A stretch of DNA of 64,000 bases, taken from positions 141,969-205,968 of the forward strand of contig JABGRK010000009.1 in the NCBI GenBank assembly GCA_018648325.1, read 5' to 3'. This document shows positions 1 to 64,000 of this stretch, in pieces; within the stretch, counting starts at the first letter, position 1; the number at the start of each line of letters is the position of its first letter. This DNA is from Chloroflexota bacterium. GTDB lineage: Bacteria; Chloroflexota; Dehalococcoidia; JABGRK01. A program made the translations under genes and the position numbers. The notes below the pieces were generated by a model. That model saw only the letters and a program-made list of their open reading frames with translations. It made no database searches and was not told where the DNA came from.

Positions 1-732
1 TCAGCAATAGAGATGGAACTGACTTTTTCCGATTTGGGCCTTATCGAAAAACGGTTGAAGCGTATAAAAGAAGGGCTTAAAGGATCCAAACCGGCAGAGC
101 GCGATATGGCGCTAAAAGAAACTGCCATACTTGAGGATATAAAAGCAAAATTAGAAGAGAGCATCCCTGTCCGTCAGCAGAACTTGAGCGAAGAGATTAT
201 AAAGGCGACAAGCCATTACCAGTTTATGACATCCAAGCCACTGCTGGTACTGGTCAACATCGGAGAAGCCCAGATAGACAGTGCTAAGGAAATAGAAGAA
301 GATCTGCGCGAAAATAACGATCAGTCCGGAACGGAAATTGTAACCCTGTGCGCTAAACTGGAGATGGAGCTGTCCGAGATGAAGGACGATGAGGCACAGG
401 AGATGCGTGAGGCTATGGGACTTGCCGAGTCGGCAGTGGGCAGCGTAATAAATGCCTCCTATAAGCTGCTGGGGTACATCTCGTTTTTCACCTACGGAAC
501 AGACGAAGTAAGAGCCTGGACCATAAGCGAGGGAACAAACGCACAAAGGGCTGCCGGTAAAATCCACACAGATTTGGAGAAGGGATTTATCAGGTCAGAG
601 GTTATAAAGTGCGATAAGCTACTGGAGCATAAAAGCGTTGCCGAGGCACGCAAGCATGCAGCAGTGCAGTTAGAAGGTAAAAACTACATAGTCCGTGATG
701 GGGACTGCGTAACCGTGCTGTTTAACGTATAG
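1..732 (+). CDS. ychF: ribosome-binding ATPase YchF/Ola1, C-terminal ~243 aa (5' partial, runs off window start)
   Basis: ORF in frame from nt 1; conserved YchF C-terminal/TGS-like sequence (…GKIHTDLEKGFIRSEVIKCDKLLE…). Confidence 0.8.
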   Translation, partial: SAIEMELTFSDLGLIEKRLKRIKEGLKGSKPAERDMALKETAILEDIKAKLEESIPVRQQNLSEEIIKATSHYQFMTSKPLLVLVNIGEAQIDSAKEIEEDLRENNDQSGTEIVTLCAKLEMELSEMKDDEAQEMREAMGLAESAVGSVINASYKLLGYISFFTYGTDEVRAWTISEGTNAQRAAGKIHTDLEKGFIRSEVIKCDKLLEHKSVAEARKHAAVQLEGKNYIVRDGDCVTVLFNV

Positions 733-734
733 GT

Positions 735-1610
735 TTAACCAATTTCCTCTATGCGATACTCTATCTTGCCCATGGGAGCTTTCACCTGGACTACTTTCCC
801 CTTGGTGCGCCCCACAATTGCCTTGCCTATGGGAGACTCCACAGAAAGCTTGCTTTTTGCCAGATTTGCTTCACTGGGACCTACCAGCGTATAGCACAAT
901 TGCTCACTATGCGTTATATCAAATAAAGTAACTACTGCGCCAAGCTTGATCTTATTGTCACTCTTGCCTTCATCCGCAACAACACCAAGTTTGATAATAG
1001 CTTCTAGCTCCCTTATGCGAGCCTCAACCTGTCCCTGATGATCCTTGGCTGCATCCAGCGGAGCGTTTTCTTTAAAGTCTTTGTCGGCTGCGGCAAGATT
1101 TATGGACTTTGCAATGGCCGGCCGTTCAGCAATAAGCTTTTCCAGCTCGACCTTATGCTCTTCGAGCCCCTGACGAGTAAGGGTGATAGTCTTTTCTTTC
1201 TTACTGCTGGTTTTTAAGGGGCGCTTCTTATTGCTCCGTTTCACTCGCAGATGAACACCAAGGTTGGCTTCGGTTACCTTGATCTTTTTGAGGTAAGCAA
1301 AAAAAGCTTTTACCGGCTGTAGCTTTTGCAATGGATCATTCTGATCGCTGACATGTTCTCCGTAGTTATCAAGCTCCCGTATTTTGATACTGAGAAGCTC
1401 TCTTTTTGCGCCACACCAGCGCACAAACCTGTTTAGATCCTGCTGTCTGGCTTGCTTCTCATCAACCTTAAGTGTTGCTAAGTACTGGGCAATTGCTTCG
1501 CCAATGGTTATGATCTCATCATTCAATGTATCACCCCTATCCTTTAAATTGTAAGCTGCAACGATAATGATGTCAATCAAATCACCTTGCCGAACTAACC
1601 ACTTGCGCAA
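735..1610 (-). CDS. GreA/GreB-family transcription elongation factor with ~170-aa N-terminal extension
   Basis: C-terminal ~110 aa match GreA FKBP-like domain (…KLSVESPIGKAIVGRTKGKVVQVKAPMGKIEYRIEEIG); N-terminal part is lysine-rich and unrecognised. Confidence 0.6.
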   Translation of the reverse strand: MRKWLVRQGDLIDIIIVAAYNLKDRGDTLNDEIITIGEAIAQYLATLKVDEKQARQQDLNRFVRWCGAKRELLSIKIRELDNYGEHVSDQNDPLQKLQPVKAFFAYLKKIKVTEANLGVHLRVKRSNKKRPLKTSSKKEKTITLTRQGLEEHKVELEKLIAERPAIAKSINLAAADKDFKENAPLDAAKDHQGQVEARIRELEAIIKLGVVADEGKSDNKIKLGAVVTLFDITHSEQLCYTLVGPSEANLAKSKLSVESPIGKAIVGRTKGKVVQVKAPMGKIEYRIEEIG

Positions 1611-1939
1611 ATATGCCTACAAGTCAGTACTTTTAACAGGTGCCACAACCACTTGACAAACTATGGAGTCAAGCATAATATGAGCCACAAGACCACGTGG
1701 GACTTAAATAACGCTGTATAGGGGGTGCAAGGTATGAGGCTCCATGCAGTAAAGGGAGTTTGGCAAACTGACAAGTGAGGCCCTGCTTAAATCAGGTAAT
1801 GGCAGGGCGCTTGAAAGACAAAAGACCGGGCCGATTTTAAAAGGCCACTCTCGCTGTAAAAAGCAGAGACCTGATGCGGTGCATTACATCGCAATGCGCT
1901 TGGTCTTGAGTACGCAAATAAAAAACAATTAAAATATGC

Positions 1940-1992
1940 AAAATAAATGGAGGGTTGCTCAAGAAATGGTAGAGCGCCCTCCATTTTTAAAT
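1940..1992 (-). terminator. intrinsic terminator-like hairpin downstream of the minus-strand operon ending at 2010
   Basis: 10-bp inverted repeat AAATGGAGGG…CCCTCCATTT followed by T-run on minus strand; inner GCTC…GAGC stem. Confidence 0.45.
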
Positions 1993-2009
1993 TCTTATGC
2001 AGCCCTTAA

Positions 2010-2993
2010 CTAACTATCTTTATTGTTTTTTGCTTCAATAGGCAAAGTAAAACTAAAAATACTGCCCTCACCCTCAACACTCTCAACCCATATGCGCCCG
2101 CCATGAGCCTCAACTATTTGCTTTACTATGTAAAGCCCCAGCCCCGTACCCTGCGCCTTGCGCGTAAGCGATCCATCAACTTGATGAAAACGATCAAATA
2201 TACGGCCGATAGCCGATTGAGGAATACCAATGCCATTATCCTCCACATGAACTACTACCTCTGTATCACTTTTATCGGTCTTGACCCTGATAATTCCTTC
2301 ATCATGACTAAACTTAATTGCATTGCTAAGAAGATTAACCATAACCTGTTTTATACGTATCTTGTCGGCGGGCACCTGCAATTGTGACGTCATCTGCTCG
2401 TTATTAATAGTTATTCTTTTCTGCAACGCAAGATTGCTTAGTTCATGCACAGCATCGGAAACTAGCTCGTCAATGAGTTCAGTGCTCTTATCAATTTGAA
2501 ATCCGCCCGCCTCAAGACGCTGAATATCGATTAAATCGTTGATAAGCATAACAAGGTGCTCGCTCTGCTTGTCAATGATGCCCAAAAACTCCATCTGCCT
2601 TTCAGCCATTGCCTCAAGCAGCGCCGACTGGGACTTCGGCGGCGTACGGTTTATCTCATCAGCAAGCAATATGTTAGTGAAAATAGGCCCTTTCATAAGC
2701 TCAAACTTGTTTTCTTTCTGCTTCCAAATCCGTGTACCGATGATATCGGCGGGAAGAATGTCAGGAGTAAACTGAATTCTAGTGTGGTGACAGCCAATGG
2801 TTTTAGCAAGAGCCTTAACCAGCAGTGTTTTGCCAACGCCAGGGTAGTCCTCCAGCAGTACATGTCCATTAGCGATACCAGCAGCCAGCAGTTTTTTCAG
2901 AAGCTGCATGTTGCCGACAAAAACACTGCTTACTTCATCCATTATGTTCTGGCATAAAGTAGCAGCCCCATCTATATGATCATTTTTCTTCAT
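2010..2993 (-). CDS. chimeric protein: truncated MoxR-like AAA+ ATPase N-terminus (Walker A/B only) fused to HisKA-helix + HATPase_c histidine kinase catalytic domain
   Basis: N-term …GHVLLEDYPGVGKTLLVKALAKTIGCHHTRIQFTPDILPADIIGT…ILLADEINRTPPKSQSALLEAM typical of MoxR; C-term …LINDLIDIQRLEAGG… then N/G1/G2 boxes (…LLSNAIKFS…VEDNGIGIP…GTGLGLYIVK…). Confidence 0.7.
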   Translation of the reverse strand: MKKNDHIDGAATLCQNIMDEVSSVFVGNMQLLKKLLAAGIANGHVLLEDYPGVGKTLLVKALAKTIGCHHTRIQFTPDILPADIIGTRIWKQKENKFELMKGPIFTNILLADEINRTPPKSQSALLEAMAERQMEFLGIIDKQSEHLVMLINDLIDIQRLEAGGFQIDKSTELIDELVSDAVHELSNLALQKRITINNEQMTSQLQVPADKIRIKQVMVNLLSNAIKFSHDEGIIRVKTDKSDTEVVVHVEDNGIGIPQSAIGRIFDRFHQVDGSLTRKAQGTGLGLYIVKQIVEAHGGRIWVESVEGEGSIFSFTLPIEAKNNKDS

Positions 2994-3025
2994 TATTTAA
3001 CATTACCCCCTTAACAAGCACTCAG

Positions 3026-4339
3026 CTAGCCCATTTGAATATGGCGCTCAGAAAGTGCATTCATTATATTTTTGAGTATCTGATCGCGATTTTGACGGTT
3101 GCGATCTCTTATAAGATTACGCGCTCTGGTGAAAGAAAACATTGGTATGTTGTCATCACGATACTCGGACATAGGATGAAGCAACTCGCTGATCTCTTCT
3201 ACCGACAGTCCGTTGTCGTGCATAAGTGTGACCAGATATACCAACAATTGATCCTTGTGAGAACGCTCTATAAAATCCGCCTGCACGTTCAGAGCGTAGT
3301 TGAAATCAGAGTCGGTCTGTTTTTCTACCTGTTGCAAGTGTTTTTTCCAGGATGTGTATTTCAAATGAATAGAATATGTATCGCTGATTCTGCCACGTAT
3401 TCCATCATACATGCGCCACACAACAAAGCAAAACGTAGCCCACTCAATAAGCGCTGTGGACCAGGAAGCCATGTTAAACAAGAACGGCCTTAGGAATACA
3501 ATGTAAGCACCTATAACCGCACCAATAACAAACAGCCTCACCTTGGAATTGGATAACCAGCGGCAGATCTCCGATATAAAGGCATCTTCGAAATTTCTGC
3601 CATAGTGAGCAAGTATGCCCAGTACAGAAGTCAGCATCCCTGCAAGTATTACCCAGGCCACACCGGTTATTTCAATCCAAATGTTGGAAAAGGAGTAAAG
3701 CACAACAAATATCCCAAACCCCACCAGCGCTGTGACCACCGCCAACGTAAGCGCCCTCCACCTGTATATCCCGGCACCAACTTCGTGGATCAAGGGAACG
3801 GACTTATAAATGGTAACTGCTGCTATGCCCAATACTATATAAACACGGTTTGCAACAATGCTACGCAGAAACTCCAGCATGTCAGCTATACTTGCTGCCC
3901 CGCCGCTGCCTAAGTAATAGCTCACCATGACTTCCATCTGCGCAGATCTGCCAAGCATTATATAAACAAAAACACCGACCGCAGTACCGGTAAACAGGCG
4001 ATAGCAGTAAGCATCCAAAGGTTTGGGAACAAAGATATGCGAAAGCCGGGCAACAATAACTACCTGCAACGAAGCTACCAGCGGCAGGGTCATATATCTC
4101 AATTCAGGAAAGTAATTCTGTCGCCAGAAGATTGCATAGACCACAACCGACAGGATGGTATAAACCATAATCCTGATAAGGTCAGCGCCAGTACTTTCGC
4201 GCTGCGACCAGCCCGTGGGCTTGCCTCCTGCCTGAGCCTCTAATGAATCAACAGCATCATTGCCACGCAAAGACTGCATATACGTATAAAGAGCAAGGGG
4301 AATGCCAATCCCAAACAGCAGCCATATTATAAGTGCCAC
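3026..4339 (-). CDS. polytopic membrane protein (~8-10 TM) with ~130-aa hydrophilic C-terminal domain; GTG start directly after stop of upstream gene
   Basis: 437-aa ORF, multiple hydrophobic segments; translationally coupled to giant surface-protein gene. Confidence 0.55.
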   Translation of the reverse strand: MALIIWLLFGIGIPLALYTYMQSLRGNDAVDSLEAQAGGKPTGWSQRESTGADLIRIMVYTILSVVVYAIFWRQNYFPELRYMTLPLVASLQVVIVARLSHIFVPKPLDAYCYRLFTGTAVGVFVYIMLGRSAQMEVMVSYYLGSGGAASIADMLEFLRSIVANRVYIVLGIAAVTIYKSVPLIHEVGAGIYRWRALTLAVVTALVGFGIFVVLYSFSNIWIEITGVAWVILAGMLTSVLGILAHYGRNFEDAFISEICRWLSNSKVRLFVIGAVIGAYIVFLRPFLFNMASWSTALIEWATFCFVVWRMYDGIRGRISDTYSIHLKYTSWKKHLQQVEKQTDSDFNYALNVQADFIERSHKDQLLVYLVTLMHDNGLSVEEISELLHPMSEYRDDNIPMFSFTRARNLIRDRNRQNRDQILKNIMNALSERHIQMG

Positions 4340-7228
4340 TTAAGCTCCCTCTATATGTTCTAAAACAGGCCTGTAGACGTTTAGCATATCTATAAAGCTC
4401 TCTCTTGTAAAGTCATGAGAGCTATAGAGGGCCTCTTCGCAGAATGTAATAAACCTATCCAGCTTCCTCTGGTCGATATCTTTGAGTGATGCGACAATTA
4501 CACTCTCGATTTCTCTAGGTGTAGACTTCCTGCTTATATAAATGTCCCTATGCCTTGAGGCATTGACTGCCGAATCAAAGAGGCTGACAGCCTCCTCGCG
4601 ATAGTCAACTATTTTTATTGCCCTGCTATCATTTGACGGAGCATATTTCCCATCCCCATTAAAGAAGCACGTAACGTTATAGATGCCCTGCACTTTAAAG
4701 CGGCACATATATACGTCGGTACCATGTCCGTCCGTAATAATTTCACTTATTCTGTTGTCATTTGCCAACACCTCAATAGAGCGTGTGGCGACAGGCTCAC
4801 TCGCGATATCAGTGAGTTTACATACGATTTTGAGTTTTTCGTTTGTCCCCCATATTCCCTCAAGCGGTGCTGCGACATAAGGAAACTGCACTTCCATACG
4901 AGTGACTATAAGATTTGGGTTGTACTGCCTGGCAGGTTTCTCTGGCATTTCCGGTATTTCGGAAACCAATACCTCTTGAAGCGCAACAGTGTTCTGGGTC
5001 GCTGCCATAACATATGCGGCCCTGCGCCTTGAGCGAATAAAGAGATAGGCAACATATGCGGCCACAAGCGCCCCAAGTGCGACTAGAATCCACAGCACCC
5101 ATCCCATATAATCCTGGGCAGTCGCAGGGGCGCTAAGGTCTGCGCCATAATTCCGCTGGCCAATCTGCATATTAAAAACGGTTTGAGCAGGTGTATACAA
5201 CTCCGAACCATCAAATACAGCAGTAATGGTATAGTCACCGGAATTTGAGAAAAGATGCTCACTCATCTTAAAATTACCACCCAAATTGGTTAGAACCGGT
5301 TCATATTCAATTTCACTGCCATCAAAATCAATGATGACCCTAACCGGTACCTGTCTAACAGGGGATTGATCACCAGTGAGTATGTTACCCCGTATCTTTA
5401 TATCATCAAACTCGGTGGCGGTTTCAGGCATCTGGTCATCGAATGCAATCACGGATTGGGCCATAACGATAAAAGTGATGTTTTCATTGGATCCCCAAAA
5501 ATAGCCGGTTTGCTGAAAGTCTGACTGAAATTCCCAATATCCTTCTTCATCAAATTCATGGTTAATAAGAATTATGCCATCTGCATCGGTGTTCTGAAGT
5601 GGATAACCATGATGAGCTATACCCATTGATGTACTATAATCAATGCTCTGTCCGGCAACAGGATTGCCCTCTACATCACGCAACTCCACCTCAATAGACA
5701 CTTCATCCCCTGTCATGTGCGGTGCCGGCGAAGTTACAACTACACTTATGCGGGTAGGCATCATAACAACCATATCGGTACTGACACTGGTCGGCAGATA
5801 ATCAGACGTGCCAAGAAAAAAGGCCGTTGCGGTGTAATTTCCAACTCCCGAAAAGCCGTCCACCCAAGTGTAACTATAGCGGCCTTTCACATCTGTGATA
5901 GTTTGTACACGCATATCAGGATCGCTCACTGGAAAGACCATCTGTAGTTCAGTATGTGGGATGGGATCGCCATTAATGTCTTCGAGTACACCACCAAGAG
6001 TTACGGCGCGCTCAAACATGAAACTTCCAGAATAATCGGTTGTCAAAGAGCCAAGCGGGATGGATGCTACTGCATCTTCAAACCACAAATCTACGCTAAC
6101 ATTAGATTCAAAAGAATAGCCATATAAAGGATTATATGACCTGACAGTACCCTGAAGGCCAATTGAATAGGGCAGAGAATATGCCCCATCGGAGTCGGTT
6201 AACATCAGCACCTGCGGGAAAAAGGCACGCTGGTCCAGCAACAAATCAACTGTAAGCCCGTCAAACGGATCACCGCCATAAGTGGTAATTGTTCCTCTAA
6301 GATCAAATGTTGTAGATAATATAAACTGACCCAGCCCATTGGTTGTCAACTGGGCAAATACTACCATCCCCTCACCATCGTCTATCATAAGGTCAATGGT
6401 CTGCCCTGTTATTGGCTGACCCAGGGCATCGGTAAGAACGCCGGCAATATTAATAACATCATCTAGCACAAAGCCACCGCTTGCATCTGTAACTACCTGT
6501 GCAGAAATTGACTTGCTGCACAGATGAATATACACCGATTGGTTTATTAGAGGATCACCAAACTCATCCAACAAAAAGCCCTCATATGTAACAGGGTTGA
6601 GTGCATCAATTACACTTTCAGAATCAAGAGTAAGAGCAGAATCGATACGCGTCTCAATAACAGCCACAGCGTTAGAGCCTGCCAAATAAAGAGCGCTCCG
6701 TTGTTCAAATTCTGTTTTGACCCCGAATATATTAAAATCTTCAAACGTATATGTAAAGCTGTAGCTTCCATTCAAATTTGTGGTAAATGTGCCAATATAG
6801 TCGCCATTGATACTCAGATATATCGTCTGGTCGGCTATCGGGTCGCCCGACACCGTTTCCGTAAGAAAGCCTTCAATAACAACTTCCTCATTTATTAGGG
6901 CATACTGCGGCATATTTATAGTGAGTGTGGTTGGAGTAAGCACCATTACTTGATAAGAGTTATCGGCAGCGGGCGGATATAAGTTGGCACCGGCAAACGA
7001 GGCGGTGATCTCATAATCGCCGGAAGCATTAAACGTATGCACCAGAAAAAAGCGCCCTTTATCGTCAGTTACAACCTGTACATCGGGACTGCCGTCGTCA
7101 ACATGAATATTAACGGTGTAACCCACCAGGTCATTACCGAACTCGTCATGCATCGCCCCCCCCAATATCACAGGGTCCGTACGCAAGCGGCTGATTGCTA
7201 ACAAAAAGAACAATGGTGGGAGGACCAT
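4340..7228 (-). CDS. C-terminal portion (962 aa) of giant repeat surface protein: Ig-like repeats, one TM helix, ~250-aa C-terminal tail
   Basis: repeat units homologous to those of 7146..10508 (…EFGNDL…DGSPD…); frame differs from upstream ORF by a G8 tract. Confidence 0.65.
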   Translation of the reverse strand: MVLPPLFFLLAISRLRTDPVILGGAMHDEFGNDLVGYTVNIHVDDGSPDVQVVTDDKGRFFLVHTFNASGDYEITASFAGANLYPPAADNSYQVMVLTPTTLTINMPQYALINEEVVIEGFLTETVSGDPIADQTIYLSINGDYIGTFTTNLNGSYSFTYTFEDFNIFGVKTEFEQRSALYLAGSNAVAVIETRIDSALTLDSESVIDALNPVTYEGFLLDEFGDPLINQSVYIHLCSKSISAQVVTDASGGFVLDDVINIAGVLTDALGQPITGQTIDLMIDDGEGMVVFAQLTTNGLGQFILSTTFDLRGTITTYGGDPFDGLTVDLLLDQRAFFPQVLMLTDSDGAYSLPYSIGLQGTVRSYNPLYGYSFESNVSVDLWFEDAVASIPLGSLTTDYSGSFMFERAVTLGGVLEDINGDPIPHTELQMVFPVSDPDMRVQTITDVKGRYSYTWVDGFSGVGNYTATAFFLGTSDYLPTSVSTDMVVMMPTRISVVVTSPAPHMTGDEVSIEVELRDVEGNPVAGQSIDYSTSMGIAHHGYPLQNTDADGIILINHEFDEEGYWEFQSDFQQTGYFWGSNENITFIVMAQSVIAFDDQMPETATEFDDIKIRGNILTGDQSPVRQVPVRVIIDFDGSEIEYEPVLTNLGGNFKMSEHLFSNSGDYTITAVFDGSELYTPAQTVFNMQIGQRNYGADLSAPATAQDYMGWVLWILVALGALVAAYVAYLFIRSRRRAAYVMAATQNTVALQEVLVSEIPEMPEKPARQYNPNLIVTRMEVQFPYVAAPLEGIWGTNEKLKIVCKLTDIASEPVATRSIEVLANDNRISEIITDGHGTDVYMCRFKVQGIYNVTCFFNGDGKYAPSNDSRAIKIVDYREEAVSLFDSAVNASRHRDIYISRKSTPREIESVIVASLKDIDQRKLDRFITFCEEALYSSHDFTRESFIDMLNVYRPVLEHIEGA

Positions 7229-10200
7229 ACACCCGTATCACATCAGATGCTGAGTTAGACTTATAATAATCATTTTCGGTAAAAACGGCGTATACAGTAC
7301 GATCGCCGGAGTCAGTAAATGTGTGATCGTAAGTATAGCTGCCATCTCCTAAAATTTCCACATTGCCGCTGATAAGCGTTACTCCATCAAACAGGGATAA
7401 GCTTTGCCCTGCCAGCGGGATGCCATCTATATCATGTAGAGTACCATTGATAGTAATCTGAGTATTTACTTTTGCCTCTTCAGGAACGTTAACAGTAAGC
7501 TGGGTCGGCATTATTATTTTGATAATGTCAGAAGAACTTGTTCCGGGATAAAGCGCCGTTCCTATAAAACTAGCTGTTACAGTATAATCGCCTACATCAG
7601 CAAACGTATGCTCCCATACAAATAGTCCGCCTGCGCCCGTCACAAACGGAACATCGGGGCTACCATCTGAGAAATGAATTACAACCGGTTGGCCCTCTAG
7701 ATCGTTGCCGAACTCCTCATACATATGAATTCTGATAGTAACAGGCTGATCATATATATCTACTCTTGGGATCAGGATAATGTCTATAAACGGCGGACCA
7801 TACACACGTACATCAGCAACCGGTTCGCTGCGAGCCTCCTTATAGAAGTTAGCATTATCAACAGCGAATTTTGCAAATACATCGTAATCGCCCGAGCGTA
7901 CAAACTTATAATCAACTTCGTAGCTTCCATCAGACTGTGTAGTTGTCTGTGTAAGAACCTCATCACCGTTCATTATGTAAACCGTTGTACCCGCAAGAGG
8001 ATCACCCCAGTCATCCAGCAAAGAGCCTTCCATTGTAAGCGTTGTAGCCTGTTTGATTTCGATTGGCAGCGCGTTCATGGTTATACTGGTGGGCATCCAC
8101 ACAGTTACATCTACGCTGCTCTCAACACCGGGCATATAAGGGTCTATACCATCAAAAGCAGCACTTATTGTACGCTGCCCAACAGACAAGTATTGGATAG
8201 GGACCTCCAAAATACCCTGATTATCTGTTAGCAGATTGCCAATATTAACTGAATTTCCATTGCGAATGGAGTAAAAATGTATTATTTCCCCACTCACAGG
8301 TTCATCAAATTCGTCTATTAAGGTAGCTTTTATGAGATTCCCTCTCTCCTCATCATTGTCAATCACTCCATTATTATTTCTATCCAGAGATACATCTACG
8401 TTTTCATCTATCTCAAGTGTGAGAGTAGGCGGACCATACACGCGTATATCCTGCTCAAACCTTGAGGAATTGAACAATCCAAAAGTCGGGTCTTCATCCG
8501 GGAGGTAACCAAATATCCCGCCACCATCGTACACCACGCTGATGGTAAACTCGCCACGCTGATCAAACGTGCGATCCAACGTAAACTTCCCAGTGGGAAG
8601 CGTTACAACCTGTCCGATCAGAAGGGGTATCGTAGTGGCTCCCGTACGATTATAATAAATTCGCACTGTGCGGCCACCCATCTGCCTGCGAAGGATATCC
8701 TCAAGGGTGCCCTCAATCGTCCACGGGGCACCCAGCTTTATCTTTTCAGGCAGATTGTCAATAGAAAGAAGTGTATCTATAGTAACCTTTGTATCAGCGA
8801 TTTCGCTCACAGGCTTATGAAATTCATTGCCACTAAAAGATGCTTCAACGCTATAGTTTCCCTGAACACCAAAAACGTAGGGTAATACAAAGTCGCCACT
8901 TGGCAAAGTGGTAGTAGAAAGAGTGCTCAGTGTTGCGCCACTGTCTATATTTACTATTTCAATATCGACCGTTACCCCTGCTATAGGATTATCGGGGTAG
9001 ATTGCATCATGCAGATTGCCTGATATAATAAAAACATCGCCCACCTTGGCATCTTCAGACATTTTCGGTACAATCTCAGATTCCGTGGTAATGATTACAT
9101 CAGGATCACTATCCGATCCCAGCAGGAACGGCTGCAGACCCACCGCTTGCGCAATAATGTGCCAGTTGCCTGCCGTCATATCAATAGGCACATCGCACTC
9201 AATGTTATAGCCATCGCTTCCAACCACTCCCAATGCTACAAAAGAGGCTGGCTTGTTCGGCATCCCGTTAACAAATTCGGGCTTATCACTATCACCTCCC
9301 TGCCAGAGCCATATCCTTACAGGCATACTAGGCACGGTGATACCCTCAACGGTCGTTACATTGCCGATCACATAAAACGGCTGGTCTTTCTCTATTATAA
9401 TTCCTTCAAGAATGGGGGTTTCGGGATCATACTCAGGATTGCTCTGGATACTCCAGATATCGGTTATCGTCTCAACGGCTATATTATTTACATCTTTAAT
9501 CGGCATACTGTTGTAAACAATCCAACCAAGTTCCTCAAAACCTACCTCGGCCAGATAAATCGTCTGAACAGCGCTTACCGTCTGCTCTTCATCAGTAGGT
9601 GCAATCCAATATCCCGATGTCAGCCTTGCCGGTATGCCCGCGCAACGGGCCAATATCACATATGCCGATGCAAAGTGGTTTGAAAGACCCTGCCTCTCCT
9701 CAAACAAAAACCAGTCGGTTGCTTCCTCCCCACTAGGAAGAGCTGCCATATTTTCCCGCGAAAACTCGTAGTTTTCCAGTAAATACGTCTCTATGGCTTT
9801 CGATTTTTCGTAGGGGGACTCATAATCCGCAGTTATCTCAAGGGACAGTGCTTTAGTACGCGATGATATATTACCAGGCAGTTGCAGATACCTGGTGTCA
9901 TCAAGAACCTCTGCCTCAATGAGCACCTCATCATCAAAGTAGTAGTGTGTGGCAGTAAACTCGTAGGCCTCGGATGTACTCTGCTGCACCCAAAAGGACC
10001 CCGCCTCCGGATACAACATTATGGGATCGGGATGCGTAAGCTGTCTGGTATGAAGCGAAGTTGGAATAAACTGAGCAGGGAACTGTAAAAGCGGTGTGAT
10101 CGTAATTGTGTCTGTTGCCATATTCGAGTAGTTGCTCACATCAGCAGCGGGAAGCGTTTCGCCACGATAACTTCGCGGCTTATCATTTATGTCTTTTGCC

Positions 10201-10508
10201 CAAAGATTGCCATTATAGTGCGTTGCAGCAAAGCTTCTTAAGAAAAAAGTACTGCCTGCACCGGAAACAGTAAAAATATCCACATCACCAGGATAGTCCC
10301 CTTTCGGCTCTATCCCATCCCAACCTGCAGGCATGATAGCTGAGGGTTCAATATCCTTATCCCATATAGTATGCAAAATTGCATCTTCGGCCAACGGCGA
10401 TATCAGATTATCCGATATCATCATAAAAAGGCCGACCAGCGATACTAACACCGCCGCACCTACAAACGGAGCCAGAAGTCTCCTTTTGGAGCCAAACATG
10501 TTTCTCAT
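7146..10508 (-). CDS. N-terminal portion (1120 aa) of giant surface protein: signal/anchor, degenerate transglutaminase-like core, ~8 Ig-like/CarboxypepD_reg-like repeats
   Basis: …GLSNHFASAYVILARCAGIPARLTSGYW… resembles Transglut_core but Cys->Ser, His->Thr, Asp->Asn; recurring ~95-aa repeats ending RVYGPP. Confidence 0.7.
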   Translation of the reverse strand: MRNMFGSKRRLLAPFVGAAVLVSLVGLFMMISDNLISPLAEDAILHTIWDKDIEPSAIMPAGWDGIEPKGDYPGDVDIFTVSGAGSTFFLRSFAATHYNGNLWAKDINDKPRSYRGETLPAADVSNYSNMATDTITITPLLQFPAQFIPTSLHTRQLTHPDPIMLYPEAGSFWVQQSTSEAYEFTATHYYFDDEVLIEAEVLDDTRYLQLPGNISSRTKALSLEITADYESPYEKSKAIETYLLENYEFSRENMAALPSGEEATDWFLFEERQGLSNHFASAYVILARCAGIPARLTSGYWIAPTDEEQTVSAVQTIYLAEVGFEELGWIVYNSMPIKDVNNIAVETITDIWSIQSNPEYDPETPILEGIIIEKDQPFYVIGNVTTVEGITVPSMPVRIWLWQGGDSDKPEFVNGMPNKPASFVALGVVGSDGYNIECDVPIDMTAGNWHIIAQAVGLQPFLLGSDSDPDVIITTESEIVPKMSEDAKVGDVFIISGNLHDAIYPDNPIAGVTVDIEIVNIDSGATLSTLSTTTLPSGDFVLPYVFGVQGNYSVEASFSGNEFHKPVSEIADTKVTIDTLLSIDNLPEKIKLGAPWTIEGTLEDILRRQMGGRTVRIYYNRTGATTIPLLIGQVVTLPTGKFTLDRTFDQRGEFTISVVYDGGGIFGYLPDEDPTFGLFNSSRFEQDIRVYGPPTLTLEIDENVDVSLDRNNNGVIDNDEERGNLIKATLIDEFDEPVSGEIIHFYSIRNGNSVNIGNLLTDNQGILEVPIQYLSVGQRTISAAFDGIDPYMPGVESSVDVTVWMPTSITMNALPIEIKQATTLTMEGSLLDDWGDPLAGTTVYIMNGDEVLTQTTTQSDGSYEVDYKFVRSGDYDVFAKFAVDNANFYKEARSEPVADVRVYGPPFIDIILIPRVDIYDQPVTIRIHMYEEFGNDLEGQPVVIHFSDGSPDVPFVTGAGGLFVWEHTFADVGDYTVTASFIGTALYPGTSSSDIIKIIMPTQLTVNVPEEAKVNTQITINGTLHDIDGIPLAGQSLSLFDGVTLISGNVEILGDGSYTYDHTFTDSGDRTVYAVFTENDYYKSNSASDVIRVYGPPTIVLFVSNQPLAYGPCDIGGGDA
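7156..7163 (-). repeat. poly-G(8) homopolymer on coding strand at the frame junction of the giant protein
   Basis: …catcgcccccccc aat… ; with 7 G the two ORFs fuse into one ~2,050-aa protein (…PCDIGGAMHDEF…). Confidence 0.8.
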
Positions 10509-10789
10509 ACAACCACCGTGCAGGATACTTTGTTGCCGATTGTATTATCAATAGGTTTCATATCTCTAATAAACCTTATATCTTTACCAGTTAATCAAAC
10601 GCCACTTTGGGCCTGATTGCTCCATACTGTCTATATTAATATATACGCTGAAAGTGTCAATAATGTTCACCCCAAAGCAAGTAACAGTTTCCTCACAGTT
10701 TGTTAAGATATTGTTAAGACCCTCTAATTACTTTTAACGATAGCTACGTTAAAATGTCAGATGGCAAATATTTTCATATGCTACAATTT

Positions 10790-10945
10790 CTACAACGGTC
10801 TATACAGCCCTAATACGTAACCACATGCCTGACAGTAGTAACCATCAAAATCACGTTGGCGAGCCGTCCACTTCCCACCTGTCGCCATTCTAAACAATTC
10901 CTTTTTTATCTTCCTGCTATCGCACTTCGGACACTGCGATTCCAT
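10790..10945 (-). CDS. small YgiT-type zinc-ribbon protein (51 aa)
   Basis: MESQCPKCDSRK…YYCQACGYVLG; CxxC…CxxCG; paralog at 11731..11910. Confidence 0.5.
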   Translation of the reverse strand: MESQCPKCDSRKIKKELFRMATGGKWTARQRDFDGYYCQACGYVLGLYRPL

Positions 10946-11097
10946 GCATCCTCCCGTCTCAATAAACAGTATTGCTATTTTATATATAATACGACGTACA
11001 TGCAAGTGTAGAACTACGGTAGTTTGTATATCCCTGCGTGCGTCATGATATACTGCTGCAATAATACAATTGTGAATAGAAGATAAGAGACTAAGAA

Positions 11098-11271
11098 ATG
11101 GAATACAGCGATACACTTATAATACTATCGGTGGGGCTGTTTATCGGGTTGTTCGGCGGCAAAATGAGCAGGCCGTGGTCTCAGATAGCCACATGGCAGA
11201 AGACACTGCGTATCACCCTGCTTGTGATCGTTATGCTCATAATAGCAACCATTGTCCTTATGGCGCTTTAG
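11098..11271 (+). CDS. small hydrophobic protein (57 aa), 2 TM
   Basis: ATG after AG-rich RBS-like stretch (aagataagagactaag); MEYSDTLIILSVGLFIGLF…. Confidence 0.3.
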   Translation: MEYSDTLIILSVGLFIGLFGGKMSRPWSQIATWQKTLRITLLVIVMLIIATIVLMAL

Positions 11272-11295
11272 GTTAGAAGAAGGAAAAGAGACTTA

Positions 11296-11727
11296 ATGAA
11301 AAAACGTGGTTTGGGAATTGTGCTGATCATCATGCTGGTGCTGGTTATACCGGGTACTATCAATTGCAGTTGCGCTGGCGATAATCCCGCAGGTGAGATT
11401 GAAGAAACCATAACGGCTTATGTGCAGGCATATGCATCAAAAGATGCAACCGCAATGCTTGACCTTCAAACTACAGCGTATACAGCATCACTATCCGGAG
11501 GCCACCAAACTTATTGGGAAAACAGGTGGGGTGATAATACAGATTCAATAACAGAGTTAGAGGTAACCATTGTTTATCAGAATGCAACGGTTGCAACAGC
11601 CAGTGCTATATGCAATATAAAAACAACGCTGCCAAATGGCAGTACATGGTACCAAGGTAGCTGGCAATGGAACTACACGCTGGTAAAAACCGATAAGGTG
11701 TGGTTGATATCTTCAGAGATTCGATAG
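11296..11727 (+). CDS. secreted/lipoprotein of unknown function (paralog A)
   Basis: signal peptide + Cys; paralogous to 12056..12502 (…ASCNI…LPNGS…YQG…W…LVKT.DKW…). Confidence 0.6.
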   Translation: MKKRGLGIVLIIMLVLVIPGTINCSCAGDNPAGEIEETITAYVQAYASKDATAMLDLQTTAYTASLSGGHQTYWENRWGDNTDSITELEVTIVYQNATVATASAICNIKTTLPNGSTWYQGSWQWNYTLVKTDKVWLISSEIR

Positions 11728-11730
11728 TGA

Positions 11731-11910
11731 TTATTTATCATAATAACTATTCTTGTACCTATCTCGCTTATACGTTCCCAAAACATAGCCGCATGCCTGA
11801 CAGATATTAGTATCAAATAAAACAGCACGTTTAAACAATCCGTACTCTGTCATAACGTAAGTTTCCTTTTCAATATCACTGCTGCCACACTTAAGACACT
11901 CCGATTCCAT
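11731..11910 (-). CDS. small YgiT-type zinc-ribbon protein (59 aa), paralog of 10790..10945
   Basis: MESECLKCGSSDIEKETYVMTEYGLFKRAVLFDTNICQACGYVLGTYKRDR…; not in ORF track (<60 aa). Confidence 0.5.
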   Translation of the reverse strand: MESECLKCGSSDIEKETYVMTEYGLFKRAVLFDTNICQACGYVLGTYKRDRYKNSYYDK

Positions 11911-11992
11911 AAGTCCTCCTTACACAAAAACCATTACTGTTATTTCTTACGTATAATAAGATGTGCACGCCAATGAATCAATACTACACTTA

Positions 11993-12020
11993 TTGATATC
12001 CATGCGCACCATGCTATACT
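11993..12020 (+). promoter_or_regulatory. sigma70-like promoter TTGATA-N16-TATACT for lipoprotein paralog B
   Basis: hexamers and spacing; homologous element (…TGCG…ATACTG(C/T)TGCAATAATACAA) upstream of paralog A at ~11041-11085. Confidence 0.4.
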
Positions 12021-12055
12021 GTTGCAATAATACAACGGCTGATACGAGAGATGAC

Positions 12056-12502
12056 ATGATGAAGAAACGATTTTTTGTACTTACTTTAATCACGGTTCTA
12101 GCGATGGTTATGGCAAGCGCTATTGGTTGTGGTAGCAGCAATACGCAGGATACGCCGGAAAGCACAGTGAGGCTATGGTTGAAGGCATATGAATCCAAAA
12201 ATGCGACAGCACTTGTTAATCTTGGAACAGAAGGATTTAAAACGTTGACATATCCCCAAGAACCCGAGGACTATTGGGAAGGCAGATGGGGTTATAATAT
12301 ATTTTCAATGTCATCTATTAGTGTGACAATTACAGACCAAGACGAAACTACGGCAGAAGCTACCGCTTCATGCAATATTGTCGTAAGACTATCAGATGGT
12401 AGTATACAATATCAAGGTGGTACGACATGGGATTTTTCTCTGGTAAAAACCGCTGACAAATGGAGAGTATCCGCGGATGTGTGGCCACAACAAACCGGGT
12501 AA
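12056..12502 (+). CDS. lipoprotein of unknown function (paralog B)
   Basis: MMKKRFFVLTLITVLAMVMASAIGCGS lipobox; paralog of 11296..11727. Confidence 0.6.
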   Translation: MMKKRFFVLTLITVLAMVMASAIGCGSSNTQDTPESTVRLWLKAYESKNATALVNLGTEGFKTLTYPQEPEDYWEGRWGYNIFSMSSISVTITDQDETTAEATASCNIVVRLSDGSIQYQGGTTWDFSLVKTADKWRVSADVWPQQTG

Positions 12503-12528
12503 GTTATAGAGATACTAGAACCAAGGAG

Positions 12529-13917
12529 ATGTTGATGCCAACTAAAAATGAGCTAAAGAAAAAAGTCTGCGAGGAAATTGAGCGCAGGGCAGATGAGATA
12601 ATCGCCGCGGCAAAGGCAATCGCGAACAACGCCGAGACTGGCTTTCGCGAGGTCGAAACCGCCAAGCTGGTAGCGCAAACGTTTACCAGAGCGGGAATCG
12701 AGTATAGGGACGGGCTAGCGATTACCGGCGTAAAAGGCATGCTAAACGGAAACGGCGCTGGTCCCACCGTGGCGGTGCTGGGTGAGCTGGATGCACTGAC
12801 CATACCCGACCATCCGCAGGCACATCCGGAAACGGGGGCAGCACACGCCTGCGGTCACAACGGACAGATAGGCATGCTGCTGGGGGTGGCGCTGGGACTC
12901 AAAGGATCAGGTGTTCTATCATCACTTAGCGGCAACATAGCCCTGATGGCCGTACCCGCCGAAGAGTACATCGAGATCGAATACCGCAACGGACTGCGTC
13001 AAGAGGGCAAACTGTCGTTTCTGGGAGGCAAGCCGGAGCTTATCAAGCTGGGTGAGTTCGACGATGTAGATATGGCCATAATGGCGCACAACGGCACAAT
13101 CAAGGAAGGCCGTGTCAGTGGCGCCCGTGGTGGCAGCAGCAACGGCACAGTGGCCAAACAGATCGAGTTTATTGGACGTAGCGCTCATGCCGGAGCAGCG
13201 CCGGAAAAAGGAATAAACGCCCTGAATGCAGCCAACATAGCGCTTGCCGCCATACATGCGCAGCGCGAAACGTTCAAGGACGCTGACACCGTGCGGGTGC
13301 ATCCCATCATCACCAAGGGCGGTCAGTCGGTAAACGCCGTGCCCGCCGATGTGCGCATGGAAACATTCGTGCGGGGCAAAACTATCGAAGCTATAACAGA
13401 TGCCAACGCCAAGGTAGACAGGGCGCTGCGTGCGGGAGCAATGGCAGTGGGTGCCAAGGTACGCATCACCACCCTGCCGGGATATATGCCGATGACGGCC
13501 AACCCTGAGTTGCGCGATCTTTTCAGGGATAACGCCGTATCGCTGCTGGGAGAGGACAAGGTAATACCGATAGACCCAACAGCCCACGCGGCAGGATCAA
13601 CTGACCTTGGCGATCTGGGCCACATAATGCCGGTGATATGCGGCTTTGCCGCCGGAGCCATCGGAACTGCCCACGGCAACGACTTTATAATGGAGGACTA
13701 CACGCTGGCGGTGATCAATCCGGCCAAGATCATGGCGATGATGATTATCGACCTGCTTGCCGACGGGGCGTCCTGCGCAAAAGACGTGCTTGCCAAAAAC
13801 AAACCTCCTATGACCAAAGCGCAGTATCTTGAATCGATGGAGGCTTTGCTCAAGGTAGAGGAGTATGGGGACGATAGCGAGGACAATCCCCCTGAACAGG
13901 CTGGCGTTATATTATAA
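12529..13917 (+). CDS. M20D-family amidohydrolase/peptidase (AbgB/HipO-like)
   Basis: …AHACGHNGQIGMLLG… metal-binding motif; RBS AAGGAG before ATG at 12529. Confidence 0.8.
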   Translation: MLMPTKNELKKKVCEEIERRADEIIAAAKAIANNAETGFREVETAKLVAQTFTRAGIEYRDGLAITGVKGMLNGNGAGPTVAVLGELDALTIPDHPQAHPETGAAHACGHNGQIGMLLGVALGLKGSGVLSSLSGNIALMAVPAEEYIEIEYRNGLRQEGKLSFLGGKPELIKLGEFDDVDMAIMAHNGTIKEGRVSGARGGSSNGTVAKQIEFIGRSAHAGAAPEKGINALNAANIALAAIHAQRETFKDADTVRVHPIITKGGQSVNAVPADVRMETFVRGKTIEAITDANAKVDRALRAGAMAVGAKVRITTLPGYMPMTANPELRDLFRDNAVSLLGEDKVIPIDPTAHAAGSTDLGDLGHIMPVICGFAAGAIGTAHGNDFIMEDYTLAVINPAKIMAMMIIDLLADGASCAKDVLAKNKPPMTKAQYLESMEALLKVEEYGDDSEDNPPEQAGVIL

Positions 13918-13920
13918 GAG

Positions 13921-14334
13921 GTGCAGGATATGAGAGGTAGGATGAAATACGCTGTTTTGCTTATAGCCGTATGCATAACAGGGCTTTTCTTAGCAAGTTG
14001 TGATGGGGGCATTACTCTAGAGGGTACTGTATATGAATGGACTGATGCACCGACATCGTTGGAGGGGATTATTTATATTGATGAGGAAGTAGACCTAAGC
14101 GGTAAAAACCTGCAACCACTTAATGAAATACAGTTGTCGACTACGTATAGTGCTGAAACGGCTAGAAGTGATTCCACCGGATATATATATTTAGACGATA
14201 TGGGTGCGCCAGGATTCATGAATGTTACGCTAACAGCAGAAAAAGAGGGCTATCATACTGTCGCAAAGTCTTTCAGTCACAAAGGATCAAATCTGGGCTA
14301 CAACGTAATCATCATTATGGTGCGCGATGAGTAA
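13921..14334 (+). CDS. small lipoprotein with CarboxypepD_reg-like beta-sandwich (possible start at 13942)
   Basis: MKYAVLLIAVCITGLFLASC lipobox; …ITLEGTVYEW…. Confidence 0.5.
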   Translation: MQDMRGRMKYAVLLIAVCITGLFLASCDGGITLEGTVYEWTDAPTSLEGIIYIDEEVDLSGKNLQPLNEIQLSTTYSAETARSDSTGYIYLDDMGAPGFMNVTLTAEKEGYHTVAKSFSHKGSNLGYNVIIIMVRDE

Positions 14335-14345
14335 ACCCACCCATC

Positions 14346-14726
14346 CTAAATACTGTCTATAACCTTCTTAAGTTTCTGCTCCACCTGCAGCGCTATCTCA
14401 CCCAACCCCCGGTTTTCAACCGCGCTCATGGCAACCGTAGGTACTATGGCAGATGCATATGTCTTGCCTTCCTGCTCATAAACTATCACGTTGCACGGCA
14501 ACAGCAAGCCAATGTCCCGCTCGGCCTTAAGTGCCTCATAGGCAAACGGCGGATTGCATGCTCCTAAAATAACGTACTTATCAAAATCAACGTCCATCTT
14601 CTTTTTAAGCGTTGCCTTTACATCTATCTCGGTAAGTATGCCAAAGCCCTCTTTTGCAAGCTCTTCTGTCGCTTTTTGCTTAACCTGATCATACGTCCCG
14701 TCTATCTGTCTTTTATATCCGTACAT
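14346..14726 (-). CDS. DUF302 domain protein
   Basis: …YVILGACNPPFAYEAL… typical DUF302. Confidence 0.65.
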   Translation of the reverse strand: MYGYKRQIDGTYDQVKQKATEELAKEGFGILTEIDVKATLKKKMDVDFDKYVILGACNPPFAYEALKAERDIGLLLPCNVIVYEQEGKTYASAIVPTVAMSAVENRGLGEIALQVEQKLKKVIDSI

Positions 14727-14771
14727 GTTTTTACCTCCTGATGTGTGTTTGATAGCAAGCGTGGTTATCGC

Positions 14772-16079
14772 TTACTTATCTATTGTATCATCAGCGCATA
14801 TTATTTTGCATCCGTCCATGTCGACACCATCGCCTTTGCCCTTAAGCGGCGTAAGCAGCATGAGCAAGGCGAATACGGCGGCAATAGCAGCAACAGGCCA
14901 GAAGTATCCGCCCAAACCATCATGCCCCTTTACATAGTCCACCGCCACACCAAGGATTGGTGCAACAAGCATTGTGGAAAATGATTTTGCCTGACTTTCT
15001 ATGGATAGAATGGTGGCACCATGCGTTTCAGAGGCAAAAGCATCGAACCTGCTCATTAACATAGGACGCCAGAAATTCTGGATGAGAGCAAGACAAATGA
15101 AGCCAACTATAGCTACATAGTAATACTCAAAGTAAAGCAGCGGGACAAGGGCTATATAGAAAACAAAGGCCATTTTCCACAGCAAACGACTGCCCTTTTC
15201 CTCCCCACCTGCACGATCGCTCAAGATGTGAGAATGACGGCTGGCATAGGCTGATCCCAGATACAAGATGAAGTAGACTATGCAAACCAAAATTGTTTCG
15301 CGGCTCCTGTCCGCCATGCCAACAAAAATGGGAACAAGTAATACAAGACCAGCAACTACGGGCTGCAAATAACTTTCAGCCGCCTTATAAACGCCTTCAA
15401 ACGACATCGATTCAACGATCAGGCGACGCAAACGTTTCATGGCAATCGCACTGCGCAAACACTGCCAAAGATGAACGCATACGTTTCGAACACTCACTCC
15501 GGTAGAGGTCTGCCCCTCCAGCTCGGCCGGATAGCTAAGGAAATTAATCAGTCCTATCACATATGGCACAATGGCAAAAAGGAACACATAGCTGTAATCG
15601 TTGGTCAGTAGAACAATGGGAATGGCCAGTAACGTAGACAGCGCCGACCCCAGCTTGGACCAGGAGCGCGTATAGCCATAAACCTTTGTTTTTTCATCGG
15701 TGCGGCCCCTGTTGCGTAGCCATGTAAATATCATCGCCTTGTTCGTGCCTGTTCTAAACGCCTCACCTATGGCAAAAAAGAACATGGCGATAAAGAAATA
15801 CCAGTAATACGGGCTAAAACCGAATATGGCAAAGGCACCAAATGTGGCGAAAGAGGCGATATATGCAACAAACGATAGTATCATACTGCGTCGGCGGCCG
15901 AACAGATCGGCGATAGCACCACTGGGTATTTCCATGATTATAACGCAAAGCTCGCGGAATCCGATAAGAAGGCCAATCTGAGTGAATGTTAGCCCGTGCT
16001 GCAGGAAGTACAATATAATAATCGGATCAAAATAGCGCTGATTCTTTAAAAATCCGTATAGTGAAAATCGCCTAATCAT
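14772..16079 (-). CDS. MFS transporter
   Basis: 12-TM profile, MFS motifs (…GAIADLFGRRR…). Confidence 0.8.
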   Translation of the reverse strand: MIRRFSLYGFLKNQRYFDPIIILYFLQHGLTFTQIGLLIGFRELCVIIMEIPSGAIADLFGRRRSMILSFVAYIASFATFGAFAIFGFSPYYWYFFIAMFFFAIGEAFRTGTNKAMIFTWLRNRGRTDEKTKVYGYTRSWSKLGSALSTLLAIPIVLLTNDYSYVFLFAIVPYVIGLINFLSYPAELEGQTSTGVSVRNVCVHLWQCLRSAIAMKRLRRLIVESMSFEGVYKAAESYLQPVVAGLVLLVPIFVGMADRSRETILVCIVYFILYLGSAYASRHSHILSDRAGGEEKGSRLLWKMAFVFYIALVPLLYFEYYYVAIVGFICLALIQNFWRPMLMSRFDAFASETHGATILSIESQAKSFSTMLVAPILGVAVDYVKGHDGLGGYFWPVAAIAAVFALLMLLTPLKGKGDGVDMDGCKIICADDTIDK

Positions 16080-16095
16080 CTAGTTTATCTGCCGC

Positions 16096-16401
16096 CTATT
16101 TTTCATCAATTACTTCTTTTACCAGTTCCATGATCTGCTTTTTGGACTGGGCCAACATACTTAGCCCCTCATCGGTTGCACGGTAGTACTTGCGCATCTT
16201 GCCGCCGACGATTTCACGATTGCTGAACAGATACCCATCACGCTCAAGACGATGTAGCATGGGATAGAGCGTACCTGGGCTGATGTCGTAGCCATGCCTT
16301 GCCAGTTCACTCATAATCTCCACTCCAAAGATGGGCTCTTTGGAAGCGTGATATATGATGTGTATCTTAACAAACCCTAGAAAAAACTCTCTGTCTATCA
16401 T
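16096..16401 (-). CDS. PadR-family transcriptional regulator
   Basis: …HGYDISPGTLYPMLHRLERDGYL… wHTH signature; start taken at MIDREFF. Confidence 0.75.
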   Translation of the reverse strand: MIDREFFLGFVKIHIIYHASKEPIFGVEIMSELARHGYDISPGTLYPMLHRLERDGYLFSNREIVGGKMRKYYRATDEGLSMLAQSKKQIMELVKEVIDEK

Positions 16402-16472
16402 AATAACGCCTACCGATATTGCTAACCGATATAGTACTTCATGGAGGATCAAAAGTCAAGGTATCGGCATAA

Positions 16473-16503
16473 AAAAGACCGGCCCGATTTGGGCCGGTCT
16501 TAC
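16473..16503 (-). terminator. rho-independent terminator of arsM operon
   Basis: perfect 11-bp stem AAGACCGGCCC/GGGCCGGTCTT, followed by T6 on minus strand. Confidence 0.6.
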
Positions 16504-16526
16504 GTACTTAAATGAAAATCTTAGCC

Positions 16527-16691
16527 TTATTCAGGCTTTGGCACACAGCCGCAGGAACATGCTTGGCCCGTATTTGGAGCGCAATTTACCATCCACTTTT
16601 CGGCATCGGGACCGCAGAATGATTTCATCTGCTCCATCCAATCTGCAAACTGCTTTTCTTTGCCTTGATCTTTAGACTTCTGCTCAGACAT
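16527..16691 (-). CDS. 54-aa Cys-rich peptide downstream of arsM (candidate metal(loid)-binding peptide)
   Basis: MSEQKSKDQGKEKQFADWMEQMKSFCGPDAEKWMVNCAPNTGQACSCGCVPKPE; own GGAGG RBS; not in ORF track. Confidence 0.45.
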   Translation of the reverse strand: MSEQKSKDQGKEKQFADWMEQMKSFCGPDAEKWMVNCAPNTGQACSCGCVPKPE

Positions 16692-16750
16692 TTTTGCACC
16701 TCCTTTCCTTTTTCAGCTGACATTTATTACAGCCGTCAGATGTTTTTCAT

Positions 16751-17584
16751 CTATTTGGATTTGATGGCCTGCACCTTTATGCTTATGATCGAGCTGGACA
16801 CTTCCCTGACCTGCTCAGCAGTTATGCCTAAGTCTGCAACGATCTGTTCAGTAGCATTGTCGTAGATACCGGCAGCAGACACTTCGCTCACTATTTTGAC
16901 ATCTGTAAATCCGGCTGATGTGAGGTTTGCCAGGTAATCTTCTTTTGTCTCGGCACCGGCCACACATCCTACATATGCCTCTACAGAACCCTTGATACCC
17001 TCCGGCAGCTCCTTTAATAGCACTATGTCTGATAGCATTACCCTGCCGCCGGGCCTGAGCACGCGATACGCCTCGGAAAACACCTGCCGCTTATCCGGGG
17101 AAAGATTGATCACACAGTTGGATATGATAGCATCTACAGTGTTGTCGGCAACGGGCAAATGCTCTATCTCACCCATCCTGAATTCTACGTTATCGTAACC
17201 ACCTTTGCTGGCATTTTCCCGCGCCCGCTCAAGCATGGCCGGCGTCATGTCTACACCGATCACCCTGCCCGTCTTACCCACGGCAGCAGCGGCCAGAAAA
17301 CAGTCGATACCTGCGCCGGAGCCCAGGTCGAGCACAACCTCACCTTCTTTAAGTGAGGCCATTGCAGTGGGATTACCACAGCCAAGCCCCAGATCCGCAC
17401 CATCGGGCAGTGAAGCCAGTTGCTCATCAGTGTAGCCTATCGCCTTGCTGGCAGTATCTGGCGTCGGACCACCGCAACACGGTGATGCCTGCAATGATTC
17501 GGGCCCGCAGCAGGAACCGCCCTGCTGGGTTGCCACCTTTCCATAGCTTTCTCTAACAGCGTTTCTTATATCCTGATCGTTCAT
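16751..17584 (-). CDS. arsM: arsenite S-adenosylmethionine methyltransferase
   Basis: N-terminal Cys pairs (…GGSCCGPES…SPCCGG…), SAM motif VLDLGSGAGIDCFLAA, full-length similarity to ArsM/AS3MT. Confidence 0.85.
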   Translation of the reverse strand: MNDQDIRNAVRESYGKVATQQGGSCCGPESLQASPCCGGPTPDTASKAIGYTDEQLASLPDGADLGLGCGNPTAMASLKEGEVVLDLGSGAGIDCFLAAAAVGKTGRVIGVDMTPAMLERARENASKGGYDNVEFRMGEIEHLPVADNTVDAIISNCVINLSPDKRQVFSEAYRVLRPGGRVMLSDIVLLKELPEGIKGSVEAYVGCVAGAETKEDYLANLTSAGFTDVKIVSEVSAAGIYDNATEQIVADLGITAEQVREVSSSIISIKVQAIKSK

Positions 17585-17604
17585 TTTACTTTCTCCTTCA
17601 TTTT

Positions 17605-17943
17605 TTATAGAATGTCTTTCATTAACGGACCGAGCATCTGCTTTACCATATCCGTCAGATCATCGGCTTTGGTCATTACAATGCAGCAAACCTTGCCGTC
17701 TTTTTCCCAGCTGGACAGGGCAAGCTTATCGCCCGATTTTATACCAGCCTTTTCGCGCAGGTCTTTGGGCAGCACCATCTGGCCCCTGTCGTCTACACTT
17801 ACCAGCGCCTCAACCTTGCAGCAACCGGCTGTTGAACAATTGTCCTGAGAACAACAATCGCCGGACATATCCTTATCCATAACTTTCCTCCTTGTTTGAT
17901 GCTTAAGTGTTTTCAGTATATTCAGAATATTCTGATTTGTCAA
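17605..17943 (-). CDS. AbrB/SpoVT-type DNA-binding protein with Cys-rich N-terminus (putative arsenic-responsive regulator)
   Basis: …VDDRGQMVLPKDLREKAGIKSGDKLAL… swapped-hairpin motif; N-term …SGDCCSQDNCSTAGCCK…; immediately upstream of arsM. Confidence 0.5.
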   Translation of the reverse strand: MTNQNILNILKTLKHQTRRKVMDKDMSGDCCSQDNCSTAGCCKVEALVSVDDRGQMVLPKDLREKAGIKSGDKLALSSWEKDGKVCCIVMTKADDLTDMVKQMLGPLMKDIL

Positions 17944-17987
17944 GAGGGTAGTTAAAATTGTATAATTATTATGTAGGGGGAATAGCC

Positions 17988-18407
17988 ATGAAACATAAAA
18001 ACAGGTTTGTATCGATACTGATGCTGGCGGTTTGCACTATTGCAATCGCAGTAATTGCTGCGTGCGGCACACCCCAAACGCACCAGGACATATCAGTACA
18101 ACAAGCACACCAGCTTATTGAGGACAACCAGTCAAACAGCAACTTCGTTATCCTGGATATACGAGCGCCTTCGGAATATGCAGATGGATATATAGCAGGC
18201 GCACTGAACATTAATTTCTACGACACCGATTTTGCAGACCAGATTGACGCGCTGGACAAAAGCAAAACGTATCTGGTTTACTGCCGCTCAGCAAATCGCA
18301 GCGGACAGGCCATGCCCACATTCAACGATCTTGGATTTACTGACGTGTACGATATGCAAGGCGGCATCGTGGCATGGTTAAATGCAGGATACGACGTACT
18401 GGAGTAG
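17988..18407 (+). CDS. rhodanese-domain sulfurtransferase lipoprotein
   Basis: MKHKNRFVSILMLAVCTIAIAVIAAC lipobox; active-site loop YCRSANRSG. Confidence 0.75.
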   Translation: MKHKNRFVSILMLAVCTIAIAVIAACGTPQTHQDISVQQAHQLIEDNQSNSNFVILDIRAPSEYADGYIAGALNINFYDTDFADQIDALDKSKTYLVYCRSANRSGQAMPTFNDLGFTDVYDMQGGIVAWLNAGYDVLE

Positions 18408-18515
18408 CACTAAACCTAGCATTGACAGAAATAGCTTTCCATTATTAGAATGACACTTGAGTAATAATTCCGGGAATGGTGAGCTATTAGGACTATTCTA
18501 AGACGCAATCTTCTA

Positions 18516-20327
18516 ATGCCTATAATTCTGGCGTTGTTCTTAACATTTACTATGTTTGCAAGTAATTGTTCAACGTCATGCAACAGCATTACAGCTGTTG
18601 AAATCACTTCCAACGCATGGGAACGGTTTAATCCTTTGCCACAAGGTAATGATCTCCGCGCTGTCTGGGGCACTTCATCATCGGATGTGTACGCTGTGGG
18701 TTGGGCAGGTACCATAGTTCATTATGACGGCAACAACTGGGATGTGATGATAAGCGGCACAACAGAAGATCTTACCGGCATCTGGGGCAGTTCATCATCC
18801 GATGTGTACGCAGTAGGTGGAGAAGGAACCATACGGCACTATGATGGCAGCACATGGTCTCCAATGAATAGTGGCACCACAGAACCACTTTCTGATATTT
18901 GGGGCACTTCATCATCCAATATCTACGCAGTGGGTTGGGACGGAACTATTCAGCACTATAACGGTAGCCGGTGGACTCCCGTAAAAATTGCCGGTACATT
19001 GATCGGTAAATATGATTTTAGCTGCACTCCTTATCTCTTAAATCCAATTGATGAGGTTTGGGGCAGCTCAGAATCTGATGTGTTCATTGCGACTTCGCAT
19101 ACCATACTGCATTTTGACGGCAACGCATGGACTGAGATGGATAGCAGTCTTACAGCTGCACTTAATGATGTTTGGGGCAGTTCTTCCACCGATGTCTTTG
19201 CCGCAGGCTATAACGGTATTATCCATTATGACGGCAACGCATGGACTTCAATGGATAGTGGCAATACAGAGACCATTTATGGAATCTGGGGTAGTTCATC
19301 ATCCGATGTCTACGCCATAGGTACAGGTAGCGCTATCCTGCACTATGACGGAATCAGATGGACTGAGGTGTATGGTGATCCCACAGATTACTTGGCTAAT
19401 ATCGCTGATATTTGGGGCAGTTCTTCCGGTGATATCTTTGCCGTAGGAAATCAAGGCACCATTATACATTATGACGGCAACAACTGGGATGTGATGATAA
19501 GTGGTGTTACACTCTACGCAATCTGGGGCAGTTCATCTACCGATGTTTTCGTTACGGGTAGCCATGGCACTATATTGCATTATGATGGCAGCACTTGGGG
19601 TGCGATGGAGAGTGGCACCACAGAACCCCTTTTTGATATTTGGGGCACTTCATCATCCAATGTCTACGCAGTGGGTGGAGACGGAACTATACGGCACTAT
19701 AATGGCAACAAGTGGAATTCAATGTACAGCGGAACAACAAAGTACCTTGCCGGAATCTGGGGCACTTCATCATCCAATGTCTACGCAGTGGGTTGGGACG
19801 AAATTATTCACTATGATGGCAGAACATGGTCTCCGATGCACGATTATACAACAACGGTTAGTTTGGACGCCATATGGGGCAGTTCCTCATCCGATATCTA
19901 CGCAGTGGGTGGGGGACGAAGTCAACATTATAATGGCAGTACCTGGTCCGAGATGGACGATATATACGGGCTTTGGGATATATGGGGCAGTTCATCATCT
20001 GATGTCTTCGCTGTGGGTATATACGGCGGGATTACATACTACGATGGAAACGAGTGGACTACAATGGATATCGTCCAACGTACGGGAGTAGGTAACACTT
20101 GCAATGCAGGTGCAAAGTCGCCAGCTTACGTAAGCGATTTCACTGCGCTCTGGGGCAGTTCATCCACTGATGTTTATGCTGTGGGGGAAAGCGGCATTAT
20201 GCATTACGATGGCATAGAATGGACCACAATAGACAATACGGTGTCGCTTAACGCAATCTGGGGCAGTTCAGCTTCTGATGTCTATGCGATAGCAAACGGT
20301 GGCACTATTCTGCATTTGTCGGAATAG
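18516..20327 (+). CDS. secreted beta-propeller-like repeat protein (~15 x ~38-aa WGSSSSDVYAVG…GTI.HYDG..W repeats; Ycf48/BNR-like)
   Basis: highly regular repeats, also near-identical at DNA level (ggggcagttcatcatccgatgt… recurring). Confidence 0.6.
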   Translation: MPIILALFLTFTMFASNCSTSCNSITAVEITSNAWERFNPLPQGNDLRAVWGTSSSDVYAVGWAGTIVHYDGNNWDVMISGTTEDLTGIWGSSSSDVYAVGGEGTIRHYDGSTWSPMNSGTTEPLSDIWGTSSSNIYAVGWDGTIQHYNGSRWTPVKIAGTLIGKYDFSCTPYLLNPIDEVWGSSESDVFIATSHTILHFDGNAWTEMDSSLTAALNDVWGSSSTDVFAAGYNGIIHYDGNAWTSMDSGNTETIYGIWGSSSSDVYAIGTGSAILHYDGIRWTEVYGDPTDYLANIADIWGSSSGDIFAVGNQGTIIHYDGNNWDVMISGVTLYAIWGSSSTDVFVTGSHGTILHYDGSTWGAMESGTTEPLFDIWGTSSSNVYAVGGDGTIRHYNGNKWNSMYSGTTKYLAGIWGTSSSNVYAVGWDEIIHYDGRTWSPMHDYTTTVSLDAIWGSSSSDIYAVGGGRSQHYNGSTWSEMDDIYGLWDIWGSSSSDVFAVGIYGGITYYDGNEWTTMDIVQRTGVGNTCNAGAKSPAYVSDFTALWGSSSTDVYAVGESGIMHYDGIEWTTIDNTVSLNAIWGSSASDVYAIANGGTILHLSE

Positions 20328-20333
20328 CATTCC

Positions 20334-20365
20334 AAAAAAAAATCGGCCCGTAAAAGGACCGACTT
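20334..20365 (-). terminator. terminator-like hairpin between convergent genes (T9 on minus strand)
   Basis: aaaaaaaaa-TCGGCCCgtaaaagGACCGA; imperfect stem. Confidence 0.4.
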
Positions 20366-20391
20366 TGAATATGTTATATTTTATGTAAAGC

Positions 20392-20997
20392 CTATTTCAT
20401 CTCTTCTTTAAAACCAGCCATCAACTCAGCAAAGGCCTGGGTGTATTTTTCTTCCTGCTGTTTTAGAAACTGCTGGTACTGCGGATTCATCTTTACCGCA
20501 TCATCAACGCCAAGTTGCACCCTGACGTTCTGTCCGCCCTGCTGCACCTGCTGAATGCGCATATTCGGGTCCTGCTCCACCCGCTCTTTGAGCGAATTGA
20601 ACACCTGCTCATTTTCAGCGGCGTACTGCTCCTTGAGGGCCTTTATGGCATCAAAGCCCTGCTCAAAAAGAGGCATGTTGGGTTTGTCCTTCAGGCTTTC
20701 GATGGACAGTACGCCCTGTCTGCGCTTATCCAACTCATCATCGTCACTGCCCAACCTGAGCGTGTCCAGCAGCTTTTCCTGCGCCGCACCAAGTATACTG
20801 GCGCTGCCACTGTCTTTATACTCCTTTAGCTTCTGCCAAAAATCATCCCCCGACAGATCGCCCTTAAAGTACTCGGCAACCAGCACATCAAGCTGCTCCA
20901 TATCCTTCATGCGCTGCTTTTCATCAGACGTAAGCTCACCCGCCTGGGCAAGCCTCTCTCTTATTCTGGGGGAAAGCGAATCTTCCCACTTTGACAT
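20392..20997 (-). CDS. acidic coiled-coil hypothetical protein
   Basis: 201-aa ORF, no recognisable domain. Confidence 0.45.
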   Translation of the reverse strand: MSKWEDSLSPRIRERLAQAGELTSDEKQRMKDMEQLDVLVAEYFKGDLSGDDFWQKLKEYKDSGSASILGAAQEKLLDTLRLGSDDDELDKRRQGVLSIESLKDKPNMPLFEQGFDAIKALKEQYAAENEQVFNSLKERVEQDPNMRIQQVQQGGQNVRVQLGVDDAVKMNPQYQQFLKQQEEKYTQAFAELMAGFKEEMK

Positions 20998-21038
20998 ACT
21001 GCCACCTCCCCTTAAGCGTTATCTATACGGATTAAAGT

Positions 21039-21224
21039 TTACTTTGTGGACTCAGGTGCCTTCTTGAGATAAGTCCAAACATTGCCGTTGGAATCATACA
21101 GTGGTTTTCCACAGCGTCCGCAAACAACTCTGGTGTTGCCATCGGCGATTGTGGAGGTCTGGTGACCCACCAGCCGCATACAATCCGGGCAATAAACTTT
21201 CATGCGATGCTTCATCTTAGTCAA
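21039..21224 (-). CDS. small zinc-ribbon protein
   Basis: CPDC…CGRCG. Confidence 0.4.
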   Translation of the reverse strand: MTKMKHRMKVYCPDCMRLVGHQTSTIADGNTRVVCGRCGKPLYDSNGNVWTYLKKAPESTK

Positions 21225-21312
21225 TAAATTTTCTCCCTTAGCTTAAACGTTTTCATATATTATATAATATTAGACGACAATAGCAACAGTACCCTACCGG
21301 GATAATTGAAAA

Positions 21313-21759
21313 ATGAAACTAATATCAATGTGCCTTCTGGGCAAAATATGTAACTGGCGCGGGGATGACAGATACAAAAGTCTGGCCGCACTACGTCTGG
21401 CCGAGCACGAACAACTGTTGTCCGTGTGCCCGGAACAGCTTGCACAAATGCTGACACCGCGCCCTCAAATGGAAATCGTTGGCGGAACAGGCCAAGACGT
21501 ATTAGATAGCAAAGCGCGCGTGATGACCATCGATGGAGTGGATGTTACGGCAAGCCTTATTGCCGGAGCAAAGGCTGCGCTCAAACAGGCCCGTGATAAT
21601 AAGGCAACCGTTTTCATCGGTAAGGCGCGCAGCCCGTCATGCGGACGGGGCATGATATATGACGGCACGTTTTCAGGAAAAACAACGCCGGGTGATGGCG
21701 TAACGTCCGCCCTGCTAAAAAGGCATGGCATTAGTGTCATTACAAATGACCAGTTATAA
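21313..21759 (+). CDS. DUF523 family protein (TudS-like 2-thiouracil desulfurase family)
   Basis: N-term …ISMCLLGKICNWRGDD…, …SPSCG… motif. Confidence 0.6.
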   Translation: MKLISMCLLGKICNWRGDDRYKSLAALRLAEHEQLLSVCPEQLAQMLTPRPQMEIVGGTGQDVLDSKARVMTIDGVDVTASLIAGAKAALKQARDNKATVFIGKARSPSCGRGMIYDGTFSGKTTPGDGVTSALLKRHGISVITNDQL

Positions 21760-21761
21760 GC

Positions 21762-21965
21762 TTAGCGTTTCAGCTTAAGCGCCTTTAACACCTTTGTCAG
21801 GAGCGAGTCCTTCTCTTCAACAGTGTTTTTGCTTTTGTATTCATCCTCGGTTAAAATCAGGCCGCACTCCTTATTCTGGCATGCGTAGTTACTTTTTGTC
21901 TCATCATGCAAAAACATAGGCTGGCCGCATTCGGGGCAATTTTCATACTGAAAAGGATTATCCAT
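21762..21965 (-). CDS. small zinc-ribbon protein
   Basis: CPECGQ…CQNKECG. Confidence 0.4.
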   Translation of the reverse strand: MDNPFQYENCPECGQPMFLHDETKSNYACQNKECGLILTEDEYKSKNTVEEKDSLLTKVLKALKLKR

Positions 21966-22118
21966 AACGTACTAGTCCTCCAATCATTATGCCATCCGGG
22001 TGATAAATAGTAGCATCATTACAATTACAATACAAGCGTAGTCTGCTAGCGGTATATGACATAGGTCACAGACGATGATAGGGTTTGCGGATGAGTTGAA
22101 AGGTAATTGATCAAACGC

Positions 22119-23069
22119 CTACTCTTGAACAATGCCCTCAACTTTGATAGTGCGTTTGTCATCGGCGGGGCCATATTCTACACTAACAACGCCATCGGCA
22201 CCGGCGTAACGCGCAGTAAGGCGCGCGGCCTGCTCGATTAATTCATCACTCTTGTCGCCGCGCAGTAGCGTTGCCGGACCGGAGATATCATCGGACAGCT
22301 TGAATATCCAGTCGTCACTTAGCTGCAATTCCAACAGCTTGAGGTTTTCATCATGCTTGCGCCCAACTACTATCTCGGAAACGCCTTCATAGAAGTGTCT
22401 GCCTATCTTGGTAAGTGCTATATCGTTATCGGTAATATCAGCTTTTAAGTCCAGCAAACGCTTTAGTTTCAAACCATATTCTTTTTCGGTAAGTAAACAC
22501 CCGCCTGCCGGTGCGCTAAATCCGGTAAGACCCCACTTTTTGGCAAGCTCAAACTGAGCTTTTCGGCCCCTGCCTTTAATGTCCAACAGTTTTTCGCGAT
22601 CAACCCAGCCCTCGCGCTCAGGAATGGTCATTTTAAGGTTCTTTGCCGAAAGCGGGCGCAGTAGCAGCCCCTCAAGTTCGCTATCTTCTTCCACCTTAAT
22701 CAGCGAGCCCTTGTTCTGACTCATAGGACGCTGGCCCAGTACCTCACCGGTTATCACAAAAGAGGCACCTTCCTGCTCAAGCAACTGCCCCGCCCTGCGT
22801 ATCATATATGTGTGGCAATCGATACATGGATTAAAAGCAGCACCGTAGCCGTGCTTGGGGTTACGCAGCATTTCTATGTAATCATCACCGGCCGGCACTT
22901 TCAAAACAGGTACGCCCAGTGACTCGGCTATGGCAGCCGGATGATCCATTTTGGCCGAGCCAAATCGCGTCTGGATATGAACTGCCGTCACATCGATTCC
23001 CTGCTCAAGTATCACCTTTATTGCCAGTGACGAGTCCAGTCCGCCTGATACAAGTGCCAGTGCCTTCAT
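22119..23069 (-). CDS. PP-loop ATP pyrophosphatase, ThiI-like sulfurtransferase domain (no THUMP domain)
   Basis: SGGLDSS PP-loop; …NPCIDCHTYMIRRAG…ITGEVLGQRPMSQ… as in ThiI; start set at MKALALVSGG. Confidence 0.65.
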   Translation of the reverse strand: MKALALVSGGLDSSLAIKVILEQGIDVTAVHIQTRFGSAKMDHPAAIAESLGVPVLKVPAGDDYIEMLRNPKHGYGAAFNPCIDCHTYMIRRAGQLLEQEGASFVITGEVLGQRPMSQNKGSLIKVEEDSELEGLLLRPLSAKNLKMTIPEREGWVDREKLLDIKGRGRKAQFELAKKWGLTGFSAPAGGCLLTEKEYGLKLKRLLDLKADITDNDIALTKIGRHFYEGVSEIVVGRKHDENLKLLELQLSDDWIFKLSDDISGPATLLRGDKSDELIEQAARLTARYAGADGVVSVEYGPADDKRTIKVEGIVQE

Positions 23070-23222
23070 AAATTCACCTCTTAAAAGTATTATTATAATA
23101 ATACAGATAATTAGCGAGCGCAACCTTTAAAAAGCAAAAACGCAACAGTTGCGGCTTGTGAAAAAACCAGCGAAGCTATAAAATGACATTCAACGATATG
23201 AAGTAAGGATAGCATAAAAATA

Positions 23223-24119
23223 GTGAGAACCAGAATAACCAAAAGGCCGAAACTAAGAGAGCCCGATCTTATCGCCTGCTGGCCGGGAATCGGAAACGTC
23301 GGTGTAATTACCGCCGATGTCATACGCAAGCAAACAGGTGGAGAGCAATTGGGCTACATAGAACCATGGGATTTTTTCTATCCCAAAGCGGTGACGATCG
23401 ATCAAGGCGAGCTTACGGCACTCGATTTTCCCTTGAGCCATTTCTATTACTCTGAGACAGAAAAGCGCGATCTACTCTTTTTCATCGCCGGCGAGCAGCC
23501 TTCGGACGGATACAGCTCATATGCACAAGGAGAGCAAGCCTACAAGATGGCAAACATGGTGCTGGATGTGGCCCAGAAGTTTGGTTGCAAGCGCGTTTAC
23601 ACTTCCGGAGCGGCAGTTACCTATATGCATCACAGCGCCAGACCGCGTGTGTGGGCCGTACCCAACTCCAAACACTTGCTTGAGGAAACAGACGACTGGA
23701 ACAACGTTGTAAAGGTATCCGAACTGAAGGAAAAGGAAGAAAATATAAGAATAACCGGCATGAACGGGATAATGCTGGGTGCCGCCCGCAAACGCGGTAT
23801 TGACGGATTCTGCCTGATGGGAGAAGTACCAGTGTACCTGCAGGGTCTGCCGTTTGCTTACCCTAAAGCGTCCAAATCGGTAATAGAGGTTCTGAGTTAT
23901 ATCCTCAATATCAATATCGACTATAAACGTCTGGACAAGCTGGCCGCACGCAACCAGAAGGAAATTTTGCGGCTGTACAAGCACCTGCCCAAGGCCACCA
24001 TAGAGCTTATAGACAGGCTGGCCAAGAACGCCGAGCCAACAGATACCGGCCCCATAACCGAAAAAGACAAACAGCAGATATTGGACGAGATAGACAAATT
24101 CTTTAAACCAAAACCTTAA
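23223..24119 (+). CDS. PAC2 (proteasome assembly chaperone 2-like) family protein
   Basis: …REPDLIACWPGIGNVG… PAC2 N-terminal signature. Confidence 0.6.
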   Translation: MRTRITKRPKLREPDLIACWPGIGNVGVITADVIRKQTGGEQLGYIEPWDFFYPKAVTIDQGELTALDFPLSHFYYSETEKRDLLFFIAGEQPSDGYSSYAQGEQAYKMANMVLDVAQKFGCKRVYTSGAAVTYMHHSARPRVWAVPNSKHLLEETDDWNNVVKVSELKEKEENIRITGMNGIMLGAARKRGIDGFCLMGEVPVYLQGLPFAYPKASKSVIEVLSYILNINIDYKRLDKLAARNQKEILRLYKHLPKATIELIDRLAKNAEPTDTGPITEKDKQQILDEIDKFFKPKP

Positions 24120-24138
24120 AGGATGAAATAAAAGTAAA

Positions 24139-24978
24139 TTGAGTAAGAAAAACCATTTCATATTACATGAAGACTACATGATACCACGCTCCACTCTGAT
24201 CACCTGCTGGAGTGAGGATGCCGGCAGCGTTGGAGAATGTACCAGCCAGTATTTGAAAGACAACCTGAAATCGTACCACATGGGCAACATCGAACCGAAC
24301 GGCTACTATACAATGGACGGAGTAGAAGTTGACCGCGACATTGCCAGGTTCCCCGAAAATACTTTTACCTATTATCCCGACGCCGAGCTGGTTGTTTTCG
24401 AAGGGACGCCGCCGGACCACCAGTGGTTCAGTTTCGTACAAACCATCATGGACGTGGCCCAGAAGCATTGCAATGCCAGCCAAATATACACACTGGGCGG
24501 CATGATATCGATAGCGGCACATACGGCCCCGCGCGAACTGCTAACCGTGGCAAGCTCCCCGGAAATGCTCCATAAGCTAAAGCAGTACGATCCGATAACG
24601 CGTGAGATCGATTACTACCAGACCCCTCCCGGGCACAGGCCCACCATAAACGCCTACCTGGTGTGGGCGGCACAACAGCGTAATATAGAAGCGGCCTGTC
24701 TGTGGCTGCCCGTGCCATTCTACTTAGCACCGGATAAAGATCCGCAAGCCTTACGCAGGATACTCGATTTTCTGACACTGCGGCATAATTTCAACCTGGA
24801 CTTCAGCGATATCGACAACGATATAAATACGCAGATTGATAAGATTGCTGAACTGCGCAGCCTGGACACCGACGCAGATGACGCCATACGCGCCCTTGAA
24901 AATAACGAAACTGTTTCAGGAGAAGACAGCCAGAATCTGATATCCATTATTCAGGCCTTGCTTAAGGATACTTCATGA
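24139..24978 (+). CDS. PAC2 family protein, divergent paralog
   Basis: similar architecture; stop overlaps start of downstream MFS gene (ATGA). Confidence 0.55.
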   Translation: MSKKNHFILHEDYMIPRSTLITCWSEDAGSVGECTSQYLKDNLKSYHMGNIEPNGYYTMDGVEVDRDIARFPENTFTYYPDAELVVFEGTPPDHQWFSFVQTIMDVAQKHCNASQIYTLGGMISIAAHTAPRELLTVASSPEMLHKLKQYDPITREIDYYQTPPGHRPTINAYLVWAAQQRNIEAACLWLPVPFYLAPDKDPQALRRILDFLTLRHNFNLDFSDIDNDINTQIDKIAELRSLDTDADDAIRALENNETVSGEDSQNLISIIQALLKDTS

Positions 24979-26249
24979 AAGAAAAGAAGATATTCTATGG
25001 CTGGTGGGTACTGGCTGCCAGCTTCGTCATTGTCTTCATATACTCAGCCGTGGGATATTACGCCTTCCAGTTTATATGGGAAGAAATCAGGGCCGACTAC
25101 GATTGGTCCATGGGCACACTTACGGCATCCTTTACCATTGTCTATGCCACACTGGCACTATCGTCGCCGATTACCGGCAGAATAATTGGGCACTACGGCC
25201 CCAGAAAAACAATTGCCGGTGGTGCTTTTATAGTGGGTTTAGGCCTATGTATGTTAAGCCAGACCACCAGCCTTTGGTATTTCTGGCTATGTCATATACT
25301 TATAGGCATGGGCATGGCCGCCTCCGGATTCATGCCAACCAGTATTGCCATATCCAACTGGTTCTCCAAGAGGCGCGGGTTTGTCTTGGGACTTACCATG
25401 ACCGGTATCGGTGTTGGCGGATTTATAATAGGCCCTCTGCTGCAAAACGTTCTGCTCCCTAAACTAGGCTGGAGCGATACATACTACATTCTCGCTGCCA
25501 CCATCTGGATAGTTGTCATCCCGTTGGCGCTGCTGGTAATGAGAGACAAGCCACAGGATATGGGGCTTTTTCCTGATGGGGTTGCCACTGCAGAAGAAGT
25601 GATACTACCCAAATCTTCCGCGACGGGCCATGTAAGCTGGACACGCCCCATGGCACTTAAAACAGTCGCATTCTGGATCATCGCCATAGCGTTTTGTCTG
25701 CAAAGCTTCGGCAACACCGGCACAGTGCAGAACCAGACGCGCCACCTTAAAACGGTCTTTGCTGAAGGGTCTTTTGTATGGAAGCAGCTGGGCACCATCG
25801 TGGGAACCGTGGCCATTGGCAGCACCGCGGGCAAGCTCTTCTTTGGATGGCTGGCCGACAAAATAGGCCCCCAGATAACCTCCATGGCGTGCATCGCCTG
25901 TAGTCTGGTGGCCGTAACTCTGCTGATCAATATTACGGAAACTTCCTCAACCTCGATAATATGGGTATATTCCATCTTTATGGGTCTTAGTATGGGGGGA
26001 TGGGCATCCAACACACCTATGCTTATCTCAAACTACTTCGGGCTAAAACATTACGGCGCCATTTATGGCGCAGCGAACCTTTTTATCATGATGGGAACAG
26101 CTTTCGGGCCGCTAATTGCCGGATTTATATACGACGCTGTTGATACATACCGCCCGGTACATATCTACGCTCTTATTTTGTCAACAATAGCTTTAACGGC
26201 AATAGCATTCCTGCGTGCGCCCAAGGAAAAAAAGACCATAAGCACATAA
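24975..26249 (+). CDS. MFS transporter
   Basis: 12 TM, MFS family. Confidence 0.8.
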   Translation: MKEKKIFYGWWVLAASFVIVFIYSAVGYYAFQFIWEEIRADYDWSMGTLTASFTIVYATLALSSPITGRIIGHYGPRKTIAGGAFIVGLGLCMLSQTTSLWYFWLCHILIGMGMAASGFMPTSIAISNWFSKRRGFVLGLTMTGIGVGGFIIGPLLQNVLLPKLGWSDTYYILAATIWIVVIPLALLVMRDKPQDMGLFPDGVATAEEVILPKSSATGHVSWTRPMALKTVAFWIIAIAFCLQSFGNTGTVQNQTRHLKTVFAEGSFVWKQLGTIVGTVAIGSTAGKLFFGWLADKIGPQITSMACIACSLVAVTLLINITETSSTSIIWVYSIFMGLSMGGWASNTPMLISNYFGLKHYGAIYGAANLFIMMGTAFGPLIAGFIYDAVDTYRPVHIYALILSTIALTAIAFLRAPKEKKTIST

Positions 26250-26264
26250 GTTAACTAAAAAATC

Positions 26265-27312
26265 TTACGCCCACTCTTTTTCAAACAAAGCCTTCATTTC
26301 AATCTTATTGGCCTCAGGCATAAATGAGGCCTCAATGCCGTTCATACTTATCTGTTTCAGGTCATCAACGGTAAAACCCAATCGCTTAACCAGTGTCAGA
26401 TATTCATCGTTCATAGATGTATTAAACATGGCAGGATCATCAGAGTTAACAGTAACCATCAGCCCATCATCGAAGTACTGTTTTATGGGATGAGACTTAA
26501 TCGATTCACAAACACCGGTTCTGATGTTACTGATGGGACACATCTCCAGAGGAATACGTTTTTGCTTGAGCAATGCAACCAGTTCGGGATCTTCGTTAGC
26601 CCGCATGCCATGACCGATGCGCTCCACTCCCAGCTTACGTACAGCGCCCCATATCGACTCAACGCCCGCAAACCTCACCGGCATGCGCACTAAGCCTGTA
26701 TCCAAGCTCTTTGGCCCGCCTATATACGCCTGCATACGGTCCAGGCGGATGGTGCTGCTCGCTGCCGCCGATGGTAATTCCGACCAGTCCCTTGTCCAGA
26801 TAAGGCGACAGCTCCTCTATTCGCCGCATACCTATTTCCGGGCCATGGTCCCGTATGAGGTCCACGATAAGCGCGCTTTTTATGCCGAAGTCCGTATACG
26901 CTCTTTGCTTGCCCTCAATAATGCACTCGGTGATCTTCTGTGGAGGAAACCCCTTTCGCTCCGACGGAGCACCGTGTCTCCAGTAATCGCCGGGCGAATA
27001 GGTTAGTTCGGCATACTTAACGTTTTGCCCATGCAGGTCCCGCAGCACATCATAAGTTATCTGCTCAAAATCATGCTCCGATGTAATAAAGGTGTTTTTC
27101 CAGACCCACAGCCTGATGAAATTGTCAAAGTCTGTATAGGTAAACCTGCGTCGCAGGTCATCGACAGTGTTGATTTCCGGCTCCGTGCCCTTTTTCTTGA
27201 TAAGGCTCAGCAGTGTATCCAGAGGGATGGCTCCCTCCATGTGAAGGTGAAGTTCCACCTTGGGCATCTGCCGAATGAGCTGGGCTACCTGAGTACTAGC
27301 CTGCATACGCAC
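26265..27312 (-). pseudogene. add: adenosine deaminase split by +1 frameshift (ORFs 26659..27312 and 26265..26735); likely single-nt indel in a GGG run
   Basis: …VELHLHMEGA…SAHAGEV | …[18 protein letters not shown]…; removing one G restores …[15 protein letters not shown]…. Confidence 0.75.
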
Positions 27313-27384
27313 CTCAATACACTTTCACATGAATATATCGAAGCTATCATTGTATAGCAGGCGTCACACAGGCGTCAACACACT

Positions 27385-27609
27385 TTATAGGCTGACTATA
27401 CCCTGCCCGGCAATCATATCTTTGAGCTTTGCAGACAGGTCAGGCGAATACGAATCCAGCAAGCGCAGTACTTCACCAAGCGTGGTTGCCTGCTGACGCT
27501 TGCACAGATTTTTCATATACTTAACCAGCCCCAGATGCTTTATGCATCCCGATGGATATTTGTTTAGAGCCGCTACTTCAGCCTTGTCTCCAAGCAGCTT
27601 AAACTCCAT
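27385..27609 (-). CDS. hypothetical protein
   Basis: 74-aa ORF only. Confidence 0.25.
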   Translation of the reverse strand: MEFKLLGDKAEVAALNKYPSGCIKHLGLVKYMKNLCKRQQATTLGEVLRLLDSYSPDLSAKLKDMIAGQGIVSL

Positions 27610-27737
27610 GGCACCCCCTTGCTTGCACTATCCTATGCCTTCGATCAAAATCTGTATGCGACATATATCTCATGCCAGTTTGATTAGCAAGCGCCACTCT
27701 TGACAAGCTCATGCGCGGCCACCTACACTTGCATACT

Positions 27738-28775
27738 ATGAAAGCAGCATTACTAGAACAGATCCACAAGCTTACCGTAAAGCAAATCCCCGATCCGCAA
27801 ACGGATGTCGGCGGTATGACAGTGCGAATCAAGGTCTGCGCCGTATGTAACTCAGATCTGCGTATATACCACTACGGCCACAACCGCGTCCAACTGCCAC
27901 AGATAATCGGACACGAAGTTAGCGCTATAATCGAACATATCAATGGTACAGCAGACGGCTTTGCCATCGGCGATAGAGTACAGATAACGCCCAAAATCCC
28001 CTGTGGCAAATGCTACTACTGCAAACGCGGACAACCACTGTCCTGCACACAAGGGCTAAGCTTCGGATATCAGCTACCCGGCGGATTTGCCGAACTGATG
28101 GCAGTGCCCAAAGCAGGTATCGACTTCGGTGTTGTAAGCAAGATAGAAGATGAAACGCTTACCGACAATGAGGTTGCCATGGCCGAACCACTGGCATGTT
28201 GCGTAAGGGCGCAACAGTTGCTGTCGGTAAAGAGTGGTGAAACAGTGGTGGTAATCGGTGGTGGCCCCATCGGTATGTTACACTGTCGCGTGGCCAAAGC
28301 CAGCGGAGCATTCGTTATACTGATCGAACACGATCAGAGACGACTGGCTGACGTCGATCTTTCGGCAGTAGACGTAAATATAGAAGCTCCTGACAGCGAC
28401 CTTCCTCCGCAGGTGATGGAACTCACGCAAGGCGAAGGCGCCGATGTTGCCATCGTAGCCTGCTCATCGACAAGGGCGCAGGTACAAGCGCTGGGGCTGG
28501 TCAACAAGGGTGGCAGGGTAAACTTCTTTGGAGGACTGGGCGTCGGACACCCGGAAATTACCATCGACTCTGACATCATCCACTACCGAGAACTGACTGT
28601 CACCGGTACGCACGGATCACTGCCGCAGGATAACAGAGAAGCGCTGGAGCTAATAACAAATCGAGAGGTCAAGGTAAGCGACCTGATGTCGCACAGCTAT
28701 AGCCTGGATGCTATTGGAGAAGCATTTGCCTTTGCCGAAAGCAAACAGGGCATGCACGTAGCAGTGACCCCTTAA
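27738..28775 (+). CDS. Zn-dependent medium-chain alcohol/threonine dehydrogenase family
   Basis: …CAVCNSDLR…GHE… , Rossmann VVVIGGGPIGM. Confidence 0.8.
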   Translation: MKAALLEQIHKLTVKQIPDPQTDVGGMTVRIKVCAVCNSDLRIYHYGHNRVQLPQIIGHEVSAIIEHINGTADGFAIGDRVQITPKIPCGKCYYCKRGQPLSCTQGLSFGYQLPGGFAELMAVPKAGIDFGVVSKIEDETLTDNEVAMAEPLACCVRAQQLLSVKSGETVVVIGGGPIGMLHCRVAKASGAFVILIEHDQRRLADVDLSAVDVNIEAPDSDLPPQVMELTQGEGADVAIVACSSTRAQVQALGLVNKGGRVNFFGGLGVGHPEITIDSDIIHYRELTVTGTHGSLPQDNREALELITNREVKVSDLMSHSYSLDAIGEAFAFAESKQGMHVAVTP

Positions 28776-28995
28776 ACCTTCTAGCCTACCTCATAACCAA
28801 ACACAAGTCTTGGAACCTATCTGCGCGCTCACATGACCCTGTTGGACCTTATGTCAATCAGCACAACTGTCATAAAATTATAGTTACATTTCGCTATATG
28901 TACCTGTAAGCAAACCAAACCGTAAGACAACTGAATATACAATCGAATATGAAGGATACCGGTTATGACGGATTATCTAAGTGTACGAAGTGCGT

Positions 28996-29214
28996 CTATC
29001 GGTCGGAAAGGCGATCCATCTGTTTTTCCAGCCGGTCGACGCGCTTACCCACAGGACAGGCGCCCGCCATGTTGTTTCGCAGCGTCTTTTCCACTACTAC
29101 GAAATCTTCCTTAATACTGTCTATTTGTTGACCGACCTTACCCTGCCACTTGGCGTTGGACTTGCCGTTGTGAAAAACGGTGTATCCCCAACCCACGGCA
29201 GTGGTGATCGACAA
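28996..29214 (-). CDS. hypothetical small protein
   Basis: 72-aa ORF only. Confidence 0.25.
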   Translation of the reverse strand: MSITTAVGWGYTVFHNGKSNAKWQGKVGQQIDSIKEDFVVVEKTLRNNMAGACPVGKRVDRLEKQMDRLSDR

Positions 29215-29287
29215 TATGATTACGCTTGCCCACGATACATCCAGGCTAAGGCTATGCTCCTAACTAATTCCATTCTGTAAATCTTTT

Positions 29288-29452
29288 CTACTTTGCTGCC
29301 AAATGTACTTGTTCCCTTGAAGTAACTTCTATAACGAAAATATCACTGCAATTATCACAAACGTCCTCAACGTTAACAGGATATTCCGGAAAATCAGATA
29401 CGTCACTTATTAGGATTTTTTGCTCTACTCCACAATATGGACACTCTCTCAC
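29288..29452 (-). CDS. small zinc-ribbon protein (54 aa, GTG start, AAGGAGG RBS)
   Basis: VRECPYCGVEQ…VCDNCSDIF; not in ORF track. Confidence 0.3.
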   Translation of the reverse strand: MRECPYCGVEQKILISDVSDFPEYPVNVEDVCDNCSDIFVIEVTSREQVHLAAK

Positions 29453-29525
29453 TTTATCCTCCTTATGAGCTTGCTGGCCGATAGTGCGGCGGTTGTTAGC
29501 GGCATATGTAAAACCTCCTGATAAT

Positions 29526-29568
29526 AAAAAAACCCCTCCGGTGACGCATATGAGTCACTTTGGAGGGG
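29526..29568 (-). terminator. strong hairpin + T7 on minus strand with no obvious upstream minus-strand gene (orphan terminator / island boundary)
   Basis: CCCCTCCGGTGAC…GTCACtttGGAGGGG preceded by A7 on + strand. Confidence 0.45.
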
Positions 29569-29761
29569 CAAATACTCTGCCTGTTATGGGGCGAAAGTTA
29601 TTCGCCATGTGGGGCTGTCATGCAGCCTTGTTTATTTGTACTTTCCTAGTTTCGTGAATTTTACTATTTTTGTCAAACGCAGTATATAGTGCAATAGGTA
29701 TTATCAACAATCATGAATATGATATTTACTTCGGCATAGTCAGAATAGTAAAATCCAAGGC

Positions 29762-30601
29762 ATGGATAGAGAAGAACTTAGGAATAAAACCATTTTCGAA
29801 ATTGAGGAGTTTCTTCAAGAATACAAAGAATATGTGCAAAACGTTAGGCAACGCACTATTAAGTCACTCATTGATGAATTGCGTGTAAATTTACAGAGGA
29901 AGGCTCCTTTAATAACAAGACACGTCCTAGCTATTAAAGGTGAAGGAACTTTCAGCCTTGGACTGGCTGGTAGTATACAAACAAGCGCTGTATTGGCCTC
30001 TGCAGTCATGGGCGGCAACAATGAAGTTTCTCATAATCTATCCATGTATGAAACAGCCGTATCATCTATATTAAATAGTGCCTTGGGCTCTATAGAAGCA
30101 GACATTTGGCCGCCTAAAGAAAATACACCTGCGAAGGAGCAAAAACAAATGGTAAACCCTCTCTCAAATAATAGTGTATGGCAACATATTGAGAATGATT
30201 ATGGTATATCTAAAAATTCCTTTGCTAGGAAAATCAATTTCATTAAAGACACGTTCAAAAGAAAAATAATATTCCGTGATATTGAACACGCATATACACT
30301 CGCAAAGAACGGATTCTCAAAGCCAGCAGTAATCATATCTGGTGGCGTAATAGAAGAATTATTACGTCAATACTTAGAAAGTAATAATGTTACCCCATCA
30401 AGAAATGATTTCAATAATTATATTAAGGCCTGTGAGGATAACGATCTTCTCAAAGGAGATATATCTCAATTATCGCATGTTGTTCGAGAGTTTCGAAACT
30501 ACGTACACTTAAGCAAAGAAAAAAGTTCAAAAGATACAGTCTCAAAGGCTACAGCAATAGGAGCCGTGTCCTTTATTTTTACAATAGCAAACGATTTTTA
30601 G
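29762..30601 (+). CDS. hypothetical protein, AT-rich island gene 1; C-terminal HEPN-like motif (R-E-F-R-N-Y-V-H)
   Basis: 279 aa; local GC ~35-40% vs ~50% flanks; …LSHVVREFRNYVHLSKE…. Confidence 0.4.
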   Translation: MDREELRNKTIFEIEEFLQEYKEYVQNVRQRTIKSLIDELRVNLQRKAPLITRHVLAIKGEGTFSLGLAGSIQTSAVLASAVMGGNNEVSHNLSMYETAVSSILNSALGSIEADIWPPKENTPAKEQKQMVNPLSNNSVWQHIENDYGISKNSFARKINFIKDTFKRKIIFRDIEHAYTLAKNGFSKPAVIISGGVIEELLRQYLESNNVTPSRNDFNNYIKACEDNDLLKGDISQLSHVVREFRNYVHLSKEKSSKDTVSKATAIGAVSFIFTIANDF

Positions 30602-30633
30602 TTAGGTAGAACAGTTATCCAAAGGATATTTAT

Positions 30634-31155
30634 ATGCAAGAACCACCAGAAGTAATAAAAGAACGAATCTACAATCTAGCTCGCGGCGAATACCTTAGTA
30701 AGATGGCTTCAATTGAGCATCGTATGACTTCCCTTATTGTTGATTTACTTGGAGTGCAGAACTTCACAACCGAGTTTCATTGGTGGTTTCTAGAAGCTAG
30801 AATCCCGTTCGAGCAAAAAGTTTCTCTCCTTAAAGAATTGATTAAGGGGGAAACGTATCTGAATCAGTTTGGGGATATTAGCAAAAAAATCATTGACGCA
30901 CAAAAATTCAGAAATAAACTGGCTCATTCTTTCCATCTAATGGATGAAATCATGACTTCCCGCGGTGAAATCCTACAATCAGATCAAATATCTTTAAAAG
31001 TTCTCAGCAATAAATTGGGGCAAATACACGCTCTTAATATTCTCCTTGGAGACACCTATATGGTATCGATTTATGGTGGTTCCCCTCCTATATCCGTTGA
31101 GGAATACAAAAAGTATGAAGACTATCGGCCAGAATACCTAGAAGGCTTCATATAG
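30634..31155 (+). CDS. hypothetical protein, AT-rich island gene 2; HEPN/Abi-like R-N-x3-H motif
   Basis: 173 aa all-helical; …AQKFRNKLAHSFHLMDE…. Confidence 0.4.
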   Translation: MQEPPEVIKERIYNLARGEYLSKMASIEHRMTSLIVDLLGVQNFTTEFHWWFLEARIPFEQKVSLLKELIKGETYLNQFGDISKKIIDAQKFRNKLAHSFHLMDEIMTSRGEILQSDQISLKVLSNKLGQIHALNILLGDTYMVSIYGGSPPISVEEYKKYEDYRPEYLEGFI

Positions 31156-31202
31156 CCCCCCCTCCATCACCTTCCTCCACCCCACACAAAACATCGCTTT
31201 TC

Positions 31203-31340
31203 TGCTATAATCGAAACGAGCGGTTATTTTCACATCGATATAGTCACTAAAAACCGAATGTGACTACTATAATCGTAACGTTTTGGCTTACTACTGTTGA
31301 CATCGCACGATTTACGTCCTATAATCGCAATATCCTACGT
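31203..31340 (+). promoter_or_regulatory. three direct repeats YTATAATCG(N)AAC spaced 62/52 nt plus GTCAC-N12-GTGAC inverted repeat
   Basis: tgctataatcgaaacg / tactataatcgtaacg / tcctataatcgcaatatcc. Confidence 0.4.
31297..31325 (+). promoter_or_regulatory. consensus sigma70 promoter TTGACA-N17-TATAAT upstream of aminotransferase
   Basis: exact hexamers, 17-nt spacer. Confidence 0.5.
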
Positions 31341-31421
31341 TTTCAGTACGGCACTTACTTCAATAGCAAACTATTAGAAAAACCATCACTACATATATAT
31401 GTAAGGTAAGGGAGAGAAATT

Positions 31422-32786
31422 ATGACAAACACATCCGCAGACCAGTTAGTTCAGTGGTCAAGAGACCATATCCTGCCTTCCGGTATGCCCCTTGGCCCCT
31501 TCGCCAAAAACGGCCCGCCCAAAGCAGCTATCACCGCTGAGGCACACAGGATCAGCATGACCGATGTTAACGGCAATACAAATATCGCCGGTTCCAGTTC
31601 AGCGGTAAACGTAAACCTCGGCTACTCCAATCCGGAGCTGGCACAAGCCGCCTACGATCAACTCATAAAAATGGGCAACGGCGGATTCACCCCCGGCGGA
31701 GGATCAAGCGCCTCCATTGAGTACGCCCATGCATTGGCCCAAGTCACCCCCGATCATATCAACCGCTTCATGTTCGTACACAGTGGTTCTGAAGGTAACG
31801 ACAGCGCCTACAAGATCGCGCGCTACTACTGGACCATGCAGGGCAAACCGAACAAGTACAAGATCATCAGCCGCAAAATGGCCTACCATGGCCTGACCAT
31901 CGGCTCAATGTATGCCACCGACGGCGATGCGTTTCGCAAAAACTACGGCCCAGAGCTTCCCGGATACGTGCAGATACCGGCGGTTCACTGCTACCACTGC
32001 CCGTTTAACAAAACCTACCCCGGCTGCAACTTCGAATGCGCCGAAAGCCTTGCCGATGCCATTGAAAAGGAAGACGCCGATACGGTAGCAGCCTTTGTCG
32101 CAGAGCCCATCTACGGCGTTGCAGGCACCCTTATACCCCCAGCCGAGTACCTGCCCAAGATAAGAGCAATCTGCGACCAATATGACGTCCTGTATATTGA
32201 TGATGAGGTCATGACCGGCTTCGGCAGAACAGGCAAATACTTCGCCACCGAGCACTGGGACGTCAAAGCCGACCTGCTGATCATGTCCAAAGGCATGACC
32301 GGCGCACAGCTTCCGCTGGCAGGTGTCGGTATAGCCGATAATATCTTCGACGGAATGAGCGGCAAACAAGCCTTCGTTCATTTCCATAGCACAGGTGGTC
32401 ATCCGGCCTGCTGCGCTGTTGGCATAAAAGTGCTTGAGATCATGAAAAGAGACAATCTGGTGCATAACTCCGCTGTCCTGGGCGAGCGCCTGCTTAACGG
32501 AATAAACCAGATGACAGATCACCCGCATATCGCCGATGCGCATGGTTTGGGACTGTTCGCAGGATTCGAGATCATCAAGGATAAAGATACTGCAACCAGC
32601 TATGACCCGGCGCTGGCCATACCCAGAAAGTTCACTGAGGCCACATCCAAGCGTGGACTGGGCGTGCGTGCATCTGTTTCAACCGGACGTATCCAGGTCG
32701 CACCACCGCTGGTGTCTACTGCAGATGATATCGACAAGATAGTTGAGATCATGCAGGCAGCCCTTGCAGACATGCAACTGGACTAG
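31422..32786 (+). CDS. class III (omega) aminotransferase, PLP-dependent
   Basis: full-length similarity to AT-III family. Confidence 0.85.
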   Translation: MTNTSADQLVQWSRDHILPSGMPLGPFAKNGPPKAAITAEAHRISMTDVNGNTNIAGSSSAVNVNLGYSNPELAQAAYDQLIKMGNGGFTPGGGSSASIEYAHALAQVTPDHINRFMFVHSGSEGNDSAYKIARYYWTMQGKPNKYKIISRKMAYHGLTIGSMYATDGDAFRKNYGPELPGYVQIPAVHCYHCPFNKTYPGCNFECAESLADAIEKEDADTVAAFVAEPIYGVAGTLIPPAEYLPKIRAICDQYDVLYIDDEVMTGFGRTGKYFATEHWDVKADLLIMSKGMTGAQLPLAGVGIADNIFDGMSGKQAFVHFHSTGGHPACCAVGIKVLEIMKRDNLVHNSAVLGERLLNGINQMTDHPHIADAHGLGLFAGFEIIKDKDTATSYDPALAIPRKFTEATSKRGLGVRASVSTGRIQVAPPLVSTADDIDKIVEIMQAALADMQLD

Positions 32787-32949
32787 AAAAACACTAAAAA
32801 GGCGGAATTTGACGGTAAACTCGCTAAATCTGGGGATAACTTGCCTAGCTTCAGGTAGTATCGAGGCAGCAAATCCCCGGGTTTAGCAACGTAAACCATA
32901 TGCATTTAGCTACGATTTCGACCGAATACGATCTTTTTTTCACAAAATG

Positions 32950-32978
32950 TTGACAAATAGAAGAATCTTCGGCATAAT
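32950..32978 (+). promoter_or_regulatory. promoter-like TTGACA-N17-CATAAT
   Basis: hexamers/spacing upstream of 33093 gene. Confidence 0.35.
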
Positions 32979-33092
32979 CTAGGCAGTTTAGGTTTAGGTT
33001 AGGTCATTACACATTGCAACATACCCTTGGTACAATCAGGCATTGGATGACCCCAAACTCTAAAGGCAAATACTAAGAGAGGAGGTCATCCG

Positions 33093-33377
33093 ATGGCATT
33101 CGAAGAAAAAACCCTAGCTTGTGTCGAGTGTGGAGCCGATTTCCCGTTCACCGCTGAAGAGCAGGAATTCTACCAGTCTAAAGGCTTCGAAAACGAGCCC
33201 AAGCGCTGCCAGCCATGCAGACGCGCACGCAAACAGCGTGTAGGCGGACCTCGCCAGATGCATGCAGCCGTATGCGCCAAATGTGGCAAGGACACCGAAG
33301 TACCGTTCGAGCCTCGCGAAGGCAGACCGGTATACTGTAGTGATTGCTACAGCCAGCAACAGACAAACAGATACTAG
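33093..33377 (+). CDS. zf-trcl-type probable zinc-ribbon protein
   Basis: CVECGADFPFTAEEQEFYQSKGFENEPKRCQPCR…CAKCGKDTEVPF…CSDCY. Confidence 0.6.
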   Translation: MAFEEKTLACVECGADFPFTAEEQEFYQSKGFENEPKRCQPCRRARKQRVGGPRQMHAAVCAKCGKDTEVPFEPREGRPVYCSDCYSQQQTNRY

Positions 33378-33457
33378 TACCAAAAATAAAAGAGCACACG
33401 TTAAACAAATATGTCTAGCGTGTGCTCTTTTCTATTGTATGCAATTGCAGGAAATGC

Positions 33458-33985
33458 TTACTGCTGATCACCTGCGTTGGGCGGATTTTTCTTAAGCCAA
33501 GATGCCATCACCAGCAGGGTTGAGGCAAACGCGCCGGTAAGGAACAGCGGGTACAGTATCGCCGAGACCTCGGTCAAAGTGGCAGTTGGGGTGCTGTAAA
33601 CTATACGCAGTACCAGAACAGCAATGAACAACCCAATGCAAATAACCGCGGTATAGCGTAGCACATCAGCAATGCCCACCCCAAACAATGTCTTGGAAGC
33701 GTCATTCTTCACAATATATGAGAGCCCATACAAAAGAATGCCGGTAAAAATAACAACCTGAATACCGTTAAGGGCAATTGTCACCGTTTCCTCTATTGGA
33801 GCAGAAGGATCCGCAGTTACAGTACCCGCAGTCATCAATGCCACGACGACCACTCCAATGCCCGTAACCGTAACAGCCAGAAACTGCAACAACATCTGAT
33901 AATTACTCATAAAAAAACCTCCTTCATCAATACATTGACTAGTATCACGTATTATAGCAGCAGATAGACAGTTGTCAAGATACAA
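33458..33985 (-). CDS. membrane protein (4 TM)
   Basis: hydrophobicity. Confidence 0.45.
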   Translation of the reverse strand: MYLDNCLSAAIIRDTSQCIDEGGFFMSNYQMLLQFLAVTVTGIGVVVVALMTAGTVTADPSAPIEETVTIALNGIQVVIFTGILLYGLSYIVKNDASKTLFGVGIADVLRYTAVICIGLFIAVLVLRIVYSTPTATLTEVSAILYPLFLTGAFASTLLVMASWLKKNPPNAGDQQ

Positions 33986-33996
33986 ACGTGCTCATT

Positions 33997-34689
33997 TTAT
34001 AGCCTAGTGAATGTAAATGTGCCCAATCTGGCCACCGTCTGATTGTGAAGAAAAGGATCGCCTGCTATTCTATACATAACCTGTGCCGGATTAGTAACGC
34101 TGTTTGCCGAGCTATAGATTGTACCACTATCCGTTCCTGCATCATATGGATACAGATCAATGGTAATGCTATCAATCCAAACACCGTCCTCTCTCAAATC
34201 AAGCGACGATACGCCAACAAACCAGTCCGGGCTGGGCGCGATCATGGAAACCAGTGACACCAACGGATAATCACTGCTGACGGTGAAGTTCAGGCTTACT
34301 GTGCCCGGTGATGTGCCTATACCTCCACCCGACATCTTCACCCCAGCGTTTCCGCCAGCAATCAACTGATCTATCTCTGTATTAAGCGGATCCTTGCCGC
34401 CGGTTTCAGCCATCTTCTTTATACCCGGCGAGGCAAGCTGACCCGTTTGCCATATATTAACCGATGAGTTATGCGTAACCCCAATCAATCCCGAAAAATG
34501 AGGACGATCCGGAAAATCGTCAGGGTGAGTGGTAGCACTCCAGGTGCTATTGAAATCCACCCGGTAGGTTGCATCTGCAAGAGGTTCTTTTTGTCCGCAC
34601 CCCATACCTGCTAACAACAAAGATGTAAGCATCAAAAAAGGCATTATGATAACTACTGCTTCAATACGCATGATTCCCTCCTGAGCCAT
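33997..34689 (-). CDS. Spondin_N-domain secreted lipoprotein
   Basis: …IAPSPDWFVGVSSL… hallmark of spondin N domain; signal peptide. Confidence 0.6.
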   Translation of the reverse strand: MAQEGIMRIEAVVIIMPFLMLTSLLLAGMGCGQKEPLADATYRVDFNSTWSATTHPDDFPDRPHFSGLIGVTHNSSVNIWQTGQLASPGIKKMAETGGKDPLNTEIDQLIAGGNAGVKMSGGGIGTSPGTVSLNFTVSSDYPLVSLVSMIAPSPDWFVGVSSLDLREDGVWIDSITIDLYPYDAGTDSGTIYSSANSVTNPAQVMYRIAGDPFLHNQTVARLGTFTFTRL

Positions 34690-34785
34690 TGCTTGTTCCA
34701 GTCTACACCATCAAAGCAAATTAATAATGCAACACTACATAGACCCTGATCCAGCCAACCAATATGTCACATAATAACATTACGG

Positions 34786-34815
34786 TTGACCATAACCCAC
34801 CTTTAATGCGATACT
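34786..34815 (+). promoter_or_regulatory. promoter TTGACC-N18-GATACT
   Basis: near-identical to element at 38913..38941. Confidence 0.45.
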
Positions 34816-34860
34816 ATGTAGCGTTGCAATAAACCATTTTTAAGCAAATAGGAGAGATGA

Positions 34861-35358
34861 ATGTACTGTCCCAAATGCGGTAGCCAGGCAACGGACGGCA
34901 ATGCCTTCTGCATCCGCTGTGGAGCACCAATGTCCGGTCATGTATATCCAACAAATGCATACCCAGCGCGAGAAGGACAAGCATTGCAGACATCGCTACC
35001 AAACCGGAACGGATTACTTACCGCTGGTGCAGTATTGCTATTCGTCTCAGGTGGAATCGGCTTACTATTCTCAATAGGCGTAATTCTTTTGGCATCCCTT
35101 TTTATGACTGATATTACATATGGCTATACCAGCGCGGTTGACATCGTTTATCTGATCATGGGACTAGTAGTATTAGTGCTGTCTGTTCTGGCTATACTCG
35201 GCGGTATAAAAACACTGCAAAGATCAAGCTTCGGCTGGGCACTTGCCGGAAGTATTTGTGGAATTATCGCCACTTGGTGGATGTTGGGAATACCCGGTAT
35301 AATAGCCTGCGTTTTCATCGCCATATCAAAAAAAGAATTCGACGCACAACCACAATAG
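34861..35358 (+). CDS. N-terminal zinc-ribbon + 4-TM membrane protein (family member 1)
   Basis: MYCPKCGSQATDGNAFCIRCG…; C-term …GIKTLQRSSFGWA…ISKKEF. Confidence 0.6.
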   Translation: MYCPKCGSQATDGNAFCIRCGAPMSGHVYPTNAYPAREGQALQTSLPNRNGLLTAGAVLLFVSGGIGLLFSIGVILLASLFMTDITYGYTSAVDIVYLIMGLVVLVLSVLAILGGIKTLQRSSFGWALAGSICGIIATWWMLGIPGIIACVFIAISKKEFDAQPQ

Positions 35359-35385
35359 CAACATACAAAAATGAAGGAGATATGC

Positions 35386-35910
35386 ATGTACTGCTCCCGA
35401 TGCGGCAGCCAGACAGAAACCAATGCTGCCTTCTGCCATCGCTGTGGATCACCCTTGTTCGGGTATATATATCCAACGCATAAGGCAGCGCAACCAAAAC
35501 GCAACGGCATTCTTATCGCAGGCGCGGTACTATGCCTGGTCTCCGGGGGAATTGGCATTTTAGTCGGTTTTTTCTTGGTGCTTGGAGGATTGTATTATAT
35601 GTATACAGACTTCTCCTATGACTTGTCAGTAACCGGCTTCGAGGAGATGATTGGTGCCACTTATCTGACCATAGGAATCATAGCAATAGTGTTCTCAGTG
35701 CTAGCCATCTTCGGCGGTATAAAGACACTTAAAAAATCAAGCTTCGGCTGGGCCATTGTAGGGAGCATCGGCGCAGTTTTTGCCAGTTTCTGGCTGGTTA
35801 TGATACCCGGCATAGTGGCCTGTATTTTCATCATCATGTCAAGGAAAGAGTTCTATAACAAACCGGAGCAACCTGAAACAGGCGTAGAGCAAAACAACGT
35901 TATACATTAA
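35386..35910 (+). CDS. zinc-ribbon + TM protein (family member 2)
   Basis: MYCSRCGSQTETNAAFCHRCG…GIKTLKKSSFGWA…MSRKEF. Confidence 0.6.
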   Translation: MYCSRCGSQTETNAAFCHRCGSPLFGYIYPTHKAAQPKRNGILIAGAVLCLVSGGIGILVGFFLVLGGLYYMYTDFSYDLSVTGFEEMIGATYLTIGIIAIVFSVLAIFGGIKTLKKSSFGWAIVGSIGAVFASFWLVMIPGIVACIFIIMSRKEFYNKPEQPETGVEQNNVIH

Positions 35911-35928
35911 AAAAGAGAAGTGCAACCC

Positions 35929-36597
35929 TTATCTCAAAACAAGTGCGTAACCCATGATCAGAAGCAGTAGACCTGCAAGCGTTATAATCTTGGCATATCT
36001 GTCAAGAGTATCCACATCCTTCGATGCAGCCCACGCAGTGCGGGGATTTTGACTGATCCGTTCAAAGTACTTAGCTGCCCAATCCTTGAACCAAAACCCA
36101 TACCCTGCTACGGCAAATATGCTGATGGCTGAAACAAAAAATATATGCACAGCCCAACTCGCCGCAAGTATCAGCCCAACAATGAAAAGCAGGCCGCAAA
36201 ATACCAGCACACCATAGTATATTTGACATACGCGCTCCGACATCCCCGGTTCCAGCACCGCTCGCCCCGGCATTTTCGGGTCATAGTAGACATTGACATC
36301 AGATCCGTTGGTATACTTGTCGATGGCAAGTTGTTCGCGCGCTAAAGGACCGTAGCCACGCCACGCCGTAATCCTGTCCGACTTGTGCATCACACCGTTT
36401 ACACTGTAGTCATATACCACCCTAGCCAAATACATCTTCTCCAGATCCTGATCCACTTTCTCTTCGATGCGGGAGAACACTACAACCCCCGGTACAACAG
36501 GCCAGTCCTGTATGTCCTTAGACTTGCGCAGAAGTATGCATATCACCGCTACGATAATCAAGCTGCAAGCTACAAAAATAAGCCCCGGCGTTTGCAT
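35929..36597 (-). CDS. DUF3592 membrane protein
   Basis: …VPGVVVFSRIEE…YLARVVYDYSVNGVMHKSDRIT…VNVYYDP…. Confidence 0.55.
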   Translation of the reverse strand: MQTPGLIFVACSLIIVAVICILLRKSKDIQDWPVVPGVVVFSRIEEKVDQDLEKMYLARVVYDYSVNGVMHKSDRITAWRGYGPLAREQLAIDKYTNGSDVNVYYDPKMPGRAVLEPGMSERVCQIYYGVLVFCGLLFIVGLILAASWAVHIFFVSAISIFAVAGYGFWFKDWAAKYFERISQNPRTAWAASKDVDTLDRYAKIITLAGLLLLIMGYALVLR

Positions 36598-36708
36598 GAT
36601 TCATATCCCCACTGTCTCACTATGCACAGTGAATGATAGCAAAAATATGCTATAATGTCCAATATAATACCACGGAACATTATGTACACCTCTAGCGTCT
36701 AAGTATAT

Positions 36709-37224
36709 ATGGAGCATAGCTTGAAAAAATACATTCCTATTTTAGCGATAGCGATCTTCTTTACACTGACTCGGCCTATTTACGCCAATCCCATCAGTGT
36801 CCCAAGTGTGTATAATATGAAAAATATAACCTTGCCTGTAACTTATATCATACTGGTAATTTCGCCGTTCATAGAATCACTCATTATCACCATCACTCTG
36901 AAGTGGAAGGGCAATGATTGGTATAACCTGCCATTATTATATTGGCCTATAATCCTGATCAATGCCATCACCCTCACCCTCACTCAAATACTAGCGATTG
37001 GGCTTCGATCGTGGACAAGCAATCAAAATTATATTTACCTTGCCGAAATTTTCCCGCTTGTTTCAGAATATTTTCTACTCAGATGGTTATTCACAAGGTT
37101 ATATAAACAAGATAGACTCACTAAACCTCTATCCAACAAATCGGTTGCCCTAATAACTGTAGTAGCAAATCTAATAACACTCAGTTTAGGGATGATTTTA
37201 ATCTTAGTAGAGAATCTTGGATAA
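36709..37224 (+). CDS. membrane protein
   Basis: hydrophobicity. Confidence 0.4.
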   Translation: MEHSLKKYIPILAIAIFFTLTRPIYANPISVPSVYNMKNITLPVTYIILVISPFIESLIITITLKWKGNDWYNLPLLYWPIILINAITLTLTQILAIGLRSWTSNQNYIYLAEIFPLVSEYFLLRWLFTRLYKQDRLTKPLSNKSVALITVVANLITLSLGMILILVENLG

Positions 37225-37340
37225 TAAACGCGAAAATCGATATACCTAAACAAACCTCTTTACTCTCATCATATAACGGATTTCCCAGCAACATAGAACA
37301 TTTTGGGTAGTTTTGACGTATATATATGTAGAGGGATGTT

Positions 37341-37694
37341 TTGGTATCACTAACACATTCGTTTAAAGAACATAAGCGCCTCTGGATTTACCGGGTGGAG
37401 GTCTTTCTAGTGCTGGGCATATTCAGCATGGGCATCGGCAGAACACCCGTCTCCATCCACACCAGCGACCTCACTTACCATCCGAACTGGCTGCTCAACC
37501 GCTTCCTGTGGCTACCCTATTGGGGCAGTGGCGATATGCTCTGGGAGCTGGAGAACCTGAATTTTCTGGGCGTTAGCGGACTCATACTTCCAGCCATACT
37601 CACTATACTGTGGTGGATATTTATCTCTTTTGTCAGCTTCAGCATTGCTTTTCGGCTATACGGTTACATCAAAACCAGAGTGCTAAAACTATAA
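37341..37694 (+). CDS. small membrane protein
   Basis: hydrophobicity. Confidence 0.35.
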   Translation: MVSLTHSFKEHKRLWIYRVEVFLVLGIFSMGIGRTPVSIHTSDLTYHPNWLLNRFLWLPYWGSGDMLWELENLNFLGVSGLILPAILTILWWIFISFVSFSIAFRLYGYIKTRVLKL

Positions 37695-37733
37695 TAAATA
37701 CCCGCCCTCTTCTCGATTACAAACGCTTATACG

Positions 37734-38258
37734 CTAGTGCATCTGGCAGCACTCAAGAAAATCGTTCAATTGATTGTACTGACCTGCAATATACGAGCCC
37801 ATCTTGAAGGCAGCAATCGACTGTTTTGTATCATCGCCAAACATACTATCCCTTGCCACTCTTGCCACACTCAAAAGCCTGCCCGATGAACTACCGGCAC
37901 TCATTTCCTGATCATAATCGTTGTAACAGGCAGCAACAAATCTGAGCCATCCCATGTAATCACATTCATCCCCGCGTATACTCTTATCATAGACCAGGCG
38001 GTGGAACAGCTGCATACAACCAAACAAACCGTTCCACCCCTGGAGCCGTGACTGGCAAGTGCTTACCACCAGCCACATATTTAAAACCAGCAAAAGCTGG
38101 TGTGCGCTAAAGTAATCCTGCCTGTCATCAATATCAAAAGCCAGCTCCCCTACCACCTTGTTGATCTGCGGGCCCTCCACGCAACGTGCGACCCAGTGGA
38201 AAAGCAGGTTTGCCAGCTCTTCTATCGCCAAATGTATACTAGTCCGGTTCATGGCCAC
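37734..38258 (-). CDS. hypothetical protein
   Basis: ORF only. Confidence 0.35.
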   Translation of the reverse strand: MAMNRTSIHLAIEELANLLFHWVARCVEGPQINKVVGELAFDIDDRQDYFSAHQLLLVLNMWLVVSTCQSRLQGWNGLFGCMQLFHRLVYDKSIRGDECDYMGWLRFVAACYNDYDQEMSAGSSSGRLLSVARVARDSMFGDDTKQSIAAFKMGSYIAGQYNQLNDFLECCQMH

Positions 38259-38444
38259 CTCCTTGAAATCAAGGTGAACTTGTGTACTATGCCCGGTTAC
38301 TATTTTTGCATCGGCACTGTATATAAATATTTTTCTTGTCGGGCGTTATATATACCACTAACATAAAACTTTGTCAATATCTATGAGATATAACAAGTCT
38401 CCTAATGAAGAGAAAAGAGGGGAAGAGAGAGAATTAAAAACAGA

Positions 38445-38885
38445 CTAGCCAAATTTCCTGCGCCATCCTACGCACAGGTACATTAGCGAAAAAATGAAAA
38501 AGAATACCAACAGTCCCAGGAAAAGATATGCAGATACACTAGGCTTGACCTGTACAGTCACACCAATAGCAGAGTATGCACCCCAAATAACAGCTGGCAG
38601 ATACACGCTTAAGGCCACCGCCGACATTAAAGCTCCGATCCCGCTGCCAATAACAGGCTTCCTGATAACCACTAAAGGACTAAATACAAACAGAGCAACA
38701 ATCGACACTGCCAGCATCCGAAGCCAAAGGTATCCATTTCCGTTTTGCAAAGCCTCTATAGCAGAGGTAAGGAATATTGCAACGCCGCATGTTAAATAGA
38801 TCGTATTTGCACCAAACTCCTTTTTCGACTTGCCTTGCGATGTTTCCATGTCCACAATAATACCTCTACACTTAACAGACGTCAA
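38445..38885 (-). CDS. membrane protein
   Basis: hydrophobicity. Confidence 0.4.
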   Translation of the reverse strand: MTSVKCRGIIVDMETSQGKSKKEFGANTIYLTCGVAIFLTSAIEALQNGNGYLWLRMLAVSIVALFVFSPLVVIRKPVIGSGIGALMSAVALSVYLPAVIWGAYSAIGVTVQVKPSVSAYLFLGLLVFFFIFSLMYLCVGWRRKFG

Positions 38886-38912
38886 TAATGATTGCTATTA
38901 TATGACAAGCCA

Positions 38913-38941
38913 TTGACTACCACCTCGATTGATGCGATACT
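38913..38941 (+). promoter_or_regulatory. promoter TTGACT-N17-GATACT
   Basis: shares …CACCT…ATGCGATACTA(CA/TG)TAG with 34786..34815. Confidence 0.45.
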
Positions 38942-38977
38942 ACATAGAAAGAAGATTGCCTTCAGATAAGGAGAAAT

Positions 38978-39544
38978 ATGTACTGTAAAACATGTGGGGG
39001 GCAAAACAACGACAATGCCGATTATTGCGTAACCTGTGGCGCAAAACTGACTTCGGCAGCTGCGCAGTATGAAGGTCATACTACGGGAACAGGTGGACCG
39101 GCATTCAGGCAGCGCCATGGTTGTCTGACTGCGTACCTTGTTGTGATATTAATTCTTTACTCTCTCAGCCTACTCATAACACCAATATCCTTAGCCTCAC
39201 GAGATTTTTTCGAGCAAACATATCCGGAATACGCAATAGCTGCTAACTGGTCAACATGGGTCAGTTTGGTGCTCAACGTTGCTATAATCGCCTTTGCTGT
39301 TGCCATTTTCAAGTGGAAGAAATGGGCGGTCTATGGATTCATCGTTGCATTTGCCATCCAGTCTATTGTAGGCATCAGCAACACCAGCAGCATAGCGGGC
39401 ATGCCTGGTATTACCGACGACATAGCTTCGATTGCCACAGCCATCACCATAGTCGCATCAATCATAGTCTATGTCCTGATAATCGGCTTGTTCATAGTGT
39501 CTCTCAGAATGGGCAGGCCCAGCGGCTGGAACCAGATGGATTAG
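38978..39544 (+). CDS. zinc-ribbon + TM protein (family member 3)
   Basis: MYCKTCGGQNNDNADYCVTCG…. Confidence 0.55.
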   Translation: MYCKTCGGQNNDNADYCVTCGAKLTSAAAQYEGHTTGTGGPAFRQRHGCLTAYLVVILILYSLSLLITPISLASRDFFEQTYPEYAIAANWSTWVSLVLNVAIIAFAVAIFKWKKWAVYGFIVAFAIQSIVGISNTSSIAGMPGITDDIASIATAITIVASIIVYVLIIGLFIVSLRMGRPSGWNQMD

Positions 39545-39564
39545 AAGATATATAAGGAGAGTAC

Positions 39565-39768
39565 ATGTACTGTGAAAAGTGCGGAACGCATATCGAAAAC
39601 GCAAGCGCCGAATTTTGCTTTAAATGCGGAACCACACTGGCAAAAGTGTCAGGCCAATCCCCCACGCCAACTACACAACAGGCTGGCTCGCCTGCTGCTG
39701 CGCCCGTCCCGGAAACCTCGTTTAGTGTTGACTCAGCTCCGGTGGTATATCCTCAAACTCTTTTTTAG
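39565..39768 (+). CDS. zinc-ribbon-only family member with Pro/Thr-rich tail
   Basis: MYCEKCGTHIENASAEFCFKCG…. Confidence 0.4.
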   Translation: MYCEKCGTHIENASAEFCFKCGTTLAKVSGQSPTPTTQQAGSPAAAPVPETSFSVDSAPVVYPQTLF

Positions 39769-40057
39769 ATAGAACGATCAATATAAGCGCAAACAACCCA
39801 AAGAGCATACCGCTTACTAAACTACAAATGCCACCAAAAAGGATCGCCAGCTTATAATTTTCACCCTTGAATACAAAGCGGCGCGCGCCCCAGATAGAAC
39901 CAATACCAGCTATAAGAACAGCCACTCCCGTTATATGGTCCCACGTGCTGTACCTGTTCCATCCCAGAAATATAAATCCGGCAATTGCCAAACCCAATGC
40001 CCCGGAAAATACAGCCAACACTCCGGCAGCGCCTATATTATCACGTCCGTATGCCAA
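39722..40057 (-). CDS. TM-only relative of the zinc-ribbon/TM family (opposite strand, 3' overlap with 39565..39768)
   Basis: C-term …LSKKEFEDIPPELSQH parallels …ISKKEFDAQPQ / …MSRKEFYNKPEQ. Confidence 0.45.
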   Translation of the reverse strand: MAYGRDNIGAAGVLAVFSGALGLAIAGFIFLGWNRYSTWDHITGVAVLIAGIGSIWGARRFVFKGENYKLAILFGGICSLVSGMLFGLFALILIVLSKKEFEDIPPELSQH

Positions 40058-40229
40058 TGCAGTTACCCACTCTATCTAATCAGTCAAAGAATATTAACTC
40101 ACTTGCACATACTCGGTCAACCACAAAATCATGTAATTGTCACAACAACCCAATCCTGAGCAATACATACTAGAGAACAAAAACCTTCCCCTCAAGCCAA
40201 ACCCATAGTATAATAGCGCAAAGATATTC

Positions 40230-40982
40230 GTGACACGAAACCAAGGAGCTATGCACATGTCAGATACAACCGAGCTAACACAGCAGTGGTTTAAAAACTG
40301 GTCCAACGATTACGACAATACGCTTGGCAAGATCAAACGCCACCAGCAACTACTGGACATGGCCGTTAAAATATCAAAGGTCAAAGGTAGCGAGCGTGTG
40401 CTGGATATCGGCGTGGGCACAGGCCTGCTGGCGCTTAAGTTTCTGGCCAAGGCAGGCTGCACCGTCGTGGGCATAGACTACTCCCGTGATATGATGGATA
40501 TCTGCACCGATAAGATAAAAAAACTGAATTTAGGCAATAGAATCGAGTGCAAAATAATGGACGCCGCAGCGCTCGATTTCCCAAAAAACTCATTCGATAT
40601 AGCAGCCGCAACAGTAACGCTGCACCATATCAAAAACAAGCTGCCGGTCATTAAGGCTATACGCAACGTGCTAAAGCCCGGTGGCAGGTTCGTTCTGGGC
40701 GACCTGGATATGGACACAACGGGTTCTCACACTAATCCCAAACGCCTGGCGCGCATTCTGGACTACCTTATGCCGGAACTGGTTGAGGCGCTAAAAGACG
40801 GCGGCGTGCAGGGCTTTTCGCGCATGTACGATAACGGCAAAAAACACATACTCAACGATGGCGAGTACTGCGTCAGCTTTGAGCAGTGGTCCGATCTGTG
40901 CTACAAGGCAGGATTTACTAAAGTGGTCTACAAATCAATGCCCAATTTCGAACGATTCAAGGTGCTTTGCGCCTATAAATAA
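40230..40982 (+). CDS. class I SAM-dependent methyltransferase
   Basis: VLDIGVGTGLLALKF motif I. Confidence 0.75.
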   Translation: MTRNQGAMHMSDTTELTQQWFKNWSNDYDNTLGKIKRHQQLLDMAVKISKVKGSERVLDIGVGTGLLALKFLAKAGCTVVGIDYSRDMMDICTDKIKKLNLGNRIECKIMDAAALDFPKNSFDIAAATVTLHHIKNKLPVIKAIRNVLKPGGRFVLGDLDMDTTGSHTNPKRLARILDYLMPELVEALKDGGVQGFSRMYDNGKKHILNDGEYCVSFEQWSDLCYKAGFTKVVYKSMPNFERFKVLCAYK

Positions 40983-41145
40983 CCCTTCGGGCAGCAAAAT
41001 GGAAATAACAATCGTATTGCCTATGTACAGCATTGCACCATAAGCAAGACGCAGTAGAATACGAAAAACCCCATGCGTGCGGGATACAGGAGGTTGATAA
41101 CAACCTCAATCGACCATAAAGCTAAGCGATATTAAGGAGAAAACA

Positions 41146-42378
41146 ATGACTGACAACAAACCCAACGCAGTACTAATAAAAGGCGGCACGCTTATAGACG
41201 GAACCGGCGCCGCACCCATAAAAAACGCCGATGTCCTCATAGAAGGTAATTCAATTAAGAGCGTCGGTAATAATATACAAACTCCCGCTGGAGTCGAGGT
41301 CATCGCCGCCAAAGGCAAAACGATTATGCCCGGACTGATCGATTCACATATACACCTGTGGGGTAGCGTTGCAGGCGGCATACAGGAATGGCTGACAAGA
41401 CCACTCGAGCTTGGCCTGCTTAAGGCCGCTAACGATGCCAAGGCCATGCTTAATGCCGGATTCACCACGGTCAAATGCTGCGGTTCCAGAAATGGACTAC
41501 ATCTCCGTAATTCTGCTGCTGAAGGAACGATTAATGGCGTGCCCCGCATCATAGCATCGGGCCACTGGATATGCCAGACATTCGGCCACGGCGATCCTCA
41601 CATCCTACCCACCGAGTACGTGGACATGCGCACTACAAAACATCACTCCGTATTCACCGATGGACTGCTGGCCGATGGCGTTGACGAGTGCATCAAGGCC
41701 ACACGCCACGCACTTCGCGCCGGCGCCGACTTCGTCAAGATACACGTTTCCGGCGGCTTCACATCGCCACTGGACAAGGTCACCGACGTTCAGTTCAACC
41801 TTTCGGAGATAAAAGCGATATCTGACACCGCAATGCAGGTGGGTAAGTACGTTACCGCCCACTACCAGAAGTCTATTGCGGCCTTAAGGAACGCAATCTT
41901 AGGCGGTGTAAAAACTATTGAACACGCCCTCTTAACCGATGACAAGAGCGTAGAAATGGCAATGGAAAAGGACTGCATCTTCGTATCCACCATTGGTGTC
42001 CTGCGCAGGTCTTTTGAGAATATGACCGAAAACGCTCAGCTTATGATGGAAAGCTATAATCGCCTGACCAAAGCTGGGGCAACATTCGCCATGGGCACCG
42101 ATAACATGGGCATCGCCGACACAGCTGGCAAAAATGCGCGTGAGCTTGAACTGCTTACCCATTTCTGCGATATCTCCACGATGGATGCCATAGTCATGGC
42201 TACAAAGAATGGAGCCAAGGCCTGCTTCATGGGCGATCAAGCCGGTACGATCGAAGCTGGCAAACTGGCCGACATCATCTTGGTTGATGGTGACCCTCTC
42301 AAGGACATCACCATCCTGCAAAACGCCGACAAAATAAAGATGGTCATGCTGGAAGGCAAGGTCAAAAAGCAGGCCTGA
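41146..42378 (+). CDS. metal-dependent amidohydrolase family protein
   Basis: …MPGLIDSHIHL…. Confidence 0.8.
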   Translation: MTDNKPNAVLIKGGTLIDGTGAAPIKNADVLIEGNSIKSVGNNIQTPAGVEVIAAKGKTIMPGLIDSHIHLWGSVAGGIQEWLTRPLELGLLKAANDAKAMLNAGFTTVKCCGSRNGLHLRNSAAEGTINGVPRIIASGHWICQTFGHGDPHILPTEYVDMRTTKHHSVFTDGLLADGVDECIKATRHALRAGADFVKIHVSGGFTSPLDKVTDVQFNLSEIKAISDTAMQVGKYVTAHYQKSIAALRNAILGGVKTIEHALLTDDKSVEMAMEKDCIFVSTIGVLRRSFENMTENAQLMMESYNRLTKAGATFAMGTDNMGIADTAGKNARELELLTHFCDISTMDAIVMATKNGAKACFMGDQAGTIEAGKLADIILVDGDPLKDITILQNADKIKMVMLEGKVKKQA

Positions 42379-42442
42379 TTAGCGGCCTGCATACCCGTAA
42401 CCGCATTGACAATTTGCCCTTTTTGTGCATATGCTGTAATGT

Positions 42443-43380
42443 ATGAAAAAGCTTTTGCCCGTCCTTTTAACCTTGCTAATTCTATCCGGCCTTCTGCATT
42501 CCGGCTGCTCCAATGGCAGCGTCGCGGCTAACCCCCTCACCGCAGAGCTGTACATGATGAACGCAGACGGAACAAACGTCGTACAGCTCACCACCACAGG
42601 CTGGAAAGAGTACTTCGATATATCACCCGATGGCACTAAACTCGTGTATAGCACCCCGTCCAGCGGTTTCGGCTCAAGAGATGATGTCCATGTACTGGAC
42701 GTGCAAACCCGTATAGAAACCAACCTCACCAACAGCAAAAACATCGATGTACTTCCCTGCTGGTCAGCGCACAAAACAGCATCAACGTAGTAAATATTGA
42801 TGGCACAAACCCAACCATAATCTCGCAGGAAACAGGGCATTATCAATCACCCTGCTGGTCGCCAGACGGCCAGAAAATCGCATACTACTATAGTTCAGAC
42901 AAAGGCTATGACAAAGAGTATGATATCTATGTCAGCAACGCAGACGGATCAAACCCAACCAACCTCACCGAGAATTACCGTGAAATATCGACCATAGACA
43001 GCGTTAAGTGGTCACCGGATAGCACCATGCTGGCCTACACGATTAACGGAAACTGGGTACACGTGATGAATGCAGACGGTTCCAATAAAAGGTCCATAAC
43101 CCACACCTGGTTCGCCAGAAATTACAGGTGGTCACCAGGCAGCCTCCGCATCATTTTTGTATATACGATGGATAAATGGTCGCTCAATATAAATAAAAAT
43201 GAAATCTATACAAGCTCTGTAACTGGCTATGGAGTCGGCATCCGACTTACAAACAACGATGTCTGTGAATACGAAGCTCAGTACTCACCGGACGGCACAA
43301 AAATATTCTACGTGCGCAACGACGATGTAAAAATAACCCTCCCGCCCAACTACGATGACATGCCCAATCCCGGTGAATAA
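42443..43380 (+). pseudogene. TolB-like beta-propeller lipoprotein interrupted by -1 frameshift near 42770-42790 (A4/A5 run)
   Basis: …DISPDGTKLVYS… / …CWSPDGQKIAYYY…YSPDGTKIFYVRNDD; adding one A restores …LPCWSAHKNSINVVNIDG…. Confidence 0.6.
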
Positions 43381-43432
43381 TAAATATCACGCTACTAAGT
43401 AGCAGATTTAAATAGAGGAGGGCTGATATTCA

Positions 43433-43777
43433 TTGAGGCTTATTTATCGCATTAAAAAGCGCAAGTGGCTGATTATAAGCTGGCTAGCACTATTCGGCAC
43501 CTTTGCGCTCTTGAGCCTGACTATAGGCAATACCGTCAAGCCTTACCCTCCAAACATGATCTTTGAAAACCCGGATTTTCTGAGATATTTCAACCAACCT
43601 TTGTGGTCGCCTCTTTACAAGACAGGGTTTTTGCCTTGGGACTCACCTGGCTTCACTACCGTGTGGTGGCGTTGGCGCGCTTTCATCGGGGGCATGATCT
43701 GGTGGGCATTGCTGTCATCGGCAATAGTATATGCGAGCAACTACCTACTCAAGACACCCAACCGCAATACCCGTTAA
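43433..43777 (+). CDS. small membrane protein (LPWD family, paralog of 50162..50584)
   Basis: …FNQPLWSPLYKTGFLPWDSPG… vs …FNRFWWPSYSERGLLPWDAHSG…. Confidence 0.4.
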   Translation: MRLIYRIKKRKWLIISWLALFGTFALLSLTIGNTVKPYPPNMIFENPDFLRYFNQPLWSPLYKTGFLPWDSPGFTTVWWRWRAFIGGMIWWALLSSAIVYASNYLLKTPNRNTR

Positions 43778-43898
43778 TACCTCCTTACTGATCACCAACA
43801 CCTATCTACGTATGCGCAGCATCCCAACCTTCATACAAACGCAGTAAAGTACAAAAAACCTTGACTTGCATGAAGCTATCGCCATATAATGTGCGCAT

Positions 43899-44297
43899 AT
43901 GAACAGCACAGACAAACTGAAATGGACAGCACGCGCGTATTACATAGCGGCAATACTCAGCCTGGCGGGGATTTGTCTCTTTTTAGCCTTCTACGATATC
44001 AGACCCAATATGAGGTTTAACGAAGGACCGCTTATATTTCTGGCAATCTTTGGCACAATCATGCTTATAGGCGGCTTTATTTCGTGGTTTTCCCCATCGA
44101 ATGGAGGCATACTTACGTTAACCATCACCCCACTGGTATTGCTTTTCTTTATGGGTGCATTGTGCGGATGGAGCCCACATGGCTCGTTTATATTTGTCCT
44201 GCCCCCTTTTGTGCCTATGTTCGTCAGCGGCATACTGCACATCAGGCTGAACAATCGTCTCAACCATAAAAATGAAGCATTACATGAAACGCTCTAG
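43899..44297 (+). CDS. membrane protein
   Basis: TTGACT-N18-TATAAT promoter upstream; hydrophobic. Confidence 0.4.
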   Translation: MNSTDKLKWTARAYYIAAILSLAGICLFLAFYDIRPNMRFNEGPLIFLAIFGTIMLIGGFISWFSPSNGGILTLTITPLVLLFFMGALCGWSPHGSFIFVLPPFVPMFVSGILHIRLNNRLNHKNEALHETL

Positions 44298-44367
44298 CCC
44301 AACATATCGAACTTTTTATGCTAATAAGGGCTATATATATAGTAAGGACGCAAGGAGCTAGCAAGGC

Positions 44368-44913
44368 TTGACAGAAACGACGAAGGTGCAGGACTTCGAG
44401 CAGGTCTTTCACCAATACAAAGGCTGGGTATACAAAACAGCCTACCTGATAACGGGCGATCATCAAAAAGCAGAGGACGTTATGCAGGAAGTCTTTATAA
44501 GCGCATATAAATTTTCAAACACGTACGACGCCAGCAAAGGCAGCTACACCAACTGGTTGCGCCGTATCACCGTAAACCAATGCACAAGGAGCAGTCGCAG
44601 AAAAATCCTACCATCATCTTCTATCGAAGAGATGCAGGATAACGGCCATGGTATATCGGACAACAGTATGCCCGTAGATGAGCAGGTGTTGCTTACAGAT
44701 CAGATCAGCCGCCTCCTAAAATCTCTTGACAACAAGTACCGTGCCGTACTCATCCTGCGATTCTATGAGGACCTGTCATATGCCGAGATCGGCGATATAC
44801 TCCATATACCGCTGGGAACGGTCAAATCGCGTATACACATGGCCATCAGCACACTGCAAAACGGCCACCAAACTACCGAGCAAAAGGAAACAACATATCA
44901 TGAACTGCGATAA
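44368..44913 (+). CDS. ECF-type RNA polymerase sigma factor (sigma-70 regions 2 and 4)
   Basis: …DVMQEVFISAYK… / …LSYAEIGDILHIPLGTVKSRIH…. Confidence 0.8.
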   Translation: MTETTKVQDFEQVFHQYKGWVYKTAYLITGDHQKAEDVMQEVFISAYKFSNTYDASKGSYTNWLRRITVNQCTRSSRRKILPSSSIEEMQDNGHGISDNSMPVDEQVLLTDQISRLLKSLDNKYRAVLILRFYEDLSYAEIGDILHIPLGTVKSRIHMAISTLQNGHQTTEQKETTYHELR

Positions 44914-45274
44914 CATGAAACAACTACTAATAAGCTACCACAATAATGAGGTCGATCCCGGCGAGCCCGATGCTATAAAGGCTCATCTGGAAACATGTCC
45001 TGATTGCCAACTCGAACACCGGTCGATCATAGACGTGCAATCGAAGTTCAAGCAGGTGCTGAGCACCACTGCCGAGTTGGTCTCGCCACCACCGGACGCA
45101 TGGCTGGCTATTCAGGGGCGTTTGGATCCTAACCGCAACCGCTTTGCCGGTCTAACAGAGCGAATAGCCAGAGCAACACGCAACTTCCTTGATACGCCTG
45201 TGTGGCAAAAAAGGCTGGTCGGCTCGCTTACAGCACTAACCACTCTGGCGTTAGTGGCAACGGTTATTCTGTAG
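44900..45274 (+). CDS. zf-HC2 anti-sigma factor (overlaps sigma gene by 14 nt)
   Basis: …AHLETCPDCQLEH…. Confidence 0.6.
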   Translation: MNCDNMKQLLISYHNNEVDPGEPDAIKAHLETCPDCQLEHRSIIDVQSKFKQVLSTTAELVSPPPDAWLAIQGRLDPNRNRFAGLTERIARATRNFLDTPVWQKRLVGSLTALTTLALVATVIL

Positions 45275-45393
45275 AGACTGGCCTACCTGCAAATCAGATC
45301 TTTGCTCGCCAACATGAGCGTCTACACCCTTCCATTACAACATTGTTTTGTTGTATACTGTGTGCAACTCTCCTGCGAGTAGAGAGGGCTAAA

Positions 45394-45798
45394 ATGTCAG
45401 AAGTTAAAATTAGGTTCTTCAGATGTATTCACGATTCCAAAGAATACGGCTCAAGTGAAGTCAATATAATTTCACGCATTTTCATGCAGATAGAGGTAGA
45501 TAGCCAGCTGAAGGGCAATCACTGTGCAGACGTAAAACATGCGCCATACGATCATACAGGGCTTATCGGCGACATTGAGGTTGGGCCCCCCATCGCGATT
45601 GCCGGCGATCTATACCTGGGCCCTATAGACCACCTGCTCTTTGGCGACGAGGCCGAAAAGTATTACAAAGGCCTGCTTGATCAAACAACCTGGGCAATCC
45701 ATATCGGCGGCAAGAAGCACAACGGACGCACGTACAACAGCACCTATCTTGCGGAATATGAGTTTACGTTCGAAGCCGCAGACCCATCAAATAACTAA
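45394..45798 (+). CDS. hypothetical protein
   Basis: ORF from MSEVKIRFF…. Confidence 0.3.
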   Translation: MSEVKIRFFRCIHDSKEYGSSEVNIISRIFMQIEVDSQLKGNHCADVKHAPYDHTGLIGDIEVGPPIAIAGDLYLGPIDHLLFGDEAEKYYKGLLDQTTWAIHIGGKKHNGRTYNSTYLAEYEFTFEAADPSNN

Positions 45799-45837
45799 CG
45801 CCCATCTACATGCGTACTCGCTCTCCGAAAAAAGCAA

Positions 45838-45930
45838 GTGCAGGATGCAATCCTGCCGGGGGCATCGGGGGTGTCCCCCGAACCTCTCTCTCCCTTCCCA
45901 CAAGAGTGGGGGATTAAGGGGGTTGATCAC
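45838..45930 (+). repeat. structured repeat R1 copy a (three consecutive hairpins)
   Basis: GCAGGATgcaATCCTGC; CGGGGGtgtCCCCCG; CCCACaagaGTGGG; ends …AAGGGGGTTGATCA. Confidence 0.55.
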
Positions 45931-46003
45931 CATTACTGACCACCAACGCTTATCTACGTGCGTATCTACTTACTGACCCTCATATAACGCAGTAGAATAC
46001 GAA

Positions 46004-46189
46004 TTACATATCGGATGCTGGTGTTCCGCCTATTACCCAGTCCTCTTTGGCAACATCTTCAAATATCACCGTGGTCGCTTCTGCTGGAGCTCCAACCGCA
46101 GCGGTTACAGCCTCGGTAATTCGCTTTGCCAGATCAACCTTCTGCTCTTTCGGCCTTCCCTCCCACATCGACACTCTTACAAACGGCAT
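46004..46189 (-). CDS. 4-oxalocrotonate tautomerase family protein
   Basis: MPFVRVSMWEGRPKEQK… (Pro1 after Met). Confidence 0.7.
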   Translation of the reverse strand: MPFVRVSMWEGRPKEQKVDLAKRITEAVTAAVGAPAEATTVIFEDVAKEDWVIGGTPASDM

Positions 46190-46287
46190 AACGTTTCCCT
46201 CCTATATGCATACTGATTTAATCGTAAGCTACATTATATCACCGCTGCCCCTCGACCGCTGTACATCGCAATAAAACCTAAAGAAAG

Positions 46288-46380
46288 TGGTGCAGGATTC
46301 TTCCTGCCGGGGGTTTGGGGGTGTCCCCCAAATCTCTTAATCCTTTCCCCCATGAGTGGGGGATCAAGGGGGTTGATCAG
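46288..46380 (+). repeat. structured repeat R1 copy b (~85% identical to copy a, compensatory stem changes)
   Basis: GCAGGAttctTCCTGC; TGGGGGtgtCCCCCA; CCCCCAtgagTGGGGG. Confidence 0.55.
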
Positions 46381-46476
46381 TTTGTGGACAAACAATGGGT
46401 AACTTACCTCAAGGCTCAGCATTGTTTCTTACTGAGTGCCACTCTGGCCTACAGCCAAACGATGGGTAATTTAAAA

Positions 46477-47304
46477 CTATGCAGACCAGAGTTCGCCCAT
46501 GTCATCACTGACAGCCTTGTGCCTGTGCTCGGTGGCAAGGAACAGTTCGCTGAAAACTTCAGGAAGTTTTTCGTCAAGAACTTTCACTCCCGCTTCGGTA
46601 ATACCGCCCTCTGTAGCTACACGCTGGACAATGGTGTCAAACGATAGCTTTCGCTTGGTAATCAGTGTTGCCGTGCCCAGCATGGTCTTGCGCACCATTT
46701 CTTCTGCCTCTTCAGGGGTGAAACTGCTGTGCTTAACAGCCTCGGCAATGAAATACTTCATCATGGCTGCCATAAAGGCGGGAGCGCAACTGGTAAGGTT
46801 GGCACCTACCTCAAATTGATCCTCGTCCAGTATTTTGAAATTGCCTATCTTGGAAAACCACATCTCCACCCGTGCCGACTCGTCCTCGGTCACCTTATCG
46901 TTGTGGTGTATCAGCGTAACGCAGTTTTTGGTGCCACATACCAGCGATGGAATAACGCGGGTTAGCTGACCATCGAATATCTTGGAAACATTCTCCATGG
47001 ACAGTCCGGCACTAATTATAACAATATGCTTATCCTGGCTGAGTTGAGGTTTCATTTCTTCGATAATACCTTTTACGTCTTCTATGCGTACGCAGATGAA
47101 TATTGTCCGGCTCTTTTCGGCAAGTTCGACATTAGAGCGAACAAGCTCCATACCCGGATTACTCGACGCAAACCCCGACAGCTTGTCTCGCGAACGTGTG
47201 CAAAGAATAACCTCTTCCTGAACCAGCGCACCATAGCGCAACAGAGAGCGCAACAGCACACTACCCATACTACCAAAACCGATAAATCCAACTTTAGCTT
47301 CCAT
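46477..47304 (-). CDS. proC: pyrroline-5-carboxylate reductase
   Basis: …VGFIGFGSMGS… Rossmann + ProC C-terminal domain. Confidence 0.85.
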   Translation of the reverse strand: MEAKVGFIGFGSMGSVLLRSLLRYGALVQEEVILCTRSRDKLSGFASSNPGMELVRSNVELAEKSRTIFICVRIEDVKGIIEEMKPQLSQDKHIVIISAGLSMENVSKIFDGQLTRVIPSLVCGTKNCVTLIHHNDKVTEDESARVEMWFSKIGNFKILDEDQFEVGANLTSCAPAFMAAMMKYFIAEAVKHSSFTPEEAEEMVRKTMLGTATLITKRKLSFDTIVQRVATEGGITEAGVKVLDEKLPEVFSELFLATEHRHKAVSDDMGELWSA

Positions 47305-47475
47305 CTTCTCACCCTCACTTCAGTTACATTGTGCAGCAATAATAACACACATGCCACACAAGTCAAAAAGGCATACTCATAGCGAGTACGCCCTGTACAA
47401 ACCATTCCTCTTTTTAGACTAAACAAACCAACTACAACGGCTCCGTAATGATCGTGATTATCACGCCATCCTGCT

Positions 47476-50016
47476 CTAACTGGCGTCTATAAACGGATCA
47501 ATAGGTTCTACACTTAGCAGATTTACCGGCCCTATCATAGACGGAACATAGCCATACATGTACACCCCCTGATCCTCAATCCATCCTGTAAAACGGTCTA
47601 TTCTATATGCATTAGGTGTTATCGGATGATAGAGGGGCAGACACGGCAATTCCTCGGCTATTCGCCACTGCGTTTCGGCAATAAGAGCATCGCGCGTTGC
47701 ATTCCCTTCAGGCAACGTTTGCAATAAATTCAATTGTTCACCAATCGCCTGAGCCTCCGGGCTATCCCAGCCCACAACAGAACTGCGCTTGTCAGATCGA
47801 ACGTTCTCATAGTATCCCCACTGGCTGGCAAAATAATCGTAATCAGGTGGAATCGTTTGACCATAGATATAGGCGTCCCAATCATCATTCCCTCCCTCTA
47901 TATCAACACTGATTCTAAACGCAATTTCTACAAGTGAAAGAGCGCTAATCCCCACTTCTATACCCATGTCAGCAAGACTATCCTCAACCAGCCCTGCAAT
48001 AGCCATATCTTCAGCACTGGTATCCATACATATTAATTCGATCACCAGCGGCTCTCCGTTGTATGTGCGAATACCATCAACCCCATCATTAATGGTCGAC
48101 ATACCGGGTATGTCATCAAGCAAGTCATTGGCTGTATTAATACGATCCCATAACTGCATTCCCACATACGGCCACTCCAGAGAAAGGTCGGCATAAGACA
48201 AATGCGGAGCCACCTCAATCTGCTGCGGTATTACCGCCCAACCATTGGTTACCAAGCTCATCATTGACATCCTGTCTATTCCTACGTTAAGCGCCTGCCT
48301 GAATTTCAGAAAGTTGAACGGTGCAACGCGATGATTGAGATATAACGAGAAGGTGGTATTCTCTGCAACCTGATATATATCAAGATCTTGATCGTCGAGC
48401 AACTGAACAATTCCCCTGGGCAACATAGACGCAGTAGCATCAATATCACCGTTTCCAAGAGCTGCCTTTTGTTGTTCGTCGCTACCATAGTATATTTTTG
48501 CAAGCACATCTATTTTCGGTGCGCCTCCCCAATAATCAGCATGCGCCTCATAAATTACGTAGGTATCGGCCACCGTCTCTCTAACAGTCCATGCCCCACT
48601 GCCTATAGGATTAGCGTTTTCATATACCAAAATCTCAGTATTTGTCATACCACCCCATATCGATTCAGGCACAATAACAACATTACTCAAATAGCTCATG
48701 AACATTGCGGCAAACGTCTCCAGTTCTATTGTCAGTGTCGTATCGTCCAGCACGGTAATCGCATCAACATCAGGCCCAACAGCCGTCAAGATCATACCGG
48801 CATTCGACCATTCACTATCTATAGAAACGGTGGGATCAAGTGTTATAACGGTAGGTGTTACCGAGTAGATTAAATATGCCCCGTCCTGATCACCTGTGGT
48901 ACCTTTGTCAGGACCGTCAGTCGTTCCTCTTATCTCAACCATCTCGCCGGCAGAAAAACCGTCAGCGATGAAGTTTCCGCCTATGCTCTCAATCGTATCT
49001 GAAAACGGATCATTATCCTCCAATGAAAATGGAATTCCTGAAGTTCCTCCCTGGTTCTGCTTTATTGTCGCTGCTATATCAGCAGTCTGTCCCAACCCAA
49101 GGGCCATATATTTTAAAAGGCTGAACTTAACATCATAAGCGGTTACCTGCGTACCATTACTGAACTTGGCATCGGGGTCAAGAGTGATGGTCCACTTCAT
49201 GGTATCATCATCATAATCCCAAGACTCAGCCAGCAAGGGTAGAACCTCACCCATATTGTTGTAGTGAACCAGAGGCTCGTACATGATGCCTATATGCGCC
49301 GCATCGGCCTCTCCATCCACGGCAAGAAACGGGTTGTTAGTAGAAGGTAAGGACTGCACTCCAACGTTTAACTGATATTCCATCGGTGTAGTAAACGTAT
49401 AATCATCTGATACTGCCACAACGCCCGCCTCATCCACAGATTTCACACGGTAATGGTAGGTAGTCTCAGATGCCAACCCGGTAAGTAAAACGCTGTGATC
49501 GGTCCTGGTCATAGTATCAGGCGTCGTGGATGTACTATAACCGGTCGTGATACCATACTCTACTAGCGATGACGATGCCAGGTTGGTGCCCCATGTTATA
49601 GTCGCACTGGAGCCTGCAATATTAGAAGCCATGCAGTTTGATATTGCAAGAATTATCACACCCTTGAGCGTGGTAAACGTATAATCGACTGATGTGGCTT
49701 TATTACCATACCCGTCTGCCGATACTACGCAGTAATGATAGGTAGTCAGAGATTCAAGCCCGGTCAGTTCTACGACATGAGTGGTTGTAGGTAGAGTGAT
49801 CGGCACACTACTTGTACCGTAACCATCTGTCAGCCCATACTCCACCCATCCTATTGATGCTGTATCAGTGCCCCAGGTTATTTTCGCTCCATTCTCCATC
49901 GGCATGTATGTAACACCAGATACAACCTTACCTATCACCGGGCTACAACAAGCCAGCGGCGCAACGCAAAGAACCAGTACGCTTAAAATCGCAACTACCG
50001 TACTACGGCGTTTCAC
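47476..50016 (-). CDS. secreted protein: signal peptide, two FN3-like domains, ABC-transporter family-5 substrate-binding domain
   Basis: …VEYGLTDGYGTSS…TTYHYCVVS… x2; …LLAESWDYDDDTMKWTITLDPDAKFSNGTQVTAYDVKFS… (SBP_bac_5). Confidence 0.7.
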   Translation of the reverse strand: MKRRSTVVAILSVLVLCVAPLACCSPVIGKVVSGVTYMPMENGAKITWGTDTASIGWVEYGLTDGYGTSSVPITLPTTTHVVELTGLESLTTYHYCVVSADGYGNKATSVDYTFTTLKGVIILAISNCMASNIAGSSATITWGTNLASSSLVEYGITTGYSTSTTPDTMTRTDHSVLLTGLASETTYHYRVKSVDEAGVVAVSDDYTFTTPMEYQLNVGVQSLPSTNNPFLAVDGEADAAHIGIMYEPLVHYNNMGEVLPLLAESWDYDDDTMKWTITLDPDAKFSNGTQVTAYDVKFSLLKYMALGLGQTADIAATIKQNQGGTSGIPFSLEDNDPFSDTIESIGGNFIADGFSAGEMVEIRGTTDGPDKGTTGDQDGAYLIYSVTPTVITLDPTVSIDSEWSNAGMILTAVGPDVDAITVLDDTTLTIELETFAAMFMSYLSNVVIVPESIWGGMTNTEILVYENANPIGSGAWTVRETVADTYVIYEAHADYWGGAPKIDVLAKIYYGSDEQQKAALGNGDIDATASMLPRGIVQLLDDQDLDIYQVAENTTFSLYLNHRVAPFNFLKFRQALNVGIDRMSMMSLVTNGWAVIPQQIEVAPHLSYADLSLEWPYVGMQLWDRINTANDLLDDIPGMSTINDGVDGIRTYNGEPLVIELICMDTSAEDMAIAGLVEDSLADMGIEVGISALSLVEIAFRISVDIEGGNDDWDAYIYGQTIPPDYDYFASQWGYYENVRSDKRSSVVGWDSPEAQAIGEQLNLLQTLPEGNATRDALIAETQWRIAEELPCLPLYHPITPNAYRIDRFTGWIEDQGVYMYGYVPSMIGPVNLLSVEPIDPFIDAS

Positions 50017-50161
50017 AAATGCCTCCCGAATTATACCGACAATGCATTATCACGTGCATACTATATTACAGTACTAACACTAATGCAATGCATAAAGAAG
50101 GCGCACTCTTTATGCTGTGCGCCTCATGCCCCAATAATACTTGTATATGATTCACACGCCC

Positions 50162-50584
50162 CTACCCACGCCTGCGCCTCCAGTACAGCAGCCTCGGCAG
50201 CACACGATTAATGAAAACGTCGATTACAACCGATAAAAACAGCCACCAGAGAACGCTTAGCACAAAAGCGGGAATACTACTAAAAAATGATGTACCGCTA
50301 TGCGCATCCCATGGCAAAAGGCCTCTTTCACTGTATGATGGCCACCAAAATCGGTTGAAAATACGTATAAAACGAGCTGAGGAATCCCATTCAACGACAG
50401 CTATCCTCATACCGGACAGAGGACCTTTATCGTAAATCGTATTGCCAATAGTCAGGCTCATCCCAGCGATGACGATAAACACCACCTCCCACCTTATGCG
50501 CAGGCGCCAGCATGTATATACCCCTGCGTTTAATCGTTCCATATAAGTTAAGACGTATAGGTCTGCCAAAAAGTTCCATAACAT
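50162..50584 (-). CDS. small membrane protein (LPWD family)
   Basis: paralog of 43433..43777. Confidence 0.4.
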   Translation of the reverse strand: MLWNFLADLYVLTYMERLNAGVYTCWRLRIRWEVVFIVIAGMSLTIGNTIYDKGPLSGMRIAVVEWDSSARFIRIFNRFWWPSYSERGLLPWDAHSGTSFFSSIPAFVLSVLWWLFLSVVIDVFINRVLPRLLYWRRRRG

Positions 50585-50676
50585 GAGGTTAACGATAAAA
50601 ACCTATAACTTAAGCCACGACGTAGTTTCTTACGGCAAATGATCCCTGATCGTAGCTAGACGATGGGTAACTTGCC

Positions 50677-51300
50677 TCAAGGCTTAGCCTTGCGTAAGGC
50701 GAAAAGCGGCAGCGACAGTCCCCAGCGCATCGCCGCCAGACGAATGCCAAGCGTAACAGCAATCGACACCACCACCGATGCTGCGTATGGCGCACCAAGC
50801 GTGACCATCACAACATATGCAATTGCCCCTGCCAACGTTGCAGTGGCATAAATTTCCTTGTGCAATACAAGCGGCACCTCAGATAAAAGCACGTCTCTGA
50901 GCATGCCTCCAACCACCCCAGTCATCATTCCCATAACCACCGCCAGTACACCGGAGTCGGTCACAGCCAGCGCCTTGTCGGCACCAATCATTGTAAAGAC
51001 CGCCAAACCAACAGCGTCAAACAACAGCAACCAGCGTCGAGGAATAGTGAGTACACGCACGACAAAGAACGTGAACAATGCGGCGATGAGCACCACCAGC
51101 AGATAGACAGTGTTGGCTATCCAGAACACGTCGCCGTCCCTTAAGAGCAGGTCACGCAGAGTACCACCTCCCAGCGCTGTAACCAGCGCCAGCACCAGCA
51201 CACCAAAGATGTCTATGCGCTTGCGTCCCGCAGCCAGCGAGCCGGAAACGGCAAAAACCGCCACCCCGAAAAGGTCCAAAACGTATACTGCTTCACTCAT
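50677..51300 (-). CDS. UPF0126/TRIC-like membrane protein (YadS/YicG family)
   Basis: …VLDLFGVAVFAVSGSLAAGRKRIDIFGVLVLALVTALGGGTLRDLLL…. Confidence 0.75.
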   Translation of the reverse strand: MSEAVYVLDLFGVAVFAVSGSLAAGRKRIDIFGVLVLALVTALGGGTLRDLLLRDGDVFWIANTVYLLVVLIAALFTFFVVRVLTIPRRWLLLFDAVGLAVFTMIGADKALAVTDSGVLAVVMGMMTGVVGGMLRDVLLSEVPLVLHKEIYATATLAGAIAYVVMVTLGAPYAASVVVSIAVTLGIRLAAMRWGLSLPLFALRKAKP

Positions 51301-51448
51301 TGACGACTATGATAACATATTCGTGATGCGAATAAAAAAACCTGGTACAAAGACCCTGCCTTGTTTCTTACGGAGTTCTACCCCAACTCATAACCAACGA
51401 TGGGTAGTTTGTGTCAAGATTCAATCTTGCGATGGGTAATCCGAAAGT

Positions 51449-51479
51449 AAAAAGGCGCACCGGTTAAAGTGCGCCTCTT
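51449..51479 (-). terminator. terminator hairpin downstream of SBP5 gene
   Basis: AGGCGCACcggttaaaGTGCGCCT, T5 on minus strand. Confidence 0.5.
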
Positions 51480-51514
51480 GTAGCATTATTCGATCTGGTC
51501 CGATACTTCCCCGC

Positions 51515-53318
51515 TTATGGCCACCACGAGATATCGCTACCATCCACATTAATAGACCACGCGTAACCAGACCCGTCTGATTTATATACAATTATTTGGC
51601 TATTAGAACCTACAGTTTCAACAAATGCCCCATCAGCAGACCAAACAGGTGTAGTAAAATCAATGGCTGGGTGGTCTGTCAAATTCGTCAAACCACTACC
51701 ATCGGCGTTTATTACGTATATATCATCGTTGCCATCGCGATCAGACACAAACGCTATCTTTGAACCATCCAGCGACCATTGGGCCTGAGTGTCAAGAGCT
51801 GCATTATTGCTCCACTGCTTGAAAAATGATGAAAAATCAGGATCCGACGGATACCCAAAAAGAGACATCTCCCAATCCCAAATAAACCAACCGCTAAACA
51901 GAGTTCGTCCTAGATAAGAGCCCTCAACGGGTGTTGGATTTACCTTGATGCCAATATCCATCAGGTTATCCGCTGTTATCCGTGCCGCCCGCTCATACGT
52001 GGCACTGTCAATATATATGCACTCATATCCCATTGGTTGAGGGCCATCGCCCAGTCCCCTGTCATACGTTCGCACAAAATCAGGTATTTCCATTACAGGG
52101 TCTTCGTCCGTACCTACATTTACAGCAGCAGGCGTTTTGGATATCCCCTCAACGTCATCAAGCAATGCGTTAGCCGCCGCAACCAGCGTGTCACGATCCA
52201 GCCCCGCATCGTTCCATGCCACATCAGGGTTAGACCACGGCAAACCGGGAGCGTATGAAACGTTCTGCGGCATGTTGGCATAACCGGCCTGCGAGAAATT
52301 GATCAGGGCCTCTCTGTCTATTGCATTACTTATCGCCTGCCTCACCTCAAGTACCTTAAACGGATCATAGCGCATATTCATAAACAACATGGCGTTGTGA
52401 TTGTAGGTCGTGATCATATCCATATTTATGCTTCCCGCGGCCAATAGCTCCGGTACATCCGTCGGAGTTTCTATCATCTGCAACGCATCTACCTCACCCG
52501 TTTTTAGCGCTGCGAGTGCAACTTCAGGTGTTTCATAGATATAGATAACCACATCACTCATTTTGGCAACACCATCGCGATAATAGGGGGTTGCCTTCAC
52601 CCAATAATGCTGATCTGCCACATATTCGTGGAAGATAAAAGGCCCGCTGCCAATAAGAAGTTCCCTTCTTGCTTGGTCTCCGGAAGGCGCCACGTAATCT
52701 GCAAATACTGTGGAATCCTCCGCACCTTCTATGTCTTGCCATATAACTTTTGGGACAATAAACACGCTCTCTAGCGTCCCCAAAAATGTCCCATACGGCT
52801 CTTCAAGCGTAAATTTGACCGTACGGCTAACCTCTTTGCTCATCCTCAACCACCTCAATGCTGTCTATCTGTGCCCACGCCTTCTTGGTTTGAGCAAATA
52901 GGTCCTCTCCATGATGTCTTTTGCCCACCTCAAAGCTGTACTTTACATCCTCAGCGGTAACCGGATTGCCATCACTCCAGGCGGCATCAGGGTCTATGTA
53001 AAAGGTATACTCAAGCTTGTCCTCAGAAACATCCCAGCTCGCTGCAAGACAGGGTTCCAATGTGCCATCCTCCAGTTGTCGCACCAGCGGTTCCCATATA
53101 AGCTGAGCCAGACTGGCCTGAATTAGTTTTTCTGACTTCATCGGCACCAGCGTGTTGGGACTACTTGTCATGCCGATGTTCAGTTTTACCGACTCCGGCT
53201 CATCAACAACTACCTCCGGGCTACTACAAGCCAGTGGCGCAAGGCAAAGCATCAGCACACTTAAAATCGCAACCAGAATACTAAAGTGTTTCATGATAAG
53301 CTCCTTCTTACCTCTCAC
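51515..53318 (-). pseudogene. family-5 substrate-binding protein with C-terminal TolB-like repeats, split by frameshift at ~52827-52858
   Basis: N-part (…LAASWDVSEDKLEYTFYIDPDAAWSDGNPVTAEDVKYSF…) and C-part in different frames; signal peptide near-identical to 47476..50016 product. Confidence 0.6.
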
Positions 53319-53674
53319 TTCCTGCCACCACCACCAGAAAAGTTACTACCTCGTTGATTTCTAAGCATATGACCTCCATAAAGGAATAGGCCAAACGCCG
53401 TATATATAATCAATGTCGCAATAAAGCAACCAAACCAGAACAAAGAAGCTGAGAAAAAAACATCACCGGCTCGCGTACCAAAAGGGTTGATGAAAAGCTG
53501 AACGCTGTGATCAGGAATAACAGCAGTTATAATACCGAGTAAAACGCCAAAAACAGCAAATGCTACAACCAGACGCCCCCACAAAGGAACTTTCCACTTG
53601 CCTAATCCCTTGGCCAGCCATAATATAAACAGGCTATGTACTGCTAACGCCAAAATATATGATATACCAGCCAT
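53315..53674 (-). CDS. small membrane protein, INPFG family (member 1)
   Basis: …LFINPFGTRAGDVFF…; start overlaps stop of SBP5 gene. Confidence 0.45.
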   Translation of the reverse strand: MAGISYILALAVHSLFILWLAKGLGKWKVPLWGRLVVAFAVFGVLLGIITAVIPDHSVQLFINPFGTRAGDVFFSASLFWFGCFIATLIIYTAFGLFLYGGHMLRNQRGSNFSGGGGRK

Positions 53675-53855
53675 ATTGCACCTTTTACCTCATTACCAGA
53701 CAATCTATCATCTGCTGTCATAACAGTCATTCTATCTAGTAAAACGTATCAGGGACAAAATCGTCACACCACACATAAAAAAACGCATCATTTGCGATGC
53801 GCTCTGCGTTAAATAGATGTCATATTCGTCGGATTGCCAGCCCAACTTCTTGCTA

Positions 53856-54362
53856 TCAAGCTCCGGGGTAAGCAGGAGGCTCTTTAGCATCAGGATCAGA
53901 ATCCGTTTGAGATGTTGATTGATCCTCGGTCTCATCTTCAAGTACCCCATCCATATCGGGAATGCGCCCTACGAAATTGCGCGGATCGAATATACCGAAC
54001 AAACCGCTCAGCCACGTAAGCGAACCGAAGGCCCCATATGCCAAAGCCGTGCTAAAAATATAGGTTTGCGGAATAAGCATTGTCCAGGGAATCGACGGCT
54101 CCCTATCTATAGTAGGATCATTCAGCGCCGGATCCCAGTTGTTATACAGCCAGTCACCCAGCCAGGCGCCAAACGGATTAACTATCTCGCGCGCCTCGGG
54201 ACTGCTAATTAAGGCAGTAATCGATCCAAACAGCAGCCCTCCCAACGCAAAGGCAACAAACATGGACGTCTTGCGTGACATACCGGCCCTGTCCAGCCTC
54301 ACGCTGACAAAAAGAATAACGATGATATGCCCAAACAAAACGAATAATTTGGCAATCGCCAC
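53856..54362 (-). CDS. small membrane protein, INPFG family (member 2) with acidic C-tail
   Basis: …IVNPFGAWLGDWLYNNW…. Confidence 0.45.
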   Translation of the reverse strand: MAIAKLFVLFGHIIVILFVSVRLDRAGMSRKTSMFVAFALGGLLFGSITALISSPEAREIVNPFGAWLGDWLYNNWDPALNDPTIDREPSIPWTMLIPQTYIFSTALAYGAFGSLTWLSGLFGIFDPRNFVGRIPDMDGVLEDETEDQSTSQTDSDPDAKEPPAYPGA

Positions 54363-54416
54363 TTAATTACCTCCGCTTAACTAATGATATACCATCACTC
54401 TGACAGATACCAGCGA

Positions 54417-55817
54417 CTACTCCCGCTCGGCAGATTCAATGGCAGATGCCAATTTGCGCGGATACCTCAGATGAAAACCAATACCTAGACGTCGGTAGGT
54501 GATAACCAGCCAAGCAATTGTGATAGTAATCGCTATCGTGTCGACAACGGGGAACACCATCCACAGCCCGGTATCGGCAAACAACCAGGTCAATATAAAT
54601 ACGCCCGGTATCCATAGTAAAATATCCGGTGTAGCTGTAAGTAATAGCGATGCTACCCCTTTACCAATACCCTGGAAGAAATTGGTAAGCGTTATCTGCA
54701 ATGTAAGCGCAATTATTCCTATACCGGCTATGCGCAACCCATATGCCCCCAGTGATACATCGACAGAACCGAAGATCGACATTACCTGCTCCGGTATAAT
54801 AAAAGCGATAAGAGCACATATCACGCCCCACACCAGTGCAACCTTTGCTGACTTGACCACAACCTCGCCCACCCGCTCCAGCTTTTTGGCACCGAAGTTG
54901 TACCCTATCAGCGGCAGTGTTCCCTGCGTCAACCCCACAATAGGCATTATCACCACACTAAAGGAGCGCATGATGACACCAAAAACATTGAGCGTGTTCG
55001 GACCAAAACCCAGGGCCAATGTATTGCTCACTGCCATAGCGATGGATGTACCGCTCATACGCACTATAGACGCCAGCCCGATGCGGTATATCTCAAACAC
55101 AGTTCTGAGGTCGGGCACAAAATATTTGAGTTTGAAGGAAAACGACGTCTTACCCATGGCAAAGTAGGCGATGAACAGCACCATACCCAGACCTCGTGCG
55201 ATAACGGTAGCAACAGCGGCACCGGCAACACCCATATCAAGCGCATAGATAAACACCGGGTCCAGCGCTATATTGGTCAGCGCCAGTATGATTAAAACCA
55301 CGCTGGGAAACGTCGGCGCACCCTGTGCCCTGACAATACCCCCTGTAACCAGTGTAAACGTGTTGAGAAAGGCAAATATTATCAGGATGTACATGTACTC
55401 TTTAGCCAGAGGCAGCATCGCACCTTTAGCACCAATCCAGCCCAGTATAGTATCTAAATTGGGAAGACATATCGCCGTTATCAAAGCGCCGATTATCAGG
55501 GTCAGCGTAATGGTGGTACAGGTTACCCTGTCTGCACCTTCGTGATCGCCGGCACCCAGTCTACGCGCAATAAGCGATGAAGAACCAATGGCGGTACCTA
55601 CTGAGAGCGCCATGAATAATATCATCAGCGGAAATACTATTATGAGCGCGCTCAAGGGGTCTTCTCCCAAATGCCCTACAAATATCTGATCAACAATATT
55701 ATAGGTAGAACCCACGGTCATGGAGATGATCGCAGGTGTGGAGAATTTGGCAATCAGACTCCATACGGAATCTTTGCCCATTCGCATAGCTCTTTCCCTA
55801 GAATCGCCTGATTGCAA
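54417..55817 (-). CDS. MATE family efflux transporter
   Basis: 12 TM, MATE signature. Confidence 0.8.
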   Translation of the reverse strand: MQSGDSRERAMRMGKDSVWSLIAKFSTPAIISMTVGSTYNIVDQIFVGHLGEDPLSALIIVFPLMILFMALSVGTAIGSSSLIARRLGAGDHEGADRVTCTTITLTLIIGALITAICLPNLDTILGWIGAKGAMLPLAKEYMYILIIFAFLNTFTLVTGGIVRAQGAPTFPSVVLIILALTNIALDPVFIYALDMGVAGAAVATVIARGLGMVLFIAYFAMGKTSFSFKLKYFVPDLRTVFEIYRIGLASIVRMSGTSIAMAVSNTLALGFGPNTLNVFGVIMRSFSVVIMPIVGLTQGTLPLIGYNFGAKKLERVGEVVVKSAKVALVWGVICALIAFIIPEQVMSIFGSVDVSLGAYGLRIAGIGIIALTLQITLTNFFQGIGKGVASLLLTATPDILLWIPGVFILTWLFADTGLWMVFPVVDTIAITITIAWLVITYRRLGIGFHLRYPRKLASAIESAERE

Positions 55818-55888
55818 TTAAATATCTCCTTACTGTATTGTACTCTGTATAGCGATGCATTCCTAGTTGATCTGTGCTACTTCGATCA

Positions 55889-56365
55889 TCAAACCTGGCT
55901 GTGTTTTGCAACACGATATCTGGCAATAAAGGCGATCTTTTCTCTCGGATTAAAACCACAATCCTCATAAAACCTGTGTGCGTCTTCTCTAAATGCTGCT
56001 GATTGCAACATTACTTTATGACAACCTGCCTGCCACGCATGTTTTAATGCAAACAGCATAAGTTGTTTTCCATATCCCTTTCCTCTCATCGCGGCATCCG
56101 TTATCACGTTCTCAATCACCCCGTATGGGGAAGCATAAATAGCCAGGTTTGGGATAATATTCAAATAACATGTAGAAATGATTTTACCGTCCAGTGCAAG
56201 AACAAAGTAGTGCAGATTTGGATCTTGTAGAATCTGGTCAAATACTACTCTATTGGTTCCATCCGTTATACTTGGGTCATTAGGGATAAGTTGTACAAGA
56301 AGACCGATGATACCTTGAAAATCATTGTCTTCTGCAATTCGAATTATGCAATCTTGTTTTTCCAT
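55889..56365 (-). CDS. GNAT family N-acetyltransferase
   Basis: …RGKGYGKQLM… motif A. Confidence 0.75.
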   Translation of the reverse strand: MEKQDCIIRIAEDNDFQGIIGLLVQLIPNDPSITDGTNRVVFDQILQDPNLHYFVLALDGKIISTCYLNIIPNLAIYASPYGVIENVITDAAMRGKGYGKQLMLFALKHAWQAGCHKVMLQSAAFREDAHRFYEDCGFNPREKIAFIARYRVAKHSQV

Positions 56366-56441
56366 TTCATTCTCCTATTAGATATTGCCCCACCTTAACT
56401 ATCAATGTTATTCTAAGCCCACGACAAATAACAAACACATT

Positions 56442-56948
56442 TTAATTAATCAACACAAACCCATAGCGATTCTCAAGATCGCCCTTTTTCTGTACAACCT
56501 CAATGGGAAAGCCAAGTCCCCGTGCCGTAGCAAACACGTCTACTCCAAAAACCTCTTCGCAGGGTCGCGCCAGTTTCGGCGTAGGACATTGCTCTCCCTT
56601 AGCCGCTCCGCAATCCTTGCACAGGTTGCAGCCTTTCAAAGCAAATGCTAAGTAATAGCCATCGTAAAAGGCGGCACGTTCTACGTCTAATAAGGCACGG
56701 CTCAAGGACATTTTGTCGTTACAATGCAGCAGCAATATGTTTTTATACGCCTTGACCATATCCTGCCTCTCTGAAAGCGAGACGCCTCCAGTGTTACAGC
56801 GCACGCTCTGACGGCCATTATTGGCCGCAAGAGTGCATCCCCATCTGCACTTAAGCAGCGCGCGTATGTCGAAAACTATATCGTTTGGACTGATGAGCAT
56901 AGCGTCTGCCATACCCAGCTCTTTTGCCAAATCAATGTATTTCTGCAT
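56442..56948 (-). CDS. DUF2284 predicted metal-binding protein
   Basis: …LLKCRWGC…CNLCKDCG…CPTPKLARPCEE…. Confidence 0.6.
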   Translation of the reverse strand: MQKYIDLAKELGMADAMLISPNDIVFDIRALLKCRWGCTLAANNGRQSVRCNTGGVSLSERQDMVKAYKNILLLHCNDKMSLSRALLDVERAAFYDGYYLAFALKGCNLCKDCGAAKGEQCPTPKLARPCEEVFGVDVFATARGLGFPIEVVQKKGDLENRYGFVLIN

Positions 56949-57039
56949 AATCCGTGGCCTCCTTTTATAAACACTTTTTATTCGATAAACCTCTACTCTT
57001 TTTTGCATGCCTTCATCCTCTGTTTTATCAACTGCTATA

Positions 57040-57825
57040 TTATTCCTTTCTTCTGGCGATTTGCCTTACCCAGGCCAGAGACCGCCCACCGTCTTGGGCT
57101 AAAACCTCCTGGGCTGAAGGAAATATGTTTGTTCCTGCCGCAACAACCGCTTTTTCGAACTGAAGCCACAGCCCGATGCCGTCCTCAAGCACATCAGTGG
57201 TCTCGACGTCAACCAGTCTGGTGCGGCCCCAAAAATGTTTCCACCAGTCGGCAGTGTGAAAGCAAAAACAGTCGTCCACCCAGAATACAAGCCCATTGCT
57301 CTGAGGTCTTGTCAGATGCTCCGGCACTTCTCCCTCAATCTCTCGTGCCAATCCCGGAACTACTATGCCCATCTGCCCGCCAGGTTTTACATACTTGCTG
57401 AAATATCCTAAGTACAGGTCGTCGGTGCCATAGTACTGGTACGAATCTATGCTGACGATGGCATCGAAGTATCCTTCTGCGTACGGCAACGATCGTGCCT
57501 CGGCGTGTATAGGACATATCTGATCTTCAAAACCAGCCTCGCAAATGCGCTCCCAGTTTTCTGACGCACTTATCCATAAATCATTGGCCCATACCTTTAC
57601 GCCGTACTCCTTTGCCAGAAAGATGGAGCTCATCGCCTTGCCACATCCCATATCCAGTACACGCATTCCGGGCTTAAGGTCCATCTTCTCGACCAGCCAC
57701 TCGGTAAGCCACAGTGCGCTTGGCCCCATCTGGTTAGTCAATACCCACTCAGAATCGTATTTATTTGACAGTGGAAATCTATCTACTGCAATCATTTTTG
57801 CCGCTTGTTGTTTTGTGATATTCAA
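57040..57825 (-). CDS. class I SAM-dependent methyltransferase
   Basis: VLDMGCGKAMSSIFLAKEYG. Confidence 0.75.
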   Translation of the reverse strand: MNITKQQAAKMIAVDRFPLSNKYDSEWVLTNQMGPSALWLTEWLVEKMDLKPGMRVLDMGCGKAMSSIFLAKEYGVKVWANDLWISASENWERICEAGFEDQICPIHAEARSLPYAEGYFDAIVSIDSYQYYGTDDLYLGYFSKYVKPGGQMGIVVPGLAREIEGEVPEHLTRPQSNGLVFWVDDCFCFHTADWWKHFWGRTRLVDVETTDVLEDGIGLWLQFEKAVVAAGTNIFPSAQEVLAQDGGRSLAWVRQIARRKE

Positions 57826-57921
57826 TTTCTTCTCCTAATATTTTTTTTCTGTTTATCCAACGCCTATCTACGTACGTATCTGCTCTCTAACCATATGCGA
57901 CACTCCGTAGAATCCGAAAAT

Positions 57922-57949
57922 AAAAAAACCCGAGATCTTTCGATTCGGG
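57922..57949 (-). terminator. terminator-like hairpin with A7/T7 run
   Basis: CCCGAGATCtttcGATTCGGG; T-run on minus strand. Confidence 0.35.
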
Positions 57950-58443
57950 CCAAGTGTGTCTTATATTGTTGTTCGATTAAGTACTAAAAACGCCTGCTTT
58001 GCGAACATACGGCACACAATACCCAAACCGGCATAACTACCAGTTTATGCATCTGACGTCTTGTCATGGCCGTAAAGTTGATCACAAAAACCCCTTCCTT
58101 GTATTGTTTAGCTATGATATCGCATTTTCGTAATGCTTGTCAATACCCGCTTTTTTGCAAAATCATATGGTTCATCAATAAATACGTCCGATGGTATTGC
58201 AGTAAACCCATCCGGAAATTCTGTTGTTTCAAGTGACGCAAAAACGGACATTGTTCGATCCGCCTTATCTGGCCAAAATAAGAACTTCAGGGTCGGAGGC
58301 CCCCATAATCCGCAGCAGAGGGGCAAGCATATGGCAATCACAATATACACATCCCACCAAACCTAATTGCTTTTAACCATGAGATACGTATGCTATAATT
58401 TTTTGGGTTCTTTCGTTTAATTTATGCGTTTTTCAAAGGAGTA

Positions 58444-59496
58444 ATGATGGAGAGCTTTTTCGGCCCATGGGATCTGGGCAGGCTGTTTGGCGACACATTT
58501 AATATCTACTTCAAGAATTTCTTACGATTTATCGCCATCGCCGCTATGGCAACCATAATACTCACGGCACTTGCCCTCCCATTCTTCTATATGTTCGGTT
58601 TGCAGGAACTGATGGATGAAATCAATGTCTACAACACCAGTACTGTGACTGATATCGACCCGTTAATACAAGCTCTCAGGGATTTCTTTGCTAACTCCGC
58701 ACTAATTGCTTACGGACTATTTTTCATAGTCGCCTACCTTGTGGGTTACTCTCTAATAAAGGCTGCACTTGCTCACGGAACCGCTCAGCACTTTTTCAGA
58801 CCACAGATAGATCCCTGGACCGCATACGGCTCGGCATGGAAAAGGATATTCAGATACATACTGGTCAATCTATTAATCGGACTTGCCGTAGGGGCATTGG
58901 CGATAACGCTGGTAGGAATCCCAATCGCCATCTGGCTGGGCGTGCGCTGGGTTTTTGTGGGACATGCAGTACTTTTCGAAGATGCCCGTATCGGTGCAGC
59001 GTTTTCGCGCAGCTCGCAACTTATCAATAACAACTGGTGGCGAGCGCTGGGTTACGGACTACTGTTCGGGCTTATCACAAGTGTAATCAATTCTGCCATC
59101 TCTATGATACCCTTGGTCGGTTACCCCATCGGAATCATACTTACCACACCGATAACTATCATCGGCTTAACGCTGTTTTACTTCAGTCTGCGGGTAGAGA
59201 ATGAAGGCTACAGCACCCATAGAATGAAATCGGATCTGGACGCATGGGATGAAGGCAAAAAACCAGTCTATACCGCCAACCCCACTCAGCGAAACACGGG
59301 ATTATACGGCAATCGTTTTGATGAACAGGAATCTGCATTCTGCTCAAAATGCGGCGCTTCGCGTACGCCCGATTCAAACTTCTGCATCAGATGCGGCAAG
59401 CCTTTTGATGAAAACAATACGCCGCCCGATACGAGCGACAAACCGGAAAATAACAACGCTGATGATAATAACAACGAGGGACCGTTCATCAGGTAG
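58444..59496 (+). CDS. polytopic membrane protein with C-terminal zinc ribbon
   Basis: …WVFVGHAVLFED…; C-term CSKCGASRTPDSNFCIRCG; paralog of 61863..62852. Confidence 0.55.
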   Translation: MMESFFGPWDLGRLFGDTFNIYFKNFLRFIAIAAMATIILTALALPFFYMFGLQELMDEINVYNTSTVTDIDPLIQALRDFFANSALIAYGLFFIVAYLVGYSLIKAALAHGTAQHFFRPQIDPWTAYGSAWKRIFRYILVNLLIGLAVGALAITLVGIPIAIWLGVRWVFVGHAVLFEDARIGAAFSRSSQLINNNWWRALGYGLLFGLITSVINSAISMIPLVGYPIGIILTTPITIIGLTLFYFSLRVENEGYSTHRMKSDLDAWDEGKKPVYTANPTQRNTGLYGNRFDEQESAFCSKCGASRTPDSNFCIRCGKPFDENNTPPDTSDKPENNNADDNNNEGPFIR

Positions 59497-59536
59497 CAGG
59501 TTGTTTCTCAGACTGCTTCACTCTAACTATTAGTGC

Positions 59537-59971
59537 CTACATTTCGATCGAGTTTGAGTTAACGGCCTCTATGATGGCACTGCCAATCTCCTCCTCTATA
59601 CCACCCGCCGACACGGCATTCCCAATTCCGCACACGCCGCAGACAACCCCGGGTACGTTCATGGCAAAGGTAAAGGTCGGGAATTGATTGCAAGCGACAT
59701 CGAAAGTAAAATCCATCGGTACAGCTGCGGAGATATCGAGCGCCTCACCACAGCTACGACAGCTATACTTTTTTTTGAAAGCGCCCTTCTTTTTGGCAAA
59801 CACAGGCTGATTCTTATTGATTTCATCAAACGGGGCAACGCTGATATCCACATCCATCCTCTTTTTACTACCGTCCTCCGACGCCCAGACAGGAAGATTG
59901 GTAAATACCACGAAGGCCTTGCCTGCCTTGCCCTCAATCCTGTCCATTATTATGATCTGATCTTTACCCAT
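59537..59971 (-). CDS. hypothetical Cys-containing protein
   Basis: start taken at MGKDQIIIM; …CRSCG…CGVCG. Confidence 0.35.
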   Translation of the reverse strand: MGKDQIIIMDRIEGKAGKAFVVFTNLPVWASEDGSKKRMDVDISVAPFDEINKNQPVFAKKKGAFKKKYSCRSCGEALDISAAVPMDFTFDVACNQFPTFTFAMNVPGVVCGVCGIGNAVSAGGIEEEIGSAIIEAVNSNSIEM

Positions 59972-60257
59972 TTTGAATCTCCTGATTGCTTCTGCTAAAC
60001 TTTTCGTGCATAAGGATTTCTTCTTTTCTATCACCAAACTTCTTAAGCATTAAAATCGTTTCAATGGCTTCACCCACAAGCGTAAATAGAACCAGCCAAT
60101 GAATATTCCTGATAATCATGTTTGCCTGTGGAAGCTCAACTGCAAAGGTTACAATAACGATAACAATTGCAATTGCCAGAACAATGGCCTGAGTTATCAC
60201 ATATTGCTTTTTGGTAAAATTGATTAACCCGTAAGCCTTAACCTTAATCTCTTCCAT
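59964..60257 (-). CDS. small membrane protein
   Basis: 2 TM. Confidence 0.3.
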   Translation of the reverse strand: MEEIKVKAYGLINFTKKQYVITQAIVLAIAIVIVIVTFAVELPQANMIIRNIHWLVLFTLVGEAIETILMLKKFGDRKEEILMHEKFSRSNQEIQNG

Positions 60258-60354
60258 AAATAATCCCTTCTACCTAATAATTTTATCTTTTAGTCTTTGT
60301 TCTAATCCCAAAACCAGCCTATCAGGGCACGTCTTCTCCGCTTTCTATATTGCA

Positions 60355-60564
60355 TCACTCTCTGCCTGTGTACTTCTTAAAAACCTTGCTGCCAACACCT
60401 ATGCCAAGTCCAATACTGGCACCGGCAGCAGCCCAGCCCAGAGCCGAACTACCGAAAGCCCATATACAAAGCCAAGCAAGCGGTATGGCAATAGCAAACA
60501 CAAGAACCGCGCCAATCAGAAATCCTACAATATCGCTTCCATCCTTACTCCCCATAGTATCCAT
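60355..60564 (-). CDS. small membrane protein
   Basis: 2 TM. Confidence 0.3.
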   Translation of the reverse strand: MDTMGSKDGSDIVGFLIGAVLVFAIAIPLAWLCIWAFGSSALGWAAAGASIGLGIGVGSKVFKKYTGRE

Positions 60565-60593
60565 ACTCTCCTCTCGTTAAAAGAATTTACTAA

Positions 60594-61115
60594 CTACTGC
60601 ACCAACTCAAACGAATCAAGAAACTTTGCCACATTTGAAGAAGAGGCATCACCAGCTTCTGTCTCAATCAAAAGCTGATAGAGCCTGTTACCAACCACGT
60701 ACATTCTTTGAGTTATTATCGTATCATTGGATGTAGTTAAATTAATCTCTCTGCCCGGATATGAACTATAAGTTATTGACGTTTGAGAATTCATAGAGCC
60801 TTGCGCGCCTTCAACTGCTCCGCTACACGCATCATCAAGCATATCCTGCACATTGGATTGATCAATCATTGACTGGGGATAATCAGAATAGACCACAGCA
60901 TAAGCAGCGTCTGAATTTTCTACTGAGAAAGCATATATATCTATATTCCCTACCACAGTATCCAACGAATCCGTTTCCTCAACAGGTGTTCCAGGCATCT
61001 GTACCGAAAAACTCCCATCGGTCGAGGTATACTCCTCCCACGCGGCTGCCCCGCACCCTGTCATTGTCACGGCAATCGCCGTGGCCAGAATGAATACCAG
61101 AATCTTTCTTTTCAT
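60594..61115 (-). CDS. lipoprotein
   Basis: MKRKILVFILATAIAVTMTGC lipobox. Confidence 0.5.
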   Translation of the reverse strand: MKRKILVFILATAIAVTMTGCGAAAWEEYTSTDGSFSVQMPGTPVEETDSLDTVVGNIDIYAFSVENSDAAYAVVYSDYPQSMIDQSNVQDMLDDACSGAVEGAQGSMNSQTSITYSSYPGREINLTTSNDTIITQRMYVVGNRLYQLLIETEAGDASSSNVAKFLDSFELVQ

Positions 61116-61301
61116 AATATATCTCCTTCTATCCTCTATATTGTATAGTGCCTTTATTCACGTATTGTTCGGTCCATTAAAAACATACCAGCGTGGCATA
61201 CTCCATTTTCCTACACGCCTGCCAAGCCGGATTACGATGATGGGATGAATCATTAATGCTAATAAAACCGATACTGCTAGCATGTATTCCTGTCTTACGC
61301 C

Positions 61302-61721
61302 CTACTTTTGTGTGTAAATATCAAGGCCGGCAGTTCGCCGCAAAACTTTGGTTCTGAGTACAGACCAAAATGAAAGCATGGCTCCGATCGAGCAATAGAG
61401 GGCCATAGTCATAAGAATGTAGGCCTGCGGATATTTCAGTGCCCACGGCAAAACGTCCTCCCAGTTATCGGGTCTGAATGCCTCTGGATACCAGTTGTCA
61501 TAGAGAAAATCGGCAAGGCGCACGCCAAATGGATTAATAAACTGACGGGCAAAATCGCTGGAAATAGCCATTGTTATTGCGCCCAACACCGCACTAAAAA
61601 ACACCGAGACCACAAATATAACCAGCCAGCGTGGCAAATCCCATCTTTCTGTACGCCAGATAAGCCAGAGCACGATGATGGGATGACCCACAACAGCTAT
61701 TAGAAAGGATAATCCATACAT
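61302..61721 (-). CDS. small membrane protein, INPFG family (member 3)
   Basis: …FINPFGVRLADFLYDNWYP…. Confidence 0.45.
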   Translation of the reverse strand: MYGLSFLIAVVGHPIIVLWLIWRTERWDLPRWLVIFVVSVFFSAVLGAITMAISSDFARQFINPFGVRLADFLYDNWYPEAFRPDNWEDVLPWALKYPQAYILMTMALYCSIGAMLSFWSVLRTKVLRRTAGLDIYTQK

Positions 61722-61862
61722 ATCTTTTTCCCGTCCACCTAATGGTTAAATCATATCATCTACTGTCAAAATTGCTCTATATGCTATAATATACCATATT
61801 AAGTCTGATCAGTCACACGTAAATGCAATACTCAGCGGCCTGATTTTGAAGGTGGAAAGACA

Positions 61863-62852
61863 ATGAAATCGTGGTGGAAACTTACAGAGCGATTCCTGAT
61901 TACTTACAGCTTATATGTTTACGGCAGAAGGTTTATCAACATACTGGTTGTCGGAGTCATCGTCTCGCTCGCACTTACCGGCATTGCCGCAGCACTTATC
62001 TATGGAAAAGGCTGGAACGTGCATATACCCATCAACAATACCTGGACATATGCCGATCCAATCAAACGTCTGATCACGGAACCCAGTTTGATTATTGGCA
62101 ATTCCTACTTGGACTCCTACAACATTTACTATCATTACCCGGGATATTTCTTCTTCACCCACTACTGGTCTTACAGCAGATACCTGTCTTTTTATCCCGG
62201 TCTGGTATTCATCATTATATCTATACCGGCGGGTTCACTCATAAGCGCCGCCGTTATGCGCATCATTGGGCAACACATGGCAAAGCAAAGGGTAGGCATA
62301 GGTATTACAGGCCCGCCATCGCTAGGTAGGCTTTGCAGGTTCCTACTAGTAAATAGCATATACTGGTTCCTCCCGGTAGTTCTGATATCCACCGGGGTTG
62401 GAATTCCCGTCGCTATCTATATCGGTTTCAGGTGGATATTTGCAGGGCATGCCATTTTATTTGAAGGTGCCAGCATAAAAGACTCATTAAGAAGAAGTGC
62501 TGCACTTTTTAACAACGACTGGGTGCGATCAATAACGTATGTGTTTGTTTTAAGCGTAATTATTACTGCAATCTCAGCGGTTATGCCGCTAATCCCCTAC
62601 TGGGGCAGCACCGCCGGAAGACTACTGGCGGTCTCGATACCACCTATGTTCATCACCATATACTATATTGCACTCAGGATTGAGAAAGAAGCCTATACCT
62701 CAGAGCAAATCGCCATTGATCTCAACGGATGGGCCAAAGGTATAACCCCAGTTTATCCGGACAAAGTAGCAAGTGATGCGGAGAATGAACAGCGACAGGA
62801 ACACTGGGGCAACTTCTGGGAAAAGCGCAAGATTCCCCAAAAAACCCGGTGA
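61863..62852 (+). CDS. polytopic membrane protein, paralog of 58444..59496 (no zinc ribbon)
   Basis: …GIPVAIYIGFRWIFAGHAILFEGASIKDSLRRSAALFNNDW… vs …GIPIAIWLGVRWVFVGHAVLFEDARIGAAFSRSSQLINNNW…. Confidence 0.5.
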   Translation: MKSWWKLTERFLITYSLYVYGRRFINILVVGVIVSLALTGIAAALIYGKGWNVHIPINNTWTYADPIKRLITEPSLIIGNSYLDSYNIYYHYPGYFFFTHYWSYSRYLSFYPGLVFIIISIPAGSLISAAVMRIIGQHMAKQRVGIGITGPPSLGRLCRFLLVNSIYWFLPVVLISTGVGIPVAIYIGFRWIFAGHAILFEGASIKDSLRRSAALFNNDWVRSITYVFVLSVIITAISAVMPLIPYWGSTAGRLLAVSIPPMFITIYYIALRIEKEAYTSEQIAIDLNGWAKGITPVYPDKVASDAENEQRQEHWGNFWEKRKIPQKTR

Positions 62853-62943
62853 ATCACACCTCAACGATAATTAAAAAAAGGACCGGGATTGTTACTCCCG
62901 GCCTTTTTTGATTTATCAATTGTTTGCCTAGTTAAACAAGGCT

Positions 62944-63255
62944 TTATGCGCGCTTAGCGTACTGCTGCCCCGGCATGAGTAAGCTAAACCTATTACCGCT
63001 TTCCTTCTCCTCGGCCTTAACTTTTCCATAAAAATCACAGGTCATGCATGACTGCTTCTTCTGTGCAAATGAACCCTGGACCGAGGCGCCACAGAACGTG
63101 CCTGTTACCGCCCAACATATTCTGCCGCCGTTCCTCCCCTTGTTATAACCGTTGCTTGCCGCATCCGTGGCCGCAGGACAAATGCCCATCTCTGCGACAT
63201 TACTGCCACCCGACTGCCTACCACATTGCTTGAAATCCCAAAAATTCTGTTTCAT
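62944..63255 (-). CDS. Cys-rich hypothetical protein
   Basis: 8 Cys in 103 aa; no recognisable family. Confidence 0.35.
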   Translation of the reverse strand: MKQNFWDFKQCGRQSGGSNVAEMGICPAATDAASNGYNKGRNGGRICWAVTGTFCGASVQGSFAQKKQSCMTCDFYGKVKAEEKESGNRFSLLMPGQQYAKRA

Positions 63256-63478
63256 TTATATAGCTCTCCTTTCATCTATTAATACTCTGTTAACTTAAGA
63301 ATAGTAAATGCGCAACGATAGATATAGATTGAAGCCGCTAACATAAGTGCTACAATGTAGGTCAAGATGTTTGTCACATAATGTCTACTACGTTGTGGGA
63401 GAAGACAGGTACGCGCACGCAGAAACAATTGCCTATTGGAGTAGAATACCGAACTTCCGAGAAGGAGCCGCAGATTTA

Positions 63479-63733
63479 TTATTGTGCAAGCATTATTATT
63501 ATATAGAGGATATAGAGGATACCCAGAACCCATATGCTCAAACGTATTCGCTTCTTTATAGATGCCAGATAAGCCTGTACATCCGCAGGATTGTCTGGTG
63601 ATAGTTCTTTATAGTATGCGTTCCCTTTTTTCTCAAACTGCCTCTCAAACCAACCTCGCTTGAATCCAAGCGTGTATAAGGCAACAAAAAAAGCAATGGC
63701 TAAAATAAATAATACGTGAATCCCAACAGTCAA
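63479..63733 (-). CDS. small membrane protein
   Basis: 2 TM. Confidence 0.3.
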   Translation of the reverse strand: MTVGIHVLFILAIAFFVALYTLGFKRGWFERQFEKKGNAYYKELSPDNPADVQAYLASIKKRIRLSIWVLGILYILYIIIMLAQ

Positions 63734-63821
63734 CGTTTGCCTCCGGTTAAACCTGCTTTTAAGAGTTTACCAAAGTTAGCCGTATGATGCACGCCTACTC
63801 CGGTAGATTAACTCCCTACCT

Positions 63822-64000
63822 AATTTGGAGGAATAGCGCCCGTTACAAACAGTATGCCGGAGATCAGCCAAGCCACACCCAGCGCCGCACAAAACACCCT
63901 TGTGCGCATATGATTAAGAACCCTTGGTATCATCTTAAATCGAGGGTCGCTGATGCTAAAGTTCCACTTAACCGCCGCCAGTACAATCAAAACCACCCCG
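63822..64000 (-). CDS. membrane protein, C-terminal fragment (5' end beyond window)
   Basis: open frame to window end, stop TAG at ~63822. Confidence 0.3.

What the first reader, a model, noticed from the sequence alone, without database searches (positions are those of the whole stretch)
29670..31160. AT-rich two-gene island encoding proteins with HEPN-like R-N-x3-H motifs: candidate undescribed toxin/abortive-infection-type module
Two adjacent same-strand genes (279 aa and 173 aa) sit in a ~1.7-kb segment at roughly 35-40% GC, against ~50% GC on both sides. The left edge is marked by a strong orphan terminator hairpin at 29526-29568. The right edge is marked by a repeat-rich promoter region at 31200-31340. 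Gene 2 carries FRNKLAHSFH, an exact R-[N]-x3-H HEPN signature as in Abi2/AbiD/AbiU2-type RNases. Gene 1 carries REFRNYVH in the equivalent C-terminal position. Neither protein has any other recognisable domain, and no antitoxin-like MNT or methyltransferase partner is present. The composition, the boundaries and the paired HEPN-like motifs suggest a horizontally acquired, possibly novel two-component HEPN system.
Basis: partly seen in the sequence, partly recalled or inferred. Interest (0 to 1): 0.65.

Follow-up and report, generated by a model that had tools for sequence, protein, structure and literature searches.

The report
Two unrelated HEPN-type RNase genes, low-GC islet
A small AT-rich, probably horizontally acquired insert in a marine Chloroflexota genome carries two adjacent but evolutionarily independent genes for predicted HEPN-fold RNases, most likely stand-alone defence or stress toxins; this is two new members of a well-known kind, not a new two-part system.

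Summary
Two same-strand ORFs (279 aa, 29762-30601; 173 aa, 30634-31155) form the lowest-GC 1.4 kb of the window (0.36 vs 0.466, z -3.7).

Gene 2 belongs to a rare family (22 representatives) with an invariant canonical R-N-x3-H. Its model is confident; the HEPN assignment is only moderately supported.

The two-component idea fails. No gene 2 relative occurs in 71 other gene 1 loci, and no gene 1 relative occurs in 7 other gene 2 contexts. The families share nothing detectable beyond the motif. Neither has a fixed partner, MNT or RNA repeat.

Best reading: two independent single-gene HEPN RNase effectors, with RAZR-type DUF4145 defences as the closest working analogy. RNase activity and a defence role are inferred, not shown.

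The parts
29762..30601 (+). Gene 1 (279 aa; NCBI MBT3362367.1, 'hypothetical protein'). Predicted HEPN RNase with a variable helical N-terminal region and a conserved C-terminal module.
29762..30163 (+). Gene 1 residues 1-134: lineage-variable, all-helical N-terminal region, a putative sensor or regulatory part.
   Evidence: Low to moderate pLDDT, four helices. N-termini of 167 homologs fall into about 40 BLAST clusters, 8 to about 300 aa long. No domain hit.
30164..30598 (+). Gene 1 residues 135-279: conserved DUF4145-like HEPN module.
30485..30508 (+). Gene 1 predicted catalytic motif R242-E-F-R245-N246-Y-V-H249.
   Evidence: R-x-[FYLW]-R-N-x-x-H found in 120/120 database homologs and 62/64 genome-locus homologs. 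One exception is a truncated ORF; the other has R242 replaced by K and keeps FRNLVH. The same motif occurs in the distant relatives from phage phiKM1 and a Streptomyces plasmid.
30634..31155 (+). Gene 2 (173 aa; NCBI MBT3362368.1, 'hypothetical protein'). Minimal, probably HEPN-fold protein of a rare family.
30910..30927 (+). Gene 2 canonical HEPN motif R93-N94-K-L-A-H98, followed by S-F.
   Evidence: R93, N94 and H98 are invariant in 15/15 family members. The pattern is R-N-x-[LVI]-[AG]-H-[SC]-[FYW].
30621..30626 (+). Shine-Dalgarno-like AAAGGA 7 nt upstream of the gene 2 ATG. The 32-bp gap has no terminator, so the genes are probably co-transcribed.
   Evidence: Sequence. No terminator-like site between the genes. 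Co-transcription is inferred.
29725..29754 (+). Weak sigma-70-like site (TTTACT-18-TAAAAT, 9/12) ending 7 nt before the gene 1 ATG. This could give a leaderless gene 1 mRNA.
   Evidence: The total number of promoter-like sites is not above the shuffle expectation, so this is tentative.
29525..29568 (-). Strong intrinsic terminator on the minus strand (stem CCCCTCC/GGAGGGG plus T7). It marks the left side of the low-GC segment.
   Evidence: dG -22.9 kcal/mol, z -4.4. Sequence.
29609..29641 (+). Plus-strand terminator-like hairpin with a T-rich tail. Together with the minus-strand terminator it forms a bidirectional terminator cluster that would insulate gene 1 from upstream read-through.
   Evidence: Hairpins are visible in the fold.
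31156..31421 (+). Right boundary: C-rich tract, three CTATAATCGnAA repeats and a perfect sigma-70 consensus promoter. This belongs to the downstream aminotransferase gene, not to the pair.

Best explanation
The segment is a small, horizontally acquired accessory islet carrying two independent single-gene HEPN-type effectors that happen to lie side by side and are probably co-transcribed.

Gene 1 belongs to a large, unnamed, DUF4145-like HEPN family. In this family a near-constant C-terminal RNase module (predicted catalytic R245/N246/H249, with R242) is joined to many alternative N-terminal regions.

Inferred mechanism: the protein is kept inactive until its N-terminal region senses a cue such as a phage or plasmid component. 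HEPN modules then pair to form a composite, metal-independent RNase site that cuts cellular and/or invader RNA and arrests growth (abortive-infection logic, as shown for the DUF4145 protein RAZR).

Gene 2 is a minimal HEPN-like protein of a rare family with a canonical R-N-x3-H site. It is probably also a homodimeric RNase or RNA-binding effector acting on its own.

Shown here: the ORFs, the composition, the folds, motif conservation, the distribution of each family and the lack of a conserved partner. Inferred: RNase activity, activation by sensing, and a defence role.
For: Foreign composition: z -3.7, GC3 0.30 and 0.37 against 0.55 and 0.63 in the flanking genes.

Gene 1 fold and family:
- 16 of 26 members hit DUF4145, best E 0.0017.
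- The motif is present in 120/120 and 62/64 homologs.
- About 40 N-terminal types sit on one constant module.
- 66 loci come from many bacterial phyla plus Heimdall- and Thorarchaeota at 45-66% identity.
- Homolog genes are AT-richer than their flanks in 56/60 loci, p about 8e-11.

Gene 1 contexts:
- There is no recurrent neighbour.
- The only recurring neighbour themes are R-M components and transposases (Mrr_cat x3, N6_N4_Mtase x2, ResIII x2, Eco29kI, several transposases). Some are tightly linked, such as Mrr at 29 bp and an MTase at 21 bp.
- Distant relatives sit beside HicAB and a RelA/SpoT gene in phage phiKM1, and beside TIGR02679/TIGR02680 genes on a Streptomyces plasmid.

Gene 2:
- R93, N94 and H98 are invariant. 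The AF2 model is confident.
- Relatives lie beside a type III R-M system and beside an integrase.

Independence of the two families.

Literature: DUF4145-type HEPN proteins act as single-gene defences. RAZR, with R146/H154 essential, cleaves ssRNA and works by abortive infection (PMC13017515). BxaP is described in PMC10799925 and Ishtar in bioRxiv 10.64898/2026.07.06.735840. DUF4145 domain fusions and R-M links are described in PMC3710099.
Against: - No experiment supports any activity, and RNase activity is unproven.
- Gene 1's most conserved spacing (R-N-x2-H) lies outside the canonical Rx4-6H. Only R242-x6-H249 fits, and R242 is K in one homolog.
- The motif helix of gene 1 is the least confident part of the C-terminal model (pLDDT 56-60 for residues 231-260).
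- Most neighbours of gene 1 homologs are ordinary housekeeping genes. Defence-island association is modest and was not tested statistically.
- No PADLOC defence model matches gene 1 meaningfully.
- The family is absent from 2.9 million viral contigs and nearly absent from plasmids.
- How an antitoxin-less minimal HEPN such as gene 2 would be kept harmless is unexplained.
Confidence: 0.6

Rival explanations
1. A genuine two-component HEPN-HEPN system. The two proteins would work together, for example as a heterodimeric composite RNase, or with one HEPN protein neutralising the other like a toxin-antitoxin pair.
For: The genes are adjacent, on the same strand, 32 bp apart with a ribosome-binding site and no intervening terminator. 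They share an anomalous composition. The pair is kept intact in 21 contigs of the population. Both carry HEPN-type motifs, and HEPN active sites are normally formed by two HEPN domains (PMC13017515, PMC3710099).
Against: No gene 2 relative occurs in 71 other gene 1 loci, and no gene 1 relative occurs in the 9 loci (7 distinct contexts) that carry a gene 2 relative. Both tests used HMMs at E up to 10. There are more than 610 gene 1 clusters against only 22 gene 2 representatives. The profiles are unrelated. The 21 contigs are at least 99.99% identical, so they count as one observation.
Confidence: 0.08
2. One or both proteins are non-toxic HEPN-fold regulators or RNA-binding and RNA-processing factors, like MtlR/YggD-type HEPN proteins or the substrate-binding HEPN domains of nucleotidyltransferases, with no role in defence.
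Against: The catalytic-type R/N/H residues are strictly conserved in both families. There is no Pfam MtlR hit. The patchy cross-phylum distribution, AT-rich foreign composition, swapping of N-terminal regions, and R-M, transposase, integrase and TA neighbours in a subset of loci all fit accessory conflict genes better than core regulators.
Confidence: 0.2
3. A classical HEPN-MNT (HepT/MntA) type II toxin-antitoxin module, or a type III module with an RNA antitoxin, whose partner was missed.
Against: No nucleotidyltransferase gene lies in the locus or recurs next to homologs. The position of the Tyr that MntA AMPylates in HepT (my own knowledge; compare PDB titles 7ae2 and 8xdj) is Phe in 13 of 15 family 2 members. 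HepT-like Pfam hits reach only E 0.15-0.19 in single members. There is no tandem-repeat array and no Rfam match.
Confidence: 0.03

Closest known systems
DUF4145 (PF13643) HEPN proteins acting as single-gene defences: RAZR/PD-T7-4, BxaP, Ishtar1
   Same: Gene 1 has a DUF4145-like HEPN module (sub-threshold hits in 16/26 members) joined to a separate non-catalytic region. It has no partner gene. Its Arg-His spacing is non-canonical, as in RAZR (R146/H154). Like DUF4145 proteins, a subset of homologs is linked to R-M genes (PMC3710099). The likely logic is the same: a sensor region plus an RNase effector, with activation by assembly (PMC13017515).
   Different: No member reaches the Pfam cut-off, and there is no PADLOC PD-T7-4 hit. 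There is no zinc-ribbon domain. The N-terminus is helical and varies among about 40 types. The motif is R-x-F-R-N-x-V-H, one residue shorter between N and H than I recall for the DUF4145 consensus. The module has an extra conserved 30-aa N-terminal element (W140...F160). The family comes mostly from uncultured anaerobic or sediment and marine lineages, including Asgard archaea.
HepT (HEPN) toxins of HEPN-MNT toxin-antitoxin systems
   Different: There is no MNT antitoxin gene here or next to any homolog. The AMPylatable Tyr position is Phe in gene 2's family. No significant HepT Pfam hit was found.
CARF-HEPN effectors (Csm6/Csx1)
   Different: There is no CARF domain and no CRISPR-Cas context. 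The matches are far below significance.
MtlR/YggD HEPN-like regulators
   Different: There is no Pfam MtlR match and no mannitol or PTS context. The R/N/H triad is strictly conserved here.
AbiJ/Abi2-type abortive-infection HEPN proteins with modular N-terminal domains
   Same: The architecture principle is the same: a HEPN effector fused to interchangeable N-terminal domains (PMC3710099). A distant Streptomyces relative weakly hits AbiJ_NTD3.
   Different: There are no significant Abi_2, AbiJ or AbiU2 hits for either protein. The N-terminal regions here match no described AbiJ-NTD.

Membership tests
HEPN superfamily | All-alpha up-and-down helical bundle (HEPN fold) | tested here: met
HEPN superfamily | Conserved Rx4-6H motif in the penultimate core helix | tested here: met
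   Gene 2: R93-x4-H98 is invariant in 15/15 members. Gene 1: R242-x6-H249 fits and is present in 120/120 homologs, but the most strictly conserved pair is R245-x3-H249, which is outside the canonical range.
HEPN superfamily | Metal-independent RNase activity dependent on the Arg and His residues | not testable with these tools
   This needs in vitro cleavage assays and R-to-A and H-to-A mutants.
Pfam DUF4145 (PF13643) | Score at or above the gathering threshold (23.1 bits) | tested here: not met
   Gene 1 scores 13.8 bits, E 0.063. 16 of 26 homologs hit, all below the cut-off, best E 0.0017. A distant Streptomyces relative scores 19.4 bits. Gene 1 is related to DUF4145 but is not a member by Pfam's rule.
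RAZR / PD-T7-4 | N-terminal Cys4 zinc-ribbon domain fused to DUF4145, and a match to the PADLOC PD-T7-4 model | tested here: not met
   Gene 1 has a single Cys and no zinc ribbon. There is no PD-T7-4 hit at E up to 10. A separate 54-aa CxxC...CxxC ORF lies divergently upstream, but no such ORF recurs beside the 64 genome-locus homologs checked.
HEPN-MNT (HepT/MntA) toxin-antitoxin | Adjacent minimal nucleotidyltransferase antitoxin gene | tested here: not met
   None is present in the window locus. None recurs next to homologs of either family.
HEPN-MNT (HepT/MntA) toxin-antitoxin | Rx4HxY motif with the Tyr that is AMPylated | tested here: not met
   Gene 2's family has R-N-x3-H-[SC]-F in 13/15 members, with Y once and W once. 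Gene 1 has H-L-S at these positions.
   No hit for either protein at E up to 10. One of 15 family 2 members hits Abi_2 at E 0.18.
Conserved two-gene system (gene 1 family plus gene 2 family) | Co-occurrence of the two families in other genomes | tested here: not met
   0 of 71 other gene 1 loci contain a family 2 ORF. 0 of the 9 loci (7 distinct contexts) carrying a gene 2 relative contain a family 1 ORF. Both tests used hmmsearch on six-frame ORFs at E up to 10.
Type III toxin-antitoxin (RNA antitoxin) | Tandem direct repeats next to the toxin gene | tested here: not met
   TRF finds only a 23-bp, 1.9-copy repeat at 29148-29170. There is no Rfam match.

The most novel reading that the evidence does not exclude
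In this Chloroflexota lineage the two unrelated HEPN proteins have been recruited into a heteromeric unit. Either they form a composite R/H active site from two different HEPN proteins (a trans version of the two-HEPN arrangement of Cas13), or the minimal HEPN (gene 2) acts as a decoy partner that holds gene 1's RNase inactive. The second case would be a HEPN-HEPN toxin-antitoxin with no MNT. The evidence does not exclude this, because the pair is co-oriented, tightly spaced and probably co-transcribed. It is disfavoured because the two families never co-occur elsewhere.
Probability: 0.07. Interest if true: 0.65.

Novelty: new member of a known kind. Interest (0 to 1): 0.33.

Why it matters
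HEPN RNases are a major effector class in prokaryotic immunity and toxin-antitoxin systems. Single-gene DUF4145-type defences (RAZR, BxaP, Ishtar) have only recently been characterised.

Gene 1 points to a large protein family that is unnamed in Pfam, NCBIfam and PADLOC (more than 610 clusters at 90% identity). It has an unusually conserved DUF4145-like module with an atypical R-N-x2-H spacing and about 40 interchangeable N-terminal regions. It is spread across uncultured bacterial phyla and Asgard archaea. If its members are sensor-effector RNases, the N-terminal diversity would be a ready-made catalogue of trigger-recognition modules in poorly studied lineages.

The segment is an ordinary small accessory islet with two independent HEPN genes, not a new two-component mechanism.

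Tried and rejected
- Empty-site search. A metagenome scan with the flanking aminotransferase returned only relatives at 35% identity or less, so the insertion boundaries could not be defined.
- Population variation for dN/dS. All seven retrievable copies are at least 99.99% identical.
- Viral carriage. There is no family 1 relative in IMG/VR. The family 2 alignment was too divergent for the pattern scan. Only distant relatives occur in cultured phages and plasmids.
- Foldseek against the PDB for gene 2 gave nothing significant. The AFDB library was unavailable.
- PDB sequence-profile searches for both families found no HEPN entry.
- A profile-profile comparison of the two families aligned only 18 columns around FRN, at probability 1.3%.
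- The zinc-ribbon ORF (29288-29452, minus strand) as a split RAZR-like partner. The lead was a weak hit to the N-terminal part of phrog_1305. No such ORF recurs near family 1 genes: only 4 of 64 loci have any CxxC...CxxC small ORF, and none is similar.
- RNA antitoxin or riboswitch in the leader. There is no Rfam match and no tandem repeats. The fold of the 313-nt minus-strand leader is not unusual (z -1.2).
- Recurrent neighbour families. All-vs-all BLAST of the +/-2 ORFs around 64 genome-locus homologs gave only syntenic pairs between related genomes.
- One family 2 member hits PADLOC candidate PDC-S35 (E 1.3e-12).
Full report
**1. Observation**

They are 32 bp apart. An AAAGGA lies 7 nt before the second ATG, and there is no terminator-like site between them, so co-transcription is likely but inferred.

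The pair is 0.368 GC. The window mean is 0.466 (sd 0.029 for 1.4-kb windows), and the flanking alcohol-dehydrogenase and aminotransferase genes are 0.526 and 0.543. The pair is the lowest-GC 1.4-kb segment in the 64 kb (z = -3.7). GC3 is 0.30 and 0.37 against 0.55 and 0.63 in the flanking genes.

The hairpin at 29526-29568 is real and strong (-22.9 kcal/mol, z = -4.4, 0 of 200 shuffles fold as well). It is a minus-strand intrinsic terminator, with stem CCCCTCC/GGAGGGG followed by T7. A weaker plus-strand terminator-like hairpin follows at 29609-29641. Together they look like a bidirectional terminator cluster just left of gene 1.

The right-hand intergenic region holds three CTATAATCGnAA repeats and a perfect TTGACA-17-TATAAT at 31297-31325. 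These serve the downstream aminotransferase gene.

Both motif strings are present.

**2. Source**

Both proteins are deposited as 'hypothetical protein' from Chloroflexota MAGs (MBT3362367.1 and MBT3362368.1). The same ADH / gene 1 / gene 2 / aminotransferase arrangement occurs on 21 metagenomic contigs, the longest 549 kb. The seven retrievable copies are at least 99.99% identical to the window, so they count as a single observation of one near-clonal population.

**3. Gene 1**

Library scans give only sub-threshold hints: DUF4145 at E 0.063, and nothing in NCBIfam or PADLOC. The word-indexed search nevertheless finds more than 610 homologous clusters.

The alignment shows a variable N-terminus and a very strongly conserved C-terminal module of about 145 aa (residues 135-279). 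Its 36 invariant positions in 26 diverse sequences include R242, F244, R245, N246, V248 and H249.

The motif R-x-[FYLW]-R-N-x-x-H is present in 120/120 database hits and in 62/64 genome-locus homologs. One of the two exceptions is a truncated ORF. The other has K in place of R242 and keeps FRNLVH.

AlphaFold2 models the module confidently (pLDDT above 90 for residues 140-230). The motif helix itself is less confident, at 56-60.

Sixteen of 26 members hit Pfam DUF4145 below the cut-off, best E 0.0017. The protein also matches phrog_27477 (E 1.2e-6) and phrog_1305 (E 0.002).

Two distant relatives carry the same R-N-x2-H style. One is an unannotated ORF in Komagataeibacter phage phiKM1 (hhalign probability 96.7% to the family). 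The other is on a Streptomyces plasmid; it scores 19.4 bits on DUF4145 against a cut-off of 23.1 and weakly hits AbiJ_NTD3.

Conclusion: gene 1 carries a divergent DUF4145-like HEPN module. It is not a Pfam DUF4145 member by threshold, and it is not a RAZR homolog, since it has no zinc ribbon and no PD-T7-4 hit.

**4. The gene 1 family**

A scan of one genome per species returned 66 loci. They come from Planctomycetota, Desulfobacterota/'Deltaproteobacteria', Chloroflexota, Bacteroidota/Ignavibacteria, Omnitrophota, Patescibacteria, Nitrospirota and Campylobacterota. Heimdall- and Thorarchaeota are also represented, at 45-66% identity over the module.

N-terminal regions range from about 8 to about 300 aa and fall into about 40 BLAST clusters among 167 sequences. 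Some members are the bare module of about 153 aa.

No neighbour family recurs. Among 139 flanking ORFs, the only repeated themes are R-M components (Mrr_cat x3, N6_N4_Mtase x2, ResIII x2, Eco29kI, several PADLOC R-M and candidate models) and transposases. The rest are housekeeping genes. A few R-M genes are tightly linked: Mrr at 29 bp, an MTase at 21 bp, and an HsdR-like fragment that overlaps.

The gene is AT-richer than its flanks in 56 of 60 loci (mean -7.8 GC points, Wilcoxon p about 8e-11). The family is absent from IMG/VR by pattern scan and nearly absent from plasmid and phage collections.

The two distant relatives lie in accessory or defence-type regions. One is beside HicAB and a RelA/SpoT-family gene in the phage. 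The other is beside a large AAA protein and TIGR02679/TIGR02680 genes on the plasmid. From my own knowledge, those two TIGRFAM families are Wadjet components.

**5. Gene 2**

The word-indexed search found only the protein itself. Exhaustive HMMER against 1.84 billion representatives found 22 proteins, most about 160 aa and 30-40% identical.

R93, N94 and H98 are invariant, as are W51, L65 and G111. The motif reads R-N-x-[LVI]-[AG]-H-[SC]-[FYW] in 15/15 members, and many members end in a conserved SADDFADWP tail.

The AF2 model is confident (pLDDT 91, pTM 0.85). It is all-alpha with a short beta-hairpin after the motif helix.

Individual members weakly hit HEPN_Cthe2314, HepT-like, Abi_2 and several CARF_HEPN models.

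I therefore rate 'HEPN-fold' for gene 2 as likely (about 0.7) but not firm. The position of the Tyr in HepT's Rx4HxY motif is Phe in 13 of 15 members. From my own knowledge, that Tyr is the residue AMPylated by the MNT antitoxin, so Phe there is consistent with the absence of an MNT partner.

Contexts of relatives include a type III R-M system (divergent), a phage-type integrase (77 bp upstream), an amidohydrolase and a membrane protein, and some are short contigs. All six family 2 loci checked are AT-richer than their flanks, though those flanks are short, 0.9-6 kb.

**6. Are they a system?**

No. BLAST and then HMM searches of six-frame ORFs find no family 2 ORF in any of 71 other family 1 loci. 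They find no family 1 ORF in the 9 loci (7 distinct contexts) that carry a family 2 gene.

The two profiles are unrelated apart from 18 columns around FRN (hhalign probability 1.3%). Family sizes differ by more than an order of magnitude.

Neither family has an MNT, methyltransferase or other fixed partner. The locus has no tandem-repeat RNA and no Rfam match.

A divergent 54-aa CxxC...CxxC ORF (29288-29452, minus strand) has a good ribosome-binding site, and it weakly hits the N-terminal part of phrog_1305, the same profile whose C-terminal part matches gene 1's HEPN region. That raised the idea of a split RAZR-like zinc-ribbon partner. No such ORF recurs beside family 1 genes.

**7. Mechanism**

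The steps below are inferred. Validated DUF4145-type single-gene defences supply the analogy. RAZR combines a sensor domain with a HEPN domain, and its R146 and H154 are essential. It is activated by assembling on phage ring proteins, cleaves ssRNA and causes abortive infection (PMC13017515). BxaP is described in PMC10799925, and Ishtar in bioRxiv 10.64898/2026.07.06.735840. The HEPN superfamily survey describes the same modular architecture (PMC3710099).

By this analogy, gene 1 most likely acts as a self-contained sensor-effector. The variable N-terminal region holds the protein inactive or recognises a cue. HEPN modules then dimerise or oligomerise to form a composite R/N/H site that cleaves RNA and arrests growth.

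Gene 2 is most likely an independent minimal HEPN RNase or RNA-binding protein. How it is controlled is unknown.

The two genes probably arrived in the same variable spot and are expressed together, as is common in small defence islets.

Confidence by claim:
- HEPN identity of gene 1: about 0.9.
- HEPN identity of gene 2: about 0.7.
- Independence of the two genes: about 0.85.
- Defence or abortive-infection role: about 0.5-0.6.

**8. Caveats**

- Neighbour ORFs were called crudely (longest ORFs chosen greedily).
- Family 2 contexts are few and short.
- The genome scan samples one genome per species through two peptide patterns.
- No empty site could be found, so horizontal acquisition rests on composition and patchy distribution.
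- All functional statements are predictions.

**9. Verdict**

Novelty: new members of a known kind. These are two unnamed HEPN families, one of them large and DUF4145-like with an atypical R-N-x2-H spacing.

Interest is modest. The finding is useful as a pointer to an unannotated and probably defence-related family, but it is not surprising to a specialist.

Noticed in passing
window 29288-29571 (minus strand): A 54-aa CxxC...CxxC ORF (29288-29452) has a strong SD (AAGGAGG, 5 nt, GTG). It is preceded by an 18-aa upstream ORF (ATG near 29509, AGGAGG SD) whose TGA stop overlaps the GTG start (GTGA). Both lie immediately downstream of the strong minus-strand terminator, a layout reminiscent of a leader or attenuator. 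There are weak Cys_rich_CPXG and phrog_1305 N-terminal hits only. The gene callers of the public records did not call it.
   Followed up: partly
window 29525-29641: A cluster of three hairpins forms what looks like a bidirectional terminator: a strong minus-strand terminator (29568 to 29525) and a plus-strand terminator-like hairpin (29609-29641). No minus-strand gene lies upstream of the minus-strand terminator. A short minus-strand RNA or an antisense transcript is possible but unsupported: no convincing promoter, no Rfam hit, and the leader fold has z -1.2.
   Followed up: partly
window 31156-31421: The leader of the aminotransferase gene contains a C-rich, G-poor tract (31156-31190), three CTATAATCGnAA boxes (31205, 31267, 31319; spacing 62 and 52 bp) and a perfect TTGACA-17-TATAAT (31297-31325). 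These could be tandem promoters or repeated operator sites.
   Followed up: no
window ~26265-27312 (minus strand): The adenosine-deaminase gene is split into two overlapping ORFs (146 aa and 215-217 aa, both A_deaminase) in the window and in all metagenomic copies. It may be a frameshifted pseudogene or a genuinely split gene.
   Followed up: no
window 10551-12502: This is the second-lowest-GC patch of the window (0.404, z -2.2). It contains a small Cys-rich ORF (10790-11116, minus strand) and two tandem paralogous lipoprotein-like ORFs (11296-11727 and 11963-12502). It lies next to a 1120-aa repeat-rich secreted-type protein (7146-10508, minus strand).
   Followed up: no
L092 2680-3453 (Komagataeibacter phage phiKM1, LC644974.1, about 45.4-46.2 kb): An unannotated 257-aa ORF is homologous to the gene 1 HEPN module (hhalign probability 96.7%, motif KYFRNLIH). 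It lies directly after HicA/HicB and a RelA/SpoT-family gene, in a likely phage accessory or defence cassette.
   Followed up: partly
L093 3569-4411 (Streptomyces chartreusis plasmid NZ_CP108842.1): A 280-aa hypothetical protein (WP_331748766.1) is a distant gene 1 relative (motif RDYRNFVH; DUF4145 at 19.4 bits; weak AbiJ_NTD3 hit). It overlaps the end of a very large AAA-domain protein and sits beside TIGR02679/TIGR02680-family genes.
   Followed up: partly
L042 2537-4434 and downstream: In a Bacteroidetes MAG the family 1 gene overlaps by 13 bp an upstream ORF with HSDR_N and ResIII domains. A 1428-aa ORF follows 37 bp downstream. This suggests that the HEPN gene is embedded in, or interrupts, a type I-like restriction locus.
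   Followed up: no
family 2 alignment A3 (PADLOC scan): One of the 15 gene 2 family members hits PADLOC defence candidate PDC-S35 at E 1.3e-12. It may be P0130, which has a 65-aa N-terminal extension.
   Followed up: no

What the first reader, a model, noticed from the sequence alone, without database searches (positions are those of the whole stretch)
34780..40060. Expanded paralogous family of N-terminal zinc-ribbon + 4-TM proteins with duplicated promoters, including split ribbon-only and TM-only members
Three genes (34861, 35386, 38978) encode MYC(P/S/K)(K/R/T)CG…C..CG zinc ribbons followed by four TM helices, with a conserved GIKTL(Q/K)(R/K)SSFGWA…(I/M)S(K/R)KEF module. A fourth ORF (39565) has only the ribbon and a Pro/Thr-rich tail. 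A convergent overlapping ORF (39722..40057, minus) has only the TM module (LSKKEFEDIPPELSQH). The promoters of 34861 and 38978 are nearly identical (TTGAC(C/T)-N17/18-GATACTA(TG/CA)TAG), showing recent duplication. DUF3592 and several small membrane proteins are interspersed. The function is unknown. The architecture (cytosolic ribbon, membrane module) and the local expansion resemble membrane-anchored anti-sigma, sensor or receptor families.
Basis: seen in the sequence. Interest (0 to 1): 0.5.

Follow-up and report, generated by a model that had tools for sequence, protein, structure and literature searches.

The report
Zinc-ribbon-tagged small tetraspan membrane proteins
A marine Chloroflexi genome carries several small membrane proteins built from a cytoplasmic zinc ribbon and two different, uncharacterised four-helix membrane modules; this is a real but fairly ordinary piece of genomic dark matter, not an anti-sigma or sensor system.

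Summary
All five ORFs exist at the stated coordinates, and all four ribbons are CX2C-X10/11-CX2C. Only A (34861), B (35386) and the minus-strand E (39722-40057) share the GGIKTL…SKKEF membrane module. C (38978) has a different membrane domain, at best remotely related.

The A/B/E module belongs to a large uncurated family: 2,171 clusters at 50% identity. Every hit that carries an organism name is from Dehalococcoidia or Chloroflexota. Most members are stand-alone proteins of 110-150 aa. About 8% carry an N-terminal zinc ribbon or B-box, and about 17% are tandem fusions. E is therefore the usual form of the family, not a split fragment.

The family scores below Pfam thresholds. It repeatedly gives weak hits to DUF4064, Claudin_2 and Tetraspanin.

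The two promoters share only about 23 nt (TTGAC-N17/18-ATGCGATACTA). That core is also kept before the C orthologue of a genome whose C protein is only 45% identical. This points to selection and possible co-regulation, not recent duplication.

I found no sigma partner, no sensor or output domain, no conserved neighbours and no inversion scars.

Best guess, at low confidence: AuxB-like membrane adaptors that self-associate. Interest is low to moderate.

The parts
34786..34815 (+). Promoter-like site of the A-B pair: TTGACC, 18 nt, TG-extended GATACT (core ATGCGATACTA).
   Evidence: It ends 45 nt before the A start codon. The site comes from consensus matching plus conservation; transcription was not measured.
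34861..35358 (+). A: 165 aa. N-terminal CX2C-X10-CX2C zinc ribbon, a roughly 25-aa linker, then the tetraspan 'SKKEF' module.
   Evidence: Zn_Ribbon_1 31.8 bits. Independent family HMM E=1e-29. AF2 pLDDT 77.5 with helices 51-83, 92-120, 124-137 and 144-155. 100% identical to an NCBI 'zinc ribbon domain-containing protein [Chloroflexi bacterium]'.
35386..35910 (+). B: 174 aa, paralogue of A with the same architecture. It starts 27 nt after A's stop, behind an AGGAGA ribosome-binding site, so it is probably co-transcribed with A.
   Evidence: 47% identity to A, E=2e-55. Independent HMM E=2.9e-28. Sequence read.
38913..38941 (+). Promoter-like site of the C-D pair: TTGACT, 17 nt, TG-extended GATACT (core TGATGCGATACTA).
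   Evidence: The orthologous promoter in L049/L050 keeps TTGACT-N17-…TGATGCGATACT.
38978..39544 (+). C: 188 aa. The same type of ribbon, fused to a different four-helix membrane domain (family KQRHGCLTAYL…FKWKKWG…GWxQLE).
   Evidence: Only the ribbon aligns with A. No hit with the A-family HMM. It has its own family, with ribbon-fused (186-197 aa) and membrane-only (125-135 aa) members. hhalign to the A family gives probability 83% over TM1-TM2. The AF2 model is weak (pLDDT 64) and shows full-length TM3 and TM4.
39565..39768 (+). D: 67 aa. Ribbon (CX2C-X11-CX2C) plus a Pro/Thr-rich tail. It starts 20 nt after C's stop behind an AAGGAGAG site. Its last 15 codons are antisense to the 3' end of E.
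   Evidence: (Zn_Ribbon_1 23.5 bits, below the cut-off). Its closest match is the N-terminus of a ribbon-fused A-family protein, P0075 (47% over 43 aa). Whether D is translated or functional was not shown.
39722..40057 (-). E: 111 aa, a stand-alone member of the A/B tetraspan family. TTG start, weak ribosome-binding site. A TTGACC-18-TAATAT promoter-like site lies at 40120-40091.
   Evidence: Independent HMM E=1.3e-11 over model positions 14-124 of 135. Best relatives are stand-alone proteins such as P0119. Promoter-like site.

Best explanation
What it is (well supported). Two short, probably co-transcribed gene pairs (A-B and C-D) and one stand-alone gene (E) sit in a marine Chloroflexi genome. 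They encode small inner-membrane proteins assembled from three mobile parts:
1. A 24-residue cytoplasmic Cys4 zinc ribbon.
2. A tetraspan module of about 120 aa (A, B, E). It has two long Gly-rich helices joined by a variable outer loop, a fixed 7-residue basic inner loop, an uncharged 26-residue helical hairpin with a conserved Pro in the turn, and a juxtamembrane S-K-K-E-F tail.
3. A second, different four-helix module (C).

The A/B/E module is a large uncurated family. It is a remote relative of DUF4064, which the AuxB paper places in Pfam's tetraspanin clan, and it gives similarly weak hits to Claudin_2 and Tetraspanin.

How it most likely works (inferred). These are non-enzymatic membrane adaptors like S. 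aureus AuxB. The helical bundle self-associates and binds partner membrane proteins within the bilayer. The cytoplasmic face (basic loop plus S-K-K-E-F tail, and the zinc ribbon where present) recruits or stabilises cytosolic partners. The ribbon serves as a structural zinc-stabilised interaction knob, as in L. lactis Llmg_0524/0526, rather than as a sensor.

The A-B and C-D pairs share a conserved extended -10 promoter type and are probably co-regulated.
For: Shown:
- Family membership of A, B and E with an independent HMM.
- Family size of 2,171 clusters at 50% identity with E<=1e-3, 928 of them at E<=1e-10.
- Every hit that carries an organism name is from Dehalococcoidia or Chloroflexota.
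- Layout from 124 aligned single-domain members. The inner loop is always 7 aa, with 2.8 Lys/Arg and 0.08 Asp/Glu on average. The hairpin (11+3+12 aa) has almost no charged residues (means of 0-0.02 per segment). Gly76, Gly104 and Phe118 are invariant, Glu117 is 95% conserved, and the transmembrane helices hold almost no Lys, Arg, Asp or Glu. This pattern fits packing and binding, not catalysis or ion conduction.
- AF2 gives a four-helix bundle (pLDDT 77.5).
- 27 of 157 representatives are 2-3-fold tandem fusions, as expected for a protein that works as a dimer or oligomer. 12 of 157 carry an N-terminal zinc domain of at least three kinds: single ribbon, double ribbon and B-box. The zinc domain is therefore an optional add-on.
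- Pfam hits below threshold fall on DUF4064, Claudin_2 and Tetraspanin. The family consensus scores 22.5, 21.4 and 17.5 bits against them.

Literature:
- DUF4064 is assigned to the Pfam tetraspanin clan. AuxB has four helices with its C-terminus inside, forms homodimers, binds PknB through its membrane domain and binds GpsB through a short cytoplasmic motif. It showed the same 3-TM versus 4-TM prediction ambiguity (PMC12505970).
[quoted passage not shown] The motif binds zinc stably and appears to be structural (PMC4628341).

Promoter:
- The motif occurs twice in the window against 0 expected.
- It is kept before the C orthologue of a relative.
Against: - No partner protein has been identified. 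Seven look-ups of relatives show no conserved neighbour.
- The link to DUF4064 is below Pfam's curated threshold for every sequence tested.
- The C-in, four-helix topology rests on a model and on charge counts. A three-helix reading with the tail outside is not excluded.
- Much of the shared promoter core matches generic sigma-70 and extended -10 consensus positions. Only about three shared non-consensus bases are specific, so the evidence for co-regulation is modest.
- Zinc binding, expression and operon structure were not measured.
Confidence: 0.4

Rival explanations
1. Membrane-anchored anti-sigma factors or signal sensors/receptors. The cytoplasmic ribbon would hold a sigma factor or regulator, and the membrane part would sense a signal.
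For: The general shape fits: a cytoplasmic Cys-rich N-terminus plus a membrane anchor. An ECF sigma gene lies 4.3 kb downstream.
Against: - Pfam gives Zn_Ribbon_1, not zf-HC2, and a 24-aa ribbon has no room for an anti-sigma domain.
- The nearby sigma factor (44368-44913) is followed by its own zf-HC2 protein.
- The outer loop is 8-14 aa in A and B and varies from 6 to 48 aa across the family, with no conserved residues.
- Most family members lack any zinc domain.
- Relatives are never next to sigma or regulator genes.
Confidence: 0.04
2. Immunity or protection proteins. The cluster of diverse small membrane proteins in a variable region would neutralise membrane-targeting toxins, bacteriocins or phage.
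For: - The region between the conserved zf_Tbcl gene and the 37734/C pair differs in the syntenic relative L049, which lacks A, B, DUF3592, D and E.
- Several unrelated small membrane proteins are packed here.
- C-family genes form tandem arrays in L051.
- DUF4064 proteins occur in the S. aureus ess (type VII secretion) locus (PMC4788903).
Against: - No toxin, secretion-system or bacteriocin gene lies in or near the cluster.
- There are no PADLOC hits.
- Family members in other genomes are single genes among housekeeping genes.
- GC content is not unusual, no tRNA gene lies anywhere in the window, and no integrase turned up in the gene and Pfam lists for the flanks.
Confidence: 0.12
3. Small oligomeric channels or pores (holin-like or claudin-like), formed by the Gly-rich helices and the re-entrant hairpin.
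For: - The helices carry glycine-zipper-like spacing, and Gly76, Gly77 and Gly104 are invariant or nearly so.
- The short hairpin with a conserved Pro resembles re-entrant pore loops.
- Tandem fusions imply oligomers.
- There are weak hits to Claudin_2, and very weak ones to a holin family.
Against: - The membrane segments hold almost no Lys, Arg, Asp or Glu.
- The claudin W-GLW-C-C loop signature is absent.
- The outer loop is not conserved.
- No lysis or transport genes lie adjacent.
Confidence: 0.08
4. D and E are the two halves of a former A-type gene that was split when its membrane-coding segment inverted. This could even be a reversible switch.
For: - The geometry matches a simple inversion. 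D has a ribbon and a linker, then runs straight into the antisense 3' end of E.
- D's best match is the N-terminus of a ribbon-fused family member.
- E has a TTG start and a weak ribosome-binding site.
Against: - There are no inverted repeats at the presumed junctions. The only pair is 10 nt long and lies inside E.
- No recombinase turned up in the gene and Pfam lists for the flanks.
- Two contigs whose DNA I compared, from different samples, are 99.97-100% identical across D/E in the same orientation, and a third contig's gene list shows the same order.
- E looks like a normal stand-alone member, and its closest relatives are stand-alone proteins.
- Convergent genes with overlapping ends are common.
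Confidence: 0.07

Closest known systems
DUF4064 (PF13273), characterised through S. aureus AuxB (PMC12505970)
   Same: - It is a small bacterial membrane protein with four helices, both ends inside the cell, and a short basic inner loop followed by a conserved aromatic residue.
- It showed the same 3-TM versus 4-TM prediction ambiguity.
- AuxB is known to self-associate; self-association is inferred here from the tandem fusions.
- It is among the best Pfam matches of the family: consensus 22.5 bits over model positions 3-97 of 102, best single member E=1.8e-7.
   Different: - Every sequence tested scores below the gathering threshold (32.1 bits), and A itself gives no hit.
- TM3 and TM4 here are only about 11-12 residues each.
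- The S-K-K-E-F tail and the zinc-ribbon or B-box fusions are not AuxB features.
- AuxB's GpsB-binding SRQAKY tail, GpsB and PASTA kinases belong to Bacillota and were not seen here.
- Named members of this family are from Chloroflexota, not Bacillota.
[quoted passage not shown]
   Same: - The Cys spacing at the extreme N-terminus is identical, followed by membrane helices.
- Two such genes sit in one operon, as in A-B and C-D here.
- Zinc binding was shown experimentally for those proteins, and the ribbon is thought to be structural or to mediate interactions.
   Different: - Those proteins have one or two predicted helices and unrelated downstream regions.
- Their function (cell-wall integrity) was shown only in Lactococcus.
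Eukaryotic claudin/PMP22 and tetraspanin families (PF13903, PF00335)
   Same: - They share a four-helix topology with both ends inside and a larger first outer loop.
- They give repeated weak Pfam hits: Claudin_2 in 7 of 75 members (best 1.8e-5) and Tetraspanin in 2 of 75.
- They act as scaffolds rather than enzymes.
   Different: - The scores are below threshold.
- The claudin loop signature and disulfide are absent, and there is no large second loop as in tetraspanins.
- The outer loop here is short and variable.
- Structure searches give no specific match.
Zinc-binding anti-sigma factors (zf-HC2, PF13490)
   Same: They have a Cys-containing cytoplasmic N-terminus and a membrane anchor.
   Different: - The zinc motif differs (H-x3-C-x2-C within a helical anti-sigma domain).
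- They are co-transcribed with an ECF sigma factor.
- Neither feature is present here.

Membership tests
Pfam Zn_Ribbon_1 (PF13240) | Four Cys arranged as CX2C, about 10 residues, CX2C, at the N-terminus. | tested here: met
   A, B and C have CX2C-X10-CX2C. D has X11.
Pfam Zn_Ribbon_1 (PF13240) | HMM score at or above the gathering score (25 bits). | tested here: inconclusive
   A scores 31.8 and B 28.9, so both pass. C scores 19.4 and D 23.5, so both fall below.
Pfam Zn_Ribbon_1 (PF13240) | Zinc is actually bound. | not testable with these tools
   Shown only for the analogous motif in Llmg_0524/0526 (PMC4628341).
Uncurated 'SKKEF' tetraspan family (defined here, alignment A4) | Full-length match to a family HMM built without the window sequences. 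| tested here: met
   A 1e-29, B 2.9e-28, E 1.3e-11. C gives no hit.
Uncurated 'SKKEF' tetraspan family (defined here, alignment A4) | Signature GG…(R/K)R(R/K)x(F/W)G…LAG.IC…P…G…F…(S/G)(K/R)xEF. | tested here: met
   Present in A, B and E, with minor substitutions in B and E. Absent from C.
DUF4064 (PF13273) | HMM score at or above the gathering score (32.1 bits). | tested here: not met
   A: no hit. B: 15.2 bits. Family consensus: 22.5 bits. The three family members scored individually reached 14.7-28.4 bits. The best E-value among the 75 members scanned was 1.8e-7.
DUF4064 (PF13273) | Four helices with the C-terminus inside the cell. | tested here: inconclusive
   AF2 gives four helices, the last two only 12-14 residues long. 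The charge distribution favours a C-in topology, but the tail is net neutral.
Claudin/PMP22 (PF13903) | HMM score at or above the gathering score (29.1 bits), plus a conserved first-loop motif with paired Cys. | tested here: not met
   The best score is 28.0 bits, in a tandem-fused relative; the consensus scores 21.4. The first loop is 6-48 aa and unconserved, and in A it is 8 aa without Cys or Trp.
Zinc-binding anti-sigma factor (zf-HC2, PF13490) | A zf-HC2 anti-sigma domain. | tested here: not met
   No zf-HC2 hit for A-D at E<=0.1.
Zinc-binding anti-sigma factor (zf-HC2, PF13490) | An adjacent, co-transcribed ECF sigma gene. | tested here: not met
   The nearest sigma gene (44368-44913) has its own zf-HC2 partner. 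None lies next to relatives.
C-type membrane family (alignment A5) | KQRHGCLTAYL…FKWKKWG…GWxQLE over the full length. | tested here: met
   C matches P0271-P0274 at 41-49% identity over 100% of its length, and matches the membrane-only proteins P0275-P0279.

The most novel reading that the evidence does not exclude
The conserved promoter type TTGAC-N17/18-(A/T)(A/G)ATGCGATACT marks a small regulon of zinc-ribbon-tagged tetraspan proteins in marine Chloroflexi. These proteins would be the counterparts, in this monoderm phylum, of AuxB-like or tetraspanin-like membrane organisers. They would form homo- and heterodimers (A with B, and ribbon-bearing with ribbon-less forms such as E) and dock cytosolic partners through the ribbon and the invariant S-K-K-E-F tail. 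The same pentapeptide also occurs at the N-terminus of the unrelated neighbouring membrane protein F.
Probability: 0.12. Interest if true: 0.5.

Novelty: new variant of a known kind. Interest (0 to 1): 0.25.

Why it matters
If the reading holds, a family of more than 2,000 sequence clusters has no curated model. So far it is named only from Dehalococcoidia and Chloroflexota, an abundant but poorly cultured group. It would be added to the bacterial branch of the tetraspanin-like superfamily, whose only studied bacterial member (AuxB) organises cell-envelope enzymes. That gives a concrete, testable starting hypothesis for many 'hypothetical' small membrane proteins: self-association, partner capture in the membrane, and docking through a cytoplasmic tail or ribbon. 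The practical outputs here are a family definition, a topology model and a candidate shared promoter. None of this is surprising enough to change current views.

Tried and rejected
- **Other libraries.** NCBIfam and PADLOC scans of all cluster proteins gave nothing except the spondin domain of the neighbouring gene 33997-34689.
- **Gene neighbourhoods.** Look-ups of five A-family relatives found no recurrent partner. The two C-family look-ups showed only C-specific neighbours. A methyltransferase next to one relative is only 25% identical to the window's methyltransferase.
- **Collection scans.** The genome and metagenome scans were driven by the MYCPKCGS pattern. They returned generic ribbons fused to many unrelated proteins and no new A-family member. 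Alignments A4 and A2 were too diverse for the locus finder.
- **Same-strain contigs.** Five contigs carrying A are 99.97-100% identical to the window, so they carry no comparative signal.
- **Inversion test.** No junction repeats were found. E versus P0075 and D versus P0075 were not decisive.
- **Taxonomy.** Cluster look-up of ribbon-fused relatives returned no organism names.
- **Rfam and tRNA scans.** Nothing was found in the window.
- **Rejected ideas.** Anti-sigma or sensor; defence system; mobile island (normal GC, no tRNA in the window, no integrase in the gene and Pfam lists for the flanks).

Full report
**Source**

Protein A is 100% identical to an NCBI protein named 'MAG: zinc ribbon domain-containing protein [Chloroflexi bacterium]'. 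It occurs on at least 20 contigs, including GCA_018671315.1 and a 549-kb JGI contig. Five contigs I fetched are 99.97-100% identical to the window, so they represent the same population. The window has no tRNA genes and no Rfam matches. GC content in the region is 0.44-0.46, against 0.42-0.52 across the window.

**What is at the coordinates**

The ORF list confirms:
- A: 34861-35358+, 165 aa
- B: 35386-35910+, 174 aa
- C: 38978-39544+, 188 aa
- D: 39565-39768+, 67 aa
- E: 39722-40057-, 111 aa, TTG start

A, B, C and D each begin MYCxxCG and carry four Cys. The spacing is CX2C-X10-CX2C in A, B and C, and X11 in D. Pfam Zn_Ribbon_1 scores are 31.8, 28.9, 19.4 and 23.5 bits against a cut-off of 25. 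Each is preceded by a strong AGGAG-type site. B starts 27 nt after A, and D starts 20 nt after C. No terminator-like site was found on the plus strand. A-B and C-D therefore look like two-gene operons; this is an inference. D and E converge and overlap by 47 nt. The interspersed DUF3592 gene is confirmed (E=3.4e-12).

**One membrane module or two**

- A and B are 47% identical over their whole length (E=2e-55).
- A and C align only over the ribbon and linker.
- A weakly matches E's C-terminal half (E=2e-4).
- Searching with A found mostly membrane-only proteins of 117-138 aa that share RSGLLTAGGVL…AILGG…RRSFGLSLAGAICA…FVSLSKKEFE. One of them has a B-box in place of the ribbon.
- An HMM built from 72 such proteins, with no window sequence included, scores A at 1e-29, B at 2.9e-28 and E at 1.3e-11 over the whole module. 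It hits nothing else in the six-frame translation of the window, C included.
- C has its own family, KQRHGCLTAYL…FKWKKWG…GWxQLE. That family also exists both as ribbon fusions (186-197 aa, 41-49% identity) and as membrane-only proteins of 125-135 aa.
- Profile-profile comparison of the two families gives probability 83% over TM1, the loop, TM2 and the basic loop. This suggests remote common ancestry but is not secure for membrane proteins.
- C's AF2 model is weak (pLDDT 64) and has full-length third and fourth helices, unlike A.

**The A/B/E family**

A profile search of 1.84 billion cluster representatives finds 2,171 proteins at E<=1e-3 and 928 at E<=1e-10. In the annotated search, every hit that carries an organism name is from Dehalococcoidia or Chloroflexota, and all are called hypothetical.

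Of 157 representatives:
- 129 are single modules.
- 27 are two- or three-fold tandem fusions.
- 12 carry an N-terminal zinc domain: single ribbon, double ribbon or B-box.

The membrane-only form (E) is therefore the norm, and the ribbon is an optional addition gained several times.

Alignment of 124 single-domain members gives a fixed plan:
- a basic N-terminus
- TM1 of 24 aa
- an unconserved outer loop of 6-48 aa
- TM2 of 23 aa ending in an invariant GG
- an inner loop of exactly 7 aa, with 2.8 Lys/Arg on average and almost no Asp/Glu
- a segment of about 26 aa with almost no charged residues, split by a conserved Pro (91/124) and containing Cys95 (104/124) and invariant Gly104
- the tail (S/G)(K/R)xEF, with Phe invariant and Glu at 95%

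AF2 models A as a ribbon, a disordered linker and four helices (51-83, 92-120, 124-137, 144-155) with pLDDT 77.5. The last two helices are too short to span a bilayer individually. A helical hairpin with both ends inside is the most economical reading, but a three-span topology is not excluded.

**Relation to known families**

- No family member I scored individually reaches a Pfam gathering score for its membrane part.
- The recurring sub-threshold hits among 75 members are Claudin_2 (7 members, best 1.8e-5), DUF4064 (6 members, best 1.8e-7) and Tetraspanin (2 members).
- The family consensus scores 22.5, 21.4 and 17.5 bits against these three, with cut-offs of 32.1, 29.1 and 32.1.
- According to PMC12505970, DUF4064 belongs to Pfam's tetraspanin clan.
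- Its one studied member, S. aureus AuxB, had the same 3-TM versus 4-TM prediction ambiguity. It was shown to have four helices with the C-terminus inside, to form homodimers, to bind the PknB transmembrane helix through its membrane domain, and to bind GpsB through a short cytoplasmic motif.
- Structure searches were uninformative, as was a PDB sequence-profile search.
- For the ribbon, the closest studied analogues are L. lactis Llmg_0524 and Llmg_0526. These are two membrane proteins with an N-terminal CX2CX10CX2C motif, encoded in one operon. The motif binds zinc stably and is thought to be structural rather than sensory (PMC4628341).
- Genome and metagenome scans show that MYCPKCGS-type ribbons are fused to a very wide range of unrelated downstream regions. 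The similarity among the four ribbons here is therefore mostly family consensus.

**Promoters**

- TTGAC-N15-20-TGCGATACTA occurs twice in the window, before A and before C, against none in 100 shuffles.
- The upstream regions do not otherwise align. The best local alignment is a 23-nt core, CCACCT…TT(A/G)ATGCGATACTA, reached by 14 of 2000 shuffles. This is not the signature of a recent duplication.
- A syntenic relative (L049/L050) is informative. Its aminotransferase is 76% identical, zf_Tbcl 79%, the 37734 orthologue 55% and the C orthologue 45%. It keeps TTGACT-N17-…TGATGCGATACT 37 nt before its C orthologue.
- From my own knowledge, TTGAC, the TG extension and most of the -10 hexamer are generic sigma-70 features. 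That leaves only about three shared non-consensus bases.
- I read this as a selected promoter type and possible co-regulation, with modest confidence.

**The D/E pair**

The geometry matches what an inversion of the membrane-coding part of an A-type gene would leave. It is also simply a convergent gene pair. Against an inversion:
- No junction repeats were found.
- No recombinase turned up in the gene and Pfam lists for the flanks.
- Two contigs whose DNA I compared, from different samples, are 99.97-100% identical across D/E, and a third contig's gene list shows the same order.
- E's nearest relatives are stand-alone proteins.

The relative L049 lacks A, B, DUF3592, D and E altogether. This part of the locus is therefore variable between lineages.

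**Function**

The following all argue against an enzyme, a sensor or an anti-sigma factor:
- The conserved positions are mostly Gly, Ala and hydrophobic residues.
- There is a basic inner loop and a conserved cytoplasmic tail.
- Tandem fusions are frequent.
- The outer loop is not conserved.
- There are no conserved neighbours.

They fit a self-associating membrane adaptor in the manner of AuxB and the tetraspanins. This is an inference by analogy, and no partner is known. Rival readings (immunity protein, small pore, inversion-split gene) are listed with their evidence. None has direct support: PADLOC and NCBIfam gave nothing.

**Verdict**

- The anti-sigma/sensor interpretation is not supported.
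- The object is an uncurated family, a new variant within a known superfamily, combined with a common zinc ribbon.
- Interest is low to moderate.

Noticed in passing
window 38445-38855 (-), residues 9-13: The pentapeptide S[KR]KEF occurs only four times in all six-frame ORFs of the window, against about 0.04 expected. Three are the C-terminal tails of A, B and E. The fourth is at the N-terminus (METSQGKSKKEFG…) of an unrelated four-helix membrane protein lying between the 37734 gene and C.
   Followed up: partly
window 37734-38258 (-) and 38978-39544 (+); L049 7672-8187 (-) and 8425-8985 (+): The soluble 172-aa protein of unknown function (55% identical orthologue) and C form a divergent pair that is conserved in a related genome. 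In the window, the extra membrane gene 38445-38855 sits between them.
   Followed up: partly
L051 3-158, 180-704, 738-1337 (+): Three C-family genes lie in tandem on one short metagenomic contig. Two of them are ribbon-fused.
   Followed up: no
window 26265-26735 (-) and 26659-27312 (-): Two overlapping ORFs both hit the adenosine deaminase family (PF00962). This looks like one gene split by a frameshift or an assembly error. The same split is called on several contigs.
   Followed up: no
window 33978-33951 (-): A perfect TTGACA-16-TATAAT site with a TG extension lies just upstream of the small membrane protein gene 33458-33910. It shows that the canonical consensus is used in this genome, so the GATACT -10 of A and C is a deviation.
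   Followed up: no
window about 43900-45274 (+): A DUF7670 gene, an ECF sigma factor (44368-44913) and an overlapping zf-HC2 anti-sigma gene form a complete sigma/anti-sigma unit 4.3 kb downstream. It appears unrelated to the ribbon genes.
   Followed up: partly
window 33093-33377 (+); L049 4313-4603; L047 10156-10464: A small zf_Tbcl zinc-finger protein is 79% identical in the relative L049. One also lies near a stand-alone family member in L047. This is probably coincidence.
   Followed up: no
P0131 (240 aa, metagenomic): One family member combines a B-box, a TM2-domain-like segment (…GVDRFYLG…) and the tetraspan module. This illustrates how freely these small membrane modules are recombined.
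   Followed up: no
family alignment, model position 95 (Cys133 in A): A Cys inside the third helix is conserved in 104 of 124 members but replaced by Gly in B. Its role is unexplained.
   Followed up: no

What the first reader, a model, noticed from the sequence alone, without database searches (positions are those of the whole stretch)
45795..46400. Two copies of a ~93-nt triple-hairpin repeat (R1) flank a 4-OT tautomerase gene; stems show compensatory changes
R1a (45838-45930) and R1b (46288-46380) are ~85% identical direct repeats. Each contains three consecutive hairpins and ends in AAGGGGGTTGATCA. Hairpin 1 is GCAGGAT.gca.ATCCTGC versus GCAGGA.ttct.TCCTGC. Hairpin 2 is CGGGGG.tgt.CCCCCG versus TGGGGG.tgt.CCCCCA, a C:G to T:A covariation. 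Hairpin 3 is CCCAC.aaga.GTGGG versus CCCCCA.tgag.TGGGGG. Conservation of pairing rather than sequence argues for a functional structure: a REP/MITE-like element, a recombination site or a small RNA. The intervening single gene (tautomerase, opposite strand) looks cassette-like, and R3 elements abut both copies.
Basis: seen in the sequence. Interest (0 to 1): 0.5.

Follow-up and report, generated by a model that had tools for sequence, protein, structure and literature searches.

The report
Dehalococcoidia hairpin-rich dispersed repeat (MITE family)
The two ~93-nt triple-hairpin repeats are real, but they are worn-down copies of a very abundant, apparently undescribed family of small mobile-element-like repeats that fills intergenic spaces in Dehalococcoidia genomes; they are not a gene cassette boundary or a dedicated small RNA.

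Summary
R1a (45838-45930) and R1b (46288-46380) are 84.6% identical direct repeats with the three hairpins as described. They are the only full copies in the 64-kb window.

They belong to a large dispersed family. A covariance model found 174 copies in 634 kb of those loci, up to 5 per 8 kb.

Full-length members enclose the same three-hairpin core in 13-16-bp terminal inverted repeats of at least three sequence types. Type B (GGAACCTCTGAATAAG) is flanked by 4-bp YTAR direct duplications. It is 15/16 identical to the inverted repeat of a genuine IS5-family insertion sequence. So the family behaves as MITEs of the IS5 type.

The window's copies lack the outer arms. A related contig (L149) carries three similar armless copies.

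Stem covariation is real, but G·U and A·C mismatches are equal (78 vs 81), orientation bias is modest (47:21) and no Rfam family matches. A strand-specific RNA is therefore not supported. attC and REP signatures are absent.

No autonomous transposase was found, and the strong conservation of the core remains unexplained.

The parts
45838..45930 (+). R1a: armless ('core-only') copy of the family, given on the G-rich strand. Hairpin 1 is at 45840-45856, hairpin 2 at 45865-45881, a CT-rich spacer at 45882-45896, hairpin 3 at 45897-45910 (weakened by a C-to-A change) and the tail AAGGGGGTTGATCA at 45916-45929.
   Evidence: The CM hit spans 45816-45931 at 74.5 bits, E 1.8e-19.
46288..46380 (+). R1b: the better-preserved armless copy. 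Hairpin 1 is at 46292-46307, hairpin 2 at 46314-46332, hairpin 3 at 46347-46362 and the tail at 46366-46379.
   Evidence: The CM hit spans 46268-46381 at 103.7 bits, E 5.9e-28.
45804..45816 (+). Left copy of a 13-nt direct repeat, ATCTACATGCGTA, that brackets R1a. It may be the footprint of a local insertion or duplication.
   Evidence: Exact matches occur only here and at 45952-45964 in the 64-kb window. Long flanking direct repeats are not a family feature.
45952..45964 (+). Right copy of the same 13-nt direct repeat, ATCTACGTGCGTA.
46004..46189 (-). The 4-oxalocrotonate tautomerase family gene (61 aa) lying between the two copies. It is a neighbour of the repeats and not part of the repeat family.
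   Evidence: Pfam Tautomerase PF01361, E 2.4e-18. The gene is absent from the proC locus of the nearest relatives L129, L130 and L132.
45825..45856 (-). On the minus strand, hairpin 1 of R1a followed by ACTTGCTTTTTT. This is a terminator-like site placed to end the tautomerase transcript. The function is inferred.
   Evidence: The terminator scan reports a stem at 45856-45840 with 7 pairs and tail ACTTGCTTTT. The minus-strand fold has z = -3.2.
41060..41098 (+). A possible degenerate [hairpin 3 + tail] module, CCCCATGCGTGCGGGATACAGGAGGTTGATAAC. The evidence is weak.
   Evidence: CM 12.7 bits, E 0.16; sequence read.

Best explanation
R1a and R1b are two decayed, armless copies of a mosaic interspersed repeat family of about 95-125 bp that is abundant in Dehalococcoidia genomes. 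The family has a shared interior: AAGAGGTG, hairpin 1, CGGGGGTCTG, hairpin 2 (G5-TGT-C5), an A/T- or C/T-rich spacer, hairpin 3 (C5-AAGAYT-G5), then AYAGGGGGTTGA. Full-length members enclose this interior in 13-16-bp terminal inverted repeats.

Shown: the copies are dispersed, intergenic and non-coding, and they occur in both orientations. At least three arm types exist: A GAGACyGCTGAAAAAG, B GGAACCTCTGAATAAG and D CAGGCTGTCCGAAAAG. Type B is flanked by 4-bp YTAR direct duplications. Its arm is nearly identical to the inverted repeat of a genuine IS5-family insertion sequence that also duplicates TTAA.

Inferred: full-length copies are MITEs moved in trans by an IS5-family DDE transposase, by cut-and-paste into YTAR sites. 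The window's two copies have lost the arms, or descend from an armless lineage, and can no longer be moved in that way. They simply occupy two consecutive intergenic spacers at a rearranged junction that also gained the tautomerase gene.

The GC-rich palindromes are conserved as symmetric, DNA-level features. When transcribed in either direction they would form stable hairpins. In some copies these act as intrinsic terminators or 3'-end protectors, for example R1a hairpin 1 plus its T-run for the tautomerase transcript (inferred).
For: Family size and spread:
These include 24 separate 8-kb blocks spread over the 1.77-Mb scaffold of PPR_0295.
- The CM found 174 hits in 634 kb, up to 5 per 8 kb. 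nhmmer found 196 hits.
- The window's own variant is dispersed too: L149 has 3 copies in 3.5 kb, 78-86% identical to R1a/R1b, with hairpin 1 identical to R1a's.

Arms:
- Self-complementary outer arms of three sequence types.

Target-site duplications:
- Type B: 19/26 copies carry an identical 4-mer on both sides (CTAA x8, TTAA x8, TTAG x3, ATAG x1).
- Among non-palindromic 4-mers, 12 are direct and 2 inverted; the 3-mer permutation p is 0.001.
- Type A: 6/15 copies have matching variable 3-mers, p = 0.00025.
- Adjacent copies share one TTAA (L043).

Link to IS5:
- The IS5 target is YTAR (PMC5009759).
- IS5-like ends are GGAAGGTGCGAATAAG.
- A 1,198-bp IS on Achromobacter plasmid pA81 has IRL GGAACCTCTGAACAAG and IRR GGAAGGTCTGAACAAG, a DDE_Tnp_1 transposase and TTAA on both sides. 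The type B arm is 15/16 identical to that IRL.

Not one RNA strand:
- G·U 78 vs A·C 81 across 186 distinct copies.
- Orientation 47 sense: 21 antisense, the same with or without arms.
- No Rfam match.

Lineage-specific at this locus:
- There are no copies and no tautomerase gene at the proC locus of relatives L129-L132.
- A-type copies at orthologous sites evolve like their flanks or faster (L057/L025: 91% vs 96%).
Against: - No autonomous IS5-type transposase gene with these arms was found in 1.06 Mb of fetched DNA.
- No clean filled-versus-empty orthologous site was recovered; the sample was selected for filled sites.
- Only the B arm could be tied to a known IS. The A and D arms gave only chance hits.
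- The interior is far better conserved than the arms across subfamilies, the reverse of what a plain MITE shows.
- Armless copies are dispersed (L149) although they lack what a DDE transposase would need.
- In two orthologous armless pairs the interior is 93-97% identical against about 82% for the coding flanks. That suggests constraint or gene conversion.
- R1a and R1b themselves show no arms and no YTAR duplication. R1a instead has an atypical 13-nt flanking direct repeat.
Confidence: 0.72

Rival explanations
1. The three-hairpin core is itself a functional module kept by selection. It could be a portable transcription terminator or insulator, an mRNA 3'-end stabiliser, or a binding array for a host protein. 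It has been carried around by different IS5-type arm pairs and retained at many intergenic sites. On this view the window copies are working terminators or stabilisers for proC and the tautomerase gene.
For: - The interior is conserved across arm types A, B and D and in armless copies.
- Hairpin 1 is swapped for unrelated palindromes at orthologous sites (L020/L089, L103/L119).
- Two orthologous armless pairs keep the interior at 93-97% against about 82% for the flanks.
- Armless copies lie 6-23 nt after an upstream stop and 8-60 nt before the next start, mostly in sense.
- Hairpin 2 is followed by a U-tract in a subset of copies, and left-half elements in soil contigs end in CTCTTCCTTTTTT.
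- R1a's minus strand is picked up by the terminator scan.
Against: - Only 11 of 99 copies in the group that did not match the A, B or D arm patterns have at least 6 T in the 11 nt after hairpin 2, and none of the A, B or D copies do.
- About 30% of copies between co-directional genes are antisense.
- The conserved single-stranded G5 tracts and hairpin 3 are not needed for a terminator.
- The conservation estimates are inflated because the loci were found with an exact pattern covering 22 nt of the interior.
- Gene conversion among hundreds of copies, and template-switch correction of quasi-palindromes, can mimic selection. This point rests on general knowledge and was not tested here.
Confidence: 0.15
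2. The armless copies, including R1a and R1b, are REP/BIME-like or PATE-like elements moved as single-stranded DNA by an IS200/IS605-type (RAYT/TnpA Y1) transposase. That enzyme recognises subterminal hairpins and needs neither terminal inverted repeats nor target duplications.
For: - Armless copies have a hairpin near each end (hairpin 1 about 10 nt from the 5' boundary, hairpin 3 about 12-16 nt from the 3' boundary).
- Their boundaries are sharp and conserved (AAGnGGTG ... GGGGGTTGAT).
- They have no arms and no consistent duplication, yet they are dispersed.
Against: - There is no GTAG or CGTC tag in or beside R1a or R1b.
- The unit is about 93 nt with three hairpins, not a 20-40-bp palindrome.
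- Orientation shows no relation to local GC skew (77 vs 75), whereas this class inserts strand-specifically.
- The same interior is clearly mobilised with DDE-type arms and duplications in subfamilies A and B.
- No Y1 transposase gene was looked for or seen.
Confidence: 0.07
3. R1 is a strand-specific structured non-coding or cis-regulatory RNA.
For: - Stems are paired in 92-95% of cells, with compensatory changes at the base of hairpin 2.
- There is a modest sense-orientation bias, 47:21.
Against: - G·U and A·C mismatches are equal (78 vs 81), and the hairpins disagree on strand: H1 27:11, H2 25:43.
- The RNAalifold covariation term is only -0.23.
- No Rfam family matches even at E up to 1-10.
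- There are hundreds of copies per clade beside unrelated genes, and both window copies are antisense to the flanking minus-strand genes.
- Arms and duplications are present in full-length members.
Confidence: 0.04
4. R1a and R1b are recombination sites (integron attC-like) that delimit a mobile tautomerase gene cassette.
For: - Two direct copies bracket a single short gene.
- That gene is absent from the same locus in relatives.
Against: - There is no RYYYAAC or GTTRRRY core site on either strand.
- The fold is three separate hairpins and not one long imperfect hairpin.
- No integrase or recombinase domain appears among the genes within about 10 kb either side.
- Family copies lie between unrelated genes in both orientations all over the genomes.
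Confidence: 0.02

Closest known systems
IS5-family-derived MITEs (non-autonomous elements with IS5-type inverted repeats and a YTAR target duplication)
   Same: - About 100-125 bp, non-coding, intergenic and high copy.
- 13-16-bp terminal inverted repeats.
- Subfamily B has a 4-bp YTAR/TTAA duplication. Its arm is 15/16 identical to the IRL of an IS5-family IS (pA81) and 12/16 to the IS5/ISKpn26 ends.
   Different: - The same interior is shared by at least three different arm types, and by armless copies that are still dispersed.
- The interior is more conserved than the arms.
- No autonomous partner has been found.
- The window's copies lack arms and duplications.
Mosaic palindromic intergenic repeats: E. 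coli BIMEs (REP/PU clusters), pneumococcal BOX elements, rhizobial RIMEs
   Same: - A modular build from short GC-rich palindromes and linkers, with optional or duplicated modules. Hairpin 1 is absent in subfamily B. [Hairpin 3 + tail] is duplicated in L046, L094 and L016. Left-half elements occur in soil contigs.
- Intergenic, in both orientations, often at the 3' ends of genes.
   Different: - No GTAG/CGTC REP tag.
- The palindromes are G5/C5 hairpins with no sequence similarity to those families.
- Many members have true terminal inverted repeats and target duplications.
- The resemblance to BOX and RIME rests on my own knowledge, not on a test run here.
Neisseria Correia elements / enterobacterial ERIC (MITEs that fold into hairpins in mRNA and alter the expression of neighbouring genes)
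   Same: Small repeats bounded by inverted repeats that are co-transcribed with neighbouring genes and form strong secondary structures. General description in PMC3733652.
   Different: - In those elements the hairpin is formed by the terminal repeats themselves. Here three internal hairpins are conserved independently of the arms.
- No expression data exist for this family.
Integron attC sites
   Same: An imperfect-palindrome-containing repeat found downstream of a single short gene, in direct orientation.
   Different: - No R''/R' core sites and no single long hairpin with extrahelical bases.
- No integrase nearby.
- Copies are not arranged in arrays of cassettes.

Membership tests
MITE (IS5-family type) | Short (under about 300 bp), no coding capacity | tested here: met
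   Units are 93-125 bp. The spacer varies in length by indels among copies. The only ORFs across R1a and R1b are on the minus strand, and read codon by codon they differ by 8 non-synonymous and 2 synonymous changes followed by a frameshift.
MITE (IS5-family type) | Terminal inverted repeats | tested here: met
   Met for the family: arms A, B and D are 13-16 bp and self-complementary. NOT met for the window copies R1a and R1b, whose flanks show no complementary arms.
MITE (IS5-family type) | Target-site duplication of the length and sequence typical of the transposase family (IS5: 4-bp YTAR) | tested here: met
   Subfamily B: 19/26 copies have an identical flanking 4-mer of YTAR type, 12 direct vs 2 inverted among non-palindromic 4-mers, p = 0.001. 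The IS5 YTAR target is from PMC5009759. Subfamily A: 6/15 matching 3-mers (p = 0.00025). R1a and R1b have no YTAR duplication.
MITE (IS5-family type) | Arms match those of an autonomous IS of the family | tested here: met
   The B arm GGAACCTCTGAATAAG is 15/16 identical to GGAACCTCTGAACAAG, the IRL of a 1,198-bp IS with a DDE_Tnp_1 transposase and a TTAA duplication on Achromobacter pA81. The A and D arms have no such match.
MITE (IS5-family type) | A cognate autonomous element in the same genomes | tested here: not met
   tblastn with the pA81 transposase against 1.06 Mb of fetched loci and the window gave no hit. No orphan arm pair enclosing a gene was found. Only fragments of the MAGs were available, so absence is weak evidence.
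MITE (IS5-family type) | Insertion polymorphism (filled vs empty sites) | tested here: inconclusive
   Orthologous sites in different species are mostly filled in both, and only tandem copy number differs. Relatives at 62-68% ProC identity lack copies at the proC locus, but they are too diverged for a precise empty site.
REP / BIME (RAYT-associated) | A 20-40-bp palindrome tagged by GTAG or CGTC at one end (PMC3733652) | tested here: not met
   No GTAG, CTAC, CGTC or GACG in R1a or R1b plus or minus 15 nt. The unit is about 93 nt with three hairpins.
REP / BIME (RAYT-associated) | Association with a RAYT (IS200/IS605 Y1 transposase) gene | not tested
   Whole genomes were not available. Orientation is unrelated to GC skew (77:75), which argues against strand-specific ssDNA insertion.
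Integron attC site | R'' (RYYYAAC) and R' (GTTRRRY) core sites at the two ends | tested here: not met
   Neither motif occurs on either strand of R1a or R1b plus or minus 15 nt.
Integron attC site | A single long imperfect hairpin, an adjacent integron integrase, and cassette arrays | tested here: not met
   The folds give three separate hairpins. No recombinase domain appears among the genes within about 10 kb either side. Family copies are scattered genome-wide.
Any described structured RNA family (Rfam 15) | A covariance-model match | tested here: not met
   No hit at gathering score in the window. No relevant hit at E up to 1-10 in the R1 region, in 8 loci with intact copies, or in 8 metagenome loci.
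Rho-independent terminator | A GC-rich hairpin immediately followed by a U-tract on the transcribed strand | tested here: inconclusive
   R1a's minus strand (hairpin 1 + ACTTGCTTTT) passes the scan, but R1b does not. Family-wide, at least 6 T in the 11 nt after hairpin 2 occurs in 11/99 copies that did not match the A, B or D arm patterns and in 0 A/B/D copies.

The most novel reading that the evidence does not exclude
The roughly 70-nt G5/C5 three-hairpin interior is not passive cargo. It is a selected, portable module that has been captured repeatedly by different IS5-type arm pairs and then domesticated at orthologous intergenic sites across Dehalococcoidia. It could be a bidirectional terminator or insulator, or an array of six TGGGGG(A/T) sites for an unknown DNA- or RNA-binding protein. 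In that case MITEs would be distributing a regulatory part through streamlined genomes.
Probability: 0.17. Interest if true: 0.6.

Novelty: new member of a known kind. Interest (0 to 1): 0.36.

Why it matters
Dehalococcoidia are mostly uncultured, have small and tightly packed genomes, and are usually thought to be poor in repeats. This is a repeat family that can fill nearly every intergenic spacer in some of these genomes: up to 5 copies per 8 kb, and at least 24 separate blocks over one 1.77-Mb scaffold.

- **Annotation and assembly:** spurious small ORFs are called across the copies, for example a 62-aa call over R1b, and contigs break at repeats.
- **Strain typing:** the copies could serve as markers.
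- **Genome rearrangement:** the window's pair sits at an inverted and expanded junction.
- **Mobile-element biology:** one conserved hairpin interior combined with three different IS5-type end pairs, plus armless but dispersed copies, is unusual and raises a testable question about what maintains the interior.

For the finding itself, the result is mainly a clarification. It is not a cassette boundary and not a dedicated small RNA.

Tried and rejected
- **Rfam:** four searches covering the window, the R1 region, and intact Dehalococcoidia and metagenome copies found nothing relevant.
- **tRNA/tmRNA scan:** none.
- **Coding hypothesis:** the minus-strand ORFs across both copies share a frame for about 25 codons. 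They differ by 8 non-synonymous and 2 synonymous changes and then shift frame, so I rejected it.
- **attC and REP tags:** absent.
- **Long target duplications:** a 13-mer like the one around R1a is not a family feature.
- **Autonomous partner:**
  - Orphan arms in the loci turned out to be 3' arms read on the other strand, or other elements such as the L030 nested insertion.
  - tblastn with an IS5-family transposase found nothing.
- **A and D arms against plasmid IS ends:** only chance hits inside genes or in unannotated DNA with no IS nearby.
- **R1a against plasmids:** no meaningful hit.
- **Viral contigs:** no copy.
- **Filled versus empty sites among fetched loci:** none clean.
- **Strand of folding from G·U vs A·C:** no asymmetry.
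- **Replication-strand bias from GC skew:** none.
- **Homology between the R1a and R1b flanks beyond the core:** too weak to call.
- **Resemblance to the 16S 3' end:** AAGAGGTG and AGGGGGTTGATC resemble the complement of the 16S 3' end. I noted this as an idea only and did not pursue it.
- **Literature:** no paper links MITEs or this motif with Dehalococcoidia. Chloroflexi or Dehalococcoides appear in REP papers only for GTAG repeats or as a listed genome.
Full report
**1.

R1a (45838-45930) and R1b (46288-46380) are direct repeats, 84.6% identical (77/91) with two single-base indels. Both end in AAGGGGGTTGATCA, which occurs nowhere else in the window. A covariance model built later from the family, run over the whole window with filters off, finds only these two full copies, at 103.7 and 74.5 bits. 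It also finds a doubtful partial module near 41060-41098. The window has no tRNA and no Rfam hit.

The gene context is as follows:
- an ECF sigma factor (44368-44913, +);
- a zf-HC2 anti-sigma factor (+);
- a 134-aa ORF ending at 45798 (+);
- R1a;
- a 61-aa 4-OT family tautomerase gene (46004-46189, -);
- R1b;
- proC (46477-47304, -).

One claim is only partly right, namely 'R3 elements abut both copies'. The 13-mer ATCTACRTGCGTA occurs without mismatch only at 45804-45816 and 45952-45964. It brackets R1a and does not adjoin R1b.

**2. R1 is a large dispersed family, not a local pair.**

The same locus, with both copies unchanged, occurs in nine fetched metagenome and MAG contigs. Those contigs therefore say nothing about divergence.

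I scanned one genome per species with a two-block pattern, GGGGTGTCCCC-N28-50-GGGGGTTGATC. Apart from one chance match in a Gemmatimonadales coding region (L080), all are true copies. They come from about 16 MAGs labelled Dehalococcoidia, Dehalococcoidales, Chloroflexi/Chloroflexota or 'Chloroflexia', plus one labelled Planctomycetota. They include 24 separate 8-kb blocks scattered from 80 kb to 1.72 Mb along the 1.77-Mb PPR_0295 scaffold.

The covariance model finds 174 copies in 634 kb of those loci, up to five per 8 kb in MAG-BB-17 (L058, L070). nhmmer finds 196. No copy occurs in the viral collection, and nothing similar occurs in plasmids.

The window's own variant has a long CT-rich spacer between hairpins 2 and 3, and it is dispersed too. 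A 3.5-kb metagenome contig with the same GC content (L149) carries three copies 78-86% identical to R1a/R1b. One of them has hairpin 1 identical to R1a's. Two of them bracket a short minus-strand ORF, just as in the window. So 'two copies flanking one small gene' is what insertions in consecutive intergenic spacers look like.

**3. Anatomy of the family.**

On the G-rich strand the shared interior reads, in order:
- AAGAGGTG;
- hairpin 1, commonly GCAGGA-tact-TCCTGC;
- CGGGGGTCTG;
- hairpin 2, (C/T)TGGGGG-TGT-CCCCCA(G/A);
- a variable spacer of 10-17 nt;
- hairpin 3, (T)CCCCC-AAGAYT/ATGAKT-GGGGG(A);
- (A/T)AYAGGGGGTTGA(TC/TT/AA).

Hairpin 1 is the most telling part. Different lineages replace it with unrelated palindromes, such as GCAGGAGA...TCTCCTGC, GTCCTTCCGG...CCGGAAGGAC, GCCCTTCC..GGAAGGGC and GGGGCAAAG..CTTTGCC. 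Subfamily B lacks it altogether.

Some copies duplicate the [hairpin 3 + tail] module (L046, L094, L016). Some soil contigs carry only the left half, followed by a T-run (L135, L140, L144, L148). The family is therefore a mosaic of modules.

Around this interior, full-length copies carry perfectly self-complementary outer arms of at least three sequence types:
- A: GAGACyGCTGAAAAAG ... CTATTTCAGCAgTCTC;
- B: GGAACCTCTGAATAAG ... GATCAGAGGTTCC;
- D: CAGGCTGTCCGAAAAG ... TTTTCrGACAGCCTG.

Roughly half of the copies have no arm of 9 bp or more under a strict test. That group includes R1a, R1b and the L149 copies.

**4. The arms are transposon ends.**

I anchored on the ends of the arms to read the flanks. 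In subfamily B, 19 of 26 copies have the same 4-mer on both sides: CTAA x8, TTAA x8, TTAG x3 and a unique ATAG/ATAG. One further copy has TAT/TAT. Among non-palindromic 4-mers, 12 are direct and 2 inverted, so these are duplications and not extensions of the inverted repeat (3-mer permutation p = 0.001). Adjacent copies in L043 share a single TTAA. Subfamily A shows variable 3-bp direct repeats in 6 of 15 copies (p = 0.00025).

YTAR is the documented IS5 target duplication (PMC5009759). IS5-like ends read from an E. coli genome are GGAAGGTGCGAATAAG and GGAAGGTGCGAACAAG, a 12/16 match to the B arm.

A BLAST of the B end against plasmids hit, at 20/21, the left end of a 1,198-bp element on Achromobacter plasmid pA81. 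That element has IRL GGAACCTCTGAACAAG, IRR GGAAGGTCTGAACAAG, a 322-aa DDE_Tnp_1/DUF772 'IS5 family transposase', and TTAA on both sides. The B arm is 15/16 identical to that IRL.

Subfamily B, and by homology of the arms (11/16) probably A and D, therefore has the hallmarks of MITEs of the IS5 family.

**5. What I could not show.**
- No IS5-type transposase gene or arm-bounded gene occurs in the 1.06 Mb fetched.
- The A and D arms found no IS partner in plasmids.
- No clean empty site was recovered among orthologous loci. Those were all selected for being filled and differ only in tandem copy number.

**6. RNA or DNA?**

Stems are paired in 92-95% of cells. The three outer pairs of hairpin 2 covary, with 12, 3 and 4 double changes among 66 copies. 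RNAalifold independently recovers hairpins 2 and 3, but its covariation term is only -0.23.

The decisive test is the kind of mismatch. Over 186 distinct copies, G·U cells number 78; these are tolerated only if the G-rich strand folds. A·C cells number 81; these would be wobbles on the other strand. The hairpins also disagree on strand: H1 27:11, H2 25:43, H3 26:27.

Between co-directional genes the G-rich strand is sense in 47 cases and antisense in 21. The ratio is the same for copies with arms (20:9) and without (27:12). Orientation is unrelated to local GC skew (77:75). No Rfam family matches intact copies.

So the palindromes are conserved symmetrically, as expected for DNA-level features or for hairpins useful in either orientation. 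They are not conserved as one strand-specific RNA.

Terminator-like configurations exist but are a minority:
- At least 6 T in the 11 nt after hairpin 2 occurs in 11 of 99 copies that did not match the A, B or D arm patterns, and in no A, B or D copy.
- On the C-rich strand, hairpin 1 is followed by CACCTCTTTTTC.
- In the window, the minus strand of R1a (hairpin 1 + ACTTGCTTTTTT) passes the terminator scan and is placed to end the tautomerase transcript. R1b does not pass.

**7. The window's locus.**

The nearest non-identical ProC proteins are only 62-68% identical. In their contigs (L129, L132), proC is followed after 36-55 nt by a co-directional ECF sigma/anti-sigma pair. There is no tautomerase gene, and no family copy in about 38 kb.

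In the window that sigma pair is inverted, and R1b, the tautomerase gene, R1a and a 134-aa ORF lie at the junction. R1a and R1b share the derived CT-rich spacer and are each other's closest relatives within the window. They have no arms and no YTAR duplication. R1a alone is bracketed by a 13-nt direct repeat, which is not a family trait.

No attC core sites, REP tags or nearby recombinase exist. I therefore read the pair as two armless, immobile family copies in consecutive spacers of a lineage-specific, rearranged region. I do not read them as cassette boundaries.

**8. What remains odd.**

The interior is much better conserved than the arms: the arms differ by 30-40% between subfamilies, whereas the interior is nearly constant. 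Armless copies are nevertheless dispersed. In two orthologous armless pairs the hairpin 2-to-tail segment is 93-97% identical against about 82% for the coding flanks. A-type copies, by contrast, evolve like their flanks or faster. This comparison has n = 2, and the exact search pattern inflates the estimate.

Possible causes are gene conversion among many copies, template-switch 'correction' of quasi-palindromes (general knowledge, untested here), or real selection on the interior as a terminator, insulator or protein-binding array. I cannot separate these with the tools at hand.

**9. Verdict.**

This is an ordinary kind of object, a MITE-like interspersed repeat, but an apparently undescribed and unusually abundant family in a clade known for compact genomes. 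My literature searches found no description of it. Its conserved hairpin interior is combined with several IS5-type end pairs. That R1 is a member of a dispersed family is near-certain. That the family is mobilised as IS5-type MITEs is well supported for subfamily B and inferred for the rest. Any host function of the core is speculative.

Noticed in passing
window 45804-45816 and 45952-45964: A 13-nt direct repeat, ATCTACRTGCGTA (12/13 identical between the two copies), brackets a 135-nt segment containing R1a. These are the only exact occurrences in 64 kb. It looks like the footprint of a local insertion or duplication, and it is not typical of the family.
   Followed up: partly
window 46389-46424, 46456-46473, 50660-50692, 51397-51440; L130 ~7270-7300: A recurring motif, CAAACrATGGGTAAyTTrCCTCAAGG (core CGATGGGTAA / GGGTAACTTRCCTCAAGG), lies 80-200 nt upstream of minus-strand gene starts. 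A related sequence lies upstream of a methyltransferase gene in a distant relative. It may be a promoter or operator motif.
   Followed up: partly
window 44368-47304 compared with L129 6001-8005 and L132 4389-6374: In relatives, proC is followed directly by a co-directional ECF sigma/anti-sigma pair. In the window that pair is inverted, and a tautomerase gene, a 134-aa ORF and the two R1 copies lie at the junction. In L130 the sigma gene region appears degraded.
   Followed up: partly
window 46234-46242 (minus strand): An extended -10-like sequence, TGATATAAT, lies 45 nt upstream of the tautomerase start codon, between R1b and the gene. This suggests the gene has its own promoter.
   Followed up: no
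window ~41060-41098: A weak partial match to the [hairpin 3 + tail] module, CCCCATGCGTGCGGGATACAGGAGGTTGATAAC (12.7 bits, E 0.16), lies in the spacer before the amidohydrolase gene.
   Followed up: partly
L030 3094-3585: An R1 copy is split by a nested insertion of about 470 nt just after GAGACCGCTGAAAAAGAGGTGC. The insert contains GTCATTGCGAGC...CTCGCAATGAC inverted repeats, so it is apparently another repeat family. Related 5' ends occur in L099, L021 and L116.
   Followed up: no
L135, L140, L144, L148 (and identical contigs L143, L145, L146, L150, L152, L154): Soil metagenome contigs carry only the left half of the element (hairpin 1, G5, hairpin 2) followed by CTCTTCCTTTTTT. Some have their own flanking inverted repeat (CACTAGTGCA/TGCACTAGT). 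The taxon is unknown.
   Followed up: no
L034 6778-6890: A well-preserved family copy lies on a 5.97-Mb scaffold of a MAG labelled Planctomycetota. This reflects either horizontal transfer or a binning or assembly error.
   Followed up: no
window 18516-20327: A 603-aa ORF is built from many tandem coding repeats with a 117-nt period (WGSSSSDVYAVG...HYDG-type units).
   Followed up: no
window 49932-50015 and 53210-53293: An 84-nt repeat (81% identical) lies at the 5' ends of two minus-strand genes of the solute-binding-protein region. It is probably a pair of paralogous signal-peptide-coding segments.
   Followed up: no
window 46234-46422 (minus strand): Public gene calls (the JGI contig and L007) include a 62-aa ORF lying across R1b. 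It is most likely a spurious call caused by the repeat.
   Followed up: partly
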